64,000 nt of DNA. It comes from an uncultured Candidatus Bathyarchaeia archaeon. Lineage in GTDB: Archaea > Thermoproteota > Bathyarchaeia > RBG-16-48-13 > CAYPFQ01. The DNA lies in the NCBI GenBank assembly GCA_964410135.1, contig CAYPFQ010000001.1:22560-86559 (forward strand), written 5' to 3'. Under the pieces are notes generated by a model. It did not search any database. It was not told the DNA's origin and worked only from the letters and a program-made list of their open reading frames with translations. Shown in pieces: positions 1 to 64,000 of the stretch. The position numbers and the translations under genes are program-made. How positions within the stretch are numbered: position 1 is the first letter of the stretch; each line of letters opens with the position of its first letter.

Positions 1-2443
1 TTGGTCCACAGGTTTTGCTTTTCCGAGTATGCCCGCCGCTTCATGTTTTGCCAGTTCTTCTCTGAGTTTTGCGATTTCCCGCTTCGCCTCTCTCAATTCC
101 ACCTCAATTCTCTGAGCAGCCTCTGGAACCTTTTCTAGATGGGTTTCATGGATTTCAGCTGCTCTTCGTAGTGCGGTTTCTCTATGCTGGACGAGTTTAA
201 TTGCAGGCACCCCCGCCGAAAATATTAGTCTTTCAACACCGTCCTGAATTCTGTCCGTGCGCATAATTTTGATTAGGCCCACCTCGCCAGTCGAACGACA
301 ATGGGTTCCTCCGCAAGCTTCGACTTCCCAGTCTTTGGTCCTAACTACTCGGATCTCTCTGCCTGGCACCACTCCACCCTGGTACAACCTAAATCCATAG
401 GCGGCTTCAGCTTTCTCTCGGGGCATCCAGGACACTTCGACAGGCATGTTCTCCATTACAATCATGTTGGCCAGGCTTTCAATTTCAGCCAGTTCATCTG
501 GAGCTATTCGCTTATAGTGTGAGATGTCAAGACGAGTGGCATCAATGCCTTTCTGCGCACCAGCTTGCCACACATGTTCTCCTAGAACCCTCCTTGCAGC
601 GCCCATTAGGATATGGGTTGCCGTGTGATGGCGCATGAGGCTGATTCGTCGAGTCCAGTCGAGTTCGCCCTCAACTTGGGCGCCTACATTTGGAGCGTTG
701 CCCTTGACTGCGTGCACGATTACATTGCCAACCTTCTGCGCATCTGTGATTTTAGCCTCTCCACTCTTCCAAGAAATGCGGCCATGATCTGCAGGCTGTC
801 CTCCGCCTTCAGGATAAAAGGCTGTTTGGTTTAGCACAAGATATTTGCCGTCTATGACATGGGAGACACGTGCCTTGAACTTGCGGGTATACGCATCTTC
901 ATAGTAAAGGGATCTAGTTGGTTTTTGGTCAGCCACCTTATCCTTTAATTTCTTCTCAAAGGATGTGACGGCAGGTTTAGGCGCAGTAACATGTCGTCTT
1001 GCCACGGTGGTGTAGAAATCATCTGGTACATTGACCTGTACATCCTCTTTGACAGCAATCTCCGAGACTAGAGTTGGCGGAATCCCGTGAGAGTCGTAGA
1101 GTTCAACAAGCTTGTTTACAGGGATGGTGTCTTCTCCTTTGGCTTTCAGATCACTGCAAATTTTTTTCACGAGCACAGTTCCACGTTCGAGAGTTCCGCG
1201 ATATTTTTCCTCCTCAATAGCTAGCACTTCTAAGATTTCGTTACGCACTCGTTTTAGGTGTGGAAAATCTGGAGACCAGAAATTAATTTGTAAATCTACT
1301 ATATCTGAGAGTCTGTTCTCGATGCCCAGCAATCTCAGTAGACGATAGGTCCTGCGGAGCACTAGCCTAGTTAGATAGCCTTCCCGTACATTTGAGGGGA
1401 CAATCCCTTCGGCAAGCATGAAGACTAGGCTTTTAGTGTGATCGAGAACTGCGAAAACGCTTTCAACTGGGGTTAGGATCTTGTGGAGCGTATCTAGATC
1501 CATGCCAATTTTTCTTGCGATTTGCTCCCGAAGTTTTTTGACATTGGCTACTTTTTCAACTCTCATGTCGCCTGAGTGCTTCGCATATTCGGATAATAGT
1601 TTTTCATCTGGCGACAGCGCGGCCATACGCATAACTTTGTCTAATGTGGATCCATATATGGCGTGAAAACAGCTTGGGGTACCTTGAGTCAGCCAAGTGT
1701 AGCGCTCTATTCCGTATCCAGTGTCGACAGTGCGGACTGGGAGTTTGATGAATTTTCCGTCTACTACTTTGTAGTTCATAAAGACAAGCGTGCAGACTTC
1801 GAAGCCTCCAATTATTCCTTCAACATCTGGTCCAGCGTTTCCGCCACCCGACCAAACACCTTCCTTGTAGGTTACGGCTTCTGATCTCACTCCCAGCTCC
1901 TTCACGACGAGTTCATGGTGGTATCGGACTGTCTGATCTTTCCAGTAGACTTCTTTCTTCGGATAGTTGAAAGCGTGATGCCCGCCCATCTCGAATATAG
2001 TGAGGTGTCTGCCGAACGTGAGCCCCACATTATCTATGTCCACAAATCTGATGCAGGGCTGGCTGATTACGAGCGGGTTGGCTGGGGGCGGAATAATTCC
2101 ATCCGTCACATAGGGCTGAAAGTCCACGATGCTGGCATCTGTGAAGTATAGGTCGTCTCTCCACCTCGACACGACTGGGTAGGGCGCGATCCGTTTATGC
2201 TTCTTTTTTTCGAAGAAGGATAAGAATAACTCTCGCATTCCTGGTATGTCATAGCGTTTTTTAGCTGGAGGATGCCCTATGAACTCATATTCTTGGCAGG
2301 GAGCTTCTCCACAAATTTCTTGATCGTGAATTTGAGTCCAATAAAATTCCCCGCATGTCTTACATTTTTTCCTAACGAATCCATGCTCATCGAAGAATGG
2401 GATGTGATACTCACTTTCAGGAAACTCTACCAAGGGCGATCCT
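1..2443 (-). CDS. alaS: alanyl-tRNA synthetase, N-terminal ~814 codons (C-terminus lies beyond window start); probable TTG start at 2441-2443
   Basis: Reverse translation near 2300-2443 gives (M)VEFPESEYHIPFFDEHGFVRKKCKTCGEFYWTQIHDQEICGEAPCQEYEFIG, the archaeal AlaRS N-terminus. The region ~300-640 gives the editing-domain motifs HTATHIL and CGGTH. It runs off the window edge, so the ORF track did not list it. Confidence 0.85.
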
Positions 2444-2639
2444 CCAACTATGACAAGCGTAGGGCTTTCAAACAGAAAAGGTTAGGGATAATTTTTAACC
2501 CTTTGCACATGCCAATATGCGCACGCTTAAGGCTTGAGCTAGAACATTAGATCTCTTAAAAAAGTGGTTAAGAAATCGGCGAGGAAGAGAAAATTTAATG
2601 CCTCTAACTTATAGAGGGCCCAAATAGAGCTGATAGGCT

Positions 2640-2930
2640 TTAACCGAAGAGCGCTCCAAGTCCAGCTACAGCTTCTTCCTCTTTTTTCTCTTCCTTCTTT
2701 TCCTTCTTCTTCTCGGCGGTTGGTGCACCTGCAGGTGCTGAGGCGAGAGCTAATGCGGGACCTGCTTTTATTGCCTCATCAATGTTCACTTCAGATAATG
2801 CGGCTACCAGCGATCTTACTCGGGCTTCATCGATTTTAACGCCAGCGGATGTCAACAGTTTCTTCAGGTTCTCTTCGTTAACTGGCTTTTTTGTAGAGTG
2901 TAGAAGCATAGCAGCGTATACATATTCCAT
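2640..2930 (-). CDS. rpl12: 50S ribosomal stalk protein L12 (P1)
   Basis: 96 aa. The Ala/Glu/Lys-rich C-terminal tail ends in GLGALFG, typical of archaeal P1. It sits downstream of L10/P0. Confidence 0.9.
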
Positions 2931-3832
2931 TACTTTGTTTCACCTTTCTCCTTCTTTTCTTCCCCCTCCACCTTTTCAACTTTTTCTTCTACAGGAGGAG
3001 TTGGAGCCATCATTGCACGGTAGGCTTCACTAATTGAATCTGAAACCGGGTCTTTCACCTGAACCTTTGCTTTGAGGGCTACCGCATAACCATCCATTCT
3101 TGCCTTCATCAGCAGAACACCTGCCGTTTCCTTCGTGGCAAAGGCGCTGTTTAAGGCCAGATTCAATGCGTAATTATGTGCGTCTTCAATCTGTTTTTTC
3201 AGAGCATCAAGGTCTATTCGCAGCGCGTCTGATGTTAAGATGGATCCATTTTCATAGGCAGCGTTAAGCATAAGCCCTACCTCAATTGGCTTTACTCCAA
3301 GTTTTGAGAGGACGCTGGCAAGTTTCGGAGAGATCACATCGCCTCTCTTAGCTACAACCGTATCCCTTGTGATTATAACGCTTCCAGCTTCAATTTTGGT
3401 CGGCAAACCTACCTCGGTTAATTCGGAGATAACTGGTCCCGGAGGCAACCCTGTATTTCCAGCTGGGATAACTATGTCGTCGGGAGCTATGTCTCCGGCT
3501 TTGGCCGCGGTTTTTATCTTACTTTTCTCCAAGAGGATTGCCAGTCTGAACGGGTCAATGTTTGTAAACATGAAGATGCTTGCGCCGGCTATGTGCAGGG
3601 GCAGTTCTTTTATGTTTGGCTTTGTTTTTTCGCATTTTTCTATAGCTCTTTGCATCAGAGTATTTTTTGAAACTTTGATTGTCACTTCGCCTCGCAGCTT
3701 TTTCCTTAATGCCTGAAGCTGGGGAGCTCTTACTTTATACGAGCTGGCAATGGTGGTTACCTTGCACTGATCTATGAGGCGGGAGAGTGCTTCTACTTCC
3801 TGCACCTTCCAATTAGCTTTTTCTTCACCCAT
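2930..3832 (-). CDS. rpl10: 50S ribosomal protein L10 (acidic stalk protein P0)
   Basis: 300 aa with a P0-like L10 domain and a KE-rich tail, in conserved L11-L1-L10-L12 order. Confidence 0.9.
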
Positions 3833-3842
3833 TAGTCGTCAC

Positions 3843-4493
3843 CTATAATTTGAATTTGACATTTTGCCCCATCGTAGTTTTTAGATAGACTTCTTTGATG
3901 TTCTTTAGACCTTTTTCCAGTTTTACCTCTAGCCTAGTTAGCACTGTTTGAGCATTTTCCGCTATTTTATCGTTCGGCATATCTTCTGTTCCAATTCGGC
4001 TTTGAATGACTGGCTGATCTTTGATTCTGGCGCGTATCATCTTTCGATGTTTCGTCAAAATTGGTTCAATTGGAGCGTTAGGTGGGACAGGGCTCGGCAT
4101 TTTTCCACGTGGACCTAAAAACGCGCCGAGGATTTTGCCGACGGTTGGCATAAGCGGGGCTTCTGCAATAAAAAAGTCATACGTATCTGCTAATTCCCTT
4201 GCAGCTTTCTTATTTGTACCTAGTTTTTCAAGGGCTTCTTTTTCAATTACAAAATCCGCGCCAGCTCTTTTCGCATCTAGAGCGAGGGCGCCAGAAGCAA
4301 CCACGCAGACTTTAACGGTCTTTCCAATCGGGTGTGGGAGCTCTATCAACTCATTGATCCGGCTCTCCGGCTTTTTCATGTCGATGTCACGTAGTTTCAC
4401 AACTAGATCTACAGATTGTGTGAACTCTCGTTTTTTGGAGTTTTTCTTTGCATTTTCAACTGCGGCTACAAGATTTTTTATGTCAACCGGCAT
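3843..4493 (-). CDS. rpl1: 50S ribosomal protein L1
   Basis: 216 aa with a typical L1 fold sequence, in the conserved cluster. Confidence 0.9.
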   Translation of the reverse strand: MPVDIKNLVAAVENAKKNSKKREFTQSVDLVVKLRDIDMKKPESRINELIELPHPIGKTVKVCVVASGALALDAKRAGADFVIEKEALEKLGTNKKAARELADTYDFFIAEAPLMPTVGKILGAFLGPRGKMPSPVPPNAPIEPILTKHRKMIRARIKDQPVIQSRIGTEDMPNDKIAENAQTVLTRLEVKLEKGLKNIKEVYLKTTMGQNVKFKL

Positions 4494-4981
4494 TATTTCT
4501 CACCAAAAATCCCGTCAAATTTTCCCGCGTCGATTTCACGTTGAACTTCTCTGGGGTCCTTCCCTTCGACGGTGACTCCTATGGCTAGGCATGCGCCGAG
4601 CACTTCTTTTGCAGCCATCTTCAAATCCCTTGCGAGAAGTTTCTCGTACTTGACTTGGGCTATCTTTGCCACTTGCTCCATCGTGAGGTTGCCCACCTTC
4701 TCAGCCTTCGGGCTGCCGGAGCCCTTTGCAATACCTAACTCCTTTACGATTAATGCAGCCGTTGTCGGAACTCCTACCTGAACTTCAAATTCTTTGGTTC
4801 CTACGTCTACGATTATTTTGACCGGGACCTTCATTCCAACATAGTCCTTGGTCAGCTCGTTGATTTTTGTGACAATCGCCAAAACGTTGACTCCGAGCGG
4901 TCCTAAGGATGGACCTAAGGGCGGTCCAGCGGTGGCTTGCCCTCCCGCGATGAGGGCGTCAATTGTTTTCTTTTCACTCAA
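4493..4981 (-). CDS. rpl11: 50S ribosomal protein L11 (TTG start overlapping the spt5 stop)
   Basis: Carries the GGQATAGPPLGPSLGPLG L11 motif. The ORF-track ATG at 5035 would overlap spt5 by 62 nt. An in-frame TTG within ttgagtgaa overlaps the spt5 TGA stop and gives the usual MSEKKTIDALIAGG N-terminus. Confidence 0.85.
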   Translation of the reverse strand: MSEKKTIDALIAGGQATAGPPLGPSLGPLGVNVLAIVTKINELTKDYVGMKVPVKIIVDVGTKEFEVQVGVPTTAALIVKELGIAKGSGSPKAEKVGNLTMEQVAKIAQVKYEKLLARDLKMAAKEVLGACLAIGVTVEGKDPREVQREIDAGKFDGIFGEK

Positions 4982-5486
4982 CCACTTTTGCCCCCTCAGC
5001 TTTTTCCTTTGCCCTGGCTTTACTCGATCTTTCAAGTAGCTTAACGTAGTCAGCGTGAACGGTGATGGGTAGGGTAAACGTTGCTTCTAATAGCTCAAGA
5101 GTAACCTCGTTCTTCACCCGATCCAACCGCGTGATGCTTGCCTTCATTCCCTTAAAGGGGCCGCCTACAACCTCCACGGTATCTCCAATATCAATCTCTT
5201 CAATAACTGGCTTTGTAACAATGAAATGCTCAACATCTGAAGCTTCCACAATCCCTGGCACACGGGATTTGAGATGTTTAATCCCAGCAATCGCTTCTTC
5301 CACAAAGTGTGCTCCGGGAGCTTCTAGGAAAATGTAGCCTCGTAGAATTTCAGGTGCGAGAATAGCTTTTAATGGTAGCTTACTGGCCCGAGCTCTTACA
5401 GCAATGACGCCTACCACATTCCTTTCTTGACCAGCCGTAGTTCTAACCGCAAAAAAAGCGGTGGAACCCCTTTTCTCCTCGGTCAA
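4974..5486 (-). CDS. spt5: transcription elongation factor Spt5 (NusG homolog, NGN + KOW)
   Basis: 170 aa with an NGN domain and a C-terminal KOW region (GDTVEVVGGPFKGMKASI), in the conserved secE-spt5-L11 arrangement. Confidence 0.85.
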   Translation of the reverse strand: MTEEKRGSTAFFAVRTTAGQERNVVGVIAVRARASKLPLKAILAPEILRGYIFLEAPGAHFVEEAIAGIKHLKSRVPGIVEASDVEHFIVTKPVIEEIDIGDTVEVVGGPFKGMKASITRLDRVKNEVTLELLEATFTLPITVHADYVKLLERSSKARAKEKAEGAKVVE

Positions 5487-5498
5487 TATCTTTAACCT

Positions 5499-5678
5499 CT
5501 ATGTCGGGACAAAACCTTGTAACATCGCTGAAATAAACCGGATCATGAACCCAATTATGCCGATTATGGCTATGCCTGCGGCACACAGCTTTATCGATAG
5601 CCAAAGCTCATCACGACTCGGTCTTGTAGCGAGTTTTAACAAGCGATCGCAGGATTCAAGGAATGCACGGGCATTCAT
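5499..5678 (-). CDS. secE: preprotein translocase subunit SecE (Sec61 gamma)
   Basis: About 59 aa counted from the internal Met (MNARAF...), with a single C-terminal TM helix (AAGIAIIGIIGFMIRFI). It lies immediately upstream of spt5. Confidence 0.7.
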   Translation of the reverse strand: MNARAFLESCDRLLKLATRPSRDELWLSIKLCAAGIAIIGIIGFMIRFISAMLQGFVPT

Positions 5679-5740
5679 GCCTTGGACACCTCGATTCTTC
5701 TGACACAACTAAACTGAGCATATCTTTTAAGTTTACGGTT

Positions 5741-6553
5741 CTAAACTCTTAACACTTCGATGTCCATTTCTTCTAAAATTTCAAGCACCATTCTTCTCGG
5801 CTGACCGCGAGTCCCTTTCCAATCTATGACCGCATGTTTACAGCCGCCCCAAGTTTTCTGGAAACACATTCTAACCATCTCAGCATCCATTTTTTCGAGT
5901 GCGTATTTTGACATTATATGTCCTACAGCAAGATCTTGTTCCAAAGTCACTCGGGTATGAGATGGAGCATAATGTCCGGCGCCAAAACCCACTGCAGATG
6001 GGCTTTTTGATGGGCTGGTTATCGCTGTCCAGATAGCTTCTGCAACTGCTTCGCCAGCTTTTGGGTCTATCCACTGCGCTTCAGAGCTCCCGATCTCCAT
6101 GAATGTAATTGGAACGCTCATTTCGGTTGGACCATGATGGGTGACTTCAAGCGAGATTGAGTAGTCTAGGTTGAGTTTTTTCCCGAGGTGGGCTAGGGTT
6201 AAGAGTGCAGCTTTCATGCGTTGAGGATTTGCCCATGCAATTTCTCTAGGGTGCCCGCCATAAAGGGCTTGGTCGGTTAGATTGCCGGGAACGTGCACTG
6301 TCAGGGTTGGCTGGCCGGTTTCACTTTTATGGCGTGAGGCAAAAATTATCTCATCAATTTTAAATTGTTGGTCTAATTTGTTTGCATGGATGCACTCTGA
6401 GTTAGGAAATGTCAGCAGAACATCTTGGCATTTATAGACGAGCTTTCCATCGAAGACTTCTTCGGTTTCAACAAAATTGTGACGCTTGATCAGTTTGTCC
6501 GCGATGTTGAGGGCTGCTTTATCTAAATACGAGGCAACAACTAGAATTGTCAT
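5741..6553 (-). CDS. dtdA: D-aminoacyl-tRNA deacylase, archaeal type (DtdA)
   Basis: 270 aa. Motifs IFASRHKSETGQPTLTVHVPGN, EVTHHGPTE and GHYAPSHT match the archaeal D-Tyr-tRNA(Tyr) deacylase family. Confidence 0.75.
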   Translation of the reverse strand: MTILVVASYLDKAALNIADKLIKRHNFVETEEVFDGKLVYKCQDVLLTFPNSECIHANKLDQQFKIDEIIFASRHKSETGQPTLTVHVPGNLTDQALYGGHPREIAWANPQRMKAALLTLAHLGKKLNLDYSISLEVTHHGPTEMSVPITFMEIGSSEAQWIDPKAGEAVAEAIWTAITSPSKSPSAVGFGAGHYAPSHTRVTLEQDLAVGHIMSKYALEKMDAEMVRMCFQKTWGGCKHAVIDWKGTRGQPRRMVLEILEEMDIEVLRV

Positions 6554-6562
6554 GAGAAAGCC

Positions 6563-7501
6563 TCAGAGAAGTAGAGCGAGTAACGCCTTTTGTAAATGCA
6601 ATCTATTTTCAGCTTGGTCCCAAACAATTGATTGAGGGCCGTCAATAACTTCGGCTACAACCTCTTCTCCACGGTGTGCGGGAAGGCAGTGCATGAAGAC
6701 CGCGTCTTTCTTTGCGTATTTGAAGAGTTTTGGGGTGACTTGATATTTTGGTAGGAAAACTTTCAGTCGCTTCTTACGTTCATCCTCAGTGCCCATTGAG
6801 ATAAAAGTGTCTGTGTAAATTATATCAGCATTCTTCACAGCCTCTTTGGGCTCAGTGGTAATCTTGATTGTTGAGCCGCTTTTCTCAGCATTTTGCTTTG
6901 CCCAGCCGAGAACAGTCTTACTTGGCTCGTATCCTTTTGGACAGGCGGCACTCATGTCCATGCCGAATTTAGAGCAACCTATTAACAGCGAGTTGCAGAC
7001 ATTGTTTCCATCTCCCACCCACGCCAGTTTCAATCCCTTAAAATCGCCTTTATGCTCACGAATTGTAAGGAGATCGGAGAGACCTTGACATGGGTGATGT
7101 AGATCGGATAGTCCATTTATGACTGGGACTGAGGCATGTTTCGCTATTTCTTCTATGTCAGAATGAGCGAAGACTCTTGCCATGATTCCATGTGCATAAC
7201 GACTGAGCACCCTTGCGGTATCTCCGATTGTTTCGCCTCTTCCTAGTTGCAATTCATTCCAGCTTAGATAGAGTGCGTGTCCACCTAGCTGTTTCATGGC
7301 CACTTCAAATGAAGCTCTTGTACGTGTAGATGGCTTCTGAAAGATCATCGCTAAGACCTTGTCTCGCAGTAGCTCGCGCTTCCGTCCTGCTAGCAGAGCC
7401 CGCTTCAATTGCTCAGCTGTTTTCAGAAAGAGTTGTAGCTCGTTCACATCGTATTCCTGCGTCGTCAAAAAATCGCGGCCTCTAACACTCAACATGTCCA
7501 C
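6563..7501 (-). CDS. argF: ornithine carbamoyltransferase
   Basis: 312 aa with the STRTR carbamoyl-phosphate motif, DGNNV and HCLPAHRGEEV, the OTC signature rather than ATCase. Confidence 0.8.
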   Translation of the reverse strand: MDMLSVRGRDFLTTQEYDVNELQLFLKTAEQLKRALLAGRKRELLRDKVLAMIFQKPSTRTRASFEVAMKQLGGHALYLSWNELQLGRGETIGDTARVLSRYAHGIMARVFAHSDIEEIAKHASVPVINGLSDLHHPCQGLSDLLTIREHKGDFKGLKLAWVGDGNNVCNSLLIGCSKFGMDMSAACPKGYEPSKTVLGWAKQNAEKSGSTIKITTEPKEAVKNADIIYTDTFISMGTEDERKKRLKVFLPKYQVTPKLFKYAKKDAVFMHCLPAHRGEEVVAEVIDGPQSIVWDQAENRLHLQKALLALLL

Positions 7502-7504
7502 CCG

Positions 7505-8410
7505 CTAATCAAGTATCTTATCTACAATAAATTTAGGATCAAACGGCACCAGATCTTCGTATTTCTGACCGTTTCCGAGAAATATAATAGGTTTTTTTGT
7601 GATATACGCAACTGAGATCGCCGCTCCGCCTTTTGCATCTGCATCCATTTTTGTTAGGATAGATGCGCTTACAGCAACATGTTTATTGAACTCTTCGGCT
7701 TGAGCGACCGCATCATTACCAGTTAGCGAGTCGCCAACAAAGATAACGAGATCGGGTTTAGTAACCCTAACTATCTTCTCCATCTCATTCATCAAGTTCA
7801 CATCGGTCTCCATCCGTCCAGCTGTGTCAATGAGCACGGCGTTAATTCCATGTGCTTTCGCGTGACTGATTGCATCGAATGCCACAGAGGCTGCGTCCGA
7901 ACCATAGGGACGTTGAATCAGCCGTACTCCGAGGCGTTTAGCATGTTCTTCAAGCTGTTCAATGGCACCAGCCCTATACGTATCACTGCACGCGAGCACC
8001 ACCGAGTAATCATGATTCATCAGGAATCTCGCAACCTTACCGATCGTGGTTGTTTTTCCGGTTCCATTTATTCCCACAAAGACTATGAGTGTGGGTTTTT
8101 TTGATTTCACGTTCTCTTTAACGGTTTGAAGCAGGTCGACCATTTGCTCAGTTGTCAATATGCTGGTCAATGCGCTTCGTAACGCCTCTTTAACTATTTT
8201 TTTACGGTCCGTAAACCTATCCACCGAAATGCCGTGAAGCCTGTTCTTCAGCTCATTGCAAATCTTGTCAGCAACTGAGACAGCGACATCGTTCTCGATG
8301 AGAGTTAAACTAAATTCCTTTAAAATTGGATCCAGCGATTCCGCTTTCAAATCAACCTTTGTTACCTTGTCGAGAAGTGAGTCAATGCCTTTACGAAGCT
8401 TTTCAAACAC
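7505..8410 (-). CDS. ftsY: signal recognition particle receptor FtsY
   Basis: 301 aa with an SRP GTPase NG domain (GINGTGKTTTIGK, DTAGR). Confidence 0.9.
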   Translation of the reverse strand: MFEKLRKGIDSLLDKVTKVDLKAESLDPILKEFSLTLIENDVAVSVADKICNELKNRLHGISVDRFTDRKKIVKEALRSALTSILTTEQMVDLLQTVKENVKSKKPTLIVFVGINGTGKTTTIGKVARFLMNHDYSVVLACSDTYRAGAIEQLEEHAKRLGVRLIQRPYGSDAASVAFDAISHAKAHGINAVLIDTAGRMETDVNLMNEMEKIVRVTKPDLVIFVGDSLTGNDAVAQAEEFNKHVAVSASILTKMDADAKGGAAISVAYITKKPIIFLGNGQKYEDLVPFDPKFIVDKILD

Positions 8411-8852
8411 TCTTCCCTTCGCCCTCAGTTAACCTGCTAGACATCTCAGTGGCCTTTGCTCTAACTTCCTCCATCCTATATGCAACTTGAACCAGTTGTT
8501 GTTGAATAGCTACACGTACCTTCTCAAGCTCTTCTGACCGGTTTCTAATACTTTCCTTGGCTGCATCAACAGTTTTCTCCACAGCAACACCAGCACCAAC
8601 TCCAACTATAACTTTTTCAGAGTCGCTGAGCTGCGCTTTCGCGTAGGATCCTCCGCCAATGGGGACGAGGATGGAAGATCCTGGCTTCTTGTCTTTCGTA
8701 CCCTCCAATGCTGTAGTGGCCAACTTGAACTCCATGAGCCCCGCATCGACTAAATTAAGCCTGGACTGAAGCTCTTCAAAGGTGCCTTCTAACAAACGGA
8801 GTTCTATGATCAAACGTCTGAGAGCTTCCTCTTCAGTTGCCAATTGCCTCAA
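8403..8852 (-). CDS. pfdA: prefoldin alpha subunit
   Basis: 149 aa coiled-coil protein with a prefoldin-alpha pattern, in the conserved LX-pfdA-ftsY context. Confidence 0.8.
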   Translation of the reverse strand: MRQLATEEEALRRLIIELRLLEGTFEELQSRLNLVDAGLMEFKLATTALEGTKDKKPGSSILVPIGGGSYAKAQLSDSEKVIVGVGAGVAVEKTVDAAKESIRNRSEELEKVRVAIQQQLVQVAYRMEEVRAKATEMSSRLTEGEGKSV

Positions 8853-9088
8853 CCCTCACTTTCAGAGAGCTTCCTTATGATTAGGCTTTTAGCCTCTTCT
8901 GGCTTAATTTCCTCGATTTGAGAGATGCGAATATGATGACGTTTTACCCTGTGACGGCTTCCGAGCTCGGCATAAAGCTTCTCAGCCACATCTTCAGGTT
9001 TAAGTGCTCTAAACTCCTTCACGAACGAGGTCCGCATCTTCGGATCGACGATCTCGCCTTTAACTCGAAATATTTTCACTCTATTCAT
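8849..9088 (-). CDS. rplX: 50S ribosomal protein L18Ae / LX
   Basis: 79 aa small basic protein in conserved position between eIF6 and pfdA. Confidence 0.7.
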   Translation of the reverse strand: MNRVKIFRVKGEIVDPKMRTSFVKEFRALKPEDVAEKLYAELGSRHRVKRHHIRISQIEEIKPEEAKSLIIRKLSESEG

Positions 9089-9100
9089 ACACTATACCAC

Positions 9101-9775
9101 TCATGCTGTGACATTTAGTGCTTGTCCAACTATGACTAACTCAGGTCCAGTAGTAATTGAGCCTACTACAGCCCCGTGCCTATTTGCTATGATTCCCGAC
9201 CTTATATATGGTACACCGCAATTAACCGTTCCTACATCTACCGGAACCTTCAGAATTTTATCCAAAATTTTTCGCTCATCCTCCCTCAGCATTGGATGTG
9301 CCAACACTCCGCTGTTTGTCGCGATAGCGAGCGAGCCCACATATGGAAACCCTGCAATTTCGCCATGAACCACTTCTACGCCAAGTACATCGCTTACTGC
9401 TCTGATCGCGCCTTGAGATAACCTAGGATCAGCAACGGCGCCATAATCGTTGGTTAGTATGAGGTTACCTAGCGCATTTTGTTTAGAGGCGATCCTCTCT
9501 ATGTTAACATCTCTGAGTGCTGACTTTAGGACTTTGACGTCCTCATCATGCGTGAAATTGGGAAGTACTATGCCATGAGAATTGGCGGTAGCAAGGACGC
9601 CAATTAGGAGGGAGGATCCTATGTTAACGCGGATTGCTTTGACGTTTAGAAAACGCTTAATTTTCTCAATTTTAGTTTTTGGAACACTTACTGGAACTAG
9701 AACATATTCGTCGGTTGCAAGAGAGAAGACACCGATGTTTGGGCTACCGAGAAGATCGTAACGGAAGACCGCCAA
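9101..9775 (-). CDS. eif6: translation initiation factor 6 (aIF6)
   Basis: 224 aa with pentameric eIF6 repeats (for example GSSLLIGVLATANSHGIVLP). Confidence 0.85.
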   Translation of the reverse strand: MAVFRYDLLGSPNIGVFSLATDEYVLVPVSVPKTKIEKIKRFLNVKAIRVNIGSSLLIGVLATANSHGIVLPNFTHDEDVKVLKSALRDVNIERIASKQNALGNLILTNDYGAVADPRLSQGAIRAVSDVLGVEVVHGEIAGFPYVGSLAIATNSGVLAHPMLREDERKILDKILKVPVDVGTVNCGVPYIRSGIIANRHGAVVGSITTGPELVIVGQALNVTA

Positions 9776-9778
9776 ACT

Positions 9779-10189
9779 TTAGTCTCCCTTCACCTCAACG
9801 GGATAGACTGTGACTACCCCTTCCTTGTCCTTTGCAGCCTTAACACGAATTCTTCTAGGAGGCTTTTGAATACCTCTGCTCCATAACGCCTCATTTATCT
9901 CGTTGGTTATCACAACGGATTCAGCCTTCATATGTCTAACCATAAAATTCCGTAGGATCCTAACTGCCTTTGGCGCCCGTTTACGCCTGGAAACGAGCCA
10001 GGCTCTACGAAGAGGCACTGTGTAAATTCTCTCCTCAAGCTCCTTTTTTGCTGGCTTTTCTTCTTTGGCAACCTCCCTCTTCTCTGCTGACGCCGCCTTC
10101 TTTTTAGGCTCTTCTTCCGCCTTCTTCCCAGGTTTCACTGCCTCAGCCGGCTCAGCCTTTTTTTGTTCAGCTTTCTCTTTTTCAGTCAT
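9779..10189 (-). CDS. rpl31e: 50S ribosomal protein L31e (with KE-rich N-terminal extension)
   Basis: The C-terminal 80 aa match L31e (IYTVPLRRAWLVSRRKRAPKAVRILRNF...). Confidence 0.85.
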   Translation of the reverse strand: MTEKEKAEQKKAEPAEAVKPGKKAEEEPKKKAASAEKREVAKEEKPAKKELEERIYTVPLRRAWLVSRRKRAPKAVRILRNFMVRHMKAESVVITNEINEALWSRGIQKPPRRIRVKAAKDKEGVVTVYPVEVKGD

Positions 10190-10203
10190 CCGCTAATAAT
10201 CTC

Positions 10204-10359
10204 CTAGATCCTCAGTTTTCTCCGTCTCCAATGCCGTCTCGTAGGGCTTCTTCGTACGCGTCCCAAAGTTTTTGCAATAATCCACGCCGGGACAGGTCTA
10301 GCCTGCTTAATGGCTTTAGCCAATTTTCTCTTTTTCGCGGAAGACTTAGCTCCAGGCAT
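10204..10359 (-). CDS. rpl39e: 50S ribosomal protein L39e
   Basis: 51 aa counted from the internal Met. [31 protein letters not shown]...HWRRRKL matches L39e. The longer ORF-track start would overlap the upstream gene. Confidence 0.8.
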
Positions 10360-10360
10360 G

Positions 10361-10702
10361 TCACATCCTCCGAATCCTCGTTTCACGCCTTTGAGATTGC
10401 AATCTAATCAGAACTTCTTTTAGCTGTTCATCTGTGATTGGAAGTTTTACTTTTCCAGTTTGGGCTGCTTGTATGAGTTGGAGCTCAATTTGTTCAGCGA
10501 ACTCGGGTCTAACTAGTTTGAGGTTGTTTAAGCGTTGTCGGGCCTCAGGGGTCATGATCACTCGTAACGCTGCCTGTTTCTGTGCTTCAACCTGAAGTTT
10601 CTTCTGCTGCTCAGCCATTCTGCGTTGAAGGGAGAGCAGTTTACGTTTCTGAATTGCGGCGAGCTCTGCATCTTCGGTGCTCATCTCAAACAACCTACTC
10701 AT
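10361..10702 (-). CDS. DNA-binding protein, PDCD5/TFAR19-like
   Basis: 113 aa, helical and Gln/Lys-rich. It is the conserved archaeal PDCD5 homologue found between S19e and L39e. Confidence 0.65.
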
Positions 10703-11162
10703 ATTTCTTTAGCTCGGGAATCTTCTTCTCAAGCGCCTGCTTCACTTCACTAGACAAACTATCCAGCAAGTCTTGTCCCTCTTTTGTGACGACCCTTCCT
10801 CGAGCAGTGGCTTGCTTTACGAGTCCAGCTGTTTCCAGCTGGTGCACTATTTTTCTGACAACAGTTCCGCTTCCTCTATGAAAATGTTCTGGGCCGCTTC
10901 TCTGCCCAGTTCTACCGCCATATGCAAGACGAAGTTTTGAAATGCCTATCGGCCCGTCGATGTAAATTTTGCGCAGAATAGAGGCAGCCCGAGTATACCA
11001 CCAATCCACATTTTCCGGAGGGCGTTCACGGTCGGACCCTGTCTTAGCAAACTTAACCCATGACGGTGGAGTGACTGCGCTAACATTCTTCTTCATGTAA
11101 TGTGCCAATTTTTCTATGAGCGCCTCAGCCTTCACATCGTAAACCGTTGGCATTAGTATCAC
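10695..11162 (-). CDS. rps19e: 30S ribosomal protein S19e
   Basis: 155 aa with S19e motifs (PPSWVKFAKTGSDRERPPENVDWWYTRAASILRKIY). Confidence 0.85.
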   Translation of the reverse strand: MILMPTVYDVKAEALIEKLAHYMKKNVSAVTPPSWVKFAKTGSDRERPPENVDWWYTRAASILRKIYIDGPIGISKLRLAYGGRTGQRSGPEHFHRGSGTVVRKIVHQLETAGLVKQATARGRVVTKEGQDLLDSLSSEVKQALEKKIPELKKYE

Positions 11163-11223
11163 TTCAATAAGACTTTCCTCACCTATCAGTAAGGCACCTT
11201 ATAAAGTCTTTTTAAATAATCCC

Positions 11224-11547
11224 TCAACCTCGATCTCCGAGCGGGATCCGCATTATTCCTCCGCACTCTAGACATGTTATCGTCACATGAGGCATTCTAC
11301 GCTGTCGGATCCGTACGCGGCAGTTCACGCTGGGAAGAATAAAGCTTTTGCAATGTCTGCAAACTAGCCTCCTATATTCTACTGGGATTCGAACCTTGTG
11401 GCGCATCCCTATCTCACGGGCAAGGGTGGCATACCGCTTAGCTAATGCAGGATTCTTTGAGAAGGTTTTTTTTGCATACTCGAACAGTAATTCCATTCTT
11501 TCACGAGCAATTTTCTCCTCGCTCGTCGCTCTCCGCCGAGCAGTCAT
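11224..11547 (-). CDS. rnp4: RNase P protein subunit Rpp21 (Rnp4)
   Basis: 107 aa with a helical N-terminus and a C-terminal Zn-ribbon (CRHC...CLEC), the Rpr2/Rpp21 pattern. Confidence 0.75.
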   Translation of the reverse strand: MTARRRATSEEKIARERMELLFEYAKKTFSKNPALAKRYATLAREIGMRHKVRIPVEYRRLVCRHCKSFILPSVNCRVRIRQRRMPHVTITCLECGGIMRIPLGDRG

Positions 11548-11554
11548 CCACAGG

Positions 11555-12157
11555 TCACTTCTTTAATCCAACATTAAATTTCCGAAAGACCGCGACAATC
11601 GCAAGGAACAGCGTTACCGCAATTAAGCTTACGAGAAATGGGGTGAGCCTAATCCCCCATGGGGTGAAGTTTAACACGAGCAATATTAAGGGGCTTATTG
11701 CGAGGCTCAGCCCAATGCTTAGCGCTATCTTCTCAATGTCATCAAGCTCACCCTTTGAAGGATACAATGCTTCTACAAGGCAGTACCCTGGAATATAGAG
11801 AACTAGCAATGCACCGAAGATCCATCTGAAAACCATTAGACTTACATGGGCAGTCTCTGCAATTACCATAACTAGCATGGCTGTTAGAAACACTAAAAAT
11901 ATAACTATCCAGAACCATCTGCACCAGCGGGATACCAAAAATCTGAGTAATTCTTTTGGTTGAGGCACCGGTTCTTCAAGAACAATTTTCCCAGCGTCAC
12001 GAAGTTGGAGGACATGTGCTACGATCGTTTCCTTCGGAGCCCTGCTCTGTTTTTGAACGATTTCCACAAGCGCCTCTACATTGGCGGGCCGCTTAGTCTT
12101 GACAGTTTTAACTATCAATTCGTTGATGCTTGCCTGTCTTCCTCGTCGACTTACCAT
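11555..12157 (-). CDS. membrane protein with N-terminal winged-helix-like segment (DUF1616-like)
   Basis: 200 aa. A soluble N-terminal ~60 aa segment is followed by 4 predicted TM helices. No catalytic motif is visible. Confidence 0.4.
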   Translation of the reverse strand: MVSRRGRQASINELIVKTVKTKRPANVEALVEIVQKQSRAPKETIVAHVLQLRDAGKIVLEEPVPQPKELLRFLVSRWCRWFWIVIFLVFLTAMLVMVIAETAHVSLMVFRWIFGALLVLYIPGYCLVEALYPSKGELDDIEKIALSIGLSLAISPLILLVLNFTPWGIRLTPFLVSLIAVTLFLAIVAVFRKFNVGLKK

Positions 12158-12245
12158 AGTGTTTCCTTTGCCCTATGGAAGTTTAAATCAATTTTTAAAT
12201 ACTCATTAAATCTCTCTGCAAATAGACTTTTTCTATGCAACAGGG

Positions 12246-12968
12246 ATGATTATGCTTATCCTCATAATTGCCGAGTCAGCGTTAGAGATGGTGCCAAAAA
12301 GCATATGGGATGATCCAGCTATTCAAAGAGACGTTAAGAGAAGAGGGAAAAGTCCTAGCAAAATCCTGTTAGATAGATCGTACCATCACTCAGCGATGAT
12401 TAAACTAAAAAATTCGGGAAAACGTGGAAGGCCCGACATCGTACACTTCACCTTACTTGAGGCGTTAGGATCCCCATTAAACAAAGAGGGATTTCTTCAA
12501 ACCTATGTGCACACCATTGACGACCATGTAATAGATGTGGACCCACAAGCCCGACTGCCCAGAAACTACAACCGATTTGTGGGGCTAATGGAACAGTTAT
12601 TCGAACTCGGCAAAATCCCGCCAACTGGAAAACCCCTCATGATGATAAGAAAGCAGTCAATCGCCCAGCTCCTCACTGAATTAAAGCCAACATATACGAT
12701 TGCCTTCACCCGGCTGGGCAAACTTATGCAACTGGACGAAGCCGTGGCTAAGCTGGTCAAAGAAGAGAAGCCTATAGCAATTGTAGGCGGTTTTCCAAGA
12801 GGTCATTTTGCTGGTGAGCTATTGAAACTTGTAGATGAAACTGTATGTTTCGATCCAGAAATGCTTGATACGTGGACAGTAACATCGCGATTGATCAATG
12901 AGTATGAAAAAGCCATCGGACTGCCTGCTAAACGACTCGCAAAAACCTCTTATCAAAGCAAACAATAA
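12246..12968 (+). CDS. nep1: ribosomal RNA small-subunit pseudouridine methyltransferase Nep1 (Emg1)
   Basis: 240 aa with a SPOUT fold. The LIIAESALEMVP and RGRPDIVHFTLL motifs are characteristic of Nep1. Confidence 0.8.
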   Translation: MIMLILIIAESALEMVPKSIWDDPAIQRDVKRRGKSPSKILLDRSYHHSAMIKLKNSGKRGRPDIVHFTLLEALGSPLNKEGFLQTYVHTIDDHVIDVDPQARLPRNYNRFVGLMEQLFELGKIPPTGKPLMMIRKQSIAQLLTELKPTYTIAFTRLGKLMQLDEAVAKLVKEEKPIAIVGGFPRGHFAGELLKLVDETVCFDPEMLDTWTVTSRLINEYEKAIGLPAKRLAKTSYQSKQ

Positions 12969-13003
12969 AGGACTGGATTACATCTTGCCTACGGTAGAGA
13001 AAC

Positions 13004-13636
13004 TTGATTCCGCTAAGAGATGAAAACCCTTCTAGAACAACCCCCTTTGTCACTAGGATTATAATTTTGGTTAACATACTGGTCTATGTTTTCATGTGGA
13101 TCACTAGGTCAATGGACGCGATGACCCTTGCTTACGGCATGAGGCCTGCCTTAATTCTTCAAGGTAAGCAGCTTTACACTTTGCTCACATCGATGTTTAT
13201 ACATGGCGGAATCGTTCACATCGGAGGAAACATGCTTTATCTCTTTATTTTCGGCGACAATGTGGAAGATGCGTTTGGGCATCTAAGGTTTCTATTGTTC
13301 TATGGTTTCTGCGGGCTAATCGCAGATTTGACCCATGTGGCAACTACCAATGATCTCATGATTCCAACTATAGGAGCGTCAGGAGCCATTTCAGGAGTCT
13401 TAGGCGCATACTTCATCCTTTACCCCCGAGCTAGAGTTCTAACACTTATAATCGCGGGATGGATCTTCATGACTAGAATCCCAGCAATATTGCTCTTAGG
13501 CTTCTGGTTTATACTTCAACTCTTCTCAGGTATGCTAACTTTGACAGCGGAAATTTCAAGCGGAGTAGCATACTGGGCGCACATCGGAGGCTTCGCAGCC
13601 GGCATGATAATAGCACTAATCTTCAGAAGACTGTGA
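13004..13636 (+). CDS. rhomboid family intramembrane serine protease
   Basis: 210 aa polytopic protein with the catalytic GASGAISGVLGAYF serine motif and a downstream AHIGGF histidine. Confidence 0.8.
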   Translation: MIPLRDENPSRTTPFVTRIIILVNILVYVFMWITRSMDAMTLAYGMRPALILQGKQLYTLLTSMFIHGGIVHIGGNMLYLFIFGDNVEDAFGHLRFLLFYGFCGLIADLTHVATTNDLMIPTIGASGAISGVLGAYFILYPRARVLTLIIAGWIFMTRIPAILLLGFWFILQLFSGMLTLTAEISSGVAYWAHIGGFAAGMIIALIFRRL

Positions 13637-13657
13637 GCTTAAGAATATGCCATTAAA

Positions 13658-13755
13658 TGGTGCGGTCGCCGGGATTTGAACCCGGGTTAGGAGCTTGGAG
13701 GGTTCAGGCAGTTTTCAACTGTCTCCTGTCCTAGACCAGTCTAGACCACGACCGC
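13658..13755 (-). tRNA. intron-containing tRNA, probably tRNA-Trp(CCA); CCA encoded; ~22-nt intron apparently 5' of the anticodon (non-canonical position)
   Basis: The minus-strand reads GCGGTCG...TTCAAAT...CGACCGC-A-CCA. The acceptor has 7 perfect base pairs, the T-arm is CCGGG/TTCAAAT/CCCGG, and the D-loop contains GG. Only one anticodon loop fits, CTCCAAG adjacent to the 3' stem strand CTCCT pairing with AGGAG. That leaves about 22 extra nt (hairpin CAGTTGAAAACTG) upstream of the loop. Exact splice sites are unresolved. Confidence 0.6.
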
Positions 13756-13798
13756 TGCATTTCTCCAAATACAATCGGATAGATAATTATTATGAGAG

Positions 13799-14215
13799 TT
13801 AGGATTTTCGTTTGCTTAAAAGCTTCTCAATTTGGGATAGATGGCGGGCAGTTTTCACAGCCTCAGGAGATACCTTGACTAATTCGTCGTGTTCAACAAT
13901 ATAGTGCGTAACTCTCACCTTCGACTTGGTCATGTTTTTCGCTTGTTGTACAGCTAAGTGAAGTTGAACGCAGTGGGGAGATCCGTCTATGGTTAGGACG
14001 CTTATTTCTTTAGGCTTCGAAGCCATGAGTATGGTGGCTAATTTGAATCCCACTTTGTCCATATGTTCCTTCTCTAGGCAAACTTGAAGCGGAACCCGCC
14101 CCTTGCTGAATTCTTCGAAGACTCGCGGGGCTTCTATAGGCACGCAGCTTCCGTGCAATAATATAGAGCCTCCCCGAAGCTTCGCATGGTTTACGTTTGT
14201 GCTCAACAGCTCCAT
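13799..14215 (-). CDS. hypothetical protein (138 aa, Cys/His-containing)
   Basis: Clean ORF with no domain I can name confidently. Confidence 0.3.
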   Translation of the reverse strand: MELLSTNVNHAKLRGGSILLHGSCVPIEAPRVFEEFSKGRVPLQVCLEKEHMDKVGFKLATILMASKPKEISVLTIDGSPHCVQLHLAVQQAKNMTKSKVRVTHYIVEHDELVKVSPEAVKTARHLSQIEKLLSKRKS

Positions 14216-14325
14216 AGTAGCACCCTAAAATGAACACAATAAACACAATAACGCAGTTGCTTTAAGTGTTGTTCTCAAAAAAGTATAGGCGTGCGCGTGC
14301 ATAATATGTTAGAGGATGGAAAAAG

Positions 14326-15516
14326 ATGAGTTGGCGGACTATTTCCGAGATCTCGAAAGATGTCTACTGGGTAGGAATCAGAGACTGGAACCGAAGACTT
14401 TTTGATGCTTTAATCACGCTTCCGAATGGAACAACCTATAACGCGTACCTGATAATTGGCGCGGAGAAAAAGGCATTAATTGACACAGCAAACCCAGGTT
14501 TTGAAAAGGAGTTGGAAGAAAAAATCAGTAAGGTCGTAAGTCCCGCCGACATCGATTATGTGATAATGAATCATGCCGAACCTGATCATGCGGGCTCCAT
14601 TCCATACATTATGTCAATAAATAGCAAAGCCAAACTGGTGACCACCAGCAAAGGCGCCGAAATGGCGCAAATATTCTACAAAGTGCCAGGAGAACGAATA
14701 AGAGTAGTTCATGACCAAGAAACCATAAATCTCGGCGGCAAGACTCTTCGCTTCATCGAAGCACCTATGTTGCATTGGCCTGAAACGATGTTTTCATACC
14801 TACAGGAAAATAAGATTCTTTTTTCATGTGATTTTTTTGGTTCGCATTTGGCGAAGGGACTCTACGATGACGAAGCAGAAGATCTGCTCAGTCACGCGCA
14901 GAGATATTTTGGCGAGATAATGATGCGGTTCAGAACCATGGGCCAAAATGCTTTGGAAAAGATAAAGAGTTTGGAAATTCAAATGATCGCGCCGAGTCAT
15001 GGACCGATACATAGGAACACTGACCGCATTCTTAAGGCGTACAGCCAATGGGTAAACGGAGAAACTAGACCAAAAGCCACTATCGCTTATGTGACTATGT
15101 GGAACAGCACAGAGAAAATGATTCGACCAATTGCCGAAACGCTAGCTTCTGAAGGCATCGAGATCGCAATGTATAATCTGTCTTTTTCTGACATAGGCGA
15201 TTTAGCGAAGGATCTCGTTGACTCGAGAGCCATTGTGTTGGGGGCGCCGACAGTGTTAGGTGGGGCGCATCCTCTAGCCGTTTACGCAAGTTACTTAGTC
15301 AAGGTGTTACGGCCACCGACAAAGTTTGGAGTTGTTTTAAGTTCTTATGGTTGGAGTGGAGGCGCGGTGAAGCATCTTCAGGAAATTCTTGGGCCCGCAA
15401 AGATTGAAGTTGTTGGAGCGGTTGAAATAAACGGTCCGCCAACTGAGAACGATGTCAATCAAATCATTGAATTAGGTAAGACTCTTGCTAGGAAGATAAA
15501 GGGAGAAGAGCATTGA
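14326..15516 (+). CDS. fprA: flavodiiron protein (FprA-type: metallo-beta-lactamase-like di-iron domain + flavodoxin domain)
   Basis: 396 aa. The di-iron ligand motif NHAEPDHAGS sits in the N-terminal half and a flavodoxin-like fold in the C-terminal half. Confidence 0.8.
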   Translation: MSWRTISEISKDVYWVGIRDWNRRLFDALITLPNGTTYNAYLIIGAEKKALIDTANPGFEKELEEKISKVVSPADIDYVIMNHAEPDHAGSIPYIMSINSKAKLVTTSKGAEMAQIFYKVPGERIRVVHDQETINLGGKTLRFIEAPMLHWPETMFSYLQENKILFSCDFFGSHLAKGLYDDEAEDLLSHAQRYFGEIMMRFRTMGQNALEKIKSLEIQMIAPSHGPIHRNTDRILKAYSQWVNGETRPKATIAYVTMWNSTEKMIRPIAETLASEGIEIAMYNLSFSDIGDLAKDLVDSRAIVLGAPTVLGGAHPLAVYASYLVKVLRPPTKFGVVLSSYGWSGGAVKHLQEILGPAKIEVVGAVEINGPPTENDVNQIIELGKTLARKIKGEEH

Positions 15517-15716
15517 GTGATTCGGCTGAGAATTATGCAAATAGGCTTTTTCGCAGTAAGAGACAAAAATGGAAAATGCTTGGAAACCATGGAAGTAACA
15601 CAAGACCTGACCGACATCAAGAAAATTGAGGACAGAAGAGGCTTCTAGACTGGGAAGCCTGATCCATTTTTCTAAAATCAAATAAGGCTTAATAGCCGAC
15701 TTCAGACGGTAAAAGC

Positions 15717-16490
15717 CTATTTTACGCAAATATGCATTGCAACTACTCCAAAAGCCATATGTTTGAATGATGCTTCTCGAAATCCAGCGCTTAACAGCAT
15801 TTCCGCAATCTCTTCTGCAGGAGGAAAATTCGCTGCCGACATTCCGAGGTGGCGGTAGGCGTTTTTGCATCCCGACATAAGTCCACCGACAAGGGGTACA
15901 ACTTTTCTGAGGTATAATTGATACAGAGTCCTCAAGGGGAACCATCTTGGCTGGCTGGTTTCGATGCATACGAACTTTCCTCCGGGGCGCAATACTCTTA
16001 GTACTTCTCTCACACAGGCTTTCGCTATGGGATTTCTATAGACAAGATTGCGGAAGGAGAAGGAGATACCTATTCGGTCAATACACTCGTTTTTAAAAGG
16101 GAGGTGAGCTGCATCCCCATGGATGAAATTTATGTTGTATGTACCCACCCCGATCTTTGCTTGCTTACTCCTGATTTGGGTTGGTTTTTTCCCCTTCGCT
16201 TCAGCCTTTTTATTTACCGCCTTATTTAGCATCACTTCGCTGAAGTCAAGTCCAATTACTTGCGCTCCTGGGGATGCGTGCTCTGAGATATGCAATGTAA
16301 GATCACCTGTTCCACAGCAGAGATCAAGTAAAACACCGCTAGACGCGCATTCTTTAGCACAAGACTCACGCCAAAGCTCGTCAAGTCCCAAGCTCAGTAG
16401 GCGATTGAGCAGATCGTACTTTTCCACTACGCTGGTAAACATCCGCTGGAGCGGTGTTTGAGTACGTTCCTCCATGTTTGTTACCCCCAA
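15717..16490 (-). CDS. SAM-dependent methyltransferase, UbiE/MenG family
   Basis: 257 aa with the N-terminal YDLLNRLLSLGLDELWR signature of the UbiE family and the SAM motif LDLCCGTGD. Confidence 0.7.
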   Translation of the reverse strand: MGVTNMEERTQTPLQRMFTSVVEKYDLLNRLLSLGLDELWRESCAKECASSGVLLDLCCGTGDLTLHISEHASPGAQVIGLDFSEVMLNKAVNKKAEAKGKKPTQIRSKQAKIGVGTYNINFIHGDAAHLPFKNECIDRIGISFSFRNLVYRNPIAKACVREVLRVLRPGGKFVCIETSQPRWFPLRTLYQLYLRKVVPLVGGLMSGCKNAYRHLGMSAANFPPAEEIAEMLLSAGFREASFKHMAFGVVAMHICVK

Positions 16491-16597
16491 TCGTATGCCA
16501 AAAGCGTCTGCTATTAATGATCCGAGGACGCGAACAAAGGTATGAGGCCAACCCGTGCGCTTTAGCCGAATGCTTCACAGTATAGGAAGGCGTAGCA

Positions 16598-17371
16598 CTA
16601 TGAAAATTTCCTTGGTTTAACTGGCACTCTAAACAGCGCGACTGTTGCCGCCAGAATGACGAAGAGGATTATCTGAGCGGCTGGGAATTCTGGGATTACG
16701 ACGCTTGAGATCGATATGTTTCCCCAGTCGTTTGGAATTGACTCTGATGCCATTGGCCAAGTCAGTTGGTTAACTGGAACATTATCGTATACTACAACGT
16801 AGAATCCAATGTTGGTGGCGTTGAGAACTCTCAGCGGTATTTGAAACTCGTAGATTACGTGCGATACGGTTGAATATGGGTCGTCTACAGCGTTAACTGA
16901 AGTACGTCCTTCAAATTCGGATGGGATTGTGGGTTCCCAGCCGCCCCACGTACCTCCGCCACCTGCTGCGTAAAGTGTGTTAAACATTGTGGGACCCCCC
17001 CATCTTTCCAGTAGGATGAAGTCGTCTGCCTGAGGGGCTGCGCCGCCATCATGTTTGCCATCCACATATAGCGCGCAGTAGTCTCCCCCCTCTCCGCTCA
17101 CGTCAGAGAGAACATCGACTAAGATGTAAAGGTGGTTGGGATCATGTTTTGTCCGCATGTATGCTACGCCCGAACCTTGGACAACTAACAGTTTAACTTC
17201 CGCCGCATCCGCCCACTCAGTGGAGTTCGTCCACTTTCCATCTACAGTAACAGGGTTTATGGCTAGGTATGCGGTTGTAGTAGGGCCTGATCCTGCTTTA
17301 ACTATGTTTGTTGGAAATACTGTTAGACAGAGAAGAGTAATTGTGGCGATTACCAAACCAAGTCTTTCCAA
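16598..17371 (-). CDS. secreted surface protein with signal peptide and PEF-CTERM-like sorting tail
   Basis: 257 aa. The N-terminal signal peptide is MERLGLVIATITLLCLTVFPTNIVKAG. The C-terminus is IPEFPAAQIILFVILAATVALFRVPVKPRKFS, a PEF tripeptide followed by a TM helix and a basic tail, which is the archaeosortase-target architecture. Confidence 0.5.
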   Translation of the reverse strand: MERLGLVIATITLLCLTVFPTNIVKAGSGPTTTAYLAINPVTVDGKWTNSTEWADAAEVKLLVVQGSGVAYMRTKHDPNHLYILVDVLSDVSGEGGDYCALYVDGKHDGGAAPQADDFILLERWGGPTMFNTLYAAGGGGTWGGWEPTIPSEFEGRTSVNAVDDPYSTVSHVIYEFQIPLRVLNATNIGFYVVVYDNVPVNQLTWPMASESIPNDWGNISISSVVIPEFPAAQIILFVILAATVALFRVPVKPRKFS

Positions 17372-17454
17372 TTTTTCGTCTCCATCATTGGATTAGTAAA
17401 CTTTAGATTTTGATTTATGCGTTGCTATGGCTTGAGTCTTTTGTCATGCGAACA

Positions 17455-18066
17455 TTAAATCAAAGGGATATTGGATTCAAGCAACTTCCAAGCTGGAAGC
17501 AACTTCAGAGTGCTGGCGTCGCATTTTATGCTTTTAGGCTTGGCGTTTTTGTTCGCCTCTCTTTTGATGAGATCAAGTTTCACTGTTTTGCCTAGGGCAT
17601 AATTACCTATCATTAGGTCTGATGGTACTACTCGATGGCATGGGATTAATAGTAAAAACGGATTGGTGGCGACGGATTTGGCCACTGCGCGGGCTGCCCT
17701 GCCTCCGCCCACAGCCTTTGCGAGTTCGCTGTAAGTTGTAACGTATCCACATGGAATACGTGAAACTATATTTAAGACTCTTTGAGTAAAGCGGGGGAGC
17801 TCATTTAGTGCCAGAATAAAGCTTGGCTTCGCTGGCTTGCCCTCTAACAGATTTTCTAGCGTATCCACAACTTTCTTAGCAAAATCTAAATGACTATTCT
17901 TAAGGTCTCCGGTAACGGTTGCGCCAAGTGATAAACGCGCTAAAAGGAGTTGTAATGCTTCGGCTCTGTTTTTGACCGAAAACGTTGTGCCAAAAATTCT
18001 CAAGTTATCATCAAATGCTGTGGAAAACCAGGCCGATGCTCTATTCTCAGAATAAACAAATACCAT
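17455..18066 (-). CDS. ogt: methylated-DNA--protein-cysteine methyltransferase (Ogt/MGMT)
   Basis: 203 aa with the active-site motif IPCHRVV and a helix-turn-helix upstream of it. Confidence 0.8.
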   Translation of the reverse strand: MVFVYSENRASAWFSTAFDDNLRIFGTTFSVKNRAEALQLLLARLSLGATVTGDLKNSHLDFAKKVVDTLENLLEGKPAKPSFILALNELPRFTQRVLNIVSRIPCGYVTTYSELAKAVGGGRAARAVAKSVATNPFLLLIPCHRVVPSDLMIGNYALGKTVKLDLIKREANKNAKPKSIKCDASTLKLLPAWKLLESNIPLI

Positions 18067-18134
18067 TTAAGCGACCTGCTCGGTATCTTAACTTACAATT
18101 TTAAAGCCTTCTTGTATTTAGAGAAATTGAGAAA

Positions 18135-19232
18135 ATGGAGGTAAACCGTATCTCGGAAATTGCTATTGACGGAAGTTATGGGGAAGGCGGGGGACAGATT
18201 CTACGTGTTTCAATATCTCTCTCCGCCGTAACTGGAAAGCCAGTTAGAATTTATAATATCCGAGCGAAGCGTTCTCCCTCTGGTCTGCGAACCCAACATG
18301 CAACTGCAGTAAAGGCAGTGGCGCAGGTCGAGGATGCCGAAGTCAGAGGATTGAAGGTCGGGTCCTCGGAGGTTAGTTTCTATCCGAAATCTCCGAAGGC
18401 TGGAGATCTCATTTTTGATGCTGGAACCGCTGCTAGCACAACTTTGATTCTTCAGAGCTTGATGCCTGCGATGGCGTTTTCCCCTGGTAGAGTTTCTGTT
18501 GAAGTTCGGGGCGGGACAAATGCGCCTTGGGCTCCTGCCGTTGACTATCTCCAAGGAGTTCTGCTTCCTATGCTCAGCAAAATGGGTTTGAAGGGGAATG
18601 TAACGCTCATTTGCAGAGGCTTCTATCCGCGGGGCGGAGGCGTGGTTAAGGCTTCTGTAGAACCCGTGAAAAAACTCCAGCCAATTGTACTGACCGACTT
18701 CGGCGAGGTTAAGCGGATCAGCGGGCTCTCATATAGCTCGAGGTTGCCTTCTCACGTGGTTGAGCGGATGGCTAGGAGCGCGGAACAAGCTCTCAAAGAG
18801 AAGGGTTACGGGAACATTTCGATTGGGTTAGAGAATCTTCAAGCCGGATACTCTAAATGCGCGATTGATGTGGGCTGCGGAATCATCTTGTTTGCAGAGC
18901 TCTCCTCAGGCGCTATTGTTGGGAGTGATAGCTTGGGAACGTTAGGGAAACCCGCAGAAAAAGTTGGAAGAGAAGCTGCAATGAGACTCCTAGCCCAGCT
19001 GAGGACAAAGGCTCCTGTGGATAGGCATCTGGGCGATCAGCTAATCGTCTACATGGCGCTGGCAGACGGGTATTCGAAGATTCGAGTGAGCGAGTTGACC
19101 TTGCACACAATCACCTGCATTCATGTTTCTGAGAAAATAGTTGGGGCAAAATTTGAGGTAGACGGTGAACAGGGTAAACCAGCTACAATCGCCTGTAATG
19201 GAATAGGGCTGGTTAACTGCTCCCTAAGCTAG
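18135..19232 (+). CDS. rtcA: RNA 3'-terminal phosphate cyclase
   Basis: 365 aa. The N-terminal IDGSYGEGGGQILRVSISLSAVTGKPVRI and overall length match RtcA. Confidence 0.85.
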   Translation: MEVNRISEIAIDGSYGEGGGQILRVSISLSAVTGKPVRIYNIRAKRSPSGLRTQHATAVKAVAQVEDAEVRGLKVGSSEVSFYPKSPKAGDLIFDAGTAASTTLILQSLMPAMAFSPGRVSVEVRGGTNAPWAPAVDYLQGVLLPMLSKMGLKGNVTLICRGFYPRGGGVVKASVEPVKKLQPIVLTDFGEVKRISGLSYSSRLPSHVVERMARSAEQALKEKGYGNISIGLENLQAGYSKCAIDVGCGIILFAELSSGAIVGSDSLGTLGKPAEKVGREAAMRLLAQLRTKAPVDRHLGDQLIVYMALADGYSKIRVSELTLHTITCIHVSEKIVGAKFEVDGEQGKPATIACNGIGLVNCSLS

Positions 19233-20225
19233 TGCTAGTTTTAATGCTGTCTCGAAGATTTCTTCGGTCCCCTTCTTCTGTGAACTAACCGCCTCAAACA
19301 AATCTCCGCTCAAGCCTTTTTTGGCTTCTTCAACCTGTGACTGGCTGGCGATATCCATCTTATTCAGGACTTTGAGTATGGGCACATCCTTAAACTCGCC
19401 TAGGATTTCTCTATAGAGGTTTACCTGGCTATTGAGGGGGTAGCCGCAGGTTTCCGAGGGATCCACCATAAATACGATGGCATCTGCCAAGTGTTTTAGG
19501 GCTGTGATTGCCTGTAACTCCATTTTATTTCGTTCGCTTAGGGGTCTGTCCAGCAGTCCCGGGGTGTCAATAATTTGGCATCTTCCATGCACTGTATCTC
19601 TATGCCCCACTATGACCTCCTTTGTAGTGAAGGGATAGGCAGCTACTCTGGGCTTAGCCGTTGAGACTGCCTTCACAAAGGTGCTCTTTCCCACGTTGGC
19701 ATAGCCTGCGACAACAATTGTAGCCATTTCAGGGTCGATTGAGGGGAGTTCCACTAGCTTCTCACGGGCTTCCTGTAGAAAATCAAGCTCGCCTGAAATC
19801 TGTTTAATAATTGAGGCTATTCTGCCGTAGGCTTCTCTTCTAATGTTAGCTGCGGCGGTTATTGTTTTTGCTCCACGCATCCCCCAAATACATTGGTCAG
19901 CTATCTCACCTATCTTTTCAGCCGCCCATTTTAATGCCCCGAGACTTTTCTTAAGCCTATCCACTCCAACTAGGACATCGGCTAACTCACGGTAAAACGG
20001 ATGAAGGTCTCCAAGCATGGGCATATCCTCGACCGTCCTCATAAGGCGGTCTACTAAGACATGTTTCACAGAAGTGATGCGCGCTGTCTCCTTTCGCTTA
20101 ACCTTTACAATGGTTGGAACACGCTTAGCAACCTTAACTTCGACCTTAGAAGCACGGCTGAACGCCAGATCAATCAGCTCATCAGCAGACATGACAGTTC
20201 GAACATCTGAAAAAGGCTGTCTCAA
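19224..20225 (-). CDS. nog1: NOG1-family GTP-binding protein
   Basis: 333 aa with the G motifs AGYANVGKST and DTPG in a NOG1-type arrangement, plus an N-terminal NOG1 N domain. Confidence 0.8.
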   Translation of the reverse strand: MRQPFSDVRTVMSADELIDLAFSRASKVEVKVAKRVPTIVKVKRKETARITSVKHVLVDRLMRTVEDMPMLGDLHPFYRELADVLVGVDRLKKSLGALKWAAEKIGEIADQCIWGMRGAKTITAAANIRREAYGRIASIIKQISGELDFLQEAREKLVELPSIDPEMATIVVAGYANVGKSTFVKAVSTAKPRVAAYPFTTKEVIVGHRDTVHGRCQIIDTPGLLDRPLSERNKMELQAITALKHLADAIVFMVDPSETCGYPLNSQVNLYREILGEFKDVPILKVLNKMDIASQSQVEEAKKGLSGDLFEAVSSQKKGTEEIFETALKLALA

Positions 20226-20494
20226 GGCTTCTTACCCCATAGGAGTCGATCAGTCTTCACATTTCTAATTTCTATAATCCTGTGAAATGGGATTATGGCT
20301 TCCTCTTCCCTGCTTTTATAGGTGAACCATGATGGACCAATCTTGGTGATGATGCTGCATGGCACAGTCATACGGTCTCTGGGCGCTCCTCTATGGATGA
20401 ACGTGATCTCATACTCCACTAGCCTTTCCCGCTCATCCCAAACGAGTTTGTTAAGGATCTGACGCAATGTCCTCGGGGGAGGCATTAGGCGCAC
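20222..20494 (-). CDS. small conserved hypothetical protein (UPF0248/DUF504-like), translationally coupled to nog1
   Basis: 90 aa, overlapping the nog1 start by 4 nt. It resembles small archaeal proteins commonly paired with Nog1 GTPases. Confidence 0.35.
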   Translation of the reverse strand: MRLMPPPRTLRQILNKLVWDERERLVEYEITFIHRGAPRDRMTVPCSIITKIGPSWFTYKSREEEAIIPFHRIIEIRNVKTDRLLWGKKP

Positions 20495-20558
20495 CTTTAA
20501 ACATAGTTCTAAGGGCGAATTTATATCATCATTTAATTAATCTTGAAATGATTAGCCT

Positions 20559-22652
20559 ATGCCTATCGCTAAAATAAGGAAGCGAGACGGAAGAATCGTC
20601 GATTTTGATTCCTCCAGAATTAGGGACGCGATTCACAAAGCTTTCATCGCAGTTGAACTTAAGGACGGAGAAAGGGCTGAAAGCATAACAAGCGAAGTGG
20701 TTAAGCTTTTAGAGGAAAAGTTTGAGGAAAGAATCCCATCGGTTGAAGATGTCCAAGACCTTGTCATCGAAGTTCTAAAGAAAAATGGCTACGCCAAAGT
20801 TGCAGCGGAATATCAAGATTACAGGAAGAAGAAAAAGGAAATAAGAGAATTAAAAGAGAAGCTTGGAATAGTAGCACCCAAGCTAACAGTAAACGCTCTC
20901 GAAGTTTTAAAGAAAAGATACCTTTTGAAAGATGAGACTGAAAGAATCATAGAAACTCCAGCTCAACTGTTCATGAGAATCGCCAAAGCCATAGCCGAAA
21001 TTGACGGAAAATATGGCGGAGACCAAGGGGAAAACGAAAAGATTTTCTATGAAATGCTGGCGGGGCTTAAATTTATCCCTAACTCTCCAACCCTTTTCAA
21101 TGCAGGGACAGAGATCGGCCAGTTATCAGCATGTTTCGTTTTACCTGTTGAGGATTCTCTGGAAAGCATTTTCACAACAGTAAAAAACATGGCGCTAATT
21201 GAACAGACTGGCGGAGGAGTCGGCTTCGACTTTTCTAGGCTAAGACCAAGTGGAGATATCGTCAGATCAACTAAGGGCGTTGCATCTGGTCCTGTAAGTT
21301 TCATGCGGGTTTTTGATATGGCTACTGAGATCATAAAGGCTGGAGGAAAAAGAAGGGGCGCTATGATGGGAATTCTAAGGGTTGACCACCCGGATATTAT
21401 TGAGTTTATAACTTCCAAACAAAAGCCGGGAATTCTTTCAAACTTCAATATTTCGGTTGCTGTCACTGATGAGTTCATGAAAACTCTTGAAGAAAACGGA
21501 GAATACTGGTTGATCAACCCGCGAAACAAAGAGAAAGTGCGGAAGCTTAAAGCCAGAGATGTTTGGAACTTGATGGCGAAGTCCGCATGGGAGAGCGGAG
21601 ACCCCGGAGTGGTTTTTATCGATGAAATTAACAGACATAACCCAACTCCTGAAATTGGAAGGATAGAAGCGACGAATCCTTGTGGAGAGCAGCCGTTGCT
21701 TCCCTATGAATCCTGTAATTTAGGTTCGATAAACCTTTCAAGGATGGTTGAAGATGGAAAAATTAACTGGGAAGAACTGAGAGAAACAGTGAGAAATGCT
21801 GTTCACTTTCTTGACAATGTTATAGACGTAAACAAGTATCGTTTGAAAGAAATAGAGGCGATAACCAAAGGCAACAGAAAAATAGGCTTAGGTGTTATGG
21901 GATTTGCCGACCTGCTCATAAAACTTGGGATTCCCTACAACTCTGAAAAAGCTCTGCAACTCGCTGAAGAGTTAATGAAATTTATTGAAGAAGAAGCTCA
22001 TAAGAAATCTGCAGAGATTGGTGAAGAAAGAGGTTTTTTCCCGAACTTTGAAAAAAGTATTTGGAAAGACAAGTATCGGGCTATGAGGAACGCTACAGTA
22101 ACAACCATAGCGCCAACAGGAAGCATAAGCATAATCGCAGGCTGCTCTTCCGGGATTGAGCCAATCTTTGCAATTTCCTTCATCAGAAATGTTTTAGGCG
22201 GAACCCGACTTTTCGAAACTAATCCCCTGTTCGAGATAATTGCAAAGGAAAGAGAGTTCTACAGCGCCAAACTTTTGGAAGAAATAGCGAGAACAGGTTC
22301 GGTTCAGAAGATCGAGAGGGTTCCTGAAGATGCTAAAAGCCTTTTTGTTACAGCTTTGGATATTCCGCCAGAATGGCATGTTAGAATGCAAGCCGTCTTC
22401 CAAAAGTATACCGACAACGCAGTGTCAAAAACAGTTAACCTGCCCTCCGAGGCGAGCGTTGAAGATGTCCGAAAGATTTTCGAGCTTGCTTGGAAACTGA
22501 AATGTAAGGGAGTCACCATATTCAGGTATGGAAGCAAGCCAGAGCAAGTTCTATACATTGGAGAAATAAAAACTGAGGAGAAACAATTTGTGGCTGCAGA
22601 ATCAGAGTATGCGGGTGGTTGCCCAACTAAAACTTGCCCATTCCCAGGCTAA
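20559..22652 (+). CDS. nrdJ: ribonucleoside-diphosphate/triphosphate reductase, adenosylcobalamin-dependent (class II) with N-terminal ATP-cone
   Basis: 697 aa. The ATP-cone is at the N-terminus (KIRKRDGRIVDFDSSRI). The catalytic NPCGEQPL motif and a class II C-terminal Cys-rich tail are present. Confidence 0.9.
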   Translation: MPIAKIRKRDGRIVDFDSSRIRDAIHKAFIAVELKDGERAESITSEVVKLLEEKFEERIPSVEDVQDLVIEVLKKNGYAKVAAEYQDYRKKKKEIRELKEKLGIVAPKLTVNALEVLKKRYLLKDETERIIETPAQLFMRIAKAIAEIDGKYGGDQGENEKIFYEMLAGLKFIPNSPTLFNAGTEIGQLSACFVLPVEDSLESIFTTVKNMALIEQTGGGVGFDFSRLRPSGDIVRSTKGVASGPVSFMRVFDMATEIIKAGGKRRGAMMGILRVDHPDIIEFITSKQKPGILSNFNISVAVTDEFMKTLEENGEYWLINPRNKEKVRKLKARDVWNLMAKSAWESGDPGVVFIDEINRHNPTPEIGRIEATNPCGEQPLLPYESCNLGSINLSRMVEDGKINWEELRETVRNAVHFLDNVIDVNKYRLKEIEAITKGNRKIGLGVMGFADLLIKLGIPYNSEKALQLAEELMKFIEEEAHKKSAEIGEERGFFPNFEKSIWKDKYRAMRNATVTTIAPTGSISIIAGCSSGIEPIFAISFIRNVLGGTRLFETNPLFEIIAKEREFYSAKLLEEIARTGSVQKIERVPEDAKSLFVTALDIPPEWHVRMQAVFQKYTDNAVSKTVNLPSEASVEDVRKIFELAWKLKCKGVTIFRYGSKPEQVLYIGEIKTEEKQFVAAESEYAGGCPTKTCPFPG

Positions 22653-22726
22653 CTTTAGGAGCTAAGTGTCTATTGTCCATTTCAATTAGATCGGAGAGAA
22701 TTGGAAGATGAGGAAGGAAACCAGGG

Positions 22727-23317
22727 GTGAAATACAATTTTACACCGCGCCGCCGAATATTCAGGCGGCTGTCCGGCACTATACTGTCCAATAGGTCGGA
22801 GACTGTGGGATATATCTACCTTTATACGGGTACTGGTGGTGGAAAGACCACAAATGCTTTAGGCTTGGCCCTAAGGTCTATCGGTCACAAGCGCAAAGTT
22901 GTGATCATCCAGTTTCTGAAATGGTGGAAAAATACTGGAGAATATAAAATAATGAAGCGACTTTCCCCCTACTATGAAATCTACCTATTTGGCAGAAAAG
23001 GTTGGAAAGGATTAGGAACGCTGGGGGAGAAAGACAAGAAACTGGCAAAAGAGGGCTTAAAATTTGCGGAGAAGGTACTCAAGGAAAAAAAGCCTCATCT
23101 TCTAGTTTTGGATGAGGTAAACTTGGCTGTGCACTGCAAACTTTTAGATGTTGACGAAGTAATAAAATTCCTGGATAAAATTCCAAAGAAGACCGATGTT
23201 GTCCTAACAGGAAGGTACGCTCCTAAGGAGCTTATAGAAAAGGCCGATTTTGTCAACGAAGTTGTGGGTGTAAAGCATCCAAAGGAATTAGTACTCACAA
23301 GAGGCATCCAATATTAA
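22727..23317 (+). CDS. cobO: cob(I)alamin adenosyltransferase (CobA/CobO/BtuR family)
   Basis: P-loop YTGTGGGKTTNALGLALRSIGHKRKVVIIQFLK matches the CobA family. It sits directly downstream of B12-dependent nrdJ. The true start may be internal. Confidence 0.75.
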   Translation: MKYNFTPRRRIFRRLSGTILSNRSETVGYIYLYTGTGGGKTTNALGLALRSIGHKRKVVIIQFLKWWKNTGEYKIMKRLSPYYEIYLFGRKGWKGLGTLGEKDKKLAKEGLKFAEKVLKEKKPHLLVLDEVNLAVHCKLLDVDEVIKFLDKIPKKTDVVLTGRYAPKELIEKADFVNEVVGVKHPKELVLTRGIQY

Positions 23318-23353
23318 CCTTAGTTGAATCCTCGATTTTAAGGGAACCTGGTA

Positions 23354-24055
23354 TTAGACTACTGTTGGCATATCTGTAGATGCCCTTTGTGCCTCTAACA
23401 CTTTATCAGCCATACGTTCTTCTGGAGCAGCTCCCAGAACCTCGACTTTCTCGTTGATGACTGTCTTAGGCACGCCCATCACAGCATATTTCTGTGTCAG
23501 CTGCGGGAACTCGGAGGCCTCAATCATATCCGCCTTTATCAACTCGTTCTCAATTGCAAACTGGTGCACAGTCCTCACAACGCTTGGGCAGTAGGGGCAG
23601 GTGGGTAGAACAAAAACTTGAATGTGAATTGGCCTATCTACTGTTTTCAATTTCGCCTTTGTTGTATCCAAAAGACTGGTGGTTCCTTTTGAGACATCTA
23701 TAATGTCATGTATAAATGCTGTGAACTCATAGCCAGAGGGAATTCCATAAAATCTTATTCCATAATCCCTTTTGCCGACAATTGCGATAGCTGGAATCCT
23801 GACAATTCCAAATTCCTTAACTTTTTCAGCGTGTTTCACAAAATCGTAGGCTTCAACCTTGATTTTTGGCGAGAGACTTGCAGCTTCCTCCACAATCTCT
23901 CTCGTTTCTTTACAAAAAGGGCACTCTATCTCCTGCGTAAATAAAACAACTCTGACCTCATCTACCATCGCTTGTTCAAGCTCTTTTTTCAAATGCTCCT
24001 TGACTTCATCAGGTATGATCCCCATCGTAATCACCATTAAACGGTTTAGGAACAT
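23354..24055 (-). CDS. pdo: protein disulfide oxidoreductase (two thioredoxin-fold units, CPFC and CPYC)
   Basis: 233 aa with two CxxC motifs (ECPFCKET and PTCPYCPS) in tandem thioredoxin folds, like Pyrococcus PDO. Confidence 0.75.
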   Translation of the reverse strand: MFLNRLMVITMGIIPDEVKEHLKKELEQAMVDEVRVVLFTQEIECPFCKETREIVEEAASLSPKIKVEAYDFVKHAEKVKEFGIVRIPAIAIVGKRDYGIRFYGIPSGYEFTAFIHDIIDVSKGTTSLLDTTKAKLKTVDRPIHIQVFVLPTCPYCPSVVRTVHQFAIENELIKADMIEASEFPQLTQKYAVMGVPKTVINEKVEVLGAAPEERMADKVLEAQRASTDMPTVV

Positions 24056-24078
24056 CCACCATAATAATATCTACTTTT

Positions 24079-25464
24079 TTATGAGGCGGGAGCAGCCTTT
24101 ACGCCCTCAATTTTAACCGCAGGGGTTATAGTTGGAAGCGCATGCCACGCCATTGCTTGAACAGCTTCTTTTCCAATTCCTCCAACATTGATAAGCCATC
24201 TAGGTAGGTTGTCGTAGATCCGCATCATCCCAACCGGATATTTGATCTCACCATTCTCAATTAGGAAGTTACCGCTTCTAGCGGTCGTTGAGAAGTCGCC
24301 CCGCTCTGGGTTAATTGGATATGTGTACCAAAGCCTACCTACAAGAATCCCATGCTTTGTTTCCTCAATTAGCTCTTCCATCGAATAACTGCCCGGCTTA
24401 ATGACAATGTTATGGGGGACAGGGAAGGGTATAGGATCATAACTTCTACCTATCGGATTGCCCATCCTGACGGCGTTTCCAGTGCTCTGTGTTTTGTCTT
24501 TGCTTGCGTAGAAAGTGTCATAGAGAAGGTTCTTGAAAATCCCCTCTTCTATGAGAGGGGTCCTTCTACTCGGAACTCCTTCATCATCAAAACTCTTGCT
24601 TCCAAGTCCGCCTGCGACTCGAGGGTCATCATATACCGTAACGCTGTCATCCGCGATTTTCTTGCCCAATTTTCCATAAAAACAACTAACTCTATCCTGA
24701 TAACCCTTGGAAATGAAGTGGGATGAGAATACGAAGGCTAAGACTTCACTAAAGGCAAGTGGTGTTAGCACGATACTATAACTATCTTCGTTAATGCGTT
24801 TGGGTTCAAGTGATTTCAAAGCCATATCTGCTGCGTTAATTCCCACTTGTTCAGCATTAAACTCTGAAAGAATTCGAGCGCCATCAAACCAGAATCCGCT
24901 CGCAACCGCAGACCCATCTCTAGCTTCGGCAGTAATTGTGCCAAGCACATAGCTAGCTTCTTCTTCAGCGTTTAATCCATGACTATTTGTGATCAGCACA
25001 TTTTCACGGACAACGTTCAGACTTCCGGATACATCTTTTATCTTCGCACCGCTCCCTAACGTTGAGTCCAGCATTTTAGATGCAATTACAACTGCCTCAT
25101 CTTCTGTCAACCTTGAAATCCTTTGATCCCAACACTCTGGGACTTTCTCGCACTTCTTAGGTTTAGGTAGCGATGTCCAATGCCCAGCTGGTCCACGAAT
25201 AATTGCCGAAGCTAACGCGTACTCAAGACTCTTCTTCAGATTATCTGAGGCCAGATTGGTCGTTGTAACTGATCCTATCGCTTTATTTTTAACTACGCGA
25301 ATCGCAATGCCTCGATCTCTGATACCTTTACTCTCAACGATCTGGCTATTCGCAATTCGAATCGTTAGAACCTCTTTATTCAGCGCGTAAACTTCTACTT
25401 CATCGAGCCCAAGGCTTTTGCCAATCTTCAAAGCATTCGAGCAAGCAATTTCCATCTCAACCAT
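24079..25464 (-). CDS. pmbA: TldD/PmbA-family metalloprotease component (PmbA/TldE-like)
   Basis: 461 aa with the TldD/PmbA fold and no HExxxH motif. It pairs with the adjacent tldD. Confidence 0.8.
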   Translation of the reverse strand: MVEMEIACSNALKIGKSLGLDEVEVYALNKEVLTIRIANSQIVESKGIRDRGIAIRVVKNKAIGSVTTTNLASDNLKKSLEYALASAIIRGPAGHWTSLPKPKKCEKVPECWDQRISRLTEDEAVVIASKMLDSTLGSGAKIKDVSGSLNVVRENVLITNSHGLNAEEEASYVLGTITAEARDGSAVASGFWFDGARILSEFNAEQVGINAADMALKSLEPKRINEDSYSIVLTPLAFSEVLAFVFSSHFISKGYQDRVSCFYGKLGKKIADDSVTVYDDPRVAGGLGSKSFDDEGVPSRRTPLIEEGIFKNLLYDTFYASKDKTQSTGNAVRMGNPIGRSYDPIPFPVPHNIVIKPGSYSMEELIEETKHGILVGRLWYTYPINPERGDFSTTARSGNFLIENGEIKYPVGMMRIYDNLPRWLINVGGIGKEAVQAMAWHALPTITPAVKIEGVKAAPAS

Positions 25465-25465
25465 A

Positions 25466-26893
25466 TTAAGTACTCCTAGTGCCTTGAACTATCGCAATCC
25501 CACGAATATGCGGCCCACCGTTTCCTACATGTAATCCCTGCATTGGATCTCCCTTGCCGCAGCTTGGGACTGGTCTGATCTGAAAATCTTTTCCAACGGC
25601 ATCAATTGACTTAAAGAATTCAGGCGCTATGCCTGCCACCGTGACATCTCTCAAAAGTTTTGTCAACTCGCCCTTCTCTATCATGAAACCCCATTGGGCG
25701 CTAATCTGCCAATTATATCGCCTCATATCGATGCTAGGTATCTTGTTACCTACCACGTAGACCCCTCGATGTACATCTTCCAGCATTTCCTCAAAAGTCC
25801 AGTCGCCAGGCTTGATGAAGGTGTTGCTCATCCGAATCAAAGGGACAAAGCGATAGGATGAGGCGCGCATACCCGCATTTGGTTTCACCCCGAAAATTGC
25901 GGCTGTTTCACGGCTGTGCATGTGGTTAGTTAGAATTCCGCCTTTAATCAGTTCTTTCTCCTCGGCTGGAACTCCCTCATCATCATATCTGTAATAGCCT
26001 AGGCCCCCCTCAATCCGAGGGTCATCTGACGCATTCAAAAACTCTGAGCCTACCTGCTGATAGAGCATGCCCTTCCACCAAGCCACCCCCGCCCAAGCCG
26101 CTTCTCGCCCAAGCACTCTGTCCGCCTCGGATGGATGCCCAAGAATCTCATGAGTAAGTAGCGCCACATAGTCCTGATCCAAAATCACTGGTAACCTCTC
26201 TGCTGATGGTGTGGGGGCTTTCAAAAGTGCAATCGCTTTCTTTGCGATATTTTCAGAAATCTCTATAGGGTCCGGCTCTATGATTCTCTCAACTCCGCCA
26301 GTACCGCCTTCTTCACGACCTACGGATTCGGTTAATCCGATCTGATGCGCGATAGCCTCGAGTCTTATGTAGCTTTTCGAATAATCGTAGCTTATGCGAG
26401 TGCCTTCAGTGCTATGGAAGAGTTTTAGGAGTCTATCCGTTCCTATGGCTACAGCCGCCTTATGGATCCTATCGCTTGTTTTTCGCATAGCCGAATCGCA
26501 GTCTTTCGCAAGTTTAACTCGTTCCTCGAGGGGATAGTCCTCAGGCTTTTGCTTCACTTTAACTATGTCTTTGTCTTCGACTACTTTCACGTCAGCAAGC
26601 CTAACTACTTCTCTAATCCGCGTATCTGATGCTTTCGCTAGCTTTACAGCCAGCTCGACTGCTTTCAAAACATCATTTTCTGTGAGCTTTGAAGTTGCAT
26701 AAAAACCCCAAGCGCCATGAGTTAATGCCCTTATTCCAGCGCCTTCATCTGTTCCTACAGCTACATGTTCAACTTTGCCATTTTCCAGTAGAAAGCTCTC
26801 GCCTACAGATTTTTCGATCCGTATATCTGCATAGCGCGCCCCCAGTTTTGATGCGTACGTCATCGCCTTTGAGGCTAAGTCTTCCAGCGACAA
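25466..26893 (-). CDS. tldD: metalloprotease TldD
   Basis: 475 aa carrying the HEILGHPSEADR catalytic motif of TldD. Confidence 0.85.
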   Translation of the reverse strand: MSLEDLASKAMTYASKLGARYADIRIEKSVGESFLLENGKVEHVAVGTDEGAGIRALTHGAWGFYATSKLTENDVLKAVELAVKLAKASDTRIREVVRLADVKVVEDKDIVKVKQKPEDYPLEERVKLAKDCDSAMRKTSDRIHKAAVAIGTDRLLKLFHSTEGTRISYDYSKSYIRLEAIAHQIGLTESVGREEGGTGGVERIIEPDPIEISENIAKKAIALLKAPTPSAERLPVILDQDYVALLTHEILGHPSEADRVLGREAAWAGVAWWKGMLYQQVGSEFLNASDDPRIEGGLGYYRYDDEGVPAEEKELIKGGILTNHMHSRETAAIFGVKPNAGMRASSYRFVPLIRMSNTFIKPGDWTFEEMLEDVHRGVYVVGNKIPSIDMRRYNWQISAQWGFMIEKGELTKLLRDVTVAGIAPEFFKSIDAVGKDFQIRPVPSCGKGDPMQGLHVGNGGPHIRGIAIVQGTRST

Positions 26894-26981
26894 TGTATGC
26901 TCCTCGATTTTGAGCTCTACTTAGAGTTATGAATATGAGATTTGCTTTAGGTTAAAAAAAGGAAAGATTTGGAAGTTGACG

Positions 26982-27425
26982 TCACTTCTTTTTAGCCAAC
27001 ACTGTTTCCCATGTGTATGCGTGATTTTCCTCGTCGGTTAGAATCTCTTCGAGCATCAGCCTAGTGGTCGTGTCTCCGATCTCCGCGGCGAGTTTAATGT
27101 GTTCTTTGTACAGTCTGATGGCGTCATTTTCGCTGCCTAAGTCATCTTGAACCATCTTCTTGAGGTCACCGCCCGTTTTGACTGGAGCCATCTTTATGGT
27201 GGGCACGCCTCCTAGATAATCGATCCTTTCAGAAAGCTTTTCCATGTGCCTCATCTCGTCTTTCGAGGTCTCCTCAAAGAGATCTGCTATTGCGGGGCTC
27301 TCCATGCCTGAAGCTAGTACATGATGGTATACATACTGCACTATAGCTCCTATCTCGCGGCTAAGATCCTCATTCAAAGCATCAATAATCCTTTTTTTGT
27401 CATTAGCACTCAGCAAGAAACTCAT
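26982..27425 (-). CDS. ferritin-like di-iron protein (bacterioferritin-like)
   Basis: 147 aa four-helix ferritin pattern with paired E...E..H ligand motifs (DEMRHMEKL, DEENHAYTWE). Confidence 0.6.
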   Translation of the reverse strand: MSFLLSANDKKRIIDALNEDLSREIGAIVQYVYHHVLASGMESPAIADLFEETSKDEMRHMEKLSERIDYLGGVPTIKMAPVKTGGDLKKMVQDDLGSENDAIRLYKEHIKLAAEIGDTTTRLMLEEILTDEENHAYTWETVLAKKK

Positions 27426-27551
27426 AGCTCAAACCTCCTTTGGATTAGAGTGTTATCAACCGCGATATTTTTGGCTTATCCCATTGGCTGAAAAAGTATA
27501 AGATTTTAATAGCCGCCCAGCATAAAAGCCCATGAAGTAGGAGGCGTAAGG

Positions 27552-28166
27552 TTGGCTCAAGCACCCGAAATGCCTTTGATTCCAGGTGCCACAACTATTG
27601 GGGTCGTCTGTGAAGATGGCGTAGTTTTGGCATCTGAAAAACGGGTGTCATATGGGTATCTCGTGCTCAGCAAGGCTGGAAAAAAAGTTTTCAAAATCAC
27701 TCCTAGCATAGGCGCTGCATGCGCAGGGCTTGTTTCAGACATGCAAATCCTAATCAACGAGATAAAAGCCTACGCCCACCTATTCGAACTTGATTACAAT
27801 AGACCGATCTCGGTCAAATCAACTGCTAAAATTATGTCAAACCTGCTTTTCTCAAGCAGATATTTTCCACTTCTAACTCAAACCATCGTCGGAGGCATGG
27901 ATGACGATGGTGCAAGCGTCTATGTTTTAGACCCTTTAGGCTCGCTGATTCCAGATAAATTTGCAGCCGTAGGCTCTGGCGCTGAGATAGCGGTTGGTGT
28001 GCTCGAATCCGCCTATAAAGATGGGCTAACAGTTGATGAAGCCAAAGAAATTGTGTTAAGAGCAGTTAAGTCGGCTATTTCTCGGGATGTAGCAAGTGGA
28101 GATGGTATAGATCTCCTGGTTATCACGAAAGAAGGAGTCGAAGAAGAGTCAAGGGAATTTAAGTGA
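27552..28166 (+). CDS. psmB: proteasome subunit beta (with propeptide)
   Basis: 204 aa. A propeptide is followed by the TTIGVVCEDGVVLASEKR catalytic Thr region. Confidence 0.9.
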   Translation: MAQAPEMPLIPGATTIGVVCEDGVVLASEKRVSYGYLVLSKAGKKVFKITPSIGAACAGLVSDMQILINEIKAYAHLFELDYNRPISVKSTAKIMSNLLFSSRYFPLLTQTIVGGMDDDGASVYVLDPLGSLIPDKFAAVGSGAEIAVGVLESAYKDGLTVDEAKEIVLRAVKSAISRDVASGDGIDLLVITKEGVEEESREFK

Positions 28167-29121
28167 ATGCCAAGCACTTCCCAAGCAGCTAGCTCAGGCT
28201 CTTAGAAAACAAAAATACCAGATAGTTGGAAGGCATTCTGCTGTTAAGAAATGTCGTTGGCTACATGAAAGCCTCGTTCATGAAAGAACATGCTACAAAC
28301 AAAAATTCTATGGAATCCAAAGCCATCGTTGCCTTCAGATGACGCCTGCTGTTGCCAATTGCACTATGCATTGCGTGTTCTGCTGGAGAACCCAGCCAGA
28401 TGACATAGGAGTAAACTGGAACGAGACTCGGAGGATGGCTTGGGACGGGCCAGAGCAAATTGTTGAAGGCTGCATTAAAGCCCAACAACGGATCCTAAGC
28501 GGATACAAGGCTCAAACACATATTGATAAAAAGAAACACGCTGAATCCCTGGTTCCAAAACATGTTGCCATTAGCCTAGCTGGCGAACCCACGTTATATC
28601 CCATGTTAGGTGGGTTAGTGAGCTTATTTCACAAAAAAGGAATGACTACGTTTATTGTCAGCAACGGCACAATTCCCAAAGCGTTAGAAGGTCTAGAGGG
28701 GGAGCCTACTCAACTCTATATCTCAGTTTGTTCACCAGATGAGAAGACATTCCGGGAAACCTGTCGCCCTCAAATTCCAAGCGCTTGGCAAAAACTAAAC
28801 CAGACATTAGAGCTTCTCAGAAGCTTCAAATGCCCAACTGTACTGAGGCTAACTCTAGTCCGCAACCATAATCTGAAGAACCCAAAAGGCTACGGCAAAC
28901 TCATCGAGAAAGCTAACCCAATCTATGTCGAGCCAAAAGCATTCTTTTACGTCGGCTACTCTAGAATACGGCTCACATATGAAGATATGCCGACTTACGA
29001 TGAGATAAAAAAATTTGCAAAACAGTTGTCAGACGAAACTGGATACAAAGTCATTGATGAATCTGCTGACAGTCGTGTCTTGTTGCTAAGTCGTCTGGAA
29101 AAGGCTATTAGGTTAGCCTAG
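28167..29121 (+). CDS. taw1: 4-demethylwyosine synthase Taw1/TYW1-like radical-SAM protein; the 5' ~57 codons are in the +1 frame with no in-frame canonical start (apparent frameshift)
   Basis: The ATG ORF at 28339 starts at MTPAVANCTMHCVFCW. The same frame upstream encodes LPKQLAQALRKQKYQIVGRHSAVKKCRWLHESLVHERTCYKQKFYGIQSHRCLQ, which matches the Taw1 N-terminus. That frame has no ATG, GTG or TTG back to its stop at 28108. The ATG at 28167 sits in the adjacent frame 7 nt before LPKQ. I do not see a confident CxxxCxxC radical-SAM motif. Confidence 0.6.
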
Positions 29122-29151
29122 TTTCAACATTCTTTCGGCGAGTGAAACACA

Positions 29152-29784
29152 ATGTCACTAAAGCGGGTTATCCATGACATACGCGTTGAACTAAAGGCGA
29201 AGGATCGTGTTAGGGAAGAGGTTCTAGCAGTTTCCCGTGAAATTGTCCGCTTATCTTCCGAAGCAATACTCTCAACTCATCGAAACGATTACGCTGGTGC
29301 GAAGAGGAGGCTGGTTCAAATTAAGAAGAAGATTGACCGTATGGATAAGCTGTTGCAGGGCTGGCCCGAAATAGCCCACAGCGGCGCAGTCTATGCGGCG
29401 TATCAAGAGTTCGCTGAAGCCGCCCTCCTTCTAAACTTCATTGCAGAAGATAAATTTCCAAGCCCTGAGGAACTGGGCATACCTTCCATACCATATGTTC
29501 TAGGATTAGCTGATATGGTCGGTGAACTGAGGCGAAAGGCCCTAGACTCGATAAGGGTTGGAGATCTGAAAACAGCGGAAAAATGCCTCGTTGTCATGGA
29601 AGATGTACAGAATCTGCTCATGACTCTCGAACATGCACATGTAATAGCTAAAGGATTAAGGAGAAAAATCGATGTAGCCAGAAAACTTATCGAAGAAACG
29701 AGGGGAGATGTCACAACAGAAGCGAGACGTAGCCTACTTGAAAAATCTATTAAAAAATTAGAGAAAACGGTTTGGCGAGGATAA
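29152..29784 (+). CDS. translin-family protein (archaeal translin homologue)
   Basis: 210 aa, all-helical, with the LGLADMVGELRR motif resembling the translin/TRAX core. Confidence 0.5.
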   Translation: MSLKRVIHDIRVELKAKDRVREEVLAVSREIVRLSSEAILSTHRNDYAGAKRRLVQIKKKIDRMDKLLQGWPEIAHSGAVYAAYQEFAEAALLLNFIAEDKFPSPEELGIPSIPYVLGLADMVGELRRKALDSIRVGDLKTAEKCLVVMEDVQNLLMTLEHAHVIAKGLRRKIDVARKLIEETRGDVTTEARRSLLEKSIKKLEKTVWRG

Positions 29785-31391
29785 AGATGGGTAAGCTGAA
29801 CCCAAATAAAATTTTGAAATGGGTTGAACGGGAAGGCTTTGAAAAAGTTTGGGCTCAAAGTGCCAGCCTTCTGCCACCGAAGAAGAAAGGTGCTAAACCA
29901 GCTCCAGCCAAAGCTGGAAAAACCCATCCGATCTTCGATCTTGTGCAAAAATTCCGTCAAGCCTTCATAAAATTAGGTTTTAATGAGATACTTAATCCTC
30001 TTGTGGTTGATGAGACAGAAGTCTATAAGCAGTACGGGCCTGAAGCTGCAATCATACTAGACAGATGCTACTACCTAGCCTCTCTTCCACGCCCAGAAAT
30101 TGGGCTCGGACTAGACAAGACTGAGGAGTTAGCGAAACTAAGTATAGCATTAACTCCAGAAAAAACCGAAAAACTCCAAGCCGTGCTACGGAGATACAAG
30201 AAGGGCGAGATCGACTCAGACGATCTAGTGCAAAGTCTCGCCGAATCTTTAGGGGTCTCGGATGCTGACGCTATCGCGGTAATTGAAAAAGTCTTCCCAG
30301 AGTTCGCGGCTCTCAAGCCTCAGCCCTCAACCCTGATCCTCCGTTCCCACATGACCAGTGCCTGGTTTAATACACTTAAATCACTACAATACAAAACCGA
30401 GCTACCCATCAAACTTTTCTCGGTCGATTACAAGTTTAGACGTGAACAGCAGGAGGATGCCACCCATCTAAGAAGTTCCTACGTAGCCAGCTGTGTGGTA
30501 ATGGACGAAGAAGTCGATGTAAAAGATGGCGAGGAAATTACAAAAGCCATACTTCAGCCACTAGGCTTTAAACGTTTCAAATTCGTCAAAAAGAAAGTCA
30601 CATCCCGATACTATGCACCTGGAACCGAATACGAAGGCTTCGTCTATTTCCCAGCGATGAAGCAATGGGTTGAGGTGGTGGATTACGGCATATACAACCC
30701 GATCGCCCTCGCAAAATATGGGATAGAATATCCAGTATTAAATGTGGGAATTGGCGTAGAACGTGTAGCAATGCTCCTACAGGGAGAGACTGACATTCGG
30801 CGATTAGCCTACCCATACGAATATGCCGAATGGGTTATGTCGGATACGCAGATAGCCAGCATGGTTCAAATCGCCAAACAACCCAAGACCCCCCAAGGCG
30901 AGAAACTGCAAAAAGCCATCATAAAAACCGCTATAAAATACGCTAAAAAACCAAGCCCCTGCGAGTTCACAGCTTTCAAGGGCAAAGTCTTTGGACGAAC
31001 ACTCGAAGTTTCAGTATACGAGCCAGATGTAGGCACAAAACTCCTAGGTCCCGCCGCCCTCAACTCAGTGTACGTCTACGACGGGAACATACTGGGAATC
31101 CCAGCCAAAGGACTAGAAGACAAGCCTCTTGTCAAAGAAGCACGGAAAAAAGGAATCTCAACTAAAATCAGGTATCTCGACGCTGTGGCCGCTCAGGCAG
31201 CAGCTGAGATTGAGCAAGCCGCACGGGTGGGCAGGCCTAAAATAATTAGTGTTCGAACAAAGATGGCTAAGCTCCCAAGCGATGTCAACATCCAGATTAG
31301 CGATGTTGCACAACGCTATGTCACAGGCAAAAACAGAATTATTTCAGTGAAAGGGCCAGTGTTCGTGGGAGTCAAAGCAAAAATTGTCTAG
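29772..31391 (+). CDS. sepS: O-phosphoserine--tRNA(Cys) ligase (SepRS)
   Basis: 539 aa collinear with methanogen SepRS. Matching blocks are THPIFD..RQAFIKLGF, VDE..VYKQYGPEA..LDRCYYLASLPRPEIGLG, TLILRSHMTSAWF, FRREQQED, SPCEF, LLGPAALNSVYVYDGNILGIP, IRYLDA and VKGPVFVGVKAKI. Confidence 0.9.
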   Translation: MARIKMGKLNPNKILKWVEREGFEKVWAQSASLLPPKKKGAKPAPAKAGKTHPIFDLVQKFRQAFIKLGFNEILNPLVVDETEVYKQYGPEAAIILDRCYYLASLPRPEIGLGLDKTEELAKLSIALTPEKTEKLQAVLRRYKKGEIDSDDLVQSLAESLGVSDADAIAVIEKVFPEFAALKPQPSTLILRSHMTSAWFNTLKSLQYKTELPIKLFSVDYKFRREQQEDATHLRSSYVASCVVMDEEVDVKDGEEITKAILQPLGFKRFKFVKKKVTSRYYAPGTEYEGFVYFPAMKQWVEVVDYGIYNPIALAKYGIEYPVLNVGIGVERVAMLLQGETDIRRLAYPYEYAEWVMSDTQIASMVQIAKQPKTPQGEKLQKAIIKTAIKYAKKPSPCEFTAFKGKVFGRTLEVSVYEPDVGTKLLGPAALNSVYVYDGNILGIPAKGLEDKPLVKEARKKGISTKIRYLDAVAAQAAAEIEQAARVGRPKIISVRTKMAKLPSDVNIQISDVAQRYVTGKNRIISVKGPVFVGVKAKIV

Positions 31392-32043
31392 GCTAAGAAA
31401 GCCCAAAGAATTCTCCGTTAAAAAAGCTCGTAGTTTACAGCTTGCCCTGTCAAAGCGTGTAATCGCCGAGGATAGGTTGCCAACAACTCTTCGCTACGTT
31501 GCCGGTGTAGATGCTGCCTACCGAGGCGAGTATGCGGTTGCCGCTGCAGCAGTCTTAGATTGGAATACGCTGAAAGTTCTAGAAACTAAGACGGCGCGCA
31601 TGAAATCCAGATTCCCGTATATTCCAACATTGCTCTCATTTCGTGAAGCACCAGTCATCTTCAGGGCAATCAACAAACTGAAACTCAGACCAAACGTGTA
31701 TTTAGTCGATGGACATGGATGGGCTCATCCGTACCGTTGTGGACTAGCCACCCATGTAGGCGTAACCGCGCATATTCCAACAATCGGAGTGGCAAAGAGT
31801 CTGCTATACGGGGAGGTTAAAGAATCTGCAGGTAAATGGGCTCCAATTGTTGAGGGAGACACCATTATCGGGGCAGCGGTATTCGCAAAAAATGGAAGGA
31901 AGCCTATCTATGTTAGTGTTGGACATATGGTGAGTCTTAATAGAGCAATTGACATCGTTTTACATTGCATTAAGAAGGGGCGTATTCCAGAGCCAATCAG
32001 AGCAGCACATTTGACAGCTAACGAGGCGATCAAGACACGTTGA
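31384..32043 (+). CDS. nfi: endonuclease V (TTG start overlapping the sepS stop)
   Basis: 219 aa with the motifs YVAGVDAAY, FPYIPTLLSFREAP, LVDGHGWAHPYRCGLATHVGV and PTIGVAKSLL. Confidence 0.85.
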   Translation: MSRLRKPKEFSVKKARSLQLALSKRVIAEDRLPTTLRYVAGVDAAYRGEYAVAAAAVLDWNTLKVLETKTARMKSRFPYIPTLLSFREAPVIFRAINKLKLRPNVYLVDGHGWAHPYRCGLATHVGVTAHIPTIGVAKSLLYGEVKESAGKWAPIVEGDTIIGAAVFAKNGRKPIYVSVGHMVSLNRAIDIVLHCIKKGRIPEPIRAAHLTANEAIKTR

Positions 32044-32735
32044 AACCAATTCTTTGGTTTACATTGTATCGGCTTGCTGAAATGGGCGCCCATGGGAGGG
32101 CGATCCATGTTTCCACAACCACCCTAGCTAAGAAGTTGGGCATAGCTCAACAGACTGTTTCAAGGCATTTAATCGAGCTTGAGCGTCTTGGTCTAGTTGA
32201 GCGACATATGATTGCACGTGGGGAACTTATTAAGATCACTGGTGCTGGTATCGAAGAGCTCAGGAACGTGCAGCTTGGTCTGCGCTCTATCTTAGAAACA
32301 GGCGCTCCAACTGTTATATCGATCGAAGGTGAGGCATTCACAGGTTTAGGCGAAGGCGCCTACTACCTGAGCCAAAAGGTATATCGCCAGCAAATCCTCG
32401 AAAAACTCGGATTTGAACCCTACCCCGGGACTCTTAACCTTAGATTAAAGTCGAACATCGACCTGCAGGCGAGAAAGGAGCTCGACGCATATCCCTTCAT
32501 AGAACTTAAAGGTTTCAAAAGCGGAGGGAGGACATTCGGAACGGTCAGATGCTACAGGGCAATAATCAATAACAAATTGGAAGGCGCCGTTGTCACCGCT
32601 CTGCGCAGCCACTATGACGCAACTGTAGTCGAAGTTATCGCACCAACCAACATCCGTGACCGATTCAAAATAAACGACGGAGACAAAGTACATGTTAAAA
32701 TCGTCATTTCCAGCTCTCAACGATCTTCCGCTTAA
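32040..32735 (+). CDS. ribK: CTP-dependent riboflavin kinase (archaeal RibK) fused to N-terminal wHTH domain
   Basis: 231 aa. The N-terminal HTH is LAKKLGIAQQTVSRHLIELERLGLV. The C-terminal archaeal RibK domain carries the PYPGTLNL signature. Confidence 0.8.
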   Translation: MKPILWFTLYRLAEMGAHGRAIHVSTTTLAKKLGIAQQTVSRHLIELERLGLVERHMIARGELIKITGAGIEELRNVQLGLRSILETGAPTVISIEGEAFTGLGEGAYYLSQKVYRQQILEKLGFEPYPGTLNLRLKSNIDLQARKELDAYPFIELKGFKSGGRTFGTVRCYRAIINNKLEGAVVTALRSHYDATVVEVIAPTNIRDRFKINDGDKVHVKIVISSSQRSSA

Positions 32736-33150
32736 TCTTAGATGAACTGTTCAAAGCCTCAGCCTCAAACTTTCCTACTCTCACAACATCGACCTTCCAT
32801 TTTTTCTCAGCAATAATTTTCTTCACACCATCTTCAATGGCCCTCTGATCGTATCCAACCACAATTATATCTGGCTTAATCTTTTCAATAACCCGTGCAT
32901 AATCCAGATCCTCATAGCCTAGTAGCGCAACATCAACTGGCTTCAACGCCTCTATGAGTGCTCTTCTCTGGTTTTCCGGGATAACGGGCTTGGCTCCTTT
33001 CAGCCGTTCTACAGTAGAGTCGCGTGCAACAATCACAACTAGCTTCGCGTTATTTCCTCCAGCCTTCTTTGCCTCTTCAAGAAATTTCAAATGCCCATAA
33101 TGAGGAAGATCGAACGTCCCTGAAGCCAATACTACTTTGATCTTTCTCAT
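32704..33150 (-). CDS. ribL: FAD synthase, archaeal type (RibL, nucleotidyltransferase)
   Basis: 148 aa with the cytidylyltransferase-family motif GTFDLPHYGH. It is convergent with ribK. Confidence 0.8.
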   Translation of the reverse strand: MRKIKVVLASGTFDLPHYGHLKFLEEAKKAGGNNAKLVVIVARDSTVERLKGAKPVIPENQRRALIEALKPVDVALLGYEDLDYARVIEKIKPDIIVVGYDQRAIEDGVKKIIAEKKWKVDVVRVGKFEAEALNSSSKIKRKIVESWK

Positions 33151-33178
33151 CTAATTACCCGTCCAACTGGCTTCCCAT

Positions 33179-33985
33179 TTAATCTATTTGTTCTCCTTTT
33201 AGGATTTCTTTAGGAGCTTCAGCGAGTACGACAAGCGCCTCTGCCTCCATGAAGTGGAGTTCCCCAGGCACGATCAAGATGTGGGGCGGCTCTCCAAATT
33301 TATATCTCATTAACTCGCAAACCGAGCCTGCTTTCACTATCGGCCTCTTTGCGCCAGCTCTAGCAATCCCTATGGCAAGCGTGTCCTCTACGATGATGCC
33401 TTCTTGCCTCCTTTCTTCTATTGTCCTAATAAACTCAAGCGCTTCTTTTATGGTCATGTAGCGCTTATCCGCCCTAACTCCAAGAAAAACAAGCGTGTGC
33501 AGCCCAAGCCGCTTATTCTCCTTTATGACATCGTAGGCTGTTTCAGGCATATATCCCAGCTCAGGATACGCCACAGTCACAGCCCTTCCAAACTTGTAAT
33601 TCTGCAACCCCGCCAAGCCAGGAGCAGCCGAAGCAATCGAAGCACCATGAACAATCCGCGTCTTGATCCCAGCTTTAGCCGCACGAATCCTAAGCGCCAT
33701 ATGGGTAGTAGCTATCATCGGATCCCCCGGCGTAAATAAAACAACCTTCTTTCTCCTAGCATCCTCGATAACCTGTCTTCCCGCCTCATCTTCCAAATTC
33801 TTTCTCGTAAGCACAGCGATCCGCTTCCCGACAAGTTCCTGCAACTTCCCTAACGAGAACTTGGGCATAGGACTTGAATAGAGCTCAATGTAAACCGCAT
33901 CCGCCGAGATCGCCTCTTCAAGCCCCTCTAGCGATACGCCCAACGCATTATTCAAGCCCAGCCCAACGAACACAAGCTCACCCAA
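33179..33985 (-). CDS. dphB: diphthine synthase (Dph5)
   Basis: 268 aa tetrapyrrole-methylase-like protein. The N-terminal LVFVGLGL and overall pattern match diphthine synthase. Confidence 0.85.
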   Translation of the reverse strand: MGELVFVGLGLNNALGVSLEGLEEAISADAVYIELYSSPMPKFSLGKLQELVGKRIAVLTRKNLEDEAGRQVIEDARRKKVVLFTPGDPMIATTHMALRIRAAKAGIKTRIVHGASIASAAPGLAGLQNYKFGRAVTVAYPELGYMPETAYDVIKENKRLGLHTLVFLGVRADKRYMTIKEALEFIRTIEERRQEGIIVEDTLAIGIARAGAKRPIVKAGSVCELMRYKFGEPPHILIVPGELHFMEAEALVVLAEAPKEILKGEQID

Positions 33986-34060
33986 ATGCTGAACCCTCTA
34001 TGCTTATCTAATGACGCAAAAAATATTAGTTAGGCTTTTCATCAAGCCAAGCGATAACCC

Positions 34061-34151
34061 GGGCCCATAGCTCAGTCAGGTAGAGCGGTGGACTCTTAGC
34101 CTTGAGTGGGAGATCCAAAGGTCGGGGGTCCAATTCCCCCTGGGCCCGCCA
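34061..34151 (+). tRNA. tRNA-Lys(CUU) with 14-nt intron at the canonical 37/38 position (intron ~34099-34112); CCA encoded
   Basis: GGGCCCATAGCTCAGTCAGGTAGAGCG, then GTGGA-CTCTTA[GCCTTGAGTGGGAG]A-TCCAA, then AGGTC-GGGGG-TCCAATT-CCCCC-TGGGCCC-G-CCA. Without the intron the loop is CUCUUAA, anticodon CUU. The T-loop TCCAATT has an unusual C at position 55. Confidence 0.8.
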
Positions 34152-34184
34152 AAAATTAATCCCGCGTTGTTTAGGGGCATGTAA

Positions 34185-35258
34185 ATGCTAGAAGGATCAT
34201 GTCTAAAAGTTAAACGCCGTTTGGCTGAGAGGGCAATTTCAGCAGCCAGCAAGCTAGGGCTCTTCAACAAGGATCTACGCGTGCAGCAAATCGGAGAATA
34301 TGTGATGATTCCCCTGAATCGGGCGCCTTCAGGCCAAGCCCTAGCTGAGCTGAAGAAAAGCCTTGAAGAGTTCAAGGTTGCAACCGCTGATTTTGTGTCA
34401 AAAGAGAGATATCTCAAGTCGCTTATCGAAGCCCTAGAGGGCAAGCTCCCCCCTCACCTACTCGCTTCCTTACCGAAGTCAATCGACATAATTGGCGGAG
34501 TAGCGGTTGTAGAAATCCCAAAAGAACTTGAGCAATACCGAAGCCAAGTCGGTGAGGCATTTCTAGCCATGCACAAAAATGTTCGCACTGTATTGGCAAA
34601 GTCAAGTGCTATCGGTGGGCCCTATCGGGTTAGAGAGTTTGAGGTCATTGCTGGAGCGAATGAAACTGAAACAGTTTATCACGAGCATGGATGTGCTTAT
34701 CGTTTGGATGTGGCAAAAGTTTACTTCAGTCCAAGGCTTGCCTACGAACGCGAGCGTGTTTCAAATCAGGTGAAGGAGAATGAACTCGTGTTAGACATGT
34801 TCGCAGGGGTAGGGCCTTTTTCTATTCTAATCGCCAAAAAACATGCGCAGGTCAAGGTTTATGCCATAGACATCAATCCAGAGGCAGTCAACTACCTGAA
34901 ACAAAACATAGTCCTAAACAAGGTTCAAGACAGAGTGATCCTATTGCAAGGCGATGCTAAGAAACTGGTAAAAGGAAAGCTCGTGGGTAGTTTTGATCGA
35001 GTTATAATGAATCTTCCAGCTGAAGCTATTGCCTATGTTGACACTGCCTGTGAGACCCTTAAACCTGAGGGAGGCGTCATTCACTTCTACGATTTTGTTG
35101 CTGAACCTCAGCCATTAGAAAGGGCAGAAGAACGATTTTCATTAGCAGTAGCAAAGACTGGAAGGAAAATTGAAAAGATTTTAACCGCCCGACTTGTTAA
35201 GCCGACAGCTCCACACGAATGGCAGGTGGGGATTGATGCGGTTATTCGCCAGGTTTAA
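34185..35258 (+). CDS. trm5: tRNA (guanine37-N1)-methyltransferase Trm5 (Trm5/TYW2 family)
   Basis: 357 aa. The class I MTase core with DMFAGVGPFSI and NLPA motifs matches Trm5/Taw2, and the length fits Trm5. Confidence 0.8.
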   Translation: MLEGSCLKVKRRLAERAISAASKLGLFNKDLRVQQIGEYVMIPLNRAPSGQALAELKKSLEEFKVATADFVSKERYLKSLIEALEGKLPPHLLASLPKSIDIIGGVAVVEIPKELEQYRSQVGEAFLAMHKNVRTVLAKSSAIGGPYRVREFEVIAGANETETVYHEHGCAYRLDVAKVYFSPRLAYERERVSNQVKENELVLDMFAGVGPFSILIAKKHAQVKVYAIDINPEAVNYLKQNIVLNKVQDRVILLQGDAKKLVKGKLVGSFDRVIMNLPAEAIAYVDTACETLKPEGGVIHFYDFVAEPQPLERAEERFSLAVAKTGRKIEKILTARLVKPTAPHEWQVGIDAVIRQV

Positions 35259-35682
35259 CGGTTAAGGTTATTTTCAATTTCTGGTTTGGGTTTTGTAGGG
35301 CTTGGATCATTTCTGGTGAGAAATCGCATGCAGCCCTATTTGAGCGGATCATAAGCGTCCTTTCACAGACAAAGTCGCTTTTGCGTGCAACTAGGTCTGT
35401 TGGGTGAGTTAGTAAAAGTCTGGGATCCCCGTAGCCAACAGCCACATCTTCTAGCCGTCCTGCTCTGATTTTAACAGTTATTTTTGAGCCAGGTTTCTTT
35501 GCCTGCTCCTTAAACTTTGGGCTGAGGTCAATCGCTCCTTTTGACGCCTTTACCGCGACTACACAGTTCCCCTTCAGGGTCAAGTGGGAATCCTTTGTAA
35601 ATTCGAAGGTAGTTTTATGAGTACCTCTAATATTCAGATGCCCAAAGGCTTCTAAAATCTCAGTAACTATGTTAAGGGTCAT
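35242..35682 (-). CDS. conserved hypothetical protein (146 aa)
   Basis: Clean ORF overlapping the trm5 stop. No motif I can name. Confidence 0.3.
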   Translation of the reverse strand: MTLNIVTEILEAFGHLNIRGTHKTTFEFTKDSHLTLKGNCVVAVKASKGAIDLSPKFKEQAKKPGSKITVKIRAGRLEDVAVGYGDPRLLLTHPTDLVARKSDFVCERTLMIRSNRAACDFSPEMIQALQNPNQKLKITLTVKPGE

Positions 35683-35882
35683 TTTTCTAAAGTTTTGATG
35701 ACGGCTTGTCCTAAGGGGATGTACCAGACATCCTTGCCCTCAATCGACTTTACCACAATAAAATTCTCGTTGACATTTAGAACGGTGCCTTTTAGAGTTC
35801 TGAGTTTTACCCATGGTAGAAATACTTCAATTTTCTTTCCAAGTCCACTTCTTAAAAACAGGTCAGAGCTCATGTCCGCCAC
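35679..35882 (-). CDS. small beta-rich protein (67 aa), possibly Sm/KOW-like barrel
   Basis: 4-nt overlap with the downstream ORF. GTVLNVNENFIVVKSIEGKDVWYIPLGQAV resembles a small SH3-like barrel. Weak. Confidence 0.25.
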   Translation of the reverse strand: MADMSSDLFLRSGLGKKIEVFLPWVKLRTLKGTVLNVNENFIVVKSIEGKDVWYIPLGQAVIKTLEK

Positions 35883-35955
35883 CTTAGTATTGGCTAAATT
35901 TTATTCATAGCTATTGTATTTAAATTTAGATACTAAGCTCTCTTCGCACACTCTC

Positions 35956-36975
35956 TCATTTTGATTCAGCCACCCATTTCGAGAATATGATTCCCACTCC
36001 ATGTTTTGCTTCACTCGCGATTCTCTCTAAACTGAAGTGGCTGGCTATTCCAGCATAAACAGCATAGGGAGTTACCGTGGCGTACGCTTCTGCTTCTTCC
36101 TGTCTGCGGGGGGGCTGTCTGAATGTTAGGGCTACGTCTGCAAAAGAGTCTGGGATGGCAGTGAGTTCGCATCTAAAGCCAAAGGCTTTTTCAGCAGCGC
36201 CATCCGCACGCTTCCGTGTGCCAACTCCCCAAAAATTATGAAATTTACGTAAGGATGGCGTGGCATTATTTCCCAACGACTTAAAAAATAGAAATAGATC
36301 TTCAACCTCATCCATCTTAATTTTTAGAGGGAGTCTCTCTTCTCTCGCTATGAATGGTTTTCTAGCAGGCATATGCCAAGGCCTTAGATTCAGTCTAGGC
36401 GGAGCACCGAGGCGCATGGTTTTCATATAGGAAAGCATAAACGCCATCACTGAAACCATCCAAGCGGATATCATGTACATTGCGAACTCTCCTAGGCTAA
36501 GTTTAGATGGTAAAGAGGACAGAGTTGGCACGCTGAAGGCCCTTGCTATTAGTAGTGAGAATCCAGCGATAAAATAGCCCAGTAAACTTCCAGCGATTCC
36601 AAGAACCACAGATTCAGTAATACCGATGGTGATTATGTCTGAAGGGCTTGCTCCGAGAGCAACCCAGACAGTTGCATTGGCAGATTTGCTGTATACCGAA
36701 CTGGTAAGGGAGCTGAATATAGTTAGAAGTGCGAGGAATAGGATGAGAAGCGTTAGCCATATCCCTGCTAAAATGAGGGGATCGCTTCCGAAAAGAACGG
36801 TGATGGATGGAGATGAAATAGAGGCTGTGAGGCTCTCGATAAGCGATGTTGCGATCATGGTGCTTGCGACCATAAATCCGATGCTAGTGATGGCGATAAT
36901 TGTTCTAAGTCTACTGCTGGTTAGATCTCGGTAAGCGACGAGGAATAGCAGATTTAGTTTGTTTAAGCGGCCCAT
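35956..36975 (-). CDS. integral membrane protein (polytopic N-terminal half + soluble C-terminal domain)
   Basis: 339 aa with about 6 hydrophobic helices in the first 200 aa, then a charged C-terminal domain. It may be permease-like. Confidence 0.35.
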   Translation of the reverse strand: MGRLNKLNLLFLVAYRDLTSSRLRTIIAITSIGFMVASTMIATSLIESLTASISSPSITVLFGSDPLILAGIWLTLLILFLALLTIFSSLTSSVYSKSANATVWVALGASPSDIITIGITESVVLGIAGSLLGYFIAGFSLLIARAFSVPTLSSLPSKLSLGEFAMYMISAWMVSVMAFMLSYMKTMRLGAPPRLNLRPWHMPARKPFIAREERLPLKIKMDEVEDLFLFFKSLGNNATPSLRKFHNFWGVGTRKRADGAAEKAFGFRCELTAIPDSFADVALTFRQPPRRQEEAEAYATVTPYAVYAGIASHFSLERIASEAKHGVGIIFSKWVAESK

Positions 36976-37026
36976 CGATAGTCACTGTCATACTTAAGAA
37001 GTTACGTGAGGTCATTAAAAATTTGG

Positions 37027-37902
37027 TTACGGTTTTTTTAATAGCGCTACGTTCGAGTCTCTAGCTACTCCCACGCTGTGTGCTACAGGATAGCATTTCG
37101 CTCTAAATAGATATGCTACTGGCATCTTTAGTTTTAATTCTGTTATCGTTTCATAGTGGGCCATGCCCTTGGCGATTAGGAGGTCTGCCTGAGATAATTT
37201 TTTGCGGAACTGTTGCGAAGTGTCTTTAATTATCAATCCAATCGAGTCTGTTCCAATCGTCATAAGTTCGTTAGCAATCCTATGCATTCCAACTTCTTTT
37301 GCATCGTTCATAGTTGCATCGTTTAGGATAGGGGCATCTTTGACAGCCACAGTAACCTTCGAGCCTAAATTTTGAAGTTCTTTTACTAGGAGTGTGTCGA
37401 AGGCTATTTCTCCGGCGTTGTCCAGCAGGAAAAGGATTTGTTTGGCCTTCTTTGTCAGTTCATAAATCTGCCTAGTGTGGTCGATTGCCAGCCGCATCTC
37501 GAAAACTATCTTGTCCAATTCTTCAAAATTGAAGTCGTGTCCGAGCACATCGAATTCGATTATGTTGCCAGCTATCGCAATCATACATGCCCTCTTAAAA
37601 CGTTCATAACCCGTTTTGCTGCGTTCTATTATGGACTCAGCTCTTGGTAACAGCTTTAGGGCTATCTGGTTTGATTGGTGGCGCTCGCCCTTGTAGGGGT
37701 CGCTTCCTGTCAGCTGTTTAATTGCGCGGTCTCTCAATGTTCCGATATATGCTGGGACGGCTTCTGGACCAAATTTATTGCTAACAATCCTCAGAATGCG
37801 TTTCATTGCTCTAGCACGGAGCACCTGATCCTTTGTTGCCTTAAGAATCTCTCTACGGCCTCTTTCTAAAAGACAAACTGCGCATTCCAGCTCAGCTTTC
37901 AA
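37027..37902 (-). CDS. DUF89-family damage-control phosphatase (ARMT1-like)
   Basis: 291 aa with the characteristic FLLDNAGEIAFD metal-binding motif of DUF89. Confidence 0.7.
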   Translation of the reverse strand: MKAELECAVCLLERGRREILKATKDQVLRARAMKRILRIVSNKFGPEAVPAYIGTLRDRAIKQLTGSDPYKGERHQSNQIALKLLPRAESIIERSKTGYERFKRACMIAIAGNIIEFDVLGHDFNFEELDKIVFEMRLAIDHTRQIYELTKKAKQILFLLDNAGEIAFDTLLVKELQNLGSKVTVAVKDAPILNDATMNDAKEVGMHRIANELMTIGTDSIGLIIKDTSQQFRKKLSQADLLIAKGMAHYETITELKLKMPVAYLFRAKCYPVAHSVGVARDSNVALLKKP

Positions 37903-37940
37903 GAGAATTCTTCAGCTCCAAGCAAGCAATCAATTTTGTG

Positions 37941-38627
<687 letters not shown>

Positions 38628-39746
38628 TCATGCAACCTTCTTGAAGCGATCTTTCAGCTTTTCTAAGACGCTGGGAAGGGTAGTATACTCCATTTCTTCG
38701 GGTCCAAGTCTATGCGGCATAAACGGTCCATGTAGGCGTAGGTAATCCGCCATTTCATTAGCCATAGATCGTGCACGGTCAAATGCCGGGTCCGCAAACA
38801 AATCAGCTGGGCCTATTAACTTGCCCTCTGAAACTTGAAAGCCTAATGCCACAACTCTTGGAGGGCCATCGAATCTCGTGCATCTGGCATTGTTAAGGCC
38901 TACTGGCATTAGAGGCCCATGATGCGACCCCCTCATCCATCCTGCAACGATATGGGGGAAGGCGAATGCCTCAAGGGCTTCACCTACTGCTGGCAAACCA
39001 TGCTGAGCTCGGACAATACAAACTGGGTCATCTTTACCAACATATTTTCCAGCTATCAATGAAAGTCTCGCAGTGCTTGCCGCCGCCGCAGGCATTTCGT
39101 CGTATCTAGAAACTTTTGCAATTACATACCTGCTTGGGGTGCCTATTAGTGCCAATAAGTCATACATTTCCTCAGGGCATTTCAGGTCCACCATCTTGTT
39201 CTCTGTCAAATCTAACACCTGAAAGTGAAAGCCTCCATGCAATGCTGGATCGATGATTAATCCAGCCGTATTAAACGGGTCAGCGAAGATCTTGAACAAA
39301 GGCAGATTCCATGCACCAGGCTCGGTCTTATCAGCTGCAAATATGACTATAGGATCGCTCTTTCTCTCCTCAAATTCGAGCTCAGCCACACCTGGACCCA
39401 TCCCTCTCACATTGCCAGAGAAAGATTCAACCAAAAGGTCTTGACCAGCGGCGTACAGCTTCAGCTTCTTCGAAACTTTTTCTGTAACTTCTTTGAAGAT
39501 GTTCCAAGCTAGTTCGTGGATTTTTGGGTTGTTCTCTCCTTTGTGGTGGGTCATTGCTAGTTCTAGGTCGTCTCCACAGCTGAATACATAGTAGTCGGTG
39601 ACGAGTCCGCTTTTCTTTGCTTTAGCTAATGATTGCTTTGCAACTTTAATTTGCTCTGGATGGACCATGTGGTGTCCTGCTAGGCTTCCAACATCCGCCT
39701 TAATCACACTAACAGTACTCTTAACTGTTCCAGCCATTTTTACCAC
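38628..39746 (-). CDS. fbp: fructose-1,6-bisphosphate aldolase/phosphatase (class V FBPase)
   Basis: 372 aa. The N-terminal KSTVSVIKADVGSLAGHH is the hallmark of the bifunctional archaeal FBP aldolase/phosphatase. It abuts tpiA. Confidence 0.9.
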   Translation of the reverse strand: MVKMAGTVKSTVSVIKADVGSLAGHHMVHPEQIKVAKQSLAKAKKSGLVTDYYVFSCGDDLELAMTHHKGENNPKIHELAWNIFKEVTEKVSKKLKLYAAGQDLLVESFSGNVRGMGPGVAELEFEERKSDPIVIFAADKTEPGAWNLPLFKIFADPFNTAGLIIDPALHGGFHFQVLDLTENKMVDLKCPEEMYDLLALIGTPSRYVIAKVSRYDEMPAAAASTARLSLIAGKYVGKDDPVCIVRAQHGLPAVGEALEAFAFPHIVAGWMRGSHHGPLMPVGLNNARCTRFDGPPRVVALGFQVSEGKLIGPADLFADPAFDRARSMANEMADYLRLHGPFMPHRLGPEEMEYTTLPSVLEKLKDRFKKVA

Positions 39747-39808
39747 TCTGCTACTTTCGTGCTTGCCTTGGGTTATTAAGCATTTTCAGAAGTGCCTTAT
39801 ATTTCGTG

Positions 39809-41614
39809 CTACTCAGATTCTTTTTCGCTTATAGTTGTGTAGTAGTATTCTCCGATGTCTTTCTGGTGCTTATCGAGGCGTGACCCTTCCTTGTTTACGC
39901 GGGGGCGTCTTGTGGTGGAGTCTCGCCGAAACGTGACCGCCATATCTTTCAGGAAGGCATTCATTCCATCTCTGAGGCTCACTGGCTGGTTTGCCTGTCC
40001 TTTGACGCCTGGCTCGCCTGTGAACACCATTATGCGGTCGGCGATGAAGTCCTCGGCTACCACATCATGTTCAACTACGAATGCGGTTGCACCCTTACTT
40101 TCTACTATTCTCCGTATTGTCCTAGCCATCGCTAATCGTTCTTCAACATCCAGGTAGGCGCTTGGCTCGTCGAGAAGATATATCTGGGATCCTCTTGATA
40201 GACAGGTAGTGATTGCGACTCGTTGCAGCTCTCCTCCGCTAAGCTCCTTCACCTGTCTGTCTAGAAGTCTCTGGATGTTTAATGGCTGGGCAAGTTCGGA
40301 TTTGAACCAGCTCGATCCATATTCGTCTTTAGCTACTGTTCGGAGGAGCGATTCGACTGTGCCGTCATATTCGGGCGCGATGTATTGAGGCTTATAGCTG
40401 ACCTTTTGGGCATTCCTCAGTGGAGCGCCTTTATCTGGTTTTTCGATTCCAGCTAGAAGCTTGACGAACGTGGTTTTCCCAATTCCGTTAGGTCCAAGTA
40501 TCCCGATTACTTCTCCTTGGTGGATCTCTCCATGCTTGGTGGTTAGGGTGAAACCGTCGTAGGTTTTCTCCATCGCCTTCCATTTTAGCACGACCCTGTG
40601 GGCAGCCCACGCGGTTACTGGTGGGTGAAGTGGGAACTTTATTGGCGTCTCTCTGAATCGCACATTCTCGTCGGCAATATAGCCTTCTAGATAGATGTTT
40701 ATCCCAACCCGTACTCCATGTGGATGGGAAACGATTCCATAGATACCGGGCTCACCATACAATACGCATACTTGATCTGAAAGATAGTCTAGAACTGCTA
40801 GGTCGTGCTCAGCTACAAACACGGTCTTACCATCATCCTTGAGGCTACGAATTGCTTTAGCTACTTGGAGGCGCTGTTTCACGTCTAGATAGCTTGACGG
40901 CTCATCGAAAAAGTATACATCCGCTTCTCGGCACATAGCCGCTGCAATCGCTACTCTCTGCAACTCTCCTCCGCTTAATTGGTCGAGGCTTCGAGTCCAA
41001 ACCGGGGTTAATTGAAGTTGCTCCGCGATCGTACTTAATTTTCCACGGTCATCCGCCTTTTCGAGAAGTTTCTTTACATTTCCTGAGACTGCCTTGGGCA
41101 ACGCATCGACATACTGAGGTTTGTGGACAACTTTCAATTTGCCTTGGCTTAATCGATTAAAATATTCTTGAATAACTGAACCCCTATAATGTTGGATTAT
41201 CTCTTGCCAGCTTGGAGGGTTCTCATATTTTCCTAGGTTTAGCCTGACTTCGCCAGTCAAGATTTTTATGACCGTTGTCTTTCCGATGCCGTTTCTACCG
41301 ATAAGCCCTGTAACTGCTCCTTTTTGCGGTACTGGGAGCCTGAAAAGCTCAAATGTGTTAGGTCCAAATCTGTGGCTTGTTTCTCCAGCTAATTTGTCTG
41401 GAAGGTTGACGATGTATATGGCAGAGAAGGGGCATTTTTTAATGCAGATTCCGCATCCGACACACAGGTTTTCAACTATTGTTGGCTTCTTTTCGCCTTC
41501 TTTGAATTCTATGGCGAAGACCCTGCTCCTCACTTTAGGGCAAAACTTGTAGCAAACTATGCCACAGTCTTCAGGTCTACATCGGTCTTTGTCAAGAACT
41601 GCTACGCGAATCAT
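39809..41614 (-). CDS. abcE1: ribosome-recycling ATPase ABCE1 (RNase L inhibitor homologue)
   Basis: 601 aa. The N-terminal FeS domain (CRPEDCGIVCYKFCP, CVGCGICIKKCP) is followed by two ABC cassettes (GIGKTT, LSGGELQR twice). Confidence 0.9.
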   Translation of the reverse strand: MIRVAVLDKDRCRPEDCGIVCYKFCPKVRSRVFAIEFKEGEKKPTIVENLCVGCGICIKKCPFSAIYIVNLPDKLAGETSHRFGPNTFELFRLPVPQKGAVTGLIGRNGIGKTTVIKILTGEVRLNLGKYENPPSWQEIIQHYRGSVIQEYFNRLSQGKLKVVHKPQYVDALPKAVSGNVKKLLEKADDRGKLSTIAEQLQLTPVWTRSLDQLSGGELQRVAIAAAMCREADVYFFDEPSSYLDVKQRLQVAKAIRSLKDDGKTVFVAEHDLAVLDYLSDQVCVLYGEPGIYGIVSHPHGVRVGINIYLEGYIADENVRFRETPIKFPLHPPVTAWAAHRVVLKWKAMEKTYDGFTLTTKHGEIHQGEVIGILGPNGIGKTTFVKLLAGIEKPDKGAPLRNAQKVSYKPQYIAPEYDGTVESLLRTVAKDEYGSSWFKSELAQPLNIQRLLDRQVKELSGGELQRVAITTCLSRGSQIYLLDEPSAYLDVEERLAMARTIRRIVESKGATAFVVEHDVVAEDFIADRIMVFTGEPGVKGQANQPVSLRDGMNAFLKDMAVTFRRDSTTRRPRVNKEGSRLDKHQKDIGEYYYTTISEKESE

Positions 41615-41683
41615 TGCAGACTCCCTGTCAATTTAAACGTAATAGTTTGGTACTAAAATAAATCGTAAGTTCATTTCGACATT

Positions 41684-41699
41684 GAAAATCTTTATATCC
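41684..41699 (+). promoter_or_regulatory. BRE/TATA-like element (GAAAATC-TTTATATCC) upstream of the acidic micro-ORF
   Basis: An A-rich BRE-like stretch and a TTTATATC box sit about 40 nt before ATG 41740. SD GAGGAGG is at about 41726-41732. Confidence 0.35.
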
Positions 41700-41739
41700 T
41701 TGTAGGGTTGTTCATGTTGCGAAACGAGGAGGACACTTC

Positions 41740-41805
41740 ATGAGCGAAGAATGGGAGGAAGAAGGTACAGAAGAAGGAGAAGAAGCCGAAGAAGAGGAAT
41801 GGTAA
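41740..41805 (+). CDS. candidate micro-protein, 21 aa, poly-acidic: MSEEWEEEGTEEGEEAEEEEW
   Basis: ATG is preceded by a perfect GAGGAGG Shine-Dalgarno 8 nt upstream and a TTTATATCC TATA-like box about 40 nt upstream. The TAA stop is followed by T-rich tracts. It lies in a 250-nt gap between abcE1 and the next gene. Confidence 0.4.
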   Translation: MSEEWEEEGTEEGEEAEEEEW

Positions 41806-41864
41806 AGATAGCCCCCTTACTAAATTTTTCTTGTTTAAATCTTAGCGTTTTTTAATTTATTTTT

Positions 41865-42617
41865 TTAAGATGCTGCAGTTATAGGTAAGATTTCAACGGA
41901 TCCTGTGCATCCGTTAATTTTGAGTACTCGCGCCTCATTTTTAGGTTCTCGGATGTATTCGGCGTAGTAGAATGGGAAATAGAGTGTCGTAATTTCGTTT
42001 ACATTGACCGTTTCATTTTTTATTTTTTCTATGTCCTTGGGTCTTTGCGTTATGTGTTTTTTAAGGAGATCTACAGCTTTTTCAGTTAGGATTTCAACAT
42101 TTAGGATTTCATGTTGGTGTTCATGGTAGAAGCTTTCGTGTATCTCCTCCATTTTCACTTTTGGTAGCTCCTTTGCTATTTCCCTGCCTTTGCGGTCCAA
42201 TATCATTGTGGCTGAATTCCTAAATTGAACCAGTTCTGTCGCCTCAATTTTAAGCCCCTTTGTTGCGCTTCCCTCTTTCTCTGGCTGGGGGGTTAGCTTT
42301 TTATTGAAAACCTCAACTTCCGCGACCTCGGAATTGACTGGAACTGCATACGTGCTTTTTCGGTAATAGTCCAGGCTGTAGCTTCCGCTGATTCGTAGGT
42401 ATGGTTCATAATATTTCACGAACCGGGTGCATTTCAACTCATCTGGTTTGGGTTTGTTGAAGAATCTGAGCCGGGCGAAGGCGGAGATTTTTCTTTTTTC
42501 AGCGATTTCCCATGCTTTCACGCGGGTGATGTCGACTGAGCTCATTAGGATTTTTGGTTTTGCTAACTCTTTTGATGGCTCTTTAGACACTCGGCTCAAA
42601 TTCGGAAACACAACCAT
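41865..42617 (-). CDS. hypothetical protein (250 aa)
   Basis: Clean ORF with no recognisable motif. Confidence 0.3.
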   Translation of the reverse strand: MVVFPNLSRVSKEPSKELAKPKILMSSVDITRVKAWEIAEKRKISAFARLRFFNKPKPDELKCTRFVKYYEPYLRISGSYSLDYYRKSTYAVPVNSEVAEVEVFNKKLTPQPEKEGSATKGLKIEATELVQFRNSATMILDRKGREIAKELPKVKMEEIHESFYHEHQHEILNVEILTEKAVDLLKKHITQRPKDIEKIKNETVNVNEITTLYFPFYYAEYIREPKNEARVLKINGCTGSVEILPITAAS

Positions 42618-42670
42618 CCTCTAAATACTTATTCTTAGCTTCCCTAAAAACTATTAAACATAAGCGCTCT

Positions 42671-43312
42671 TTGGTGAAACCTATGCGGATCGTCAGGGCA
42701 ACAGATGCTACTATCAACGAAGCAGTACAAATTGTCAAAGAAGGCGGGCTGGTCGTCTACCCAACTGATACCGTTTACGGGCTTGGATGCGACCCATTCA
42801 ACGTTAATGCAGTTAAACGAGTTATGAAAGTGAAGGGGCGGTCAAAAAAACCGCTTCCTGTTCTCGTAGCATCACTAGAGGAGGCGGGAGAGATTGCTCA
42901 TATTACTGATGAGGCCTACAGGCTTGCAAATAAATTATGGCCAGGAGCTCTGACCATGATTCTTAGAAAGAAACCAGCTTTGTCGAATGTCGTGACATGC
43001 GGTTTAAACAGTGTTGGCATACGTAGTCCTAATCATGCCACTGCGTTGAAGTTAATTCAACTTTCAGGGGGCTTCCTGATTGGCACAAGTGCTAATCTTA
43101 CTGGCAAAAAGTCTCCTCGAACTGCTGAGGAGGCAGCAAAACAGGTTGGAAAGCATGTCGATCTGATTCTTGACGCGGGCGCCAGCCCCATCGGCATAGA
43201 CTCAACTATCATAGATCTGGCCTCTAGAAGCCCGAGGATCGTTAGACCTGGTCCAGTGGGAGCGAGGGAGATAGCTGAGGCTTTATGCATAGAGGAGAGC
43301 AGAATTTGTTAA
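42671..43312 (+). CDS. tsaC: L-threonylcarbamoyladenylate synthase (TsaC/YrdC-type, t6A biosynthesis)
   Basis: 213 aa YrdC domain with YPTDTVYGLGCDP and ANLTGKKSP motifs. There is no Sua5 C-terminal extension. Confidence 0.8.
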   Translation: MVKPMRIVRATDATINEAVQIVKEGGLVVYPTDTVYGLGCDPFNVNAVKRVMKVKGRSKKPLPVLVASLEEAGEIAHITDEAYRLANKLWPGALTMILRKKPALSNVVTCGLNSVGIRSPNHATALKLIQLSGGFLIGTSANLTGKKSPRTAEEAAKQVGKHVDLILDAGASPIGIDSTIIDLASRSPRIVRPGPVGAREIAEALCIEESRIC

Positions 43313-43833
43313 ACGATTTCAATCTTTTACTCTCATCCCCTAGGGGGCGTGAACGTGAAACTTGCTCTGAAATTTGGGCGCTTTTTAATGAGCTTGGAGA
43401 CGTGGCCTTCAAAGTTGACCGAACCAATGTCATTGGCTTAGTAGTAGCGAAGACAAGGCTGAATCCTTTTGAAGCGGTGGAAAAGCTTCGAGCCATCTTA
43501 GCTGAGAGACCTGAAGCGTTTCATTACACATTGAAAGTCACTCCGATCGAGCGTGTAGTGCCAACCGACTTGAATGCGATTAAAAATGCTGTAGGCGAGC
43601 TATCCACAAAGATTGGGAAAGATGAGAAGTTCAGAGTAACCGTTGAAAAGAGACATAGCGAGCTTCCGACGATCGATATTGTGGAAGCTGCAGCGTCAGT
43701 AATAGATAGAAAAGTTGACTTAGAGCATCCGGATAAAATTGTATTGGTTGAAGTACTGGGAAAGCTTACTGGGATATCTGTCATCAAGCCCTCAGACATT
43801 TTGGCTATTGCAAAAGAGAGAATGAGTTTCTGA
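43285..43833 (+). CDS. THUMP-domain RNA-binding protein
   Basis: 182 aa. The N-terminal NLLLSSPRGRERETCSEI is the typical THUMP-protein opening. The C-terminal RVTVEKRHS...DIV pattern is THUMP-like. No catalytic domain. Confidence 0.55.
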   Translation: MHRGEQNLLNDFNLLLSSPRGRERETCSEIWALFNELGDVAFKVDRTNVIGLVVAKTRLNPFEAVEKLRAILAERPEAFHYTLKVTPIERVVPTDLNAIKNAVGELSTKIGKDEKFRVTVEKRHSELPTIDIVEAAASVIDRKVDLEHPDKIVLVEVLGKLTGISVIKPSDILAIAKERMSF

Positions 43834-44400
43834 CTATTTTGATATGCGTAGTAAAGCGCCACGTTCAATTATGAGATAGGTTAAGGCCTCTTTCTCTGCG
43901 TTTTTTGTTTCAGCCTTAGCCTCCACTTCTTTGTCAGTAATTTCAAACAATTTCTTCAGAGTAACGTATTTCTCGTCGGTCACCCGCATTACATCGTCAT
44001 CCGGTTTGCCGCCTAGGATCTCAGAGACTATGTTAAAAGCTGTCTTGACCTCATTTTCGCTGCTCGCTATGATGAGAACTGCTACGTTACGTGTTTTTGG
44101 CATTACTCCTAGCATATCAAACGATCTTTGGATCTGTCTCTGTCCAGAAGCATAGAGAATCGCCTCAGTTGCTAGTCCATGGGTCAACTCCGACTTATCA
44201 TGGAATGCTTTGAGTGCATTTAGCGTGGCGAAGTATATGTGCTGCCAGCCTGCAACCTTGGCTGCATTGAAAATTTGAACATGTGCCTCGGTTTTATTTC
44301 GGATTTTATCGAATACCATGTCCACATTAGTGATTTTTACGTCTTTTAAACCAGCAATTACTACAAATTTGCCGAATTCCTCGGCTTCTTTAAGCAGCAC
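43834..44400 (-). CDS. cgi121: KEOPS complex subunit Cgi121
   Basis: 188 aa. ILYASGQRQIQRSFDMLGV aligns with the conserved LVRASGQRQI motif of archaeal Cgi121. It is next to tsaC. Confidence 0.7.
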   Translation of the reverse strand: MLLKEAEEFGKFVVIAGLKDVKITNVDMVFDKIRNKTEAHVQIFNAAKVAGWQHIYFATLNALKAFHDKSELTHGLATEAILYASGQRQIQRSFDMLGVMPKTRNVAVLIIASSENEVKTAFNIVSEILGGKPDDDVMRVTDEKYVTLKKLFEITDKEVEAKAETKNAEKEALTYLIIERGALLRISK

Positions 44401-44405
44401 TTTCT

Positions 44406-45038
44406 CTATTTGCGCTCCCTAAAAATATCTTTTATAAAATGCCTTACATGCTGCCGCTTTATCCCAATCTTAACTAAGGTATTTTCTATTTCCTTGAGCG
44501 ATTTGCCTTCATTCTTCAATTTTTGTCCTATTTTTGCGCTGGCCTCTTTTCGTTCCCAGGGAAATACCACCCATGCATCGGTTTTCTTAGCATAGTAGTC
44601 TGGGATGACTATGGACCACGGTTTGTAATAGATTGTGCAGATTCTGACATTTGATGCACCTTCTTCTAGAAGATGTTTTCGTATAAGTTCAAGACTTTTC
44701 CCAGAGTCTGCGACATCATCAGCTACAAGCACGTTCTTGCCCTTTACTGAAGCTGAAATTGGCTGAGTTATTCTGGGTTCTTCAGTAGTCTTGTAAATGT
44801 CCACATAGAATTCAGCTTTGATATTTGCAAGATTTGGGTTCTGTAGGAAATCGGATAGTATCCTCGCTGGAGGCCAACCACCTCGAGCTACTCCAACTAT
44901 TATATCTGGTTTAAATCCACTCTGCCCTATTCTCTCAGCAAGCTCGATAAGAAACTCATAGATATCTTCCCATGTCGGGACATCATACTTGATGGTTTTC
45001 GGCAGAGGAGACTCCCTCGTAAGAATGAAAATAACCAA
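44406..45038 (-). CDS. phosphoribosyltransferase (purine PRTase-like)
   Basis: 210 aa with the PRPP-binding motif NVLVADDVADSGKSL. Confidence 0.6.
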   Translation of the reverse strand: MVIFILTRESPLPKTIKYDVPTWEDIYEFLIELAERIGQSGFKPDIIVGVARGGWPPARILSDFLQNPNLANIKAEFYVDIYKTTEEPRITQPISASVKGKNVLVADDVADSGKSLELIRKHLLEEGASNVRICTIYYKPWSIVIPDYYAKKTDAWVVFPWERKEASAKIGQKLKNEGKSLKEIENTLVKIGIKRQHVRHFIKDIFRERK

Positions 45039-45146
45039 GGGCTTTCATTTAAGTTGTTTCATCAAAAACTGGCTAAGCTCTTCTTGAAAATCCTTAATCT
45101 TAATTTAGGAGTTTTTGAAATTCAATAGGTTACGGCTGGTGGCGCA

Positions 45147-45875
45147 GTGATTAAGGCTGTTCTAATTGACTTTGGGCACACTTTAGTTAAGCAGCGAACT
45201 GAGGAAGAGCTATTGCTAAAACGAGGTGTAAGGCAACTGGCGAATTACTTGAAGATGAAGGGCTATCCGCTACCGGTTGATCAGTTTGAACGTGTAGAGA
45301 AGGCATCGAGGAACGAAGCAGATCGCTTCCGAGAAAAAACATTGATTGAAGTAAAGGCGCTTAATAGGATGACTGTTCTGCTGAATAGATTTGGAGTGCC
45401 AGTTAGCCCGGATGACGAACTAGCCCAGAAAGCTTTGCTCCTATTTTATGAGCCAATTGTAAAAGATATGAGGCTTTATCCCGATAGTATAAGGTTCCTC
45501 AGGGCTTTGAAGAAAGAAGGATATAAGCTGGCTTTAGTTAGCAACGCTGCCAATGACATCGCCGTGAAAGAGGCTGCGAAACGATTAGGAGTAGCTAAGT
45601 TTTTCGATACTCTCGTCATCTCAAGCCAAGTGGAAATCAGAAAGCCTGGCTTGGCAATCTTCATGCGAGCACTAAAAGACCTGAAAGTAAAACCCAGTGA
45701 AGCCGTCTTCATCGGCGACTCGATGAGCAAAGACGTAATAGGTGCAAAAAAAGTTCCAATGAAAACTATTCTCATAATAAGGCAATTCAAGAAGATTAAG
45801 CAAAGCATTTCCGATGCAAATGTTAAGACCTTAACCGAAGCTGCTGAAGTCCTAGCTGCGTGGAAGAAAGCTTAG
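45147..45875 (+). CDS. HAD-superfamily hydrolase
   Basis: 242 aa with GTG start. Motif I is LIDFGHTL and motif IV is IGDSMSKDV. Confidence 0.7.
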   Translation: MIKAVLIDFGHTLVKQRTEEELLLKRGVRQLANYLKMKGYPLPVDQFERVEKASRNEADRFREKTLIEVKALNRMTVLLNRFGVPVSPDDELAQKALLLFYEPIVKDMRLYPDSIRFLRALKKEGYKLALVSNAANDIAVKEAAKRLGVAKFFDTLVISSQVEIRKPGLAIFMRALKDLKVKPSEAVFIGDSMSKDVIGAKKVPMKTILIIRQFKKIKQSISDANVKTLTEAAEVLAAWKKA

Positions 45876-45877
45876 AA

Positions 45878-46813
45878 TTACTTTGAAATTGCTTCGAACA
45901 TTCTTTCTAGTGAAACTCTCGCCCTTTTGGCCATTGGTTCTGGAACGGTTACCCGATATCGTTCCTCTTTTAGCGCCATGTAGACCCGAGTGAGGTTGTT
46001 AAGTTTCATGTTGACGCACCACGCATCCTCATAGGCTGGGATAAACGTCTTATTAGGGTTCTCTCTATTAAGCCGGTGCAGGAGTCCCACTTCGGTTGCC
46101 ACGATGAATTTTTTGGCATTTGATTGTTTTGCATACTGGCACATCTGGGTCGTAGATCCTATGAAGTCAGCTGTCTGCTGGACATCAGGGGTGCATTCCG
46201 GATGCACCATCACTGTTGCGTCTGGGTTTAGCTCTTTTTGGATTAGTATATCTTCTTTTAAGAATAGGATGTGCGTTTGGCAGAAACCCCTCTCCGGTAT
46301 GGGAATTATCCTCTTGCCAGTTCTTTGTTCTAGATACCACGCAAGATTAATGTCGGGGCCGAAGATTATAGTGTCTGAATCCAATGAATCTACAATCTTG
46401 ACTGCGTTTGCAGAAGTGCAACAAATATCACACATTGCTTTCGCTTCAGCGAGGGTATTTACATACAAAACAATCGGGATGTTAGGGTACTTTTCTTTCC
46501 AAACTTTGATTTGTATTGCTGGAAGCATGGATGCCATTGGGCATTTGGCACCTAGGCTTGGAATTAGAACTTTTTTATCGGGATTTAGAATTACAGCTGT
46601 TTCAGCCATGAAGTCTACTGAGCAATGGACAATAATCTTTGCCTCTTTTTCCTCGATAGCCTTTTTTGCAAGTCCCACACTGTCGTCGACATAATCTGCC
46701 AGATCCTGAATCTCAGGTCTCTGATAGTTGTGGGCAAGTATAATTGCATGTTTCTCTTTCTTGAGTTTCTTGATTCGTTCGACTAGTTCTTCTGTCTTCA
46801 TTTTAACCACCAT
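45878..46813 (-). CDS. nadA: quinolinate synthase
   Basis: 311 aa. ILAHNYQRPEIQDLADYVDDSVGLA is conserved, and three Cys residues provide the FeS cluster ligands. Confidence 0.9.
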   Translation of the reverse strand: MVVKMKTEELVERIKKLKKEKHAIILAHNYQRPEIQDLADYVDDSVGLAKKAIEEKEAKIIVHCSVDFMAETAVILNPDKKVLIPSLGAKCPMASMLPAIQIKVWKEKYPNIPIVLYVNTLAEAKAMCDICCTSANAVKIVDSLDSDTIIFGPDINLAWYLEQRTGKRIIPIPERGFCQTHILFLKEDILIQKELNPDATVMVHPECTPDVQQTADFIGSTTQMCQYAKQSNAKKFIVATEVGLLHRLNRENPNKTFIPAYEDAWCVNMKLNNLTRVYMALKEERYRVTVPEPMAKRARVSLERMFEAISK

Positions 46814-47135
46814 GCGATACCGGGATGACTACTATCGTGTCATCTTCCCCAACTCTCGTTTCCAATCCTTGTAGGGCGCTTATTTCCACATCGTTTACGA
46901 GGATCAAGGTGTTGGGTCTTGGGTCGTTTAGTTCTGGATCGATAACGGCTCGTTTGAATGCGAGTCCAAGGCTCTCTGATAAGTCTTGTATTAGTTGTTT
47001 AATGGTTACAGGTGTTTCTGATTTTACCGAGATCTCGTTTTTTCCAGCGAGCCCTCTAAGAACCCCGACAAGCTTAACTTTAACTTTGCATGTCTCCGAA
47101 GACGTAGACATCTTCTTCGTAACTTCGTCCCCCAA
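46803..47135 (-). CDS. MoaD/ThiS-family ubiquitin-like beta-grasp protein ending in Gly-Gly (SAMP-like)
   Basis: 110 aa with the C-terminal ...DDTIVVIPVSHGG and a beta-grasp pattern. It overlaps the nadA start, so it is coupled to it. Confidence 0.55.
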   Translation of the reverse strand: MGDEVTKKMSTSSETCKVKVKLVGVLRGLAGKNEISVKSETPVTIKQLIQDLSESLGLAFKRAVIDPELNDPRPNTLILVNDVEISALQGLETRVGEDDTIVVIPVSHGG

Positions 47136-47952
47136 CCGTACTCCCTGGCGGTAGGTGTTTCAAATGTTTCTTTCGAAAGAGCTCTTTTAATTTAGCTCTT
47201 ATCACGGTGAGGTTTCGGTTTCTTAGGATTTCTAGCGGGATAAATAAGTTTAGTGGTCTCGCTGGAATGATGTGTCTTGTCGCCTTTCTGGCGAAAAACT
47301 GTTTCTTTGAGGCTACGGTGATTACGGATTTTTTATCGATTTGTGGAACTACGATTACGGCGTCTATTGTGCCATTATTCAGGGCATGTTTGGCATCTTC
47401 TGGTGTGGCATACTCGATGGTTGCGCCAGCTTTTCTTGTGGCTTCTTCAATCCGTTTAACCAAGTCATACTGGCGTCTAATGTCCATGGGCTTTGAATTG
47501 ACTATGAAGCCGCTTTGGCTGGTTAGGATAGATGCAGGGACCAGTTTAGATCCAACTGCCGACTCCGCGGCTTTTTGAGTGGTCTTGGTGATGCCTACTC
47601 TGAAGCTTTTCAAGATTGTAGGTAACTGGTTCTCTGTTTTTAGATCAGAGATTGTTCTGTACCAGCTGCTGAGGTGAATTTGAGGGCTTTTGTAGTTTAC
47701 TAGGCAGACTGGAACCCATTTACAGCCAAGCCTTTTTAATGCTACAAAACGGTGTGTGCCATCTAAGATCACGAGCGTCTTTTTATCGACTATAACTGGG
47801 TGTTTGACGTATCCATCATTGTGGATTCGTTTCATCATCTTGTCTACAAGGGACGGCAATGCTTCTTCGTGTGGGCGGATGGCATTAGTATTGGCTATGT
47901 CTATATCAAATCTGAGATCTCTGTGGTGGATTGTAACTAGTGGGGCGGCCAT
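47080..47952 (-). CDS. ParB/sulfiredoxin-like (DGxHR) domain protein with C-terminal uncharacterised domain
   Basis: 290 aa. The N-terminal HPVIVDKKTLVILDGTHRFVALKRLG resembles the ParB/Srx nuclease-like fold. The rest is unassigned. Confidence 0.45.
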   Translation of the reverse strand: MAAPLVTIHHRDLRFDIDIANTNAIRPHEEALPSLVDKMMKRIHNDGYVKHPVIVDKKTLVILDGTHRFVALKRLGCKWVPVCLVNYKSPQIHLSSWYRTISDLKTENQLPTILKSFRVGITKTTQKAAESAVGSKLVPASILTSQSGFIVNSKPMDIRRQYDLVKRIEEATRKAGATIEYATPEDAKHALNNGTIDAVIVVPQIDKKSVITVASKKQFFARKATRHIIPARPLNLFIPLEILRNRNLTVIRAKLKELFRKKHLKHLPPGSTVGGRSYEEDVYVFGDMQS

Positions 47953-48341
47953 TATGCGTGCTCCTCTGCCTCCTCGCCTGTAACTGCTTCTACGATGTCT
48001 GTAGTTACCTCGATGACGGCGTGCGCCTCTCTCAGGGCTACTTCTTTGATTATGTTTTCAGTCATCTCGCTGTGTGCTCGTATTTTTCGCTCAATCTTAA
48101 CTAAACAATGGAGTAGCGGGTCGGGGATGTGGTTTTTTCCTTCGGCGATCTGACGGATCATCGGTTCTAAGTATACGGGATCTCCGAGGCTGTAATATAC
48201 TGCGGCCTGGGCTTTTTTCATCGCTAATATTGCTACGCTTATCGCCATTAGTGGAGGGCTTTTTTCAGCTGTTGATAGATCAGCTTTCGCCTCTCGTAGG
48301 TATCGAAATGCCCAGCCTTTTCTGTATTCGTCAACAAACAA
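47952..48341 (-). CDS. HEPN-like helical protein
   Basis: 129 aa, all-helical, with an R-x4-H motif (ERKIRAH). It is tightly coupled to the ParB/Srx-like gene. Confidence 0.4.
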   Translation of the reverse strand: MFVDEYRKGWAFRYLREAKADLSTAEKSPPLMAISVAILAMKKAQAAVYYSLGDPVYLEPMIRQIAEGKNHIPDPLLHCLVKIERKIRAHSEMTENIIKEVALREAHAVIEVTTDIVEAVTGEEAEEHA

Positions 48342-48392
48342 AATCGTCAGCCCCTATCCCAATCTATCTGACTGAGCCATAATAAAACCTAA

Positions 48393-48611
48393 TTAGACAG
48401 TAGCTGCGGCTGAAGCTTCTTTCTTCTGTTCAATGCGCTTAATTCTTGCCGCATAACCTGCAATTCTGTTTCTTAGTCTTTTTGAGGAGACGGTTGCAAA
48501 TTGTTCTACCAGCTTTTTGTTGGTCTCGTAGTCGGCGGTGAATTTATCGGGATATGTTTCTACGAGTTCCCTCGCTAGCTTCTTGACTGCTTCTGGGCGT
48601 ACTCTCCCCAT
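48393..48611 (-). CDS. rps17e: 30S ribosomal protein S17e
   Basis: 72 aa. [25 protein letters not shown] matches S17e. Confidence 0.85.
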
Positions 48612-48690
48612 TCAAATGCCTCTTGATTATTGCCTCCATAAAGGTTAATAGATTAATGAAGGTTTTGTCGGCTCTTGCCAGCATTTTTAA

Positions 48691-48700
48691 GCTTTATAAT
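48691..48700 (+). promoter_or_regulatory. TATA-like box (GCTTTATAAT) ahead of the histone gene
   Basis: Located about 50-70 nt upstream of the histone start codons. Position is approximate. Confidence 0.3.
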
Positions 48701-48766
48701 GTAGAAGTTATAGAAAACCATTCAATGATTTCTATAAAATTCTAAAATTAGATGGAAGTGGTTGAG

Positions 48767-48985
48767 ATGACTTCAGAAGAGCTTCAGCTAGCGCCTATGC
48801 ACAGGATAATTAAGAAGGCTGGCGCTGAACGGGTGAGCGAGGAGGCTGCGGGCGAGTTACGTAAAGTGCTTGAAGAGGTCGGCATAAAAATCGCAAAAGA
48901 AGCTTTGGATTTTGCCACGCATGCTGGCAGAAAAACCGTTAAGGCCGAAGACATTAAGATAGCCGCTTCGAAAGTTACTAAATGA
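48767..48985 (+). CDS. archaeal histone (HMf-like, histone fold)
   Basis: [62 protein letters not shown] aligns along its length with archaeal histones. The ORF track starts 5 codons earlier, at 48752. Confidence 0.85.
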
Positions 48986-49072
48986 TAGTCTTATAGCATA
49001 ACGCTGACTAAAAATACTTATATCTATCCTCTAATTTTGATTTTTAGATGAAATTTTATCGGAGGGAGCTTC

Positions 49073-50722
49073 ATGAGTGTAGCGGTTCCAGGTGAATTGA
49101 GCGGTCAACCCATAATCATTCTAAAAGAAGGTACTGCGCGTAGACGAGGGCGAGAAGCCCAAAGAAACAATATTATGGCTGCGAAAATAATCGCTGAGGT
49201 TTTGAGGTCTACTCTTGGTCCACGTGGGATGGATAAACTGCTTGTGGACAGCCTTGGCGATGTTGTAATTACGAATGATGGCGCTACAATTCTTGACGAG
49301 ATTGATGTGCAACATCCCGCTGCAAAGATGCTTGTAGAAACAGCGAAAACCCAAGACAAAGAAGTAGGAGATGGAACTACTACTGTTGTTGTTTTGGCTG
49401 GTGAACTGTTGAAGAAAGCTGAAGAGCTTTTGGATCAGAATATTCACCCTACAACAATAGTGAGCGGATATAGGAAGGCGACTGACAAAGCCTTAGAAGT
49501 TCTATCAAAATTAGGGGTCACTACTGATATAAACGATCGTGCAACATTGAAGAAAATCGCTGTTACTTCAATGCACAGCAAGTCTATCGGGGCTGCGAAG
49601 GAACACTTCGCCGATATAGCACTTGAAGCTGTTAAGCAGGTTGCGGAGAAACGGGGTGACCACTGGATTACTGACATTGACCAGATTCAAATTGTAAAGA
49701 AAGCTGGTGAAAGCCTCATCGATACGCAGCTCATCAGAGGGATTGTTGTCGATAAGGAAGTTGTGCACTCAGAAATGCCTAAGCGAGTTGAGAAGGCAAA
49801 AATTGCACTGCTAGATTGCCCATTAGAAATTGAAAAAACCGAGTTTAGCGCAGAAATCCGAATTCGTGACCCAACTCAGATGAAAGCATTTCTCGACGAA
49901 GAGACGCATATGCTGAAAGCTATGGTTGACAAGATCAAGTCTTCAAATGCGAATGTCATCTTCTGCCAGAAGGGAATCGATGACATGGCACAGCACTTTT
50001 TAGCCAAAGAAGGAATCCTGGCTGTTAGAAGAGTGAAGAATTCTGACATGGAGAAACTTGCTAGAGCCACAGGCGCCCGGCTTGTTACAAATCTCGATGA
50101 TCTTAAACCTACTGACTTAGGTTCGGCAAACCTTGTATATGAGCGGAAGATCGGTGAAGACAAAATGGTGTTCGTTGAGGGATGCAAAGATCCCAAGTCG
50201 GTCAGCATACTCATTCGCGGCGGTCTGGAACGAATGGTAGATGAAGCGGAAAGAGCTATGCACGATGGGCTAAGCGTTGTTGCGGACGTGATTAAAAATA
50301 ACAGGATGGTGGCTGGTGGAGGCTCGATAGAGGCCGAAATAGCAAAACAATTACGTGACTACGCCCCTAAGGTCGGAGGAAGGGAACAACTCGCTATCGA
50401 AGCATTTGCCGAAGCTTTAGAGGTCATCCCCAAAACTCTGGCTGAAAATGCTGGGTTAGATCCAATCGACATAATGGTGTCTCTGAAAGCCGCTCATGAG
50501 AAGGCAAAGGGCACCTGGATGGGTGTAGGAATATTCAGTGGCAAAGTAGTTGATATGATGGAGAGTGGCGTAGTTGAACCCCTGAGCGTTAAAGAACAAG
50601 CAGTTAAGTCGGCGACGGAAGCTACCTCAATGATTATGAGGATAGACGACGTAATCGCAGCCTCGAAACCCTCTAAGAGAGAGATGCCGCCCATGCCTCC
50701 AGGTGGAATGGAAGGCTACTAG
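49073..50722 (+). CDS. ths: thermosome subunit (group II chaperonin)
   Basis: 549 aa with [17 protein letters not shown] and [16 protein letters not shown] motifs. The C-terminal tail is Met/Gly-rich. Confidence 0.95.
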
Positions 50723-50772
50723 TGGGTTCTCTAAAAATACTTAAATCCATTTTTACCTATTTTGTTGCTGAT

Positions 50773-50880
50773 GCTCCGGTGGTGTAGCCCGGTTAAGCAT
50801 AAGGGCCTCTCGAGTCCTCGACGCGGGTTCAAATGTGAGAGGTGCAACTTCCTCTACTGAAATTCCCGCCCGGAGCACCA
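50773..50880 (+). tRNA. tRNA-Glu(CUC) with ~30-nt intron inserted in/after the T-loop (non-canonical position); CCA encoded
   Basis: GCTCCGG...CCGGAGC-A-CCA forms the acceptor. The anticodon arm is AGGGC-CTCTCGA-GTCCT. The T-arm 5' strand and loop GCGGG-TTCAAAT are separated from the 3' strand CCCGC by a 30-nt insert, GTGAGAGGTGCAACTTCCTCTACTGAAATT, at about 50835-50864. Confidence 0.65.
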
Positions 50881-51047
50881 GTACCTCTCCTCGTGATATG
50901 AAATAGTTAAAGAAACCAGTATCTATGGAAAACTCATTTGTAATACGAGGAATTTTATTCCAAGCACAATACATGTTCATTAGGAATTACGAAAAATGCT
51001 GTATATTTCCCTAAACCTTACTGATTGCATATAGTGGGCATCTGCCA

Positions 51048-51647
51048 TTGAGGTGGTCTAGGTTTAACAAAGTCATACTGATCACTGGGACACCTGGAAC
51101 AGGTAAGACAACTGTCTCAAGATTGCTGGCTTCTAAGCTGAATATTTTGCATGTTGATATTGGTGAGTTAGTGGCTAATGAAAATCTTGCTTCCGGCATG
51201 GATAAGGAGCGAAAAAGCTTGGTAGCTGACATTCCTAAAGTAGCTAAACGTGTAGAAGAGATTCTGCGGAAATCAAGGGGAGACATCATAGTTGATGGAC
51301 ATTATGCTGCTGATGTGGTTCCGAAAAAACTTCTTTCTTTTGCTTTTGTATTGAGGTGTGATCCTGATGAATTGAAGAAACGATTGGAGAGGGCTGGTGT
51401 AACTGGGAGAAAAAACCTGGAGAATGTAGCTGCTGAGATTTTAGATGTTTGTCTGAGCGATGCTGTAGGCGCCTATGGTACCAATAAGGTCTGCGAAATT
51501 GACACCAGCGGCAAAATTCCCAGAAGGGTAGTGGATGAAATCCTTGCTGTGGTACATGGGGAGACTGAGGCATCTGTTGGAAATGTAGATTGGTTAAAAA
51601 AATTGGAAGTAGAAGGGCGCGTTGAAGAATTTTTGGGGTGGATGTAG
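51048..51647 (+). CDS. putative adenylate kinase, Fap7/AK6 family
   Basis: 199 aa with TTG start. The P-loop ILITGTPGTGKTT and overall size match the archaeal AK6/Fap7 kinase. Confidence 0.8.
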   Translation: MRWSRFNKVILITGTPGTGKTTVSRLLASKLNILHVDIGELVANENLASGMDKERKSLVADIPKVAKRVEEILRKSRGDIIVDGHYAADVVPKKLLSFAFVLRCDPDELKKRLERAGVTGRKNLENVAAEILDVCLSDAVGAYGTNKVCEIDTSGKIPRRVVDEILAVVHGETEASVGNVDWLKKLEVEGRVEEFLGWM

Positions 51648-51842
51648 GCTCTGTATTTAATAATTGCTTGCTATAATTGTGGGCAACTTTTATTGGTAAA
51701 AAGTGGGCAAAAAACTAAGGTTTGCTCTTATTGTGGGTCAAGTTTTCATGTTATTCGAGCTAAGATTATTGCACGCGAGCGCTCTGCAAGGAGAGCTTCT
51801 CTTGTGCTTAGATCGTTGAAAAGGGCAAGAAAAGAGGGCTAA
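51648..51842 (+). CDS. zinc-ribbon reading frame (C-x2-C-x15-C-x2-C plus basic tail) directly in-frame after the TAG stop of the kinase gene; no canonical start before the first CxxC
   Basis: Translation continues ...GWM*ALYLIIACYNCGQLLLVKSGQKTKVCSYCGSSFHVIRAKIIARERSARRASLVLRSLKRARKEG*. The only in-frame ATG, GTG or TTG is a TTG lying between the two CxxC pairs. Confidence 0.35.
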   Translation, partial: ALYLIIACYNCGQLLLVKSGQKTKVCSYCGSSFHVIRAKIIARERSARRASLVLRSLKRARKEG

Positions 51843-53389
51843 GATGTGTTCTGAGCTTCATCTAGATGTGTTTGTATCAGGGTGTACCTAGTCTGCCCAG
51901 TTTTTTCATCGAGTTCTTTTTTGATTATGCCCTTCTCTGATAGCTCATTTAGAATTGGTACCGCTATTGGGTAAAACTCTGAGGTGGATACGACAGTCTT
52001 AATTTCATCATCGGTAAGAGATCCGTATTCTTTGAATAGCTGGTACAGCTTTGTTTGCATAATCAATTTTGCCATGGGCGGTTGCGAAGGTTTCTCTGCA
52101 ATTTCTATGTGGTATTCATAAAATCTTTTTTGCATTGTATTTTTCAGTTGGTCGTCAGATAACTGTGATAGGATTGAGGATTCTGTTTCTACATAGATTG
52201 GGAATGCGTAGGGGATTAGTGGCATGTTTACGATGGCTTCACCAAGTTTGAGATAGTGAAGATAACTTGCCTGTCTCTCAGTGAGCTTCATTGCTCCCTG
52301 CAGAATTTTTCGGTCATCCTCTGTCTTTATTTGGTGACAAATCCTTGTTGCAGCATTTTTCAGAATCTCATAAGAAACCTGTGTTGGAAACTGTGAGATT
52401 ATCACTAATCCTTCACCAAATTTTCTAAGCTCTGAAATCATCTTCTCTCCGATTGATGGCGGGTCTTCAGGGCGTCTGGCTGGGATTATATTGCGGGCTT
52501 CTTCGATTATTGTCACATGTTGGAGTTTAGAAAATTTCTCTTTCGTACGGTAATCATATAGGAGCTTAAGAAAGATTGAAGTGAAAATTTTTCTAATTTC
52601 CTGTTCCTTAAAGTGTCCCAGTTCTACAGACACTATGTCACTTAGAATATCTTCAATTGGGATTGTTGTTTGCCCGTTCAATGCTTTACCTGCCTGTCCC
52701 TCTGTTAGTGGTTTCAGCCTCCTAAGCAGGGCCAATTTGGTTTCATTGTCGTAGGCTGAGCGTATCGGAGCGCGTTCTATCTCCTGAACGATATCTGAGA
52801 CTATAGGTGGCAGCGATGGTTTCTCGCTAAAATAGCCGCATCTTCTATATGTACTCCGCAGTGCTTCCCTAAACATGTACCCTTGCGGCGGTGTGAAGTT
52901 GAATATATCCGTAAAAATATCTGTCACGAGACTCATGTGTTCGCTCAGATCTCCGGAAAGCGAGGGATCCAACGGGTTCACAGTTAATGGTGCTACATCT
53001 TTTCCAGGCGTGAAAACTAACCCATTTTTATGAGATACTATATTCCTGTACTCATTGTGCCAATCAATCACTAATACCTTTATTCCGAGTTCCACAAGTC
53101 TCGATAGAATCACACTGGCAGTTGTTGATTTTCCCGATCCGGTCATTCCGAAGATCGCGATGTGCGTATTCAAGTCTTCGAGACTTAGATGCACCCCGTA
53201 GAGATTGTTCCCATGTTTCTTAACCCAGCCTAAAAATGGACCGTCCCTTCGCACTTCACTTGGTCTTGGGAGATTAAAATAAGGTTCGACTACAAGATCG
53301 ACGGTCGTAGGTGTTGGCATGATAAAATTAGTCAGGGTAACAATTTCAGGTGCGATTAATGTTGAGGTTGAGGAACTGGAAAAGGGCAT
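51839..53389 (-). CDS. DUF87 ATPase (HerA/FtsK/VirB4-like) with C-terminal wHTH-like segment
   Basis: 516 aa. Walker A is FGMTGSGKST. The DWHNEY motif is typical of HerA/VirB4-type ATPases. It is the last gene of the operon. Confidence 0.7.
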   Translation of the reverse strand: MPFSSSSTSTLIAPEIVTLTNFIMPTPTTVDLVVEPYFNLPRPSEVRRDGPFLGWVKKHGNNLYGVHLSLEDLNTHIAIFGMTGSGKSTTASVILSRLVELGIKVLVIDWHNEYRNIVSHKNGLVFTPGKDVAPLTVNPLDPSLSGDLSEHMSLVTDIFTDIFNFTPPQGYMFREALRSTYRRCGYFSEKPSLPPIVSDIVQEIERAPIRSAYDNETKLALLRRLKPLTEGQAGKALNGQTTIPIEDILSDIVSVELGHFKEQEIRKIFTSIFLKLLYDYRTKEKFSKLQHVTIIEEARNIIPARRPEDPPSIGEKMISELRKFGEGLVIISQFPTQVSYEILKNAATRICHQIKTEDDRKILQGAMKLTERQASYLHYLKLGEAIVNMPLIPYAFPIYVETESSILSQLSDDQLKNTMQKRFYEYHIEIAEKPSQPPMAKLIMQTKLYQLFKEYGSLTDDEIKTVVSTSEFYPIAVPILNELSEKGIIKKELDEKTGQTRYTLIQTHLDEAQNTS

Positions 53390-54327
53390 AAAAAATTTCC
53401 TATAGTCTCGAGAAGTTCCACATTTTTGAGTTGTAACGCCTCCATTTCGGGAAAGACGGCGACTATCGCTGCAAGAACGCTGTTCACATTTTCCGCGAGC
53501 CTATTAAGAAGATTATCTAATTCGTTTTTGTCACCATCAGCCCATATGAAAAATAGTACTTCTGTTTGGAAGAATCCTACCTTGCTACCAAGATAAAGCC
53601 TCTTCAACTCAGATTTCTCTTCTTCGAGCATTCTCTCATCCACCGCTCCTAACGTGGCTTTTGAATCTCCTATGTATTTCACATCAGATTCTAATTGCCT
53701 TAGTTTTGACTTGAGTAGTTTTGATTCTGTACTGATTGGGTTAAGAGAAACGACGTAAATGCACGGTATGCCGCGTTTCTGAATACCTGAGAAGAAATCA
53801 CGTAGCTTATAGAATGTGGAAATGTACTCTAGCCGATTTGAGTAGGCCTCATCGCTTATTTCAACCTCAGGAATTCTAGGTCTGCCAGTAAGCCGTATCA
53901 CGGCCATTGCCCTAGCCCTCGATTTTGATTCAAATATCAGCGATCTTCCTTGCATAAGTTTGGCAGCTGTAACATTTAGTGCTTGAAAAATTTCTATTTC
54001 ATTTTTACCAACTACTCTTAACCGAATACCTGCTCGCCGTAGTATTCCAGTAACCTCCGAGGAAAAATGTCGCAGGAGAAGTGCACCGCCAAATAGGAAT
54101 GCGCTTCCTACGATAAGGGGGAGGTCTATCCCGCCAATTTTAGATGGAATTTTAATGCTTGATGACGTAAGCAACCAGCGTAAGTCAAGCAGTATGATAA
54201 TTGCCATGATGATTGGTATGCTAATCTGCATCAATCTGCCATCAGGCTTAGGCATAGGACTACCTTCGGCTAACCGGTCCACATCCAGCTGAATAAGCCT
54301 TGAGCGATCTCTTGTATCTCCTTCCAA
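53356..54327 (-). CDS. membrane-anchored protein (N-terminal TM segments + cytoplasmic domain), unknown family
   Basis: 323 aa with a hydrophobic N-terminal region (IPIIMAIIILLD, LPLIVGSAFLFGGALLL). It overlaps the DUF87 ATPase gene by 34 nt. Confidence 0.35.
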   Translation of the reverse strand: MEGDTRDRSRLIQLDVDRLAEGSPMPKPDGRLMQISIPIIMAIIILLDLRWLLTSSSIKIPSKIGGIDLPLIVGSAFLFGGALLLRHFSSEVTGILRRAGIRLRVVGKNEIEIFQALNVTAAKLMQGRSLIFESKSRARAMAVIRLTGRPRIPEVEISDEAYSNRLEYISTFYKLRDFFSGIQKRGIPCIYVVSLNPISTESKLLKSKLRQLESDVKYIGDSKATLGAVDERMLEEEKSELKRLYLGSKVGFFQTEVLFFIWADGDKNELDNLLNRLAENVNSVLAAIVAVFPEMEALQLKNVELLETIGNFLCPFPVPQPQH

Positions 54328-54491
54328 GTCTGACCGAAAAAGCTGGTGACCATGTTTATGACATTATGTACTAGTCCCAGCATCACGGTCAACATGAATA
54401 GTGCTATGACAAGCAGTAATCCCTCTTCCACTAACTGGGTTGCCGAGGTATTTCTGATCAGATCTAGGATTCGTTTGATTATGCGTTTCAC
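54270..54491 (-). CDS. Flp/type-IV-pilin-like small protein (candidate prepilin)
   Basis: 73 aa. The charged N-terminus MKRIIKRILDLIRNTSATQLVEEG is followed by a hydrophobic helix LLLVIALFMLTVMLGLV, which resembles the Flp prepilin pattern. Confidence 0.4.
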   Translation of the reverse strand: MKRIIKRILDLIRNTSATQLVEEGLLLVIALFMLTVMLGLVHNVINMVTSFFGQTWKEIQEIAQGLFSWMWTG

Positions 54492-54546
54492 TAAAACTCC
54501 TTCCTATGCAAATTTTTCAAGATCTATTTAAGCACCACATCTCACA

Positions 54547-55374
54547 TCAGTAAACAAGAAGCATCGGTAAAAATGAGGTAGCCACAATGAATATCCCCCA
54601 AAAAACTATCAGGGATGCGACAGAGTACATGTACGGGTTTTCAGCAAACGACATCAACCCAGCATAGTATGCAGAGATGCTAGATGTTACTGAAATGGCT
54701 ATTGCAAGAAGCCAGTGCACATTGAATGCTAAATTTGATCTAACAGCTAGATGTGAGATGATGATCGCCGAGAATAGCGGCAGCATGGCTAATAAGATAG
54801 CTGATGATGCCGAACAAGCAACTATTAGAATCTTAATCTTGAAAGACAGCCCCTTTGCTACATGCTCTCTCTCTTCTAGAAGCCTGCGGTTCTCTCGATG
54901 TCTTAAAATAGCTTGTGCCAGATGCTCTCCTGCTTTTTTTGAGTCGGTTTCAATAAGTCTGCAGACCATGAACATCAATGGACGGAGTTTTTTTAAGTTT
55001 GGCTGAGATGCCATATAATCGAACACTGAAACAAGTGGCAAACCACTCGCGATTCTGTTAGATACCTCGAGTAGTTTAGCACGTAATGGTCCGGCATAAT
55101 GGCTAATTGTGTTTTCATATGCAAGCTCTGGGCTGTTGCCTCGTTTTAGTTCCTCAGCAAGAAGCGTCAGAAACGATTCAAATTCACTCACTGCTTGACT
55201 TTCATTAATCTCTTTTTTTGTAAATATGGTCGGTAGCAAAGCCAAGATGGTTATCGTAATTGCAACGAAAGTAATGATGGCTATAGATGGGGTATACGTA
55301 ACTATGTAGATCGCTAGAGCTGCGAGAAAACCACACATAATTCCTGTAATCGTTTGGAACCGAGAGCCTCTCAT
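54547..55374 (-). CDS. TadC/GspF-like pilus platform membrane protein (T2SSF-like domain)
   Basis: 275 aa. TM helices at the N-terminus, a central cytoplasmic helical domain and C-terminal TM helices give the T2SSF topology. Confidence 0.55.
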   Translation of the reverse strand: MRGSRFQTITGIMCGFLAALAIYIVTYTPSIAIITFVAITITILALLPTIFTKKEINESQAVSEFESFLTLLAEELKRGNSPELAYENTISHYAGPLRAKLLEVSNRIASGLPLVSVFDYMASQPNLKKLRPLMFMVCRLIETDSKKAGEHLAQAILRHRENRRLLEEREHVAKGLSFKIKILIVACSASSAILLAMLPLFSAIIISHLAVRSNLAFNVHWLLAIAISVTSSISAYYAGLMSFAENPYMYSVASLIVFWGIFIVATSFLPMLLVY

Positions 55375-56180
55375 CCTAATAGATGCGCCTCGTTTCGCGT
55401 TAATCTATGGAATGTAAGATCCATCAATATGGTGTGAAGTGGAACTATTAAGAAAACATAGGGTGAACTGAATAAGCCCAGCATGGTTATGCCGAAAGAG
55501 AACACTAATGGTAAGAAGAAGCCTGAAGCTATGAAAACAAGTGCCTGACTTTCAAATTGAAGTGAAAACTCCTGGAAATAGCCTCTAACCTCAAACTCAG
55601 ATAAATCAATTAAATGTCGCAGAGTCCCTTCAGTTAGCATGCGCGAGGAGAGAATCTCAATAAGGCCGTGTCGAAATGCTATTGAAGGTTGGCTGTGCGC
55701 ATAATCCATCAATAATTTATCTGGATCTCGCCCGCTAAGAGTCTGAAAACTGACCTCCTTGATTTTCTCAGAGACATAGGGATAGTTTCCCAGTATAATT
55801 GCCTGTAATGCGTCGAATATCGATCCCGTTGATTTAAGAATGAAGTAAAATTCTTGAAGTATCAAGCTTGTATAGCTTGAGATCGTTATTCGTTCTACTC
55901 TTAGTTTATTCGGCAGATAATTGATAAGAAGTAAGAATGAAATATAGCCAAGCGTGATGGAAATGACTGTTGCAATTAAAGAATTTAAATAGAATAGAAT
56001 TGAGAACGTAGCTAACCCAATTGTTGTGGATATGCCCAAGGCGCCGGCTATCACGTCTTCTGGTTTAAATTTATAATAAATCGCGGCATTTTTTGTTAGT
56101 TCACTCAGAGGGATTCTCCTAACAACCTTGAGTGGAATTACTGGCGCAAAAAATGTGAAAGCAGTCCTTATCAGATTCAA
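55371..56180 (-). CDS. TadB/GspF-like pilus platform membrane protein (T2SSF-like domain)
   Basis: 269 aa with the same topology as its neighbour. The two are coupled by 4-nt overlaps, looking like a split FlaJ/TadBC. Confidence 0.55.
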   Translation of the reverse strand: MNLIRTAFTFFAPVIPLKVVRRIPLSELTKNAAIYYKFKPEDVIAGALGISTTIGLATFSILFYLNSLIATVISITLGYISFLLLINYLPNKLRVERITISSYTSLILQEFYFILKSTGSIFDALQAIILGNYPYVSEKIKEVSFQTLSGRDPDKLLMDYAHSQPSIAFRHGLIEILSSRMLTEGTLRHLIDLSEFEVRGYFQEFSLQFESQALVFIASGFFLPLVFSFGITMLGLFSSPYVFLIVPLHTILMDLTFHRLTRNEAHLLG

Positions 56181-57751
56181 TGTTCAAATCTCGCATCGTG
56201 CTGTCTAAGAAACTCAAGGAATTCATCCCAGTCGGCGGATCCATCTTGTTCCCATCCTATTTTTGTGGCGTGTAGATAATGGAATATCTCTACATTTTCT
56301 CTAACTCCAAAAATCTGGTTTTGAGCGAGCATCTTGAAGAGTTTTTTGTAAGCATTGTATTCGTCATAAAATTTTGCGCTATCAATATGCTCTATTTTTA
56401 TAATTTTTTGAAATACGGGAGCTTCAGTTAGATCGCATGCCAACTTTAATGTGGAGTCAGCTGGATCCCATGAGAAGATGTCCTGTAAATTTATTGTCGA
56501 GATGTCTAGGCAAACCGGTTTATTAGGTAAAGCAACTTCACAAATCTTTATAACTCTTCGCACATCTTTTCCAGAGATACGTAGCTTTTTAGTTTGAACG
56601 ATTAAATCTAAGTCAAAGAAGCATATGACTGGAACTTTGTGATGGGTAGCCCATCGGACGATCGCCTGTTCAGGTGATGCCGCATGACAGGTTTGAAGCC
56701 CTTTTAGACCTGCTGCGAGAGCATGAAACATGGCTAAACTATGCTCAGCTGTTTGGATTTCTCCCAGATAGATCCAATCAGGTGCCCTATGCAGTAATTT
56801 TATAATCTCAACGCTCTTTGTTAGGCCTTCGCGGTCGAGGGATTCGAACGGTTTAACTTTGAGCCGGATTTGGTGATTGCCAAATTTGGTTTGCGGAATG
56901 CTTTCAACCACATCTTCTACAGTTATTTTTCGCCACTCAGGGGGAGTCAGCAGGTCTATCGTATTAATCAGCGTGGTTTTTCCAGATCCGGGTTCGCCGA
57001 TGACAGTTATATTCCGTTTTCTCGTCAAGCAAAAGTAAAGGTAGGCCGCTGCTTCAGAGGTTAGTGTACCGTTAAAGATCAATTCTGGTAGAGTGAAATA
57101 TTTTCTCCGTAATTTTCTGATATCTAGATGTGCACCGTCAACCGATAATGGAGGGATATCGATCGAGAATCTGGCTTGGAAATCGTTTGCGAATAGCTCT
57201 GTTTTTAAAGAAGGGTTTATGGCATCTAGCCGTAGCCCACTTTCTGCTCTTAGTCTAGTCTTTAGAGCCGAGACTTCTCTCCCAGATAAGTGTATGTTTG
57301 TTCGGCAACGTCCCCATCGCCGGTGATCTATGTATAAAAACCCATCCGGATTGTCCAAGAAGATCTCGTCAACATCTTCGTCAAGCAAGAAGGGCATTAT
57401 CTTCAAAAGACGCATTGATCTGTAGGCCGCTAGAATTGAGAGGGTATTAACTTTACCCTCCGGTAAGACTGGGTATTTCAGCTTCAATTGATTTTTAGCT
57501 TCGGTAATCCTTTCTGCTGTTAAATCTTGAAATTTTGGAAATTGACAGTTTGACAAATTAGAATTTAACCTAAGTGCCTTAACTAGCTCATCGATGATTC
57601 CCTTTAATTGGTAATAACTGGCATCGGGGGATATATGGTAAAAACATTCAGACATCTTAGGTAATTGAGGTTCGTAGATTCTAATCCTATACGGTCCAAC
57701 AGCATGTTCTTCTACAAAATTACACGAATTCAAAATTGAATCCGACATCAA
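56177..57751 (-). CDS. type II/IV secretion-family ATPase (TadA/FlaI/VirB11-like)
   Basis: 524 aa. Walker A is VIGEPGSGKTTLINTI. The downstream GEI...His-box region is WIYLGEIQTAEHSLAMFHALAAGLKGLQTCHAAS. The N-terminal domain has the typical length. Confidence 0.8.
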   Translation of the reverse strand: MMSDSILNSCNFVEEHAVGPYRIRIYEPQLPKMSECFYHISPDASYYQLKGIIDELVKALRLNSNLSNCQFPKFQDLTAERITEAKNQLKLKYPVLPEGKVNTLSILAAYRSMRLLKIMPFLLDEDVDEIFLDNPDGFLYIDHRRWGRCRTNIHLSGREVSALKTRLRAESGLRLDAINPSLKTELFANDFQARFSIDIPPLSVDGAHLDIRKLRRKYFTLPELIFNGTLTSEAAAYLYFCLTRKRNITVIGEPGSGKTTLINTIDLLTPPEWRKITVEDVVESIPQTKFGNHQIRLKVKPFESLDREGLTKSVEIIKLLHRAPDWIYLGEIQTAEHSLAMFHALAAGLKGLQTCHAASPEQAIVRWATHHKVPVICFFDLDLIVQTKKLRISGKDVRRVIKICEVALPNKPVCLDISTINLQDIFSWDPADSTLKLACDLTEAPVFQKIIKIEHIDSAKFYDEYNAYKKLFKMLAQNQIFGVRENVEIFHYLHATKIGWEQDGSADWDEFLEFLRQHDARFEH

Positions 57752-57764
57752 TAGTCCTCAATAG

Positions 57765-58211
57765 TCATCTGGGCGCTCTAAGGCGCTCAACTATTGCGGG
57801 CACGTATTCGCTGATAGCGTCTATGATGCCATTGACACTAGCCTCTAGTGATGCAATCCTAGCTTCAAGATCGCTTTGAATTGGGCCATCAGGCGCGATT
57901 CTAACTTCCTGGGATAGTTTAGAAAATGCTAGAGCTAGTTTATTTACCTCCTCCTGCAGCGACTGGATAAACAACCTTTGCCTTTCAAATTCCTCCTGTA
58001 ATAACGTCAAACTCTCCTTATCCGAGGTAGATATTTGATCAGCCGCCGAGTTATTCGACATAGTGTCAGCATGGATCTCGTTGATTGCCTGCTCTACTTT
58101 CTCACCTGGAAATCCTAATTCTAGTAGCACATTTTTAATTGCGGTGGTTGAAACTCCGCTTCGAAGCATGGCATTTGCCAATTCGTCAACTGTTTTTTTG
58201 ATGGTCTTCAC
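57765..58211 (-). CDS. coiled-coil protein (148 aa)
   Basis: Helical, heptad-rich protein in the same operon. Confidence 0.3.
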   Translation of the reverse strand: MKTIKKTVDELANAMLRSGVSTTAIKNVLLELGFPGEKVEQAINEIHADTMSNNSAADQISTSDKESLTLLQEEFERQRLFIQSLQEEVNKLALAFSKLSQEVRIAPDGPIQSDLEARIASLEASVNGIIDAISEYVPAIVERLRAPR

Positions 58212-58504
58212 CCAGCCCTCTGAAACTCTCTTTGCAATTCTATCCTGTTCACGATCTTCACATAGGTTTTCAGAGACGCTATTTTCAGCTCAAATAAGCG
58301 TTGAGTGAACTCTATGCGAGATTTTATAGATGCGACGGCTTCCTCCATCAACAGTAGTTGAGACTTCAAAGAACGTAGCTCACTGCATAGGCTGTTGAAT
58401 CCAAGCTTTAGATCTGCGATTTCTTCCGCAATCTCAAAAAAAGAATCATTGTGGTTTAGCTTAGATTGTGAGTGCAATGAATGGCGCCTAACGTTCATCT
58501 GCAA
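58208..58504 (-). CDS. coiled-coil protein (98 aa)
   Basis: Helical protein with a 4-nt overlap onto the downstream gene. Confidence 0.3.
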   Translation of the reverse strand: MQMNVRRHSLHSQSKLNHNDSFFEIAEEIADLKLGFNSLCSELRSLKSQLLLMEEAVASIKSRIEFTQRLFELKIASLKTYVKIVNRIELQREFQRAG

Positions 58505-58542
58505 GGCACCTTTAAAGAACCACGAATTAGAATACGCGAAAT

Positions 58543-58758
58543 CTAAGCGACTGTTTCTGCTGTTGCGAATCTATTGCCAACTTGAGTAACCTTAATTCTC
58601 ACATGGTCGCCAGGCTTTGTATTAGGCACAAATATTACGAACCCTTGGATCCTAGCAATGCCTTCTCCCCGTCGACTCAGCTCCTGTATATCCACTTCGT
58701 ATTCCTTTCCTACTTCTACTGGCTTTGGACCGCCAAAGCTTCGCCTTCTGTAGCTCAC
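58543..58758 (-). CDS. TRAM-domain nucleic-acid-binding protein
   Basis: 71 aa. VGKEYEVDIQELSRRGEGIARIQGFVIFVPNTKPGDHVRIKVTQV is the stand-alone archaeal TRAM pattern. Confidence 0.7.
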   Translation of the reverse strand: MSYRRRSFGGPKPVEVGKEYEVDIQELSRRGEGIARIQGFVIFVPNTKPGDHVRIKVTQVGNRFATAETVA

Positions 58759-58759
58759 T

Positions 58760-59065
58760 TTATTTCCCTCCTTTGACTACGTTTAATTTACCGTACTTTT
58801 TACCGACACTAAGCTGAATTTCGCCTCTGAAGGCTGTCACATAACCGTTCTCAATTTGCACAGTATCACCAACTGAAACCCCGTCTATTTGCTCGTTCCA
58901 CAAAACTAGTTTAATGGAGCCAGTCGCATCGGATATTACGGCATTTGCTACCCTATGTACATTGTAACCATATCTTGAGTAAACTTCTCGGCTCGCGGAT
59001 TTTTCAACAACTTTTCCGGTTACATTGACCTGTTTCATTCCAGTTTTTAATTCCTTAATCTGCAT
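58760..59065 (-). CDS. OB-fold nucleic-acid-binding protein (SSB/RPA-like single OB domain)
   Basis: 101 aa. MQIKELKTGMKQVNVTGKVVEKS...ISDATGSIKLVLWNEQ...GDTVQIENGYV is a typical tRNA_anti/RPA-type OB-fold sequence. Confidence 0.55.
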   Translation of the reverse strand: MQIKELKTGMKQVNVTGKVVEKSASREVYSRYGYNVHRVANAVISDATGSIKLVLWNEQIDGVSVGDTVQIENGYVTAFRGEIQLSVGKKYGKLNVVKGGK

Positions 59066-59142
59066 ATGATCTAGCGACTTCCATAATTATGGGTAGCAGC
59101 TTAAAGTGTGATATCTCTAATATTAAAGTGTGAGGGTTAAGT

Positions 59143-60219
59143 TTGGTGAGGAAGGAAATTAGAATTGGAATTGCTGGTGTGGGGAACTGCTGCTCTGCAC
59201 TAGTTCAGGGGCTAATTTACTATCGTAAAACTGGTGAAGGCGAGCGCTCTGAAGGGTTAACTCTAACAAATGTTGGAGGATATCTGCCACGCGATATCAA
59301 ACTAACAGCTGCATTTGACGTTGATCGAAGAAAGATAGGTCAAGATTTAGGTAAAGCGATCTTTGCCGAGCCTAATAGTTGCATGAAGGTTTGTGAAATC
59401 GGAGTTCTTGGCGTAGAGGTGCTTAAGGGTCCAGCATTGGATGGCGTAGGGCGTGATATGCGTGAGTACATCTTAGTCGATGAGTCTTCCCCTGTTAACG
59501 TGGCTGAAGCATTAAGAGGGTCAAAAACTGAGATATTATTGAATCTTTTACCAGTTGGAGCCAGCATAGCATCCAAATTTTATGCAAATGAGGCTCTGAA
59601 AGCTAACTGTGCCTACGTAAACTGTTCACCAGCAAAAATCGTCACCGACAAAGCCATCGCAACCAGATTTAAGAGGGCTAGATTGCCCCTCATAGGCGAT
59701 GACCTGATGAGCCAGATAGGCGGAACAATTTTCCACAAAAATCTCCTAGAATTTTTAAACAGCCGCGGAGTTAAAGTCCAAAACTCATACCAATTAGATG
59801 TAGGTGGAGGAACCGAATCCCTCGCAACAATTGAGGAGTCCAGAAAGATGCTAAAACGAAACATCAAAACTGACTCGATCAAAAGCGCACTGCCATACAA
59901 ATTTAACGTAGTTTCCGGCACAACCGACTATGTCGAATTCTTAGGCAATCAAAGAGTCAGCTACTATTGGCTGAGCGGGAAGTACTTTCTTGGCGCACCG
60001 GTACTCATGGACATCTACCTCAGGACCCTCGACGGGCCGAACAGCGGAGCAATTCTTTTCGATATCATACGCGCTTGCAAACTAGCCTTAGAGCGAAAAA
60101 TCGGAGGACCGTTAGTCAGCGTGTCGGCATACGGCTTCAAGAATCCGCCTGAAAGGATGCCAGTAAACCTTGCGAAACAGCGCTTTATAGAATTCGTAGA
60201 AGGCAGGAGAAGAAACTAA
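59143..60219 (+). CDS. myo-inositol-1-phosphate synthase-family protein (archaeal short MIPS)
   Basis: 358 aa with TTG start. The NAD-binding N-terminus is IRIGIAGVGNCCSALVQG, and length and pattern fit archaeal MIPS. Confidence 0.65.
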   Translation: MVRKEIRIGIAGVGNCCSALVQGLIYYRKTGEGERSEGLTLTNVGGYLPRDIKLTAAFDVDRRKIGQDLGKAIFAEPNSCMKVCEIGVLGVEVLKGPALDGVGRDMREYILVDESSPVNVAEALRGSKTEILLNLLPVGASIASKFYANEALKANCAYVNCSPAKIVTDKAIATRFKRARLPLIGDDLMSQIGGTIFHKNLLEFLNSRGVKVQNSYQLDVGGGTESLATIEESRKMLKRNIKTDSIKSALPYKFNVVSGTTDYVEFLGNQRVSYYWLSGKYFLGAPVLMDIYLRTLDGPNSGAILFDIIRACKLALERKIGGPLVSVSAYGFKNPPERMPVNLAKQRFIEFVEGRRRN

Positions 60220-60227
60220 GCGAAATC

Positions 60228-60731
60228 CTAGCTGATATAGGTCTGATTTGATCGGTCAAAATCGGATACAAGCTCAGGGCTCCCAGCCTTCTCCACATAG
60301 TCATTCGGCATTTCAGAGACAGACAGAGCTCGCACTGGTCCACTTATTGCTATGGCTGTAGCCTCATGCTCTTCTCCTAGGATCCTTCTTGTCACCTCAT
60401 ACACAAGCCTTCTAACTCGTCCCTCATCTAGGTATCCCAAAGAATGGAGATACTCATGCATCAGAATTGAGAATACGAACGAGTTTATCTGCCTAATCGA
60501 CTTAGTAGTCCTCACGACCATGTTCAAGAGCCTCCTATTCATGACGATAGCATTCGAGCCTACTCCATGGAACGCTCCAATGTGAAGAGGCAGATCTGCC
60601 ATGTATAGCATCAGCCCTCCCCGCTCGTATCCTAGTAGCTCTTTGACCGCTCTTTTCACTAGGACAAATATGTCTCCGAAGTCCTTGCAACGGTCTAATG
60701 CCGCTACATAGTCTGAGCTAAAGCCCACCAT
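60228..60731 (-). CDS. putative zinc metallopeptidase (HExxH)
   Basis: 167 aa with an HEYLH motif. Confidence 0.4.
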   Translation of the reverse strand: MVGFSSDYVAALDRCKDFGDIFVLVKRAVKELLGYERGGLMLYMADLPLHIGAFHGVGSNAIVMNRRLLNMVVRTTKSIRQINSFVFSILMHEYLHSLGYLDEGRVRRLVYEVTRRILGEEHEATAIAISGPVRALSVSEMPNDYVEKAGSPELVSDFDRSNQTYIS

Positions 60732-60733
60732 AC

Positions 60734-61354
60734 TTACCTTTCCTCTTCTTTCGCTCGCTTGGCTATTACTTCAAGCACACCATTCTTGTAGGACATTGTT
60801 AGGCTGTTTGCGTCAACCTCAGCTGGCAACATGACTTCCTTGTAGTATTTCCGTTTGGGAGTGTCTGTTGAAATTGTTAGCTTCTTTCCAGTGCACTTTA
60901 GGTTTATTTCCGACTTCTCAACGCCTGGAAGTTCAGCTATAACCCTGACATGACCGTCTTCAACAATGGTGTCCACTAGAGGCTCGCGTTCTCTCTCAAC
61001 GTTCAATTCTGGCTGCGGTGTCGCCGTGACAAGCTCTGATCCAATTCCAGGTCTTTCAGGTCTGGCTGGGAAAGGTCTCCTAGACGGTTTAAAGTTGCCG
61101 AACTCTCTGACGACAGTCTTTCCATCCGGCCCTCTGACCATCGAATAGCCATATACAAACGGACCGAGCTCTCTGACTATGCTGCCGTCTGAAAGCCTTC
61201 GCTCCCGATAAGCCCCTCCCGGGATTTTTTCAGGTATACCGCTGAACATGTCTTCAGCCATCTTAGCCATATCATCAAGCAGTTTGCTGAACATTGAAGC
61301 CCTGTCTCGTCTGCCAAAACCAAGCCACTCAGCAAAATCGTCTTCAAACCCCAT
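60734..61354 (-). CDS. hsp20: small heat-shock protein, Hsp20/alpha-crystallin family (with N-terminal extension)
   Basis: 206 aa. The C-terminal alpha-crystallin domain reads DGHVRVIAELPGVEKSEINLKCTGKKLTIS...YKNGVLEV. Confidence 0.85.
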   Translation of the reverse strand: MGFEDDFAEWLGFGRRDRASMFSKLLDDMAKMAEDMFSGIPEKIPGGAYRERRLSDGSIVRELGPFVYGYSMVRGPDGKTVVREFGNFKPSRRPFPARPERPGIGSELVTATPQPELNVEREREPLVDTIVEDGHVRVIAELPGVEKSEINLKCTGKKLTISTDTPKRKYYKEVMLPAEVDANSLTMSYKNGVLEVIAKRAKEEER

Positions 61355-61384
61355 TTCTCAAACATTCCCTCCTTCGACTCTTTT

Positions 61385-62137
61385 TTATGTCTCTTCCAAT
61401 GCTCTCTTCACCTTTTCAAGGAAAGTCAAATACTCCGCGAGCAGCCGTCTGCCCAAAGGACTTAGCTCATATTGATTGTCCAGGCTTTCGCTGATTAGCC
61501 TATTAGCCAGAAATGAGGACAGATTCTCGTACACGAGTTTCGGATTGATCTCAACACGATACTGTTTCTTTCCGCGCGGGCGTTCAAGCAGCTGAAGCAG
61601 CATTCTTATCCTTGTCTCATTGGATAACAGATCCAAAATATCTATTGCCTCCCTGAACGGTTCCTCCAGCCTAGAGTCCAGCCAGCAGACACGCTCAATA
61701 GTGAGCTTGCCGGATGCAACCTCGTCTTGAAAATCTTTGCCAATAACAGTAGGGTCGATCGAAAACGGATAGAGCACAATCGCCCTAGCGTTGCTGGCTT
61801 TGGCTAGTATGCCTAGGTCTCGGTAGAGCTGTTCTGTTGGAGGGGCTGTCTCGCAAAATACAACTTTCAACTCGTCATCCAACTTCCCGCAAACATCCGC
61901 AACAACCCAGTTGCCCAGAGGATCCCTTGACCGCGGGACACGGAGCAGGGTGCTCTCAACAAATGTTTCCATGCAACCGTTCTCAATCAGCGACCGCGCG
62001 GCATGATACTTCTCCAGCAGATGAAGCCCGCTTTCCCGTGGATCTCTGCCGAAACGTAGCTTGAACGCTTCGTAATCAACGATATGCTGGGGAAGCACCC
62101 TGGCTTTCCTTGAATTTGGATGAAGTAGTAGGCGCAT
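61385..62137 (-). CDS. putative transcriptional regulator with C-terminal winged-helix (ArsR-like) domain
   Basis: 250 aa. The C-terminal LDLLSNETRIRMLLQLLERPRGKKQYRVEIN is a wHTH. It lies upstream of hsp20, and palindromic operators sit in its own promoter. Confidence 0.45.
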   Translation of the reverse strand: MRLLLHPNSRKARVLPQHIVDYEAFKLRFGRDPRESGLHLLEKYHAARSLIENGCMETFVESTLLRVPRSRDPLGNWVVADVCGKLDDELKVVFCETAPPTEQLYRDLGILAKASNARAIVLYPFSIDPTVIGKDFQDEVASGKLTIERVCWLDSRLEEPFREAIDILDLLSNETRIRMLLQLLERPRGKKQYRVEINPKLVYENLSSFLANRLISESLDNQYELSPLGRRLLAEYLTFLEKVKRALEET

Positions 62138-62144
62138 ATTAATC

Positions 62145-62193
62145 TGTTACCAAAAGTAACAAAACCTGCTTATAAATGTTACCACTGGTAACA
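62145..62193. promoter_or_regulatory. two palindromic operator-like sites (TGTTAC-N5-GTAACA and TGTTACC-N3-GGTAACA) flanking a TTATAAAT box in the promoter of the wHTH regulator gene
   Basis: 62145-62161 reads TGTTACCAAAAGTAACA and 62177-62193 reads TGTTACCACTGGTAACA. The TATA-like cttataaatg lies between them. The start codon of the minus-strand gene is at 62137. Confidence 0.4.
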
Positions 62194-62247
62194 TGGACGA
62201 CCCTCCAGCCTTCGCATAAGGTTGCAGAGGTCAAAACCCAGACAAAA

Positions 62248-63963
62248 CTAAGCTATCTTTGGTTCAACCTCTATTTTCTTCAGCTGGCGATTGTACATTT
62301 TAATGATCTCATCAACGGTAGTGGCATCTTCAGGAGCTCTATCCTTCCGCCAATTTCCCGTAAACCTTGGAAATCTAATTGCAAGTCCTGCTCCCTTTTT
62401 AATTGCGTTCCATCCCGTCGTATGTGATGGACTTAATGTCAGTTCGGCTCCGATTACCTCTAATACGACGGTTGGAACAAACCAGACGTCAGCCTTAATC
62501 TTCGAATCAATCCTTGCATGTACATGCGGTATTTTGTATTGGGCGAACATCTTCGGCATATTAGCCAGATCTTCGTCAGTGAATCCTGAGCCGAGCTTAC
62601 ATACAGTCTTAAACATGTCACTCTCATGGTCGTAAGCTGCCATCAGTAACGCGCCATAACTTCCAGCACGTCTTCCCCGCCCAGCAAAAGCACCAACTAC
62701 AACCAAGTCAACTGCGTCAGCCATCTCACTCTTGTATTCACGTTTATACTTGATCCATTTGAACTGCCTAGCCCCCGCTGTGTAGAACGACTCAGGACCC
62801 AGATCCTTAACCATTAGCCCCTCACAACCATCAGCGATTGCCTGATCCATGTATTCGTCGAGTTTTGAGGGGTCACTCGTAATAATTTGCTCTGCGATTT
62901 TTACATGGTCAGTTGGCTTAACGATTTTCTGTAACTCCCTCCTTCTTTCGGGGTACTGTTCCATGGTGTAGTCTTTCCCATTTACATACAGCGCGTCAAA
63001 TAGGAAGAGAGTTATAGGGATTTCTTTAGCTGTAGATTCAATCTCATATTTTCTTCCTCTACGATGTGATACCATTTGAAATGGCAGCATTTCGCCAGTG
63101 TCGGGATCAACTCCAACAGCCTCTCCCTCAACTATGGCCTCTTTTGCAACTATGGCTTCTCTTAACGCCCTCACTACGTCTGGAAACTGGTCGGTCAGAT
63201 TCTCGATTCTTCGGGAATAGAGCTGAATCGATTTAGGCGATATATGTGCTTGTAAACGAAGCCCATCATATTTGTATTCAGCTACACCCTTGCCTCCCAT
63301 CTTGGCGAGAATTTCCTGCGAGCTGGATAAGCGTTCAGCCAGCATAGGTCTAATCGGTTTTCCGACAGCAATCTTGAAGTGCTCTACTGCGCCGAGCCCC
63401 TCTTCGGCTACGGTTTTTGCCACATACCCTAAATCGGATGTCAAGTTGTAGGCTCTTTCAATTTCTTCTCTGAACTTTTTCCCTCCACCATAGGCGACTG
63501 CTAAAGCATCTAAAACAGTCATATCGGCTATGCCTATCCTAAGCCTCCCGGTAATCATGCGGATAATATATTTCGCCTCTTTCGGGCTTGCATCATTTAG
63601 GAGACTTGATAGAAGCCTGATCTTAGTTTCCTGCGCACCGCCTCCAGTGGATCGAGCGATTTTCGCGAATGTGTCATAGACCCCTTCAACAGTTAACGGT
63701 TGACGGAAAAAAGTTGCCTGCGTCTTTTTGGTTATGAATTTTTCAACAGTGGTTCCAAGATCCCCTGTGTTCTGATAGTCATCTAGAATTGCCTTTTCAG
63801 TTTTCCCAGTAACACTGGATATTGCATGGATGGCTAACTTTTCCGCGATGCCAAGCTCAACTCCCTCGAATGGAGGGTACAGTTCACCGATTGTTAGGTA
63901 GACTACCTTATCGATAATGTGCTTCGGTGTATTCTTAATTAGCTCAACAAGGTAGTCAGTCAT
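62248..63963 (-). CDS. lig: ATP-dependent DNA ligase
   Basis: 571 aa with the adenylation motif KYDGLRLQAH (KxDG), followed by OB and DNA-binding domains. Confidence 0.9.
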   Translation of the reverse strand: MTDYLVELIKNTPKHIIDKVVYLTIGELYPPFEGVELGIAEKLAIHAISSVTGKTEKAILDDYQNTGDLGTTVEKFITKKTQATFFRQPLTVEGVYDTFAKIARSTGGGAQETKIRLLSSLLNDASPKEAKYIIRMITGRLRIGIADMTVLDALAVAYGGGKKFREEIERAYNLTSDLGYVAKTVAEEGLGAVEHFKIAVGKPIRPMLAERLSSSQEILAKMGGKGVAEYKYDGLRLQAHISPKSIQLYSRRIENLTDQFPDVVRALREAIVAKEAIVEGEAVGVDPDTGEMLPFQMVSHRRGRKYEIESTAKEIPITLFLFDALYVNGKDYTMEQYPERRRELQKIVKPTDHVKIAEQIITSDPSKLDEYMDQAIADGCEGLMVKDLGPESFYTAGARQFKWIKYKREYKSEMADAVDLVVVGAFAGRGRRAGSYGALLMAAYDHESDMFKTVCKLGSGFTDEDLANMPKMFAQYKIPHVHARIDSKIKADVWFVPTVVLEVIGAELTLSPSHTTGWNAIKKGAGLAIRFPRFTGNWRKDRAPEDATTVDEIIKMYNRQLKKIEVEPKIA

Positions 63964-64000
63964 CTCTAGCCGCTTAGTTGTAGCCTCAATCTTCTCATAG

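Follow-up and report, generated by a model that had tools for sequence, protein, structure and literature searches.

CedD and CedB mediate DNA import in Sulfolobales. The import role of CedD, and the occurrence of its homologue TedD together with ParA in Ted loci, have been described (PMC11823120, PMC11868833, PMC9905601), with CedD essential for DNA import and dispensable for aggregation (PMC11823120), and the N-terminal domains of CedB and CedD are similar to that of VirB4 (PMC11868833). Methanococcus natural transformation requires type IV-like pili and MinD/ParA proteins (PMC10133366), and thaumarchaeal ICEs encode VirB4 and VirD4 alongside FlaI, TadC, prepilin peptidase, pilins and TFIIB (PMC6563490). 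The pairing of pilus genes with such ATPases is already known from these ICEs and from Ups/Ced systems.

The locus analysed here lies in a 64,000-nucleotide stretch of DNA from an uncultured Candidatus Bathyarchaeia archaeon (the window). A preliminary description had read it as a ten-gene candidate DNA-translocation operon of a composition not seen before in archaea, which is an interpretation we find partly supported; in its composition it is preceded by the thaumarchaeal ICEs (PMC6563490) and the Ted loci (PMC11823120, PMC9905601). Each of the ten minus-strand ORFs was confirmed at the coordinates first given, and the calls of OB, TRAM, secretion ATPase and DUF87 domains agree with Pfam profiles. 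Apart from the OB and TRAM genes, treated further below, the ORFs are as follows.

58208..58504, minus strand: c3, a small coiled-coil accessory protein of 98 aa, or 96 aa from an ATG at 58498.
57765..58211, minus strand: c4, a cytoplasmic coiled-coil accessory protein of 148 aa, in some lineages only.
56177..57751, minus strand: E, a type IV pilus/secretion-family hexameric ATPase of 524 aa from a TTG start (523 aa in the public record, with an ATG at 57748).
55371..56180, minus strand: F1, a TadB/TadC-like platform protein of 269 aa with a single T2SSF-type domain.
54547..55374, minus strand: F2, a second TadB/TadC-like platform protein, 275 aa.
54270..54491, minus strand: p, a short Flp-like type IV prepilin of 73 aa from a GTG start, approximately 55 aa when mature.
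53356..54327, minus strand: X, the membrane-anchored N-terminal half of a split CedD/VirB4-like ATPase, 323 aa from a TTG.
51839..53389, minus strand: H, the P-loop motor half of the same split ATPase, 516 aa.

Spacing is less uniformly tight than the 1–4 nt plus one 38-nt gap originally reported. There are three 4-nt overlaps, gaps of 1, 38, 13 and 55 nt, a 34-nt overlap between X and H, and a 58-nt overlap between p and X if the latter is read from its TTG. Reading X from an ATG at 54255, which is the start in the public record and also agrees with the alignment of homologues, turns the p/X overlap into a 14-nt gap, and the resulting 299 aa is the more likely true length. Publicly available annotation of the contig (L001) does not call the p gene.

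Informative loci came from Bathyarchaeia, Nitrososphaerota, Brockarchaeota and other Thermoproteota (four lineage labels), 59 in all, and 56 of them have the complete order E-F1-F2-p-XH, where XH is the protein to which X and H together correspond. None of 78 control loci with unrelated pilus ATPases had a HerA-like gene within 7 kb. The linkage of E to H (six genes) far exceeds chance, and the proposed joining of a pilus ATPase, platform and pilin to a HerA/VirB4-type motor is upheld. Chance adjacency had been expected to leave scrambled loci in relatives; because order is conserved in them, the core passes this comparison. A Fap7-like gene is convergent with the cluster in 52 of the 59 informative loci, and this gene and the thermosome are housekeeping neighbours that stay constant across classes. 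The real unit is an anciently conserved chromosomal operon of Thermoproteota archaea combining a Tad/Epd-like type IV pilus machine with a CedD/VirB4-like ATPase. Its core is not ten genes but E, F1, F2, p and XH, with c3 and c4 limited to certain lineages and OB and TRAM separate. Relatives carry, upstream of it, genes for an A24 peptidase and a ParA/MinD-like ATPase, a TFIIB paralogue and pilin-like genes whose N-termini are similar; ParA-like and TFIIB-type genes likewise lie near some CedD/TedD loci (PMC9905601). The A24 prepilin peptidase is encoded at the locus in some relatives, and in the whole 64-kb window both this gene and minor pilin genes are absent.

E exceeds the Pfam gathering score for PF00437 (T2SSE, 1.5e-17), and its top NCBIfam matches, all under their cutoffs, were FlaI (4.5e-32) and TadA (1.8e-26). 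Among solved structures it matched afGspE (2oap, 9e-29), FlaI (6e-25) and CpaF (8e-19) well ahead of VirB11 (1e-8), so the earlier suggestion of a VirB11-type protein gives way to a pilus-type ATPase. Its translation contains a Walker A motif (GEPGSGKTT), Asp box (ITVEDVVE), Walker B motif (DWIYLGEIQ) and His box (GLQTCHA), and 65 of 85 loci have E directly ahead of the platform genes.

The two platform proteins had been proposed on T2SSF topology, and a Pfam search with the window proteins themselves gave no match; the family profiles, however, retrieve bona fide T2SSF proteins. The F1 family HMM finds proteins beside unrelated pilus ATPases which are Pfam T2SSF (1.6e-12 to 7e-19), and the F2 family HMM matched 38 ORFs across 32 unrelated pilus-ATPase loci, those checked being T2SSF at 1e-16 to 3e-22. 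Five of 20 F2 family members match Pfam T2SSF (best 1.2e-4), the best solved structures for the F2 family profile were PilC (3jc8, 0.0014) and GspF (0.029), and F1 aligned to the F2 family in hhalign with 91.7% probability (E 7.8e-7). Hydrophobic segments lie at approximately 43–90 and 209–252 in F1, with a soluble helical region between, and at 6–54, 176–233 and 247–275 in F2; the AF2 model of F1 was poor (pLDDT 60). By profile comparison, F1 and F2 are T2SSF homologues.

An alignment of 72 non-identical p homologues, taken from 74 loci, shows a basic leader, the motif [G/A]↓xQL[I/V]EE[A/G]LL (arrow, cleavage site) and a single hydrophobic helix, with the prepilin motif and Glu at +5 kept throughout; in an alignment of 24 members E22, E23 and L26 do not vary. 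One TM segment is predicted, and the gene invariably occupies the place between F2 and the HerA-like gene. The prepilin-type N-terminus is thus conserved, but the Flp label has no Pfam counterpart, with no Flp_Fap match in 24 family members, no similarity to the CedA1/TedC/VirB2 chains of the PDB and no statistically significant match to known pilin families. As in Tad (Flp)/Epd pili, a single secretion ATPase here precedes two TadB/TadC-like platform proteins of one domain each, the pilin is very short, with a cleavage site at G/A and Glu at +5, and one relative has a ParA/TadZ-like ATPase upstream. The cluster differs in lacking a Pfam Flp_Fap match, secretin and Rcp proteins, in an E nearer archaeal GspE/FlaI than CpaF, and in its HerA-like ATPase, absent from Tad/Epd loci (0 of 78 control loci).

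X and H correspond to one protein, which 54 of 59 informative relatives have in fused form, and X aligns to the N-terminal domain of the fused homologues; the 323-aa protein is therefore half of the HerA-like protein rather than the separate component it was taken for. The fold of the X N-terminal domain is VirB4-like, resembling TrwK/VirB4. H matches PF01935 (DUF87) at 2.6e-22 in Pfam, and its top NCBIfam match was CedD (7.4e-57), where its 193 bits are about one third of the equivalog cutoff of 600 and by sequence the match is confined to the ATPase domain; other scores were 76 bits for HerA_Thermprot, 42 for VirB4 (cutoff 643) and 20 for CedB. CedD was also the best curated family for six fused relatives and, among ten distant N-terminal-domain matches tested, for seven (139–254 bits, the other three matching nothing), one such match spanning CedD model positions 16–484. 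The best-matching curated family of H by these scores is the DNA-import ATPase CedD, in line with the likeness to the Ced system first noted, and H is not a canonical HerA. Every member of the H family keeps Walker A, Walker B (EE) and ELRKFG, and the closest solved relative is HerA (4d2i, 3e-24). A C-terminal extension of approximately 80 aa looks like a putative winged helix, judged only from a weak Cdc6_C match (0.075) and its sequence pattern; searched against the PDB, this tail returned nothing significant.

As with CedD/TedD and CedB, XH is a chromosomal P-loop ATPase of the HerA/VirB4 superfamily, with the optional N-terminal membrane anchor and VirB4-like N-terminal domain of CedD/TedD (PMC11868833). 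In contrast to CedD/TedD, XH reaches approximately one third of the score required by the CedD equivalog model, sits in a single fixed operon (as two genes in this lineage) and occurs in Bathyarchaeia, Nitrososphaerota and Brockarchaeota but not in Sulfolobales, Desulfurococcales or Thermoproteales. Its partners are a pilus ATPase, TadB/TadC and a Flp-like pilin, where Ced/Ted have CedA/VirB6-like channels and VirB2-like CedA1/TedC pilins. Ups and Ced of Sulfolobales likewise pair a type IV contact pilus with DNA import through a HerA-like membrane ATPase (PMC11823120), but as separate co-regulated loci, whereas here pilus genes and ATPase form one operon, which is not known to be linked to UV or DNA damage. 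A VirB4 plus VirB11 core shares with the cluster two hexameric ATPases of the same two superfamily branches, a small hydrophobic pilin and, in X, an N-terminal domain resembling TrwK/VirB4. Unlike that core, E is of the pilus type (1e-8 for VirB11 against 9e-29 for afGspE), H falls far below the VirB4 cutoff (42 bits against 643), and VirB3, VirB6, VirB8 and VirD4 are absent.

By analogy with these systems, we give roughly an even chance to the operon encoding a type IV pilus with a CedD/VirB4-like motor for DNA uptake or exchange, for which it is a good candidate on its gene content. An A24 prepilin peptidase would first cut the p leader after the conserved G/A, and E, docked on F1 and F2, would polymerise p into a thin pilus supplying cell contact or DNA capture. 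XH may sit at the base of this machine and, coupled to it, move DNA across the membrane in uptake or exchange as in CedD, CedB, VirB4 and VirD4, a translocation that we infer from homology alone. XH is normally one protein with an optional two-helix anchor, VirB4-like N-terminal domain and HerA-type P-loop domain, split in this Bathyarchaeia lineage into X (anchor and N-terminal domain) and H (motor and possible winged-helix tail). Such a DNA uptake/exchange system would use a type IV pilus in place of the VirB2-type Ced/Ted pilus.

A second reading, which we hold possible but distinctly less probable, is an adhesion or aggregation pilus that moves no nucleic acid, in which XH would be an additional ATPase for assembly, retraction or scaffolding, comparable to VirB4 when it extracts pilin from the membrane or to the FlaH/KaiC-type pilus ATPases. 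VirB4 chiefly powers pilus biogenesis rather than DNA pumping, therefore the homology, including that of the X N-terminal domain, agrees just as well with a role in the pilus only. The XH of Nitrososphaerota has no TM helices or membrane anchor and so cannot form a channel alone, and within the operon no CedA/VirB6-like channel, VirD4, relaxase, nuclease or DNA-binding component is encoded. In addition, p is very small and hydrophobic, the size of a VirB2-type pilin, and archaeal pilus loci often have accessory RecA-fold ATPases (PMC4858521). However, E already serves the system as its dedicated pilus ATPase, a comparable ATPase was present in none of the 78 other pilus-ATPase loci sampled, and the closest characterised relative, CedD, is needed for DNA import and not for aggregation (PMC11823120).

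Descent from the conjugation module of an integrated element, decayed or domesticated and now exporting host DNA, rather than from an ancestral cellular system, appears unlikely. Ced and Ted are themselves considered domesticated conjugation machinery (PMC9905601), and the ICE repertoire of VirB4-type and FlaI-type ATPases, TadC, prepilin peptidase, pilins and TFIIB paralogue matches genes around the cluster in relatives (PMC6563490). But ICEs are further equipped with VirD4, VirB6, VirB3, ParB, integrases and replication genes, none of which are present here, and their modules are reported as non-syntenic (PMC6563490), whereas gene order and the housekeeping position of the cluster are constant across classes. 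A search of the locus found no integrase, tRNA gene, convincing flanking or att-like repeat, VirD4, VirB6 or replication gene, in keeping with the first description as regards integrase and repeats, and the GC content is only slightly lower than in the rest of the window. The locus is chromosomal and not part of a mobile element.

That all ten genes form one DNA-translocation machine, with OB and TRAM handling transported ssDNA or RNA, is very improbable. Both folds bind nucleic acids (here PF21473 at 1.2e-12 and PF01938 at 1.9e-17), the two genes lie 1 nt apart on the strand of the cluster and 38 nt upstream of c3, and Methanococcus transformation needs an OB-fold membrane protein (PMC10133366). 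The OB protein of the window, however, has no TM helix, and TRAM passes the cutoff of the RNA-chaperone family PyTRAM (NCBIfam, 92.5 bits against 85). OB and TRAM adjoin the cluster only in L001–L003, which are copies of the window's own contig, and L004, the next closest locus, has neither. In other Bathyarchaeia (L086–L090) the pair stands without pilus or HerA genes nearby, and in one of these, a close relative (OB 85%, TRAM 89% identical), the genes after the same Ino1-OB-TRAM block are unrelated. OB is also far more conserved than the pilus genes, with approximately 1000 homologues at 60–87% identity against eight for F1. As a conserved design the ten-gene machine is largely refuted by this distribution, and since the pair is conserved elsewhere without pilus genes, OB and TRAM are not machine parts but a separate housekeeping pair outside the pilus/motor system.

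Least probable is that H is an anti-phage defence or canonical repair HerA merely adjoining a pilus operon, for although PADLOC HerA models (2.5e-21), mads_8 (3.5e-17) and solved defence HerA proteins (1e-16 to 1e-20) match H, CedD scores 193 bits against at most 74 for the PADLOC defence models, the NCBIfam antiphage and repair HerA scores are 35 and 76 bits (cutoff 800 each), Sir2, DUF4297, NurA, Mre11 and Rad50 partners are absent from the window locus, and 56 of 59 loci keep it in the same order with the pilus genes.

In the candidate DNA uptake or exchange system, c3 and c4 would be lineage-specific cytoplasmic accessories. Neither gave a family match (Pfam and NCBIfam for c3), and c4 has no TM segment. 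Of 85 loci, 10 have a c4 homologue directly 5' of E, all from Bathyarchaeia or some Thermoprotei MAGs, and five have a c3 homologue 5' of c4, exclusively in Bathyarchaeia.

The ten minus-strand ORFs of the preliminary description are present at 51839–59065 exactly as listed, on a contig found in three independent assemblies and assigned to Bathyarchaeia by the labels of its close homologues. Four domain assignments made by eye (OB, TRAM, T2SSE and DUF87/HerA) were confirmed by matches to curated families, and curated-family searches with the 98-, 148-, 269-, 275-, 73- and 323-aa proteins returned no match. The tight coupling claimed for the block stands as regards close spacing, but is less uniform than claimed, with intergenic gaps of 1, 38, 13 and 55 nt, three overlaps of 4 nt and one of 34 nt between the last two genes. 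What we replace is the ten-gene machine, in favour of a six-gene core with two lineage-specific accessories. The core comprises a secretion ATPase (E), two TadB/TadC-like platform proteins (F1 and F2), a Flp-like pilin (p) and the two halves (X and H, 323 and 516 aa) of a split CedD/VirB4-like ATPase (XH); the accessories are two coiled-coil genes (c3 and c4, 98 and 148 aa). The initial finding as a whole is partly supported, in that a real, specific pilus-plus-CedD-like operon is present, and we have high confidence in the anatomy and coupling of this pilus-plus-motor operon.

Features of the window, with corresponding positions in other loci
51048–51647, plus strand: Fap7/adenylate-kinase-like gene (AAA_18, 2.2e-24)
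54270–54491, minus strand: p, the 73-aa pilin gene, equivalent to 8899–9120 of L001 (a copy of the same contig) and uncalled in the public contig record
58543–59065, minus strand: OB-TRAM pair, also found in other Bathyarchaeia loci at L086 5711–6291, L087 6001–6663 and L089 8001–8550

Conservation was assessed in 80 loci with HerA-like relatives, taken from one genome per species, and five more from exact look-ups, giving 85 loci (L001–L085) which were all searched with profiles built iteratively for the individual window proteins. A locus was considered informative if its HerA-like gene was full-length and had 4.6 kb or more of upstream sequence (n = 59); the informative loci carried the labels Bathyarchaeia, Nitrososphaerota/Thaumarchaeota, Brockarchaeota and Thermoprotei/Thermoproteota. 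The full E-F1-F2-p-HerA-like series occurred in the window's order in 56 of these. As a control, 80 metagenomic loci were retrieved with generic secretion-ATPase patterns; two belong to the window operon family, and none of the other 78 pilus/Tad-type loci had a HerA-like gene within 7 kb. The core therefore withstands the proposed refutation, that homologous loci would prove split or scrambled. A complete pilus-assembly core is co-inherited with a catalytically intact VirB4/CedD-like ATPase as one operon. Homologues of c3 and c4 were detected in five and ten of the 85 loci, respectively, from Bathyarchaeia and some Thermoprotei MAGs, and these genes are accessory.

The 524-aa protein E is, as first proposed, a secretion-family ATPase, scoring 63.8 bits against the T2SSE (PF00437) cutoff of 24.9 (1.5e-17). 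Its translation keeps all catalytic boxes, GEPGSGKTT, ITVEDVVE, DWIYLGEIQ and GLQTCHA (Walker A, Asp, Walker B and His), and the public-record call starts one codon after the 524-aa version. E fell below the NCBIfam equivalog cutoffs for FlaI (111.5 vs 550), TadA (93 vs 373) and VirB11 (73 vs 250). The nearest relatives were Archaeoglobus GspE (9e-29), FlaI (6e-25) and the Tad ATPase CpaF (8e-19); VirB11 matched only at 1e-8 and is far from E, hence the VirB11-type label is dropped.

F1 and F2 share the TadB/TadC layout, with TM helices either side of a soluble helical domain, and are paralogues (hhalign probability 91.7%). Neither window sequence itself matched Pfam T2SSF (PF00482). This family was matched by 5 of 20 F2 relatives, PilC and GspF ranked best when the F2 profile was compared with solved structures, and F1/F2 HMMs retrieved ORFs adjoining unrelated pilus ATPases, six of which were checked and are Pfam T2SSF proteins (1e-12 to 3e-22). 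As the evidence comes from relatives and family HMMs, F1 and F2 can be placed in T2SSF at the level of family profiles, not by single sequences. An AF2 model of F1 built from a seven-sequence alignment was poor (pLDDT 60, pTM 0.38) and was excluded from the fold search.

The p gene was conserved in 74 of 85 loci. An alignment of 72 homologues shows a basic leader, the motif [G/A]|xQL[I/V]EE[A/G]LL and a hydrophobic helix, with G/A at −1 and Glu at +5 of the prepilin-type site and an amphipathic tail following this site. Residues E22, E23 and L26 are invariant, and p has one TM segment. These are the features of a class III signal prepilin, as recognised by eye and from the alignment, and the predicted mature protein of ~55 aa is Flp-like in design. 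No match to Flp_Fap (PF04964) was found in 24 family members at E values up to 1, nor did the p profile match CedA1 or TedC when compared with PDB sequences at E values up to 10. Nothing significant emerged when the family was compared with Pfam and PDB; the sole pilin match was a Geobacter pilin at E 0.36.

The 323-aa protein had been described as a separate membrane-anchored component. It corresponds instead to the N-terminal domain of HerA-like fusions: X and H are fused in 54 of 59 informative loci, and X aligns with the N-terminal domain of fused homologues 570–790 aa long. Its start is more likely the ATG at 54255, giving 299 aa; the public record begins the gene there too, and the alignment fits. 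X and H are split in one Bathyarchaeia subclade: in the three assemblies of the window contig (L001–L003), at a different junction in L004 and L005, and in several clusters that contain H alone (491–511 aa). The split is therefore a real gene fission, and the same observations rule out a sequencing frameshift. X has two TM helices, which are kept in Brockarchaeota, Thermoprotei and Bathyarchaeia; the Nitrososphaerota versions are without them.

H has the DUF87/HerA central domain (2.6e-22). The best curated family for H was CedD (NF053655; 193 bits, covering model positions 211–522), also the best-scoring family for six fused relatives, and both H and fused relatives (164–190 bits) miss the CedD equivalog cutoff of 600. 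Scores against other families were lower: HerA_Thermprot 76.5 bits (cutoff 800), helicase_HerA 51.5 (970), VirB4 (TIGR00929) 42.2 (643) and CedB 20. A canonical repair HerA, the other outcome that the preliminary description had set against its proposal, is not what we found, as scores lie below cutoffs and the gene is flanked by pilus genes and a Fap7-like gene, both in the window and in 56 of 59 informative relatives; no NurA/Mre11/Rad50 operon of the repair type is present at the window locus. XH has the VirB4 architecture, with a VirB4-type N-terminal domain ahead of the P-loop domain. A profile of this N-terminal domain found only 56 clusters in a search of 1.84 billion representative proteins. 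Among ten long, weak hits compared with NCBIfam, CedD was best in seven and the other three matched nothing; one hit aligned to CedD model positions 16–484, N-terminal region included. CedD was thus the best-scoring family throughout, though below its cutoff. XH therefore forms a narrow branch of its own among CedD-like ATPases, VirB4-like in architecture, and is neither a CedD orthologue, a canonical HerA nor a defence HerA. A defence-system reading, from PADLOC hits to HerA and mads_8, was ruled out on score and context. H carries a C-terminal extension of ~80 aa in the window lineage, as do two fused Bathyarchaeia relatives, with a weak Pfam match (0.075) to a winged helix; this fold is a guess, since a PDB search with the tail returned nothing significant.

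The operon holds a fixed chromosomal position and is not mobile, as shown by its conserved Fap7-like and thermosome neighbours. In 52 of the 59 informative loci, from different classes, the Fap7-like kinase gene faces the HerA-like gene in convergent orientation, and in several lineages the thermosome gene comes next. The two 3′ ends often overlap, usually by ~45–70 nt in Nitrososphaerota, and the two genes form an unusually stable convergent pair. The reported absence of integrase and flanking repeats was borne out at the window locus, where no integrase, att repeat, tRNA target, VirD4 or replication gene, the hallmarks of an integrative-conjugative element, was detected, and no tRNA gene was found between 40 and 64 kb of the window. 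The best candidate pair of att repeats (31 nt, 74% identity, at 51761 and 59226) was judged to be chance, both copies being inside coding sequence. A separate direct repeat, AT-rich and 20 nt long, has 90% identical copies on either side of the thermosome gene (49008–49027 and 50731–50750).

The OB and TRAM proteins (101 and 71 aa) had been counted as parts of the machine, and are better regarded as coincidental neighbours. OB is a bare domain with an Ssb-like OB fold (PF21473; 1.2e-12, 48 bits vs a Pfam cutoff of 24) which fell below the cutoff for crenarchaeal SSB (PRK06461; 87 vs 188 bits), a family defined by an OB domain plus acidic tail. TRAM passes the PyTRAM RNA-chaperone equivalog (NF053605; 92.5 vs a cutoff of 85 bits). 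The two adjoin the cluster only in copies of the window's own contig; in L004, the next closest locus (HerA-like protein 64% identical), a ParA/MinD-like gene takes their place. Approximately 1000 OB homologues at 60–87% identity occur across Bathyarchaeia, compared with eight F1 homologues, and OB and TRAM lie side by side without pilus or HerA genes in four other Bathyarchaeia contexts. One of these contexts (L089/L090), from a close relative, shares an upstream block with the window, consisting of a 250-aa gene, HSP20, a 165-aa gene, inositol-phosphate synthase (Ino1), OB and TRAM, at 85% identity for OB, 89% for TRAM and 76% for Ino1, followed by unrelated genes. OB and TRAM are therefore a housekeeping pair in their own right, placed beside the pilus operon by a lineage-specific rearrangement. 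AT-rich TATA-like elements precede OB, and a weak one is located ~30 nt ahead of the ATG of c3. The order of OB and TRAM varies among Bathyarchaeia and their adjacency is conserved. In L086 and L087 the pair is near a FEN1/5′-3′ exonuclease gene, which hints at a shared role in nucleic-acid housekeeping.

Most relatives have a divergent upstream operon of three to six small proteins, whose N-termini are pilin-like and which look like minor pilins, with a TFIIB paralogue ahead of it in 50 loci.

TFIIB paralogue and pilin-like operon upstream of the core
L004 273–3458
L016 2159–5009
L020 4152–6195
L033 4395–6365
others

In L004 and L016 the divergent operon also includes Peptidase_A24-like genes just below cutoff (3.1e-5 and 1.1e-3), and a ParA/MinD-like gene occurs in L004. 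No TFIIB paralogue, pilin-like operon, A24 peptidase or ParA was found in the 64-kb window.

Among known systems, those closest to the operon are Ced/Ted, Ups in its functional pairing with Ced, the conjugation modules of thaumarchaeal ICEs and Tad/Epd pili. Ced and Ted differ in that their partners CedA/TedA (VirB6-like channel) and CedA1/TedC (VirB2-like pilin) are not in the window locus. Thaumarchaeal ICE modules contain VirB4, VirD4, FlaI, TadC, prepilin peptidase, pilins and TFIIB, and differ in being non-syntenic and mobile (PMC6563490). The operon is not described in a census of archaeal type IV pili (PMC4858521), a survey of AOA pili (PMC7554672) or the CedD papers; text searches of this literature, within open-access full text, turned up neither a pilus locus linked to HerA nor, for Thaumarchaeota or Bathyarchaeia, any CedD homologue. 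We class the parts and the idea as already known, and the fixed single-operon design, its breadth in uncultured Thermoproteota and the gene fission as undescribed.

In the mechanism we propose, E on the F1/F2 platform would polymerise processed p into a thin pilus providing cell contact or DNA capture, and an XH hexamer at the membrane would move DNA. XH would be anchored by X in the window lineage; in lineages that lack the anchor, it would presumably dock on the platform. DNA as the substrate of XH has a little under an even chance of being right, and is suggested by analogy: CedD is essential for DNA import and dispensable for aggregation (PMC11823120, PMC11868833), Ted loci contain TedD and a ParA (PMC9905601), natural transformation in archaea depends on type IV-like pili and on MinD/ParA proteins (PMC10133366), and DNA donation in Thermus is driven by a HerA-like ATPase (PMC5365140). 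Against DNA are the operon's lack of a channel protein, nuclease or coupling protein, the anchor-less Nitrososphaerota forms of XH, and the core role of VirB4 itself, which is pilus biogenesis. The main alternative, which we consider less likely, is that the system only makes pili and XH serves it as an additional biogenesis ATPase. Our tentative and somewhat speculative reading is that E-F1-F2-p-XH may be an ancestral DNA-uptake/exchange apparatus, fixed in the chromosome, of the radiation that comprises Bathyarchaeia, Nitrososphaeria and Brockarchaeia; its Tad-like type IV pilus and CedD/VirB4-like translocase would act together as a single machine.

If true, this DNA-exchange apparatus would bridge, mechanistically and evolutionarily, pilus-based competence and type IV-secretion-like DNA transfer, and would provide a first candidate for competence in these archaea, which are abundant and mostly uncultured. 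Little is known about DNA passage across the membrane in archaea other than Sulfolobales, and Ced and Ted are, to our knowledge, restricted to hyperthermophilic Crenarchaeota; transformation in methanogens needs pili, and the translocase there is not identified. The operon ties a pilus machine firmly to a CedD-like motor and keeps one chromosomal position across three groups (Bathyarchaeia, Nitrososphaerota/Thaumarchaeota and Brockarchaeota), and is therefore a concrete, testable gene-exchange candidate in uncultured archaea that rank among the most abundant. Many of the Nitrososphaerota/Thaumarchaeota MAGs with the operon come from soil, peat and hot springs. The operon also offers a natural experiment in combining modules of type IV pili with those of type IV secretion. 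For annotation, the gains are a gene call for the 73-aa pilin, the recognition that X and H belong together, and the exclusion of OB/TRAM from the system.

Further genes were observed at the junction between the HerA-like and Fap7-like genes.

Features at the HerA-like/Fap7-like junction
Window 51693–51842, plus strand: zinc-ribbon ORF, 49 aa, TTG start, ‘CSYCGSSF’; convergent, overlapping the HerA-like stop codon
L004 11752–12099, L005 3706–4134 and L006 11702–12049, strand of the HerA-like gene: Mrr_cat gene, without counterpart in the window
L046 18264–19238, L068 10001–10915 and L070 10100–10924 (Nitrososphaerota): 3′ XH fragment of ~270–320 aa beside the Fap7-like gene

A first CxxC pair (CYNCG) precedes, in the same frame, every ATG, GTG or TTG start of the zinc-ribbon ORF, and homologues of 67–83 aa occur at the same place in L004, L006 and L016, that of L006 matching DUF1922 (7e-8). 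The small Mrr_cat gene (PD-(D/E)xK nuclease-like) was seen in three Bathyarchaeia loci. In L046 and on the L049/L070 contig a full-length XH lies 8–19 kb from the XH 3′ fragment; no full-length XH was present within the fetched flank of L068. A 407–436-aa gene with a weak Phage_integrase match (8e-4 and 9e-3) abuts the fragment in L068 and L070, which suggests that a mobile element has integrated into the 3′ part of XH in some Nitrososphaerota.

Follow-up and report, generated by a model that had tools for sequence, protein, structure and literature searches.

The window, a 64-kb stretch of DNA from an uncultured archaeon of the Bathyarchaeia, carries on its minus strand a co-directional and tightly spaced group of type IV pilus genes, the last of which is followed by two overlapping open reading frames (ORFs). 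The genes at the locus are as follows:

49073–50722 (+): thermosome, a syntenic anchor
51048–51647 (+): AAA_18 kinase, a syntenic anchor, convergent with the ATPase gene
51839–53389 (−): ATPase ORF, 516 aa, ATG start; downstream half of the split gene
53356–54327 (−): membrane-protein ORF, 323 aa when read as open back to a TTG at 54327
53356–54255 (−): probable form of this ORF, 299 aa from an ATG at 54255; upstream half of the split gene
54270–54491 (−): Flp/type-IV-pilin-like prepilin, 73 aa, with a class III signal
54547–55374 and 55371–56180 (−): two polytopic platform proteins, TadB/TadC-like T2SSF, recognised by hydropathy and homologues
56177–57751 (−): T2SSE/FlaI/TadA-type pilus-assembly ATPase (Pfam T2SSE, 63.8 bits; NCBIfam FlaI and TadA matches)
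57765–58504 (−): two small coiled-coil proteins of 148 and 98 aa, encoded first in the operon

The preliminary description had placed a 516-aa ATPase ORF and a 323-aa membrane-protein ORF, overlapping by 34 nt, at the 3′ end of a pilus operon. Coordinates, overlap, strand and position all hold, with the T2SSE ATPase, the two T2SSF-like platform proteins and the Flp-like prepilin lying upstream. The size of the membrane protein is revised: the ORF does extend over 323 aa, but the protein probably starts at the ATG at 54255 and comprises 299 aa. With a TTG start the gene would run 58 nt into the preceding 73-aa gene; the ATG is preceded by GAAGGT and is used by the gene calls in all three assemblies named below.

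The pilus operon and its neighbourhood

The T2SSE ATPase, the platform proteins and the class III prepilin identify the operon as that of an archaeal Tad/Flp-like type IV pilus (TFF). The prepilin has an inferred cleavage site (arrow) in ...NTSA↓TQLVEEGLLL with a Glu at +5; the motif [KR]xx[AG]↓[ST]Q[LM][VI]EEGLL is conserved in 18 loci across the Thermoproteota, and tblastn searches place the prepilin directly upstream of the ATPase gene in relatives. The platform proteins of the window gave no match in Pfam, and their homologues in loci L006 and L007 match PF00482 (T2SSF). Homologues of the coiled-coil proteins occupy the same position in L004, L005, L016 and L036–L038. No homologue of a Peptidase_A24 prepilin peptidase or of a pilin–peptidase cluster was found in the 64-kb window; a divergent Peptidase_A24 gene is present in L004 and L007, and L005 has an unannotated gene at that position. 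An Rfam scan of the window revealed nothing beyond one tRNA.

Among relatives with at least 38% identity that retain upstream sequence, the T2SSE gene precedes the DUF87 ATPase gene by about 3 kb in 33 of 35 loci (the exceptions are L009 and L030), and this linkage, which includes the two T2SSF-like genes and the Flp-like pilin gene, spans the Bathyarchaeia, Nitrososphaerales, Thermoprotei and Brockarchaeota. The operon contains no CedA, CedB or VirB6-like channel gene and no VirB2, VirB6 or VirB8 gene; the neighbours of the ATPase are type IV pilus genes. In the literature searched, no paper was found that describes the linkage of a pilus operon to a CedD-like ATPase.

In the loci that retain downstream sequence, the kinase gene is convergently downstream in most and the thermosome gene present in about half. 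Both genes also stand beside the CedD-like genes of Pyrodictiaceae and Desulfurococcales (L052, L053), and the same neighbourhood has been described for the SSO0283-family ATPase in the Sulfolobales (PMC2948915). The window ATPase thus has the position of CedD, next to a thermosome, S17e and Urm1-like block.

Domains, gene structure and family of the ATPase

Three coding regions define the domains of the two ORFs:

51845–52078 (−): C-terminal winged helix-turn-helix, residues 438–515 of the 516-aa half
53123–53149 (−): Walker A motif GMTGSGKST, residues 81–89 of the 516-aa half
54073–54243 (−): two transmembrane helices, residues 5–34 and 42–61 of the 299-aa form (Kyte–Doolittle scan)

The downstream half consists of a disordered linker (residues 1–26), a P-loop motor of the FtsK-HerA/VirB4 type (approximately residues 30–400) and a C-terminal winged helix. 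Its earlier assignment to DUF87 is borne out by Pfam PF01935 (80.5 bits; cut-off, 23.2). The Walker A residues and an acidic pair at the Walker B position (E296-E297) are invariant in an alignment of 51 sequences. An intact Walker A, an acidic Walker B and a RecA-like motor fold place the protein in the FtsK-HerA group. The C-terminal segment, previously noted as resembling a winged helix-turn-helix, is indeed a winged helix; it is found in the close Bathyarchaeia relatives P0002–P0011 and P0013, and not in P0014, P0012 or P0015.

Membrane anchoring of the upstream half, also proposed earlier, agrees with its two hydrophobic helices, which a structure model of this half places at residues 6–30 and 44–80. 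The region is a membrane anchor that resembles a VirB3-like hairpin; the Bathyarchaeia and Brockarchaeota forms have it, and the Nitrososphaerales forms of about 580 aa lack it. The predicted fold of the remainder, which the preliminary description had left to be determined, is a VirB4-type N-terminal domain carrying a long helical insertion, for which TrwK/VirB4 is the top or sole significant match.

Relatives carry both halves as a single chain of 570–790 aa. The upstream ORF aligns with residues 19–279 of the 787-aa relative P0009 (34% identity, E 3e-50) and the ATPase with the remainder of that protein (55% identity), while a conceptual fusion gives a single HSP across the junction against five single-chain relatives. 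The pair is thus a single gene, divided within the disordered interdomain linker, and does not represent two different proteins. The split arrangement was found in 13 loci of about seven deep lineages (ATPase identity 52–78%), all 13 of which need a −1 frame change. Because the 181 nt around the junction are identical in three independent assemblies (JGI 3300022551, SRR9661626 and SRR5215466), the junction is no assembly error; a sequencing error at its T-run is likewise ruled out, the same arrangement being present in 12 other loci. A neighbour-joining tree placed P0009 and P0014, both fused, among the split forms, but it is too rough for reversions to be inferred. Comparing both frames with in-frame relatives gave an ambiguous position for the ancestral indel: the short motifs TGE[IV] and QIP occur both in the 0-frame tails and in the linkers of fused forms, and at the site of the split-locus T-run L030 carries an in-frame T8. 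The split would have arisen within the linker in one Bathyarchaeia lineage.

The best HMM match of the ATPase is CedD (NF053655), at 193 bits against a cut-off of 600 and over profile positions 211–522 only; the CedD-like protein of Pyrodictiaceae, at 287 bits, is likewise below this cut-off. The motor is closest in structure to VirB4, and the corresponding half of the HerA/VirB4 placement proposed earlier stands, with CedD, below its cut-off, as the nearest profile. CedD (Saci_0667/SiRe_1715; SSO0283 family, arCOG00286) is the second ATPase of the crenarchaeal Ced DNA-import system; it is essential for DNA import (PMC11823120, PMC11868833) and not needed for aggregation. Its description dates from as late as 2025 and covers Crenarchaeota alone, with a reported CedD/TedD range of Sulfolobales, Desulfurococcales, Acidilobales and Thermoproteales. 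Its plan of a transmembrane anchor, an N-domain and a HerA/VirB4-like ATPase (PMC11868833) is reproduced by the gene pair jointly and by the fused orthologues. The split gene therefore shares with CedD the best motor match, the domain plan and the kinase, thermosome, S17e and Urm1-like neighbourhood. It differs in scoring a third of the family cut-off, in being split, in its added C-terminal winged helix, in ending a type IV pilus operon whereas the CedD gene stands alone, and in its host, the Bathyarchaeia being outside the reported range. The N-domain is also larger than that of CedD and more completely VirB4-like, without detectable sequence similarity: hhalign against the N-termini of the Desulfurococcales CedD-like proteins L052 and L053 gave a probability of 0.2%, and a sequence link between the two N-domains was dropped. 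VirB4/TrwK of bacterial type IV secretion, including VirB3–VirB4 fusions, has different partners, and its model (TIGR00929, VirB4_CagE) scores 42.2 bits against a cut-off of 643. FtsK/SpoIIIE is related only distantly through the motor, and FtsK has no VirB4-like N-domain.

The preliminary description had read the two ORFs as different proteins, an ATPase with a channel or anchor partner after the manner of CedA/CedB or VirB6/VirB4. In favour of this view, the genes do overlap and always occur together, and the ATPase is related to CedB and VirB4; the partner, however, is the N-terminal half of the same protein. It has two transmembrane helices, not six or seven, and the VirB4 N-domain fold, and in many relatives it forms one chain with the ATPase, which rules out a CedA- or VirB6-like channel; the CedB model reaches 19.7 bits against a cut-off of 700. 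Since fused orthologues exist, the two-protein interpretation is contradicted and is given a very small probability. A decaying pseudogene, or a HerA of defence or repair associated with NurA or Sir2, is about as improbable. Decay would account for a frame disruption inside an otherwise single gene, but the disruption is conserved in 13 loci with purifying selection on both halves; the catalytic residues are invariant among relatives, and synonymous to non-synonymous changes number 33:25 in the downstream frame versus 13:48 off-frame. As for HerA, the weak matches in NCBIfam and PADLOC must be set against the scores themselves, 76.5 and 51.5 bits for HerA models with cut-offs of 800 and 970. 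The PADLOC HerA matches, at no more than 74 bits, are weaker than the 193 bits for CedD, and a defence-type HerA was rejected on these scores; the operon contains no NurA, Mre11, Rad50, Sir2 or nuclease partner.

The junction and expression of the second half

Two features overlap at the junction:

53356–53389 (−): 34-nt overlap zone; the 0 frame encodes the tail of the upstream half, CPFPVPQPQH followed by the stop, and the −1 frame MPFSSSSTSTL of the ATPase ORF
53389–53395 (−): heptamer T_TTT_TTA (X_XXY_YYZ), in phase with the upstream ORF, where codons AAT TTT TTA encode N287, F288 and L289

The slippery heptamer, absent from the preliminary description, is a candidate −1 slip site at 53395–53389, in phase with the upstream ORF and followed by a −1 ORF of 516 codons that continues the same protein; it ends on the A of the ATPase ATG. 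No second junction of this type occurs in the 64-kb window. An in-phase T_TTT_TTA/C is kept in 12 of the 13 split loci, spanning about six deep lineages, and a test on each locus's own codon usage indicates conservation beyond coding needs (joint P ~1.2e-5). The predicted C-terminus of the upstream half in the 0 frame is ...GNFLCPFPVPQPQH, and a recoding product would contain the trans-frame junction peptide GNFFMPFSSS (...NVELLETIGNFFMPFSSSSTSTLIAPEIVTLTNFIMPTPTTVDLVVEPYFNLPR).

The ATG at the heptamer is preceded at 8 nt by AGGA, a weak Shine–Dalgarno-like motif, and the sister P0141 (90% identical) shares this ATG. Since a possible start with a weak ribosome-binding site thus coincides with the heptamer, the safest interpretation is that of two coupled polypeptides, and in the window the second half is most likely made as a separate polypeptide. 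Translation of the first ORF would place the two-helix anchor and the VirB4-like N-domain in the membrane; the second half would be initiated at the AUG inside the end of the first ORF, coupled to its translation, and would contribute the linker, a hexamer-forming P-loop motor and the C-terminal winged helix. We infer that the motor half then docks onto the membrane-bound N-half. A fraction may arise as an 805-aa fusion by a −1 slip on U_UUU_UUA ending in the same AUG. Most relatives lack a canonical start codon at the point where conserved coding sequence of the second half sets in, and independent initiation therefore cannot be the mechanism across the clade.

Programmed −1 recoding as the main route, by a ribosomal slip on U_UUU_UUA/C or by RNA polymerase adding one U in the T6, would yield the 805-aa protein directly, ribosomes that do not shift giving the 299-aa product of the N-half only, in a fixed ratio as for bacterial dnaX. 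This is rather unlikely. In its favour, the heptamer is kept in the 12 loci behind four different codons (AAT, AGT, GAT and GGT) and persists even where TTT makes up 19–28% of Phe codons; these genes contain few other T6 runs (5 in 25.7 kb). Every one of these loci has a −1 frame that is open from the heptamer onwards, with the first canonical start at a varying position 0 to 23 codons downstream, and L004 and L008 have about 12 conserved, mostly synonymously changing codons upstream of any start codon. The fusion would also retain the 32-residue linker length of the in-frame P0009, which itself lacks a heptamer, and there is one archaeal precedent, fucA1, with a 40-nt overlap (PMC8211752). 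Against recoding, the window sequence carries its own ATG, and no conserved downstream stimulatory hairpin was found: RNAalifold on 12 loci found no consensus structure, and single-sequence folds gave only lineage-specific hairpins (L005, L010, L016, L006, L014 and L009) and nothing of note in the window clade, which folds weakly (−5.6 kcal/mol). The overlap zone is, moreover, constrained in the 0 frame among relatives (18:20 synonymous to non-synonymous, versus 8:33 for the −1 frame). The 0-frame stop has a fixed position over the Leu-Ile codons of a conserved LIxPE motif, where it overlaps UUG (three loci), adjoins GUG (two loci) or overlaps an AUH codon (seven loci), a placement that fits termination–reinitiation.

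On either side of the T-run are purine-rich and pyrimidine-rich stretches that can pair in most loci, though out of register, and no structure is therefore claimed.

E. coli dnaX (tau/gamma) gives a full-length and a truncated product from one gene by a −1 slip on a homopolymeric heptamer, as proposed here. It has an upstream Shine–Dalgarno sequence at 10 nt and a strong downstream hairpin, neither of which is conserved at the split gene. The one demonstrated case of an archaeal −1 programmed frameshift is fucA1 of Saccharolobus solfataricus, in which two ORFs encode the N- and C-parts in a −1 arrangement with a homopolymeric X_XXY_YYZ (PMC8211752). There the overlap is 40 nt, compared with 34 nt in the split gene, and the heptamer A_AAA_AAT, compared with T_TTT_TTA; in the split gene the frameshift is a candidate with a competing ATG. 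A broader proposal is that the heptamer is a conserved programmed −1 signal, by ribosomal or T6 transcriptional slippage, that fixes the ratio of N-half to full-length translocase in a pilus-linked DNA-transfer system extending Ced-like biology. We hold this to be possible, at slightly less than an even chance; for conserved −1 recoding that yields the 805-aa fusion the odds are about even.

Probable function of the assembled protein

Coupled expression remains our preferred reading. We consider it reasonably probable that the two ORFs are halves of one membrane-anchored VirB4-family ATPase gene of the CedD/SSO0283 clade, expressed as coupled polypeptides that together form a DNA pump. The assembled protein would be the product of the last gene in a conserved Flp/Tad-like type IV pilus operon. 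Judged only by homology and synteny, and by analogy with the positional orthologue CedD, its most likely role is to move DNA through the membrane in pilus-mediated DNA uptake or exchange, and the winged helix would bind DNA. Alternatively, the ATPase may serve the pilus itself, a VirB4-like motor that would, in archaea without PilT, extract or re-insert Flp-like pilins during assembly or retraction. In type IV secretion systems, VirB4 supplies the energy for pilus biogenesis, and in the operon the ATPase gene is strictly linked to T2SSE, T2SSF-like and prepilin genes. Work cited in one study indicates that type IV pili of archaea can retract although no ATPase for retraction is known (PMC11823120). 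A pilus motor is nevertheless improbable, since the C-terminal winged helix suggests an interaction with nucleic acid, CedD, as the closest relative to have been characterised, is required for the import of DNA but not for aggregation, and the CedD-like loci L052 and L053 have no T2SSE gene in the 1.9 and 4.5 kb of upstream sequence available.

The result bears on annotation: in many Bathyarchaeia genomes a "hypothetical membrane protein" listed beside a "DUF87 ATP-binding protein" represents the two halves of one VirB4/CedD-type machine. Positional orthologues of CedD are the last gene of an Flp-like pilus operon in Bathyarchaeia, Thermoprotei, Brockarchaeota and Nitrososphaerales, the order that includes the soil ammonia oxidisers, so that a single operon joins a pilus to a DNA motor. 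The finding points to pilus-mediated DNA exchange or uptake as a widespread and ancestral trait of the Thermoproteota, and the operon provides a concrete gene set with which such exchange can be tested. The heptamer at the split is a well-defined and easily testable candidate for archaeal programmed frameshifting. If true, this would bring the −1 frameshifts known in Archaea to just two, the new one in a cellular gene, and Ced-like biology would reach the Bathyarchaeia, Nitrososphaerales and Brockarchaeota through a pilus-linked DNA-transfer system.

The pilus operon and its terminal gene

A tightly packed array of co-directional genes runs along the minus strand from position 59065 to 51839 of the window:

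58543-59065, minus strand: genes for an OB-fold Ssb-like protein and a TRAM-domain protein, immediately upstream of the pilus operon and oriented like it
following these two in the array, minus strand: two genes for small coiled-coil proteins
56177-57751, minus strand: T2SSE/FlaI/TadA-type ATPase
55371-56180 and 54547-55374, minus strand: two polytopic membrane proteins
54270-54491, minus strand: 73-aa hydrophobic protein
53356-54327, minus strand: 323-aa membrane-anchored ORF (the N-half)
51839-53389, minus strand: 516-aa DUF87 ATPase ORF (the C-half or motor), last in the array

The flanking genes are housekeeping genes (thermosome, histone, S17e, DNA ligase and inositol-1-phosphate synthase) and the locus is therefore chromosomal; its nearest named relatives are Candidatus Bathyarchaeia MAGs. 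A single RNA gene was detected in the window, a tRNA of 88-91 nt (34061-34151, plus strand; Rfam 56 bits), to which ARAGORN assigns no anticodon ("tRNA-???") and which is probably an intron-containing archaeal tRNA.

The 73-aa hydrophobic protein of the array is a prepilin, Flp/type-IV-pilin-like in sequence: 18 orthologues have the consensus [KR]xx[AG]|[ST]Q[LM][VI]EEGLL in common, with Glu at +5 past the inferred cleavage site. Homologues of the two polytopic proteins in relatives have Pfam T2SSF matches. Of the 35 loci with an identity of at least 38% and retained upstream sequence, tblastn detected a T2SSE ATPase gene ~3 kb upstream of the gene for the DUF87 ATPase in 33, and the linked loci span the Bathyarchaeia, Nitrososphaerales, Thermoprotei and Brockarchaeota. 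The operon is a type IV pilus operon with an ancient linkage; it is Flp-like and conserved, and the split gene comes last in it, at the 3′ end, where the preliminary description had placed it. The two exceptions are L009, a locus on a 1.25-Mb contig with no T2SSE or T2SSF homologue in the 8 kb upstream of the split gene, and L030, with no T2SSE match in its 1.2 kb upstream. L009 still encodes the prepilin and both the N-half and the ATPase. At L052 and L053, no T2SSE gene lies in the 1.9 and 4.5 kb covered upstream of the CedD-like genes, which keep the kinase-thermosome anchor. We did not find a pilus-plus-VirB4/CedD-like operon described in the main text of the searched papers dealing with type IV pili of archaea, with TFF systems or with Ced.

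The relatives' loci vary around this core. On the corresponding upstream side, L004 and L007 have a divergent cluster encoding a Peptidase_A24 prepilin peptidase, 4-5 small pilin-like proteins and a ~310-aa protein. A comparable cluster in L005 lacks the Pfam annotation. The 64-kb window contains no homologue of this cluster. A small Mrr_cat gene (restriction-endonuclease fold) follows the ATPase in several relatives (L005:11752-12099, L006:8482-8799, L007:12990-13343 and L063:2336-2608) and is absent from the window. The T2SSE ATPase is 700-743 aa in relatives (L005:5051-7156, L006:1826-4057 and L007:5996-8119) versus 524 aa in the window; the longer forms have an extra domain, with weak PF27713 matches in L005 and L007.

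One VirB4-family gene in two halves

Homologues of the ATPase differ in length, from ~490-510 aa in the closest Bathyarchaeia to 679-787 aa in other Bathyarchaeia, ~675 aa in Brockarchaeota and other Thermoproteota and ~580 aa in Nitrososphaerales. The N-terminal extension of the longer forms is homologous to the window's upstream ORF, which matches residues 19-279 of the 787-aa protein P0009 with 34% identity (E 3e-50), P0014 with E 1e-25 and P0018 (Nitrososphaerales) with E 5e-8. A conceptual fusion of the two ORFs (805 aa) aligns with P0009 in a single HSP spanning the junction (19-793 against 19-783), and likewise with P0014, P0035, P0013 and P0018. The longer homologues fuse both ORFs; the apparent pair is thus a single gene of the VirB4 family that has been split within the interdomain linker, with both halves maintained. 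The N-half is membrane-anchored and VirB4-N-like; by sequence its family is tiny (17 representatives among the 1.84 billion proteins searched). The preliminary description's reading of the genes as a Ced-like pair is therefore partly supported: it had the family right but mistook the partner, which belongs to the same protein as its N-terminal half. Two distinct proteins in the manner of CedA/CedB are ruled out by the homology of the N-half to the extension of the longer ATPases.

The C-half is a competent P-loop motor bearing a winged helix. It contains a DUF87 domain (80.5 bits), its Walker A motif and acidic Walker B pair are invariant in the alignment, and the AlphaFold model from 51 homologues is confident (pLDDT 89.7), with residues 1-26 disordered. 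The C-terminal wHTH-like segment proposed earlier is borne out: the winged helix also occurs in the close Bathyarchaeia relatives P0002-P0011 and in P0013, and is absent from P0014, P0012 and P0015. A more distant group (29-32% identity) in hot-spring metagenome loci L018-L026 comprises 450-575-aa membrane ATPases with the P-loop almost immediately after the transmembrane region and without a VirB4-like N-domain; this is possibly a different HerA/CedB-like family.

The best curated family for the ATPase is CedD (NF053655; E 7e-57, 193 bits), a match that lies far under the 600-bit cut-off and covers the ATPase part of the model alone (positions 211-522); other models scored lower (HerA at most 76 bits, defence-type HerA at most 74, VirB4_CagE 42 and CedB 20). 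Three points tie the gene to CedD, namely the best HMM match, the same architecture of transmembrane anchor, N-domain and ATPase (PMC11868833, PMC11823120) and the same position. Among the loci compared that keep downstream sequence, a convergent AAA_18 kinase gene lies directly downstream of the ATPase gene in most, and a thermosome gene is downstream in about half. Both also adjoin the CedD-like genes (528 and 541 aa) found in Pyrodictiaceae and Desulfurococcales; SSO0283 we take to be CedD. By position, the gene is orthologous to these CedD-like genes. Adjoining the ATPase, a block of thermosome, histone, S17e, small-protein and Urm1/ThiS-like genes (46803-50722; also in L002 and L005) agrees with the neighbourhood published for Sulfolobales (PMC2948915), and this synteny, spanning Bathyarchaeia and Sulfolobales, is unusually deep. 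Because the score is a third of the CedD cut-off and profile comparison found no similarity between the N-domain and the N-termini of Desulfurococcales CedD-like proteins, membership of CedD is not established; the gene is classed with a CedD-like VirB4-family clade, as a probable positional orthologue.

Recoding or a separate start at the junction

The two ORFs overlap by 34 nt, as the preliminary description states, and 181 nt around the junction are identical across three independent assemblies, which rules out an assembly artefact. The upstream ORF stands as described except for its start: the ATG at 54255, giving 299 aa, is more likely, being preceded by a GAAGGT motif, leaving a 14-nt gap to the 73-aa gene and being the start used by gene prediction in each of three independent assemblies from this organism. 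With this correction the initial observation as a whole is confirmed.

The C-half is in the -1 frame at all 13 split loci, which represent about seven deep lineages (ATPase identity 52-78%). In phase with the upstream ORF, 12 of them carry T_TTT_TTA or T_TTT_TTC (T_TTT_TTA at 53389-53395, minus strand, in the window); the thirteenth has A_AAT_TTT. The codon before the T-run varies by lineage (AAT, AGT, GAT or GGT) and is always T-final, and TTT is invariably used for the first Phe, even where TTT makes up only 19-28% of the locus's Phe codons. Calculated from the codon usage at each locus, this has a joint probability of ~1.2e-5 for six deep lineages; the same genes contain few T6 runs elsewhere (5 in 25.7 kb). 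This is the sole site in the window where an in-phase X_XXY_YYZ parts at least 150 open 0-frame codons from at least 150 in the -1 frame. The first canonical -1-frame start lies 0, 10, 11, 11, 17, 17, 18, 23 and 23 codons past the heptamer in nine tabulated loci, so that a conserved LIxPE[IV]VxLTNF block precedes any start (L004, L008 and others); the block changes mostly synonymously in the -1 frame (synonymous:non-synonymous 33:25, versus 13:48 in the other frame). In-frame P0009 has GGT TTA TTC TAT in place of the heptamer and a 32-residue linker, as in the conceptual fusion.

Three in-phase X_XXY_YYZ heptamers occur within 15 nt in the window (53386-53400, minus strand), A_AAT_TTT (53398), T_TTT_TTA (53395) and C_CCT_TTT (53386), the middle one alone being conserved in relatives. 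Just 5′ of the T-run is a purine-rich, SD-like stretch (GGAAA, GGGAAA, GGGAG, GAGGAG, GAAGGA or GAAGGG; window 53380-53402, and around the heptamer in L001, L004, L006, L008, L009, L014 and L062), whose encoded amino acids differ between lineages. Immediately 3′ of the run is a pyrimidine-rich stretch (UUUCC, UUUCCC, CUUCC, CUUCUC, UCCUUC or UUCUUC) with which the purine-rich one can pair, though in no fixed register and with no RNAalifold consensus.

The heptamer conservation, the -1 frame, the late starts and the linker length are the expected look of either a programmed -1 frameshift or one-U transcriptional slippage at the heptamer. Among Archaea, a -1 frameshift has been demonstrated for a single gene, fucA1, which has a 40-nt overlap (PMC8211752). 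Against recoding, the last base of the heptamer in the window and its 90%-identical sister is the A of an ATG with AGGA 8 nt upstream, so an ordinary overlapping start is available. Over the 9 codons past the heptamer the 0 frame is constrained (18:20) rather than the -1 frame (8:33), and selection changes frame at about the 0-frame stop. That stop varies in type (TAA, TGA or TAG) but is fixed in position over the Leu-Ile codons of LIxPE; it overlaps UUG, preceded by GGAG or GGTG, in three loci and an AUH Ile codon in seven, and adjoins GUG in two, a pattern that fits termination-reinitiation. No conserved downstream stimulatory structure was found at the junction. The fused in-frame relative L030 has T8 (…TCT TTT TTT TAC…; L030:1180-1187) where split loci have T6; the run is therefore prone to indels as well and may change length over evolutionary time; DNA-level phase variation is possible. 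None of these counterpoints explains why the T6 run is kept at synonymous sites in every lineage, and the chances of recoding therefore stay roughly even. Recoding may be the ancestral solution, with start codons added later by some lineages, but it is not taken as the primary reading for this window.

Possible role of the split motor

Translation of the motor would begin at an internal AUG, in coupling with the upstream ORF, and the motor would dock onto the membrane-bound N-half via its conserved but disordered N-terminal peptide; alternatively, a -1 slip would join it to the N-half. The assembly would be a hexameric pump at the membrane, laid out like FtsK with its anchor, motor and gamma domain, and may move DNA in pilus-mediated uptake or exchange, the winged helix engaging DNA. 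That the gene serves pilin extraction or pilus retraction instead of DNA transport is a live, if improbable, alternative. As a candidate DNA pump, the gene is a split CedD/VirB4-like ATPase with a winged helix, within a pilus operon and outside the known CedD lineages, and its locus also offers a well-defined candidate case of conserved archaeal -1 recoding.

Follow-up and report, generated by a model that had tools for sequence, protein, structure and literature searches.

Does the 73-codon open reading frame (ORF) that follows two platform protein genes on the reverse strand of the window (the whole 64,000-nucleotide stretch of archaeal DNA analysed here) encode the subunit of a surface filament, and if so, of what kind? 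Bathyarchaeia are abundant sediment archaea, uncultured or barely cultured, and their cell-surface biology is essentially unknown. The original prediction described the product of this ORF as a Flp-like prepilin candidate. The present analysis favours, with moderate confidence, the assignment of the 73-aa protein as a short Flp/Epd-class prepilin, most likely serving a Bathyarchaeia-type archaeon as the main fibre subunit of a type IV filament machine that resembles Epd and Tad. The gene, its upstream signals and the surrounding operon are listed in Table 1.

Table 1. Features of the operon and the evidence for each (positions in the window; the order follows the direction of transcription).
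Feature	Position	Strand	Evidence
Two small coiled-coil proteins, 148 aa and 98 aa, operon opening	57765..58504	(-)	Conserved with the ATPase (synteny)
Secretion/assembly ATPase, 524 aa, archaeal GspE/FlaI/CpaF (TadA) type	56177..57751	(-)	Pfam, NCBIfam, PDB
Platform protein 1, 269 aa, single T2SSF domain	55371..56180	(-)	Orthologue PF00482 matches; hhalign with platform protein 2
Platform protein 2, 275 aa, single T2SSF domain, TadB/TadC or EpdJ/K type	54547..55374	(-)	Orthologue PF00482 matches, weak PilC match in PDB, synteny
BRE/TATA-like element GGTGCTTAAATA	54525..54536	(-)	33 nt upstream of GTG; conserved 12-mer
Shine-Dalgarno-like site GGAAGGAG	54497..54504	(-)	5 nt upstream of the GTG start of the 73-aa gene; direct sequence reading
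73-aa prepilin-like gene (73 codons)	54270..54491	(-)	ORF translation, dN/dS, family alignments, column entropy, AF2, hhalign against Flp
Codons of the putative processing box S16-L27	54411..54446	(-)	Column entropy; hhalign pairing with the Flp box; EppA rule (PMC4371748, PMC3875500)
TM299, orphan, ~299 aa	53356..54255	(-)	Synteny
HerA/CedD-like P-loop ATPase	51839..53389	(-)	Pfam, NCBIfam, PDB, alignment

The ORF is present as predicted, with the translation originally quoted, and sequence reading identifies GTG as its start codon. An ad hoc class-III-like pattern (a leader with two or more K/R, a small residue after it, an acidic residue at +5 and then a strongly hydrophobic 17-mer) fits only two of the 307 six-frame ORFs of the window, namely this one and an antisense ORF inside a large gene. 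The 73-aa ORF is a real gene under strong purifying selection. About 20 related loci, some 10 of them distinct lineages, have it at the same place in the operon, and identical or near-identical copies of the protein are present in public metagenomes; apart from the L003/L004 variant, the gene was found in every syntenic locus examined, and gene finders often leave it uncalled. Several gene callers indeed passed over it in the loci L005 and L006, and the ORF belongs to no database family, as might be expected of a chance, non-functional ORF in an intergenic spacer. The probability of that reading is negligible, and it was ruled out by the conservation data: pairwise dN/dS estimates, obtained with saturated synonymous sites, are 0.03–0.06 (0.10–0.21 for the neighbouring platform gene), the protein retains 34–40% identity in distant lineages with its operon position unchanged, and the gene is preceded by a conserved promoter-like element and a Shine-Dalgarno-like site.

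The genes ahead of it look like parts of a filament assembly machine. The 524-aa ATPase matches PF00437 (E = 1.5e-17) and the NCBIfam models of FlaI (4.5e-32) and of the TadA family (1.8e-26); its PDB matches include 2OAP (9e-29), FlaI (6e-25) and CpaF (8e-19), with VirB11 at just 1e-8, and by sequence it is closest to archaeal GspE, FlaI and CpaF. The two platform genes placed immediately upstream in the original prediction were recognised through their orthologues: PF00482 was matched by 4/7 orthologues of platform protein 1 (best E = 1.6e-7) and by 3/7 orthologues of platform protein 2 (best E = 1.2e-6), and hhalign related the two proteins to each other with an E-value of 1.9e-4, while the window's own two platform proteins gave no match to the Pfam T2SSF model. 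The comparison of this arrangement with tad loci proved imprecise. Canonical bacterial tad loci begin with flp, and tadD and the pseudopilins come after tadC; here the 73-aa gene comes after the platform genes and not at the head of the locus, which also has no secretin, RcpC or TadZ and which differs from Tad loci in its archaeal host and archaeal-type promoter element. The likeness to Tad lies in the TadA/CpaF-like ATPase and the split TadB/TadC-like platform proteins. Denise et al. 2019 (PMC6668835) described two single-domain T2SSF genes accompanied by short major pilins as a hallmark common to Epd-like and Tad systems.

Database models gave little indication of the nature of the 73-aa protein itself. 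Its family comprises 15 cluster representatives among 1.8 billion proteins, and these, together with sequences read from the fetched loci, make up 24 distinct family sequences. The Pfam models PF04964 (Flp_Fap) and PF04021 (Class_IIIsignal) matched neither the window protein at E ≤ 1 nor the 15 family members at E ≤ 10; searches of Pfam, NCBIfam and PADLOC with the protein and these members returned no pilin model, only TMEM169-like noise. The family profile found only chance coiled-coil matches among the PDB sequences, a Foldseek search of the PDB with the AF2 model found no match, a single helix being uninformative for such a search, and a scan of viral contigs revealed no relatives. A literature search combining Bathyarchaeota, type IV pili and Flp found nothing.

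When the family was aligned by hhalign with 24 PF04964-annotated pilins (probability 67%, E = 5e-5, score 28.9), SA/TQLVEEGLL was paired with SG/ATAIEYGLI (the slash marks the cleavage position), so that the boxes are in register. None of 100 region-preserving column shuffles reached this score (mean 11.3, sd 2.6, maximum 20.9); the reversed alignment scored 14.2, and five other N-terminal-TM families from related loci scored just 10.7–15.9. Judged from these profiles, the similarity to Flp pilins appears to lie above background and below the usual proof of homology for such short hydrophobic proteins.

The 73-aa protein is composed of a variable basic leader (residues 1–16), the box S16-A-T-Q-L-V-E-E-G-L-L-L27, a hydrophobic helix extending to V41 and an amphipathic, aromatic-rich C-terminal helix; AlphaFold 2 modelling (pLDDT 87.8) predicted one long helix, residues 15–66, after a leader helix. 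Across the family the leader is about 5 to 23 aa long, and in the 24 distinct homologues conservation begins abruptly after it, at [A/G]-[T/S/A]-Q-L-V-E-E-G-L-L; the mean column entropy falls from 2.26 bits in the leader to 0.59 in the box (17–27); over the remainder of the TM helix it is 1.33 bits, and in the C-terminus 1.65. A leader of variable length followed by a constrained N-terminus is the pattern that would be expected of a cleaved leader. A signal peptide of the Sec type was considered and rejected, given the n-region of 17 aa and the two Glu residues at the start of the hydrophobic segment.

Two cleavage sites can be proposed, A17/T18 in the Flp register, where E22 is +5, and T18/Q19 in the Epd/EppA register, where Q is +1 and E23 is +5; in either register +5 is Glu, which is invariant in the 24 sequences. 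Read in the Flp register, the family has near-invariant Glu+5, Gly+7, Leu+8 and Leu+9, with Ala, Gly or Cys at -1 and Glu in place of Tyr at +6. The box Gln is found in 23/24 sequences and is preceded by Thr, Ala or Ser, never by Gly. The residues ahead of the candidate sites (A/G/C or T/A/S) are not the canonical Gly, and -2 is mostly Ser, not Lys/Arg. Under the EppA/Epd processing rule (PMC4371748, PMC3875500), the leader is short and basic and has Gly as its last residue (Ala in EpdA), while +1 and +5 are Gln and Glu; to judge from its residues, the box of the 73-aa family may follow this rule no less closely than that of Flp. Since the near-invariant Gln suits the EppA/Epd rule at least equally well, "Epd-like" is as apt a description of the 73-aa protein as "Flp-like". 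Of the PF04021 motif QxSxExxxL, compared by eye, Q+1, E+5 and L+9 are fitted by Q19, E23 and L27, but +3 has Val where the motif has Ser.

The 73-aa protein was compared with both groups of short pilins. The Epd pili of Methanococcus maripaludis (EpdE/MMP1685; short DUF361/Class_IIIsignal pilins) also have a very short prepilin, the major pilin being 74 aa long and 62 aa when mature (PMC3875500), compared with 73 and ~55 aa here; further likenesses are the conserved Gln readable as +1, Glu at +5 and no Tyr at +6, and the two separate single-domain T2SSF genes with a FlaI-family ATPase (PMC3875500, PMC4371748, PMC6668835), as well as, in the loci of relatives, further, larger proteins that may be minor pilins and an A24-family peptidase of their own. 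Unlike the Epd pilins, the 73-aa protein has no PF04021 match, its leader is ~17 aa long (5–13 in Epd) and does not end in Gly, and its mature part has no N-glycosylation sequon; the relatives' peptidases, at 189–228 aa, are small next to EppA, for which a far larger size is described, the putative secondary ATPase has a membrane partner and is HerA/CedD-like, not FlaH/KaiC-like, and the host is no methanogen but a Bathyarchaeia-type (TACK) archaeon. The bacterial Flp pilins (PF04964) that make up Tad (type IVc) pili, Caulobacter PilA being one example, share with it the size class, a basic leader (~14–26 aa), a mature protein that is essentially one helix and the box, a small residue followed after the cut by xxxxE-x-G-L-[IL], aligned in register far above the shuffles; they differ in the failed PF04964 model, in Tyr at +6, where Glu stands here, and in Gly at -1, where Ala stands here.

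A prepilin peptidase gene, said in the original prediction to be invisible in the window, was indeed not found there by tblastn with four orthologous A24 peptidases or by an HMM made from three of them; the window membrane proteins scanned were DUF1616, rhomboid and FtsX-like proteins. A separate Rfam scan of the window found one tRNA only. In related loci the situation is different: among the fetched loci with enough upstream sequence, an A24 peptidase gene and five pilin-like genes, divergently oriented, adjoin the operon in L001, L005, L008–L010, L012, L013 and L019–L021, and the peptidase of L010 scores 39.8 bits against a cutoff of 26.5. The exceptions are the window, its nearest relative L006, where the cluster is also missing from its usual place, and the L003/L004 variant. 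The five proteins matched no pilin family in NCBIfam or Pfam, and hhalign found no significant similarity between them and the 73-aa family; they are termed pilin-like from their N-terminal architecture and position only.

Taken together, a Flp-like prepilin beside a Tad-like ATPase and platform set remains the best explanation, given the box, Glu+5, the single helix, the size, the in-register Flp profile and the A24 peptidase of the relatives, but the original prediction is supported in part only, as both Pfam models failed, Tyr+6 is missing, the Epd rule fits at least equally well and the gene order is not that of bacterial tad. We regard the 73-aa protein as a probable major pilin of the Flp/Epd class that founds a new sequence family within a variant of a known system, its processing and polymerisation being presumed. 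In the mechanism that we propose, the gene would have an internal promoter of its own, the conserved BRE/TATA-like element; translation, to judge from the sequence, starts at the GTG behind the Shine-Dalgarno-like site. The basic leader would be kept in the cytoplasm while the hydrophobic helix is inserted N-in/C-out; an A24 aspartic prepilin peptidase, encoded beside the operon in most relatives and not in the window, would then cut off the leader of 17–18 residues at A17/T18 or T18/Q19; the mature protein, ~55 aa long, would carry Glu at +5. If Tad and Epd pili are a guide, the pilin would then be drawn out of the membrane and assembled into a thin, presumably nearly all-helical filament by the FlaI/CpaF-type ATPase together with the two single-domain T2SSF proteins, and the five pilin-like proteins of the relatives may serve this filament as minor or priming pilins. 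TM299 and the HerA/CedD-like ATPase would form a co-transcribed accessory module.

What is new here is the conserved BRE/TATA-like 12-mer upstream of the gene and the constant company of TM299 and the HerA/CedD-like ATPase. The element GGTGCTTAAATA occurs once in the window; GGYGNTTAAATA is present as one copy in each of the 22/22 fetched loci with the 73-aa gene, in every case directly ahead of it, whereas the two loci without the gene do not have it. It is a putative internal promoter of a unit comprising the 73-aa gene, TM299 and the HerA-like ATPase, which appear to be transcribed as a single unit. A locus has all three genes or none: L003 and L004 lack the trio and keep the secretion ATPase and platform genes. 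TM299, which always follows the 73-aa gene and starts 14 nt past its stop codon, has two N-terminal TM helices and a cytoplasmic domain of ~220 aa; searches of Pfam, NCBIfam, PADLOC and PDB, including Pfam and PDB profile searches, found no match for it, and its single-sequence AF2 model was unusable (pLDDT 40.6). The ATPase gene that follows probably starts at M24 (53320), matching the orthologues. Its product, with intact Walker A (GMTGSGKST) and Walker B (IIEE) motifs, matches PF01935 DUF87 (2.6e-22), the NCBIfam models of CedD (7.4e-57; 193 bits, below the 600-bit cutoff), HerA (1.4e-21) and VirB4 (3e-11), and Sso HerA in the PDB (4.7e-16). Because the slot of TM299 and this ATPase holds a KaiC/FlaH-like ATPase in a related locus, the pair is provisionally regarded as the "secondary ATPase" module of the system. 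A HerA/CedD-like ATPase with an orphan membrane protein behind a conserved promoter element was found in no described archaeal type IV pilus locus, and Makarova et al. 2016 list none.

The shared promoter-like element and the strict co-occurrence leave room for a role of the 73-aa protein outside a filament. It might be a non-polymerising bitopic membrane subunit of the TM299/HerA(CedD)-like module, e.g., an anchor or regulator, its prepilin-like N-terminus being a matter of shared topology only or an exapted pilin-like helix; we consider this unlikely, but it is the alternative to which several observations lend weight. The trio is headed by the promoter-like element, is strictly co-oriented, with the short gap to TM299, and is missing as a whole from L003 and L004, which have the ATPase and platform genes, and the lineage of the window and L006 retains it without an adjacent peptidase and minor-pilin cluster. 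The 73-aa protein is, moreover, conserved throughout, including the C-terminal helix, which is unusual for a major pilin, where this helix would be surface-exposed, and which suits a fixed protein–protein interface better than an exposed fibre surface. On the other hand, the abrupt passage from a variable leader to the near-invariant EE/Q box is predicted by a processed N-terminus and not obviously by an uncleaved anchor; the Flp similarity is in register and well above both the shuffles and the other TM-helix families, most lineages have a dedicated A24 peptidase at the locus, and the operon proper contains no other candidate gene for a short major pilin.

The CedD match of the neighbouring ATPase raises the question of DNA transfer. 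CedD, its best NCBIfam match, is an ATPase required for DNA import in Saccharolobus (PMC11868833), and in the Ced and Ted systems of Crenarchaeota (CedA1/TedC pilins, CedB/CedD ATPases) the genes of the small, hydrophobic pilins lie near those of such ATPases (PMC9905601), just as the 73-aa gene lies two genes upstream of the HerA-clade one here. It is nevertheless most improbable that the 73-aa protein is a VirB2/CedA1/TedC-like conjugative pilin of Ced/Ted-like DNA transfer powered by the adjacent VirB4/HerA-clade ATPase. CedA1, TedC and VirB2 are hairpins of two hydrophobic helices (PMC9905601, PMC11868833), whereas the 73-aa protein has one hydrophobic and one amphipathic helix, continuous in the AF2 model; its two polytopic neighbours are T2SSF platform proteins, and there is no VirB6/CedA-like channel gene here. 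A VirB2-like hairpin pilin was rejected on these grounds, the single hydrophobic helix and the T2SSF neighbours. The main ATPase groups with GspE, FlaI and CpaF and not with VirB11, the HerA-like protein matches VirB4 models weakly (3e-11 and 6e-6), its match to CedD is confined to the ATPase domain and lies far below the family cutoff, and TM299 shows no match to the N-terminal region of CedD. Type IV filaments, and not T4SS pilins, are where a class-III-type box and A24 peptidases belong.

The filament and the module might also be parts of one machine. Sulfolobales exchange DNA through the joint action of a type IV pilus (Ups) and Ced (PMC11868833). The whole operon could be imagined, with low probability, as a DNA-uptake or DNA-exchange apparatus of Bathyarchaeia that combines a Tad/Epd-like filament with a CedD/HerA-type membrane-anchored translocase. 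The 73-aa fibre would then capture or conduct DNA or bring cells together, and TM299 with the HerA-like ATPase would pump DNA across the membrane; such an apparatus would resemble bacterial competence pili with their DNA translocase, or Ups and Ced of Sulfolobales fused in one locus.

With the 73-aa protein read as a probable Flp/Epd-class major pilin, the locus defines an unrecognised family of very short pilin-like proteins, often missed by gene callers and invisible to Pfam and NCBIfam, and, surrounding it, a conserved locus of the Epd/Tad-like kind. Split platform genes with single domains and short pilins are the features by which Denise et al. 2019 (PMC6668835) connected archaeal Epd-like pili with the origin of the Tad pili of bacteria; both are found here in a TACK lineage, with a pilin processing box intermediate between the Flp and Epd rules. 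The association with TM299 and the HerA/CedD-like ATPase is a concrete lead, pointing either to a novel type of secondary ATPase or to a role in the handling of DNA. As a weaker suggestion, the mature pilin would be short and aromatic-rich, like the short pilins proposed as conductive: 7/55 residues of the putative mature protein are aromatic, and the largest aromatic-free gap is 18 residues.

The 73-codon ORF proposed as a pilin gene is present on the minus strand, and the translation quoted in the original prediction is reproduced. It belongs to a row of same-direction genes, including TM299 (an orphan protein with two N-terminal TM helices) and a HerA/CedD-like ATPase (HerA-like), flanked by archaeal housekeeping genes (thermosome, histone, ribosomal proteins). 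The start codon is GTG, with GGAAGGAG 5 nt upstream. Metagenome proteins are near-identical or 81–83% identical to the small protein, and the ORF is kept in syntenic contigs, including those where gene callers missed it. Codon-level comparison gave dN/dS of 0.03–0.06, with synonymous sites near saturation; the adjacent platform gene is looser (0.10–0.21). The ORF is a genuine gene, a chance ORF being excluded by these ratios and by the conservation in syntenic loci. A 61-aa antisense ORF, open also in the window's nearest relative (L006), can most simply be put down to the codon usage of the conserved sense gene. This is a small, rare family: HMMER, run exhaustively against 1.84 billion cluster representatives, returned no more than 15 proteins at E ≤ 1e-3. 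A further 17 loci came from GTDB genomes and JGI metagenomes, the named MAGs among them being labelled Bathyarchaeia (L008, L009) and 'Nitrososphaeria' (L010). These relatives suggest a Bathyarchaeia-type lineage for the window, whose own species was absent from the matching GTDB representatives.

Coordinates of the features in the window and in the related loci
Feature	Sequence	Coordinates	Strand	Remark
Two small coiled-coil proteins (cc1, cc2)	window	58504-57765	-	same-direction gene row
T2SSE ATPase, 524 aa	window	57751-56177	-	same-direction gene row
Two polytopic proteins, ~270 aa each	window	56180-54547	-	T2SSF via orthologues
12-mer GGTGCTTAAATA	window	54525-54536	-	putative promoter element
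Small gene, 73 aa	window	54270-54491	-	between platform genes and TM299
Mature pilin candidate	window	54273-54437		part of small gene
TM299, 299 aa, two N-terminal TM helices	window	54255-53356	-	same-direction gene row
DUF87/HerA-type ATPase	window	53389/53320-51839	-	same-direction gene row
Antisense ORF, 61 aa	window	54346-54531	+	
257-aa protein	window	16598-17371	-	
Long ORF	window	1-2600	-	runs off window start
TFB paralogue	L001	1658-2677		
TFB paralogue	L008	1258-2349		
TFB paralogue	L010	2429-3283		and equivalents in other loci
Related operon	L003	10940-13737		variant locus
HerA-like ATPase	L008	11094-12380		degenerate Walker motifs
Predicted protein with N-terminal extension	L012	9314-9583		annotated start too early
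Predicted protein with N-terminal extension	L013	6798-7067		annotated start too early

The best matches of the main ATPase are Archaeoglobus GspE (9e-29), FlaI (6e-25) and CpaF/TadA (8e-19), with VirB11 far behind (1e-8). The two polytopic proteins of the window have no Pfam T2SSF match themselves; their orthologues match this family at 1e-6 to 1e-7, which indirectly bears out the earlier assignment of platform genes directly upstream of the small gene, and the two proteins (T2SSF1 and T2SSF2) are weakly homologous to one another. Denise et al. 2019 (PMC6668835) name two separate single-domain T2SSF genes and short major pilins as traits that bacterial Tad pili share with archaeal Epd-like systems. 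We favour, with moderate confidence, a type IV filament of the Epd/Tad-like kind in which the small protein is the short major pilin. A mating pilin of the VirB2/CedA1 type is unlikely, since the protein has a single hydrophobic helix, its gene neighbours encode T2SSF and not VirB6-like proteins, and the main ATPase is of the FlaI/CpaF type.

The 24 distinct sequences of the family begin with a Lys/Arg-rich leader of ~5 to 23 aa, variable in sequence and length; conservation starts abruptly at [A/G]-[T/S/A]-Q-L-V-E-E-G-L-L-L, after which come the hydrophobic helix and an amphipathic C-terminal helix whose aromatics are conserved (FF.Q.W..L..IA.GLFGW). The mean column entropy (leader 2.26 bits, box 0.59, remaining TM helix 1.33, C-terminus 1.65) follows the pattern expected if a class III signal peptide is cleaved off and the mature N-terminus is under constraint. 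Two cleavage registers are candidates: a Flp-like one between A17 and T18, with Ala/Gly at −1 (Cys in one lineage), and an Epd/EppA-like one between T18 and Q19, with Gln at +1 and Thr/Ala/Ser at −1; because two Glu are invariant, Glu stands at +5 in both. The EppA rule is Gln at +1 and Glu at +5, and the M. maripaludis major pilin has 74 aa, 62 when mature (PMC4371748, PMC3875500). AlphaFold2 modelling with the family alignment (pLDDT 87.8) predicted a short helix in the leader and a second, unbroken one over residues 15–66, i.e., a head-less, Flp-type 'all-alpha1' pilin shape and not a hairpin. The mature candidate contains 7 F/W in 55 residues, its longest stretch free of aromatics spans 18, and the conserved aromatic positions include F32, F52, W56, F67 and W69; this richness recalls what has been proposed as the criteria for conductivity in short pilins.

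No family member is matched by a model of Pfam, NCBIfam or PADLOC, Flp_Fap (PF04964) and Class_IIIsignal (PF04021) included, and neither a PDB sequence search with the family nor a Foldseek search with the model found a match. Genuine Flp pilins, all PF04964-annotated, were retrieved with Caulobacter PilA, and 24 of them were aligned; hhalign comparison of the family with this set (probability 67%, E 5e-5, score 28.9, 55 columns) paired SA|TQLVEEGLL with SG|ATAIEYGLI, placing the processing boxes in register. Five other single-TM families of the related loci, compared by their N-termini, scored 10.7–15.9. The similarity is not compositional: 100 column shuffles preserving the leader, TM and C-terminal regions scored 11.3 ± 2.6 (maximum 20.9) and the reversed alignment 14.2. 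We read it as real but remote, enough to suggest that the protein works like a Flp/Epd pilin and insufficient for placing it in PF04964. The Flp-like prepilin originally predicted is partly supported by the register of the boxes and finds no backing in the two family models.

An HMM-based synteny table of all fetched loci indicated a remarkably fixed gene order: TFB-like> <pl5 <pl4 <pl3 <pl2 <pl1 <A24-peptidase and, divergently, cc1> cc2> ATPase> T2SSF1> T2SSF2> small> TM299> HerA-like> <AAA_18 kinase-like. The A24 peptidase passes the Pfam threshold in L010 (39.8 bits vs 26.5) and is just under it in L009 and L001; catalytic-type motifs, with D in '(I/V/L)D(F/W/I)(K/R)' and 'G(D/E/S)GD', are visible. 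The five pilin-like proteins, pl1–pl5, have short leaders, then a hydrophobic helix, mostly with an acidic residue ~5 in; no family model matches them, so 'minor pilins' is a reading of their architecture. The window and L006 lack the peptidase/pl1–pl5 cluster at its usual position, no copy lies anywhere within the 64-kb window, and a peptidase search of the window found none, as had been noted. A divergent TFB paralogue (TFIIB-like, Zn-ribbon) lies at the outer end of the cluster in every lineage having it, with no copy in the window.

The 12-mer lies 33 nt upstream of the small-gene GTG. Each of the 22 fetched small-gene loci has a single copy of the pattern GGYGNTTAAATA, always just upstream of the small gene, and the spacer outside the 12-mer is unconserved between lineages. 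The 12-mer looks like an archaeal BRE and TATA box, a putative internal promoter. The N-terminal extensions 'MWCLNS...' and 'MGCLNR...' of the predicted proteins (database entries P0012 and P0013, and those in L012 and L013) are the mistranslated GGTGTTTAAATAG element (TATA box), the true starts being ~18 codons downstream. TFB reads the BRE. In Sulfolobales, a TFB paralogue activates Ups/Ced genes (PMC9905601), and the cluster TFB could therefore recognise the unusual GGYGN element before the small-gene TATA box. Since TM299 starts 14 nt past the small-gene stop, the putative promoter would drive the small gene, TM299 and HerA-like jointly.

The variant loci L003 and L004 (platform protein 46% identical) retain the row from cc1 to T2SSF2, followed by genes for a 183-aa soluble protein, a KaiC/FlaH-like ATPase (DnaB_C/ATPase Pfam) and a V4R-domain protein, and contain neither a pilin-like gene nor the GGYGNTTAAATA element. 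The small gene, TM299 and HerA-like are all present or all absent in each locus; in these two loci the 'secondary ATPase' appears to have been exchanged as a module. Such co-occurrence, the predicted co-transcription and the unusually conserved C-terminal helix of the small protein would also suit a non-polymerising membrane subunit of the TM299 and HerA/CedD-like module, the main rival reading, which we consider less likely. With the small protein as the major pilin, TM299 and HerA-like would form an unusual secondary module of the filament system, in the slot held by the KaiC/FlaH-like ATPase in related systems and by TadZ in bacterial Tad.

The HerA-like protein of the window scores 193 bits against NCBIfam CedD, over the ATPase domain only (cutoff 600), with canonical HerA (76 bits) and VirB4 (42 bits) far behind. 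CedD is required for DNA import in Saccharolobus (PMC11868833); that the operon is a pilus-plus-translocase machine for DNA uptake or exchange seems quite improbable. Walker A (IFGMTGSGKST) and Walker B are intact in the window. The L008 orthologue, from a Bathyarchaeia MAG, has a degenerate Walker A (IFGDQDTDILET) and no longer carries the acidic pair of Walker B, yet it keeps its place in the operon; the role of HerA-like would therefore be at least partly structural, the L008 protein probably being a pseudo-ATPase kept for it. A C-terminal extension of ~110 aa in the window/L001/L005 lineage, with weak winged-helix matches (Cdc6_C, E 0.075; HTH_56, E 0.11), may be a DNA-binding tail; it is missing in the shorter orthologues of L016, L021 and L022.

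Epd/Tad-like loci with a short class-III pilin are already known. The sequence family is new to databases; also new are the processing box, which stands between the Flp and Epd rules, and a locus variant combining a TACK host, a conserved putative internal promoter and an orphan membrane protein partnering a HerA/CedD-like ATPase. The archaeal T4P census (PMC4858521) does not contain the variant with HerA/CedD-like, HerA appearing there only as a superfamily name. Elsewhere in the window, a 257-aa protein outside any Pfam family, with an N-terminal signal-like helix and a TM helix at its C-terminus, may be surface-anchored, and the long ORF (at least 827 codons) has a sequence that suggests an aminoacyl-tRNA synthetase.
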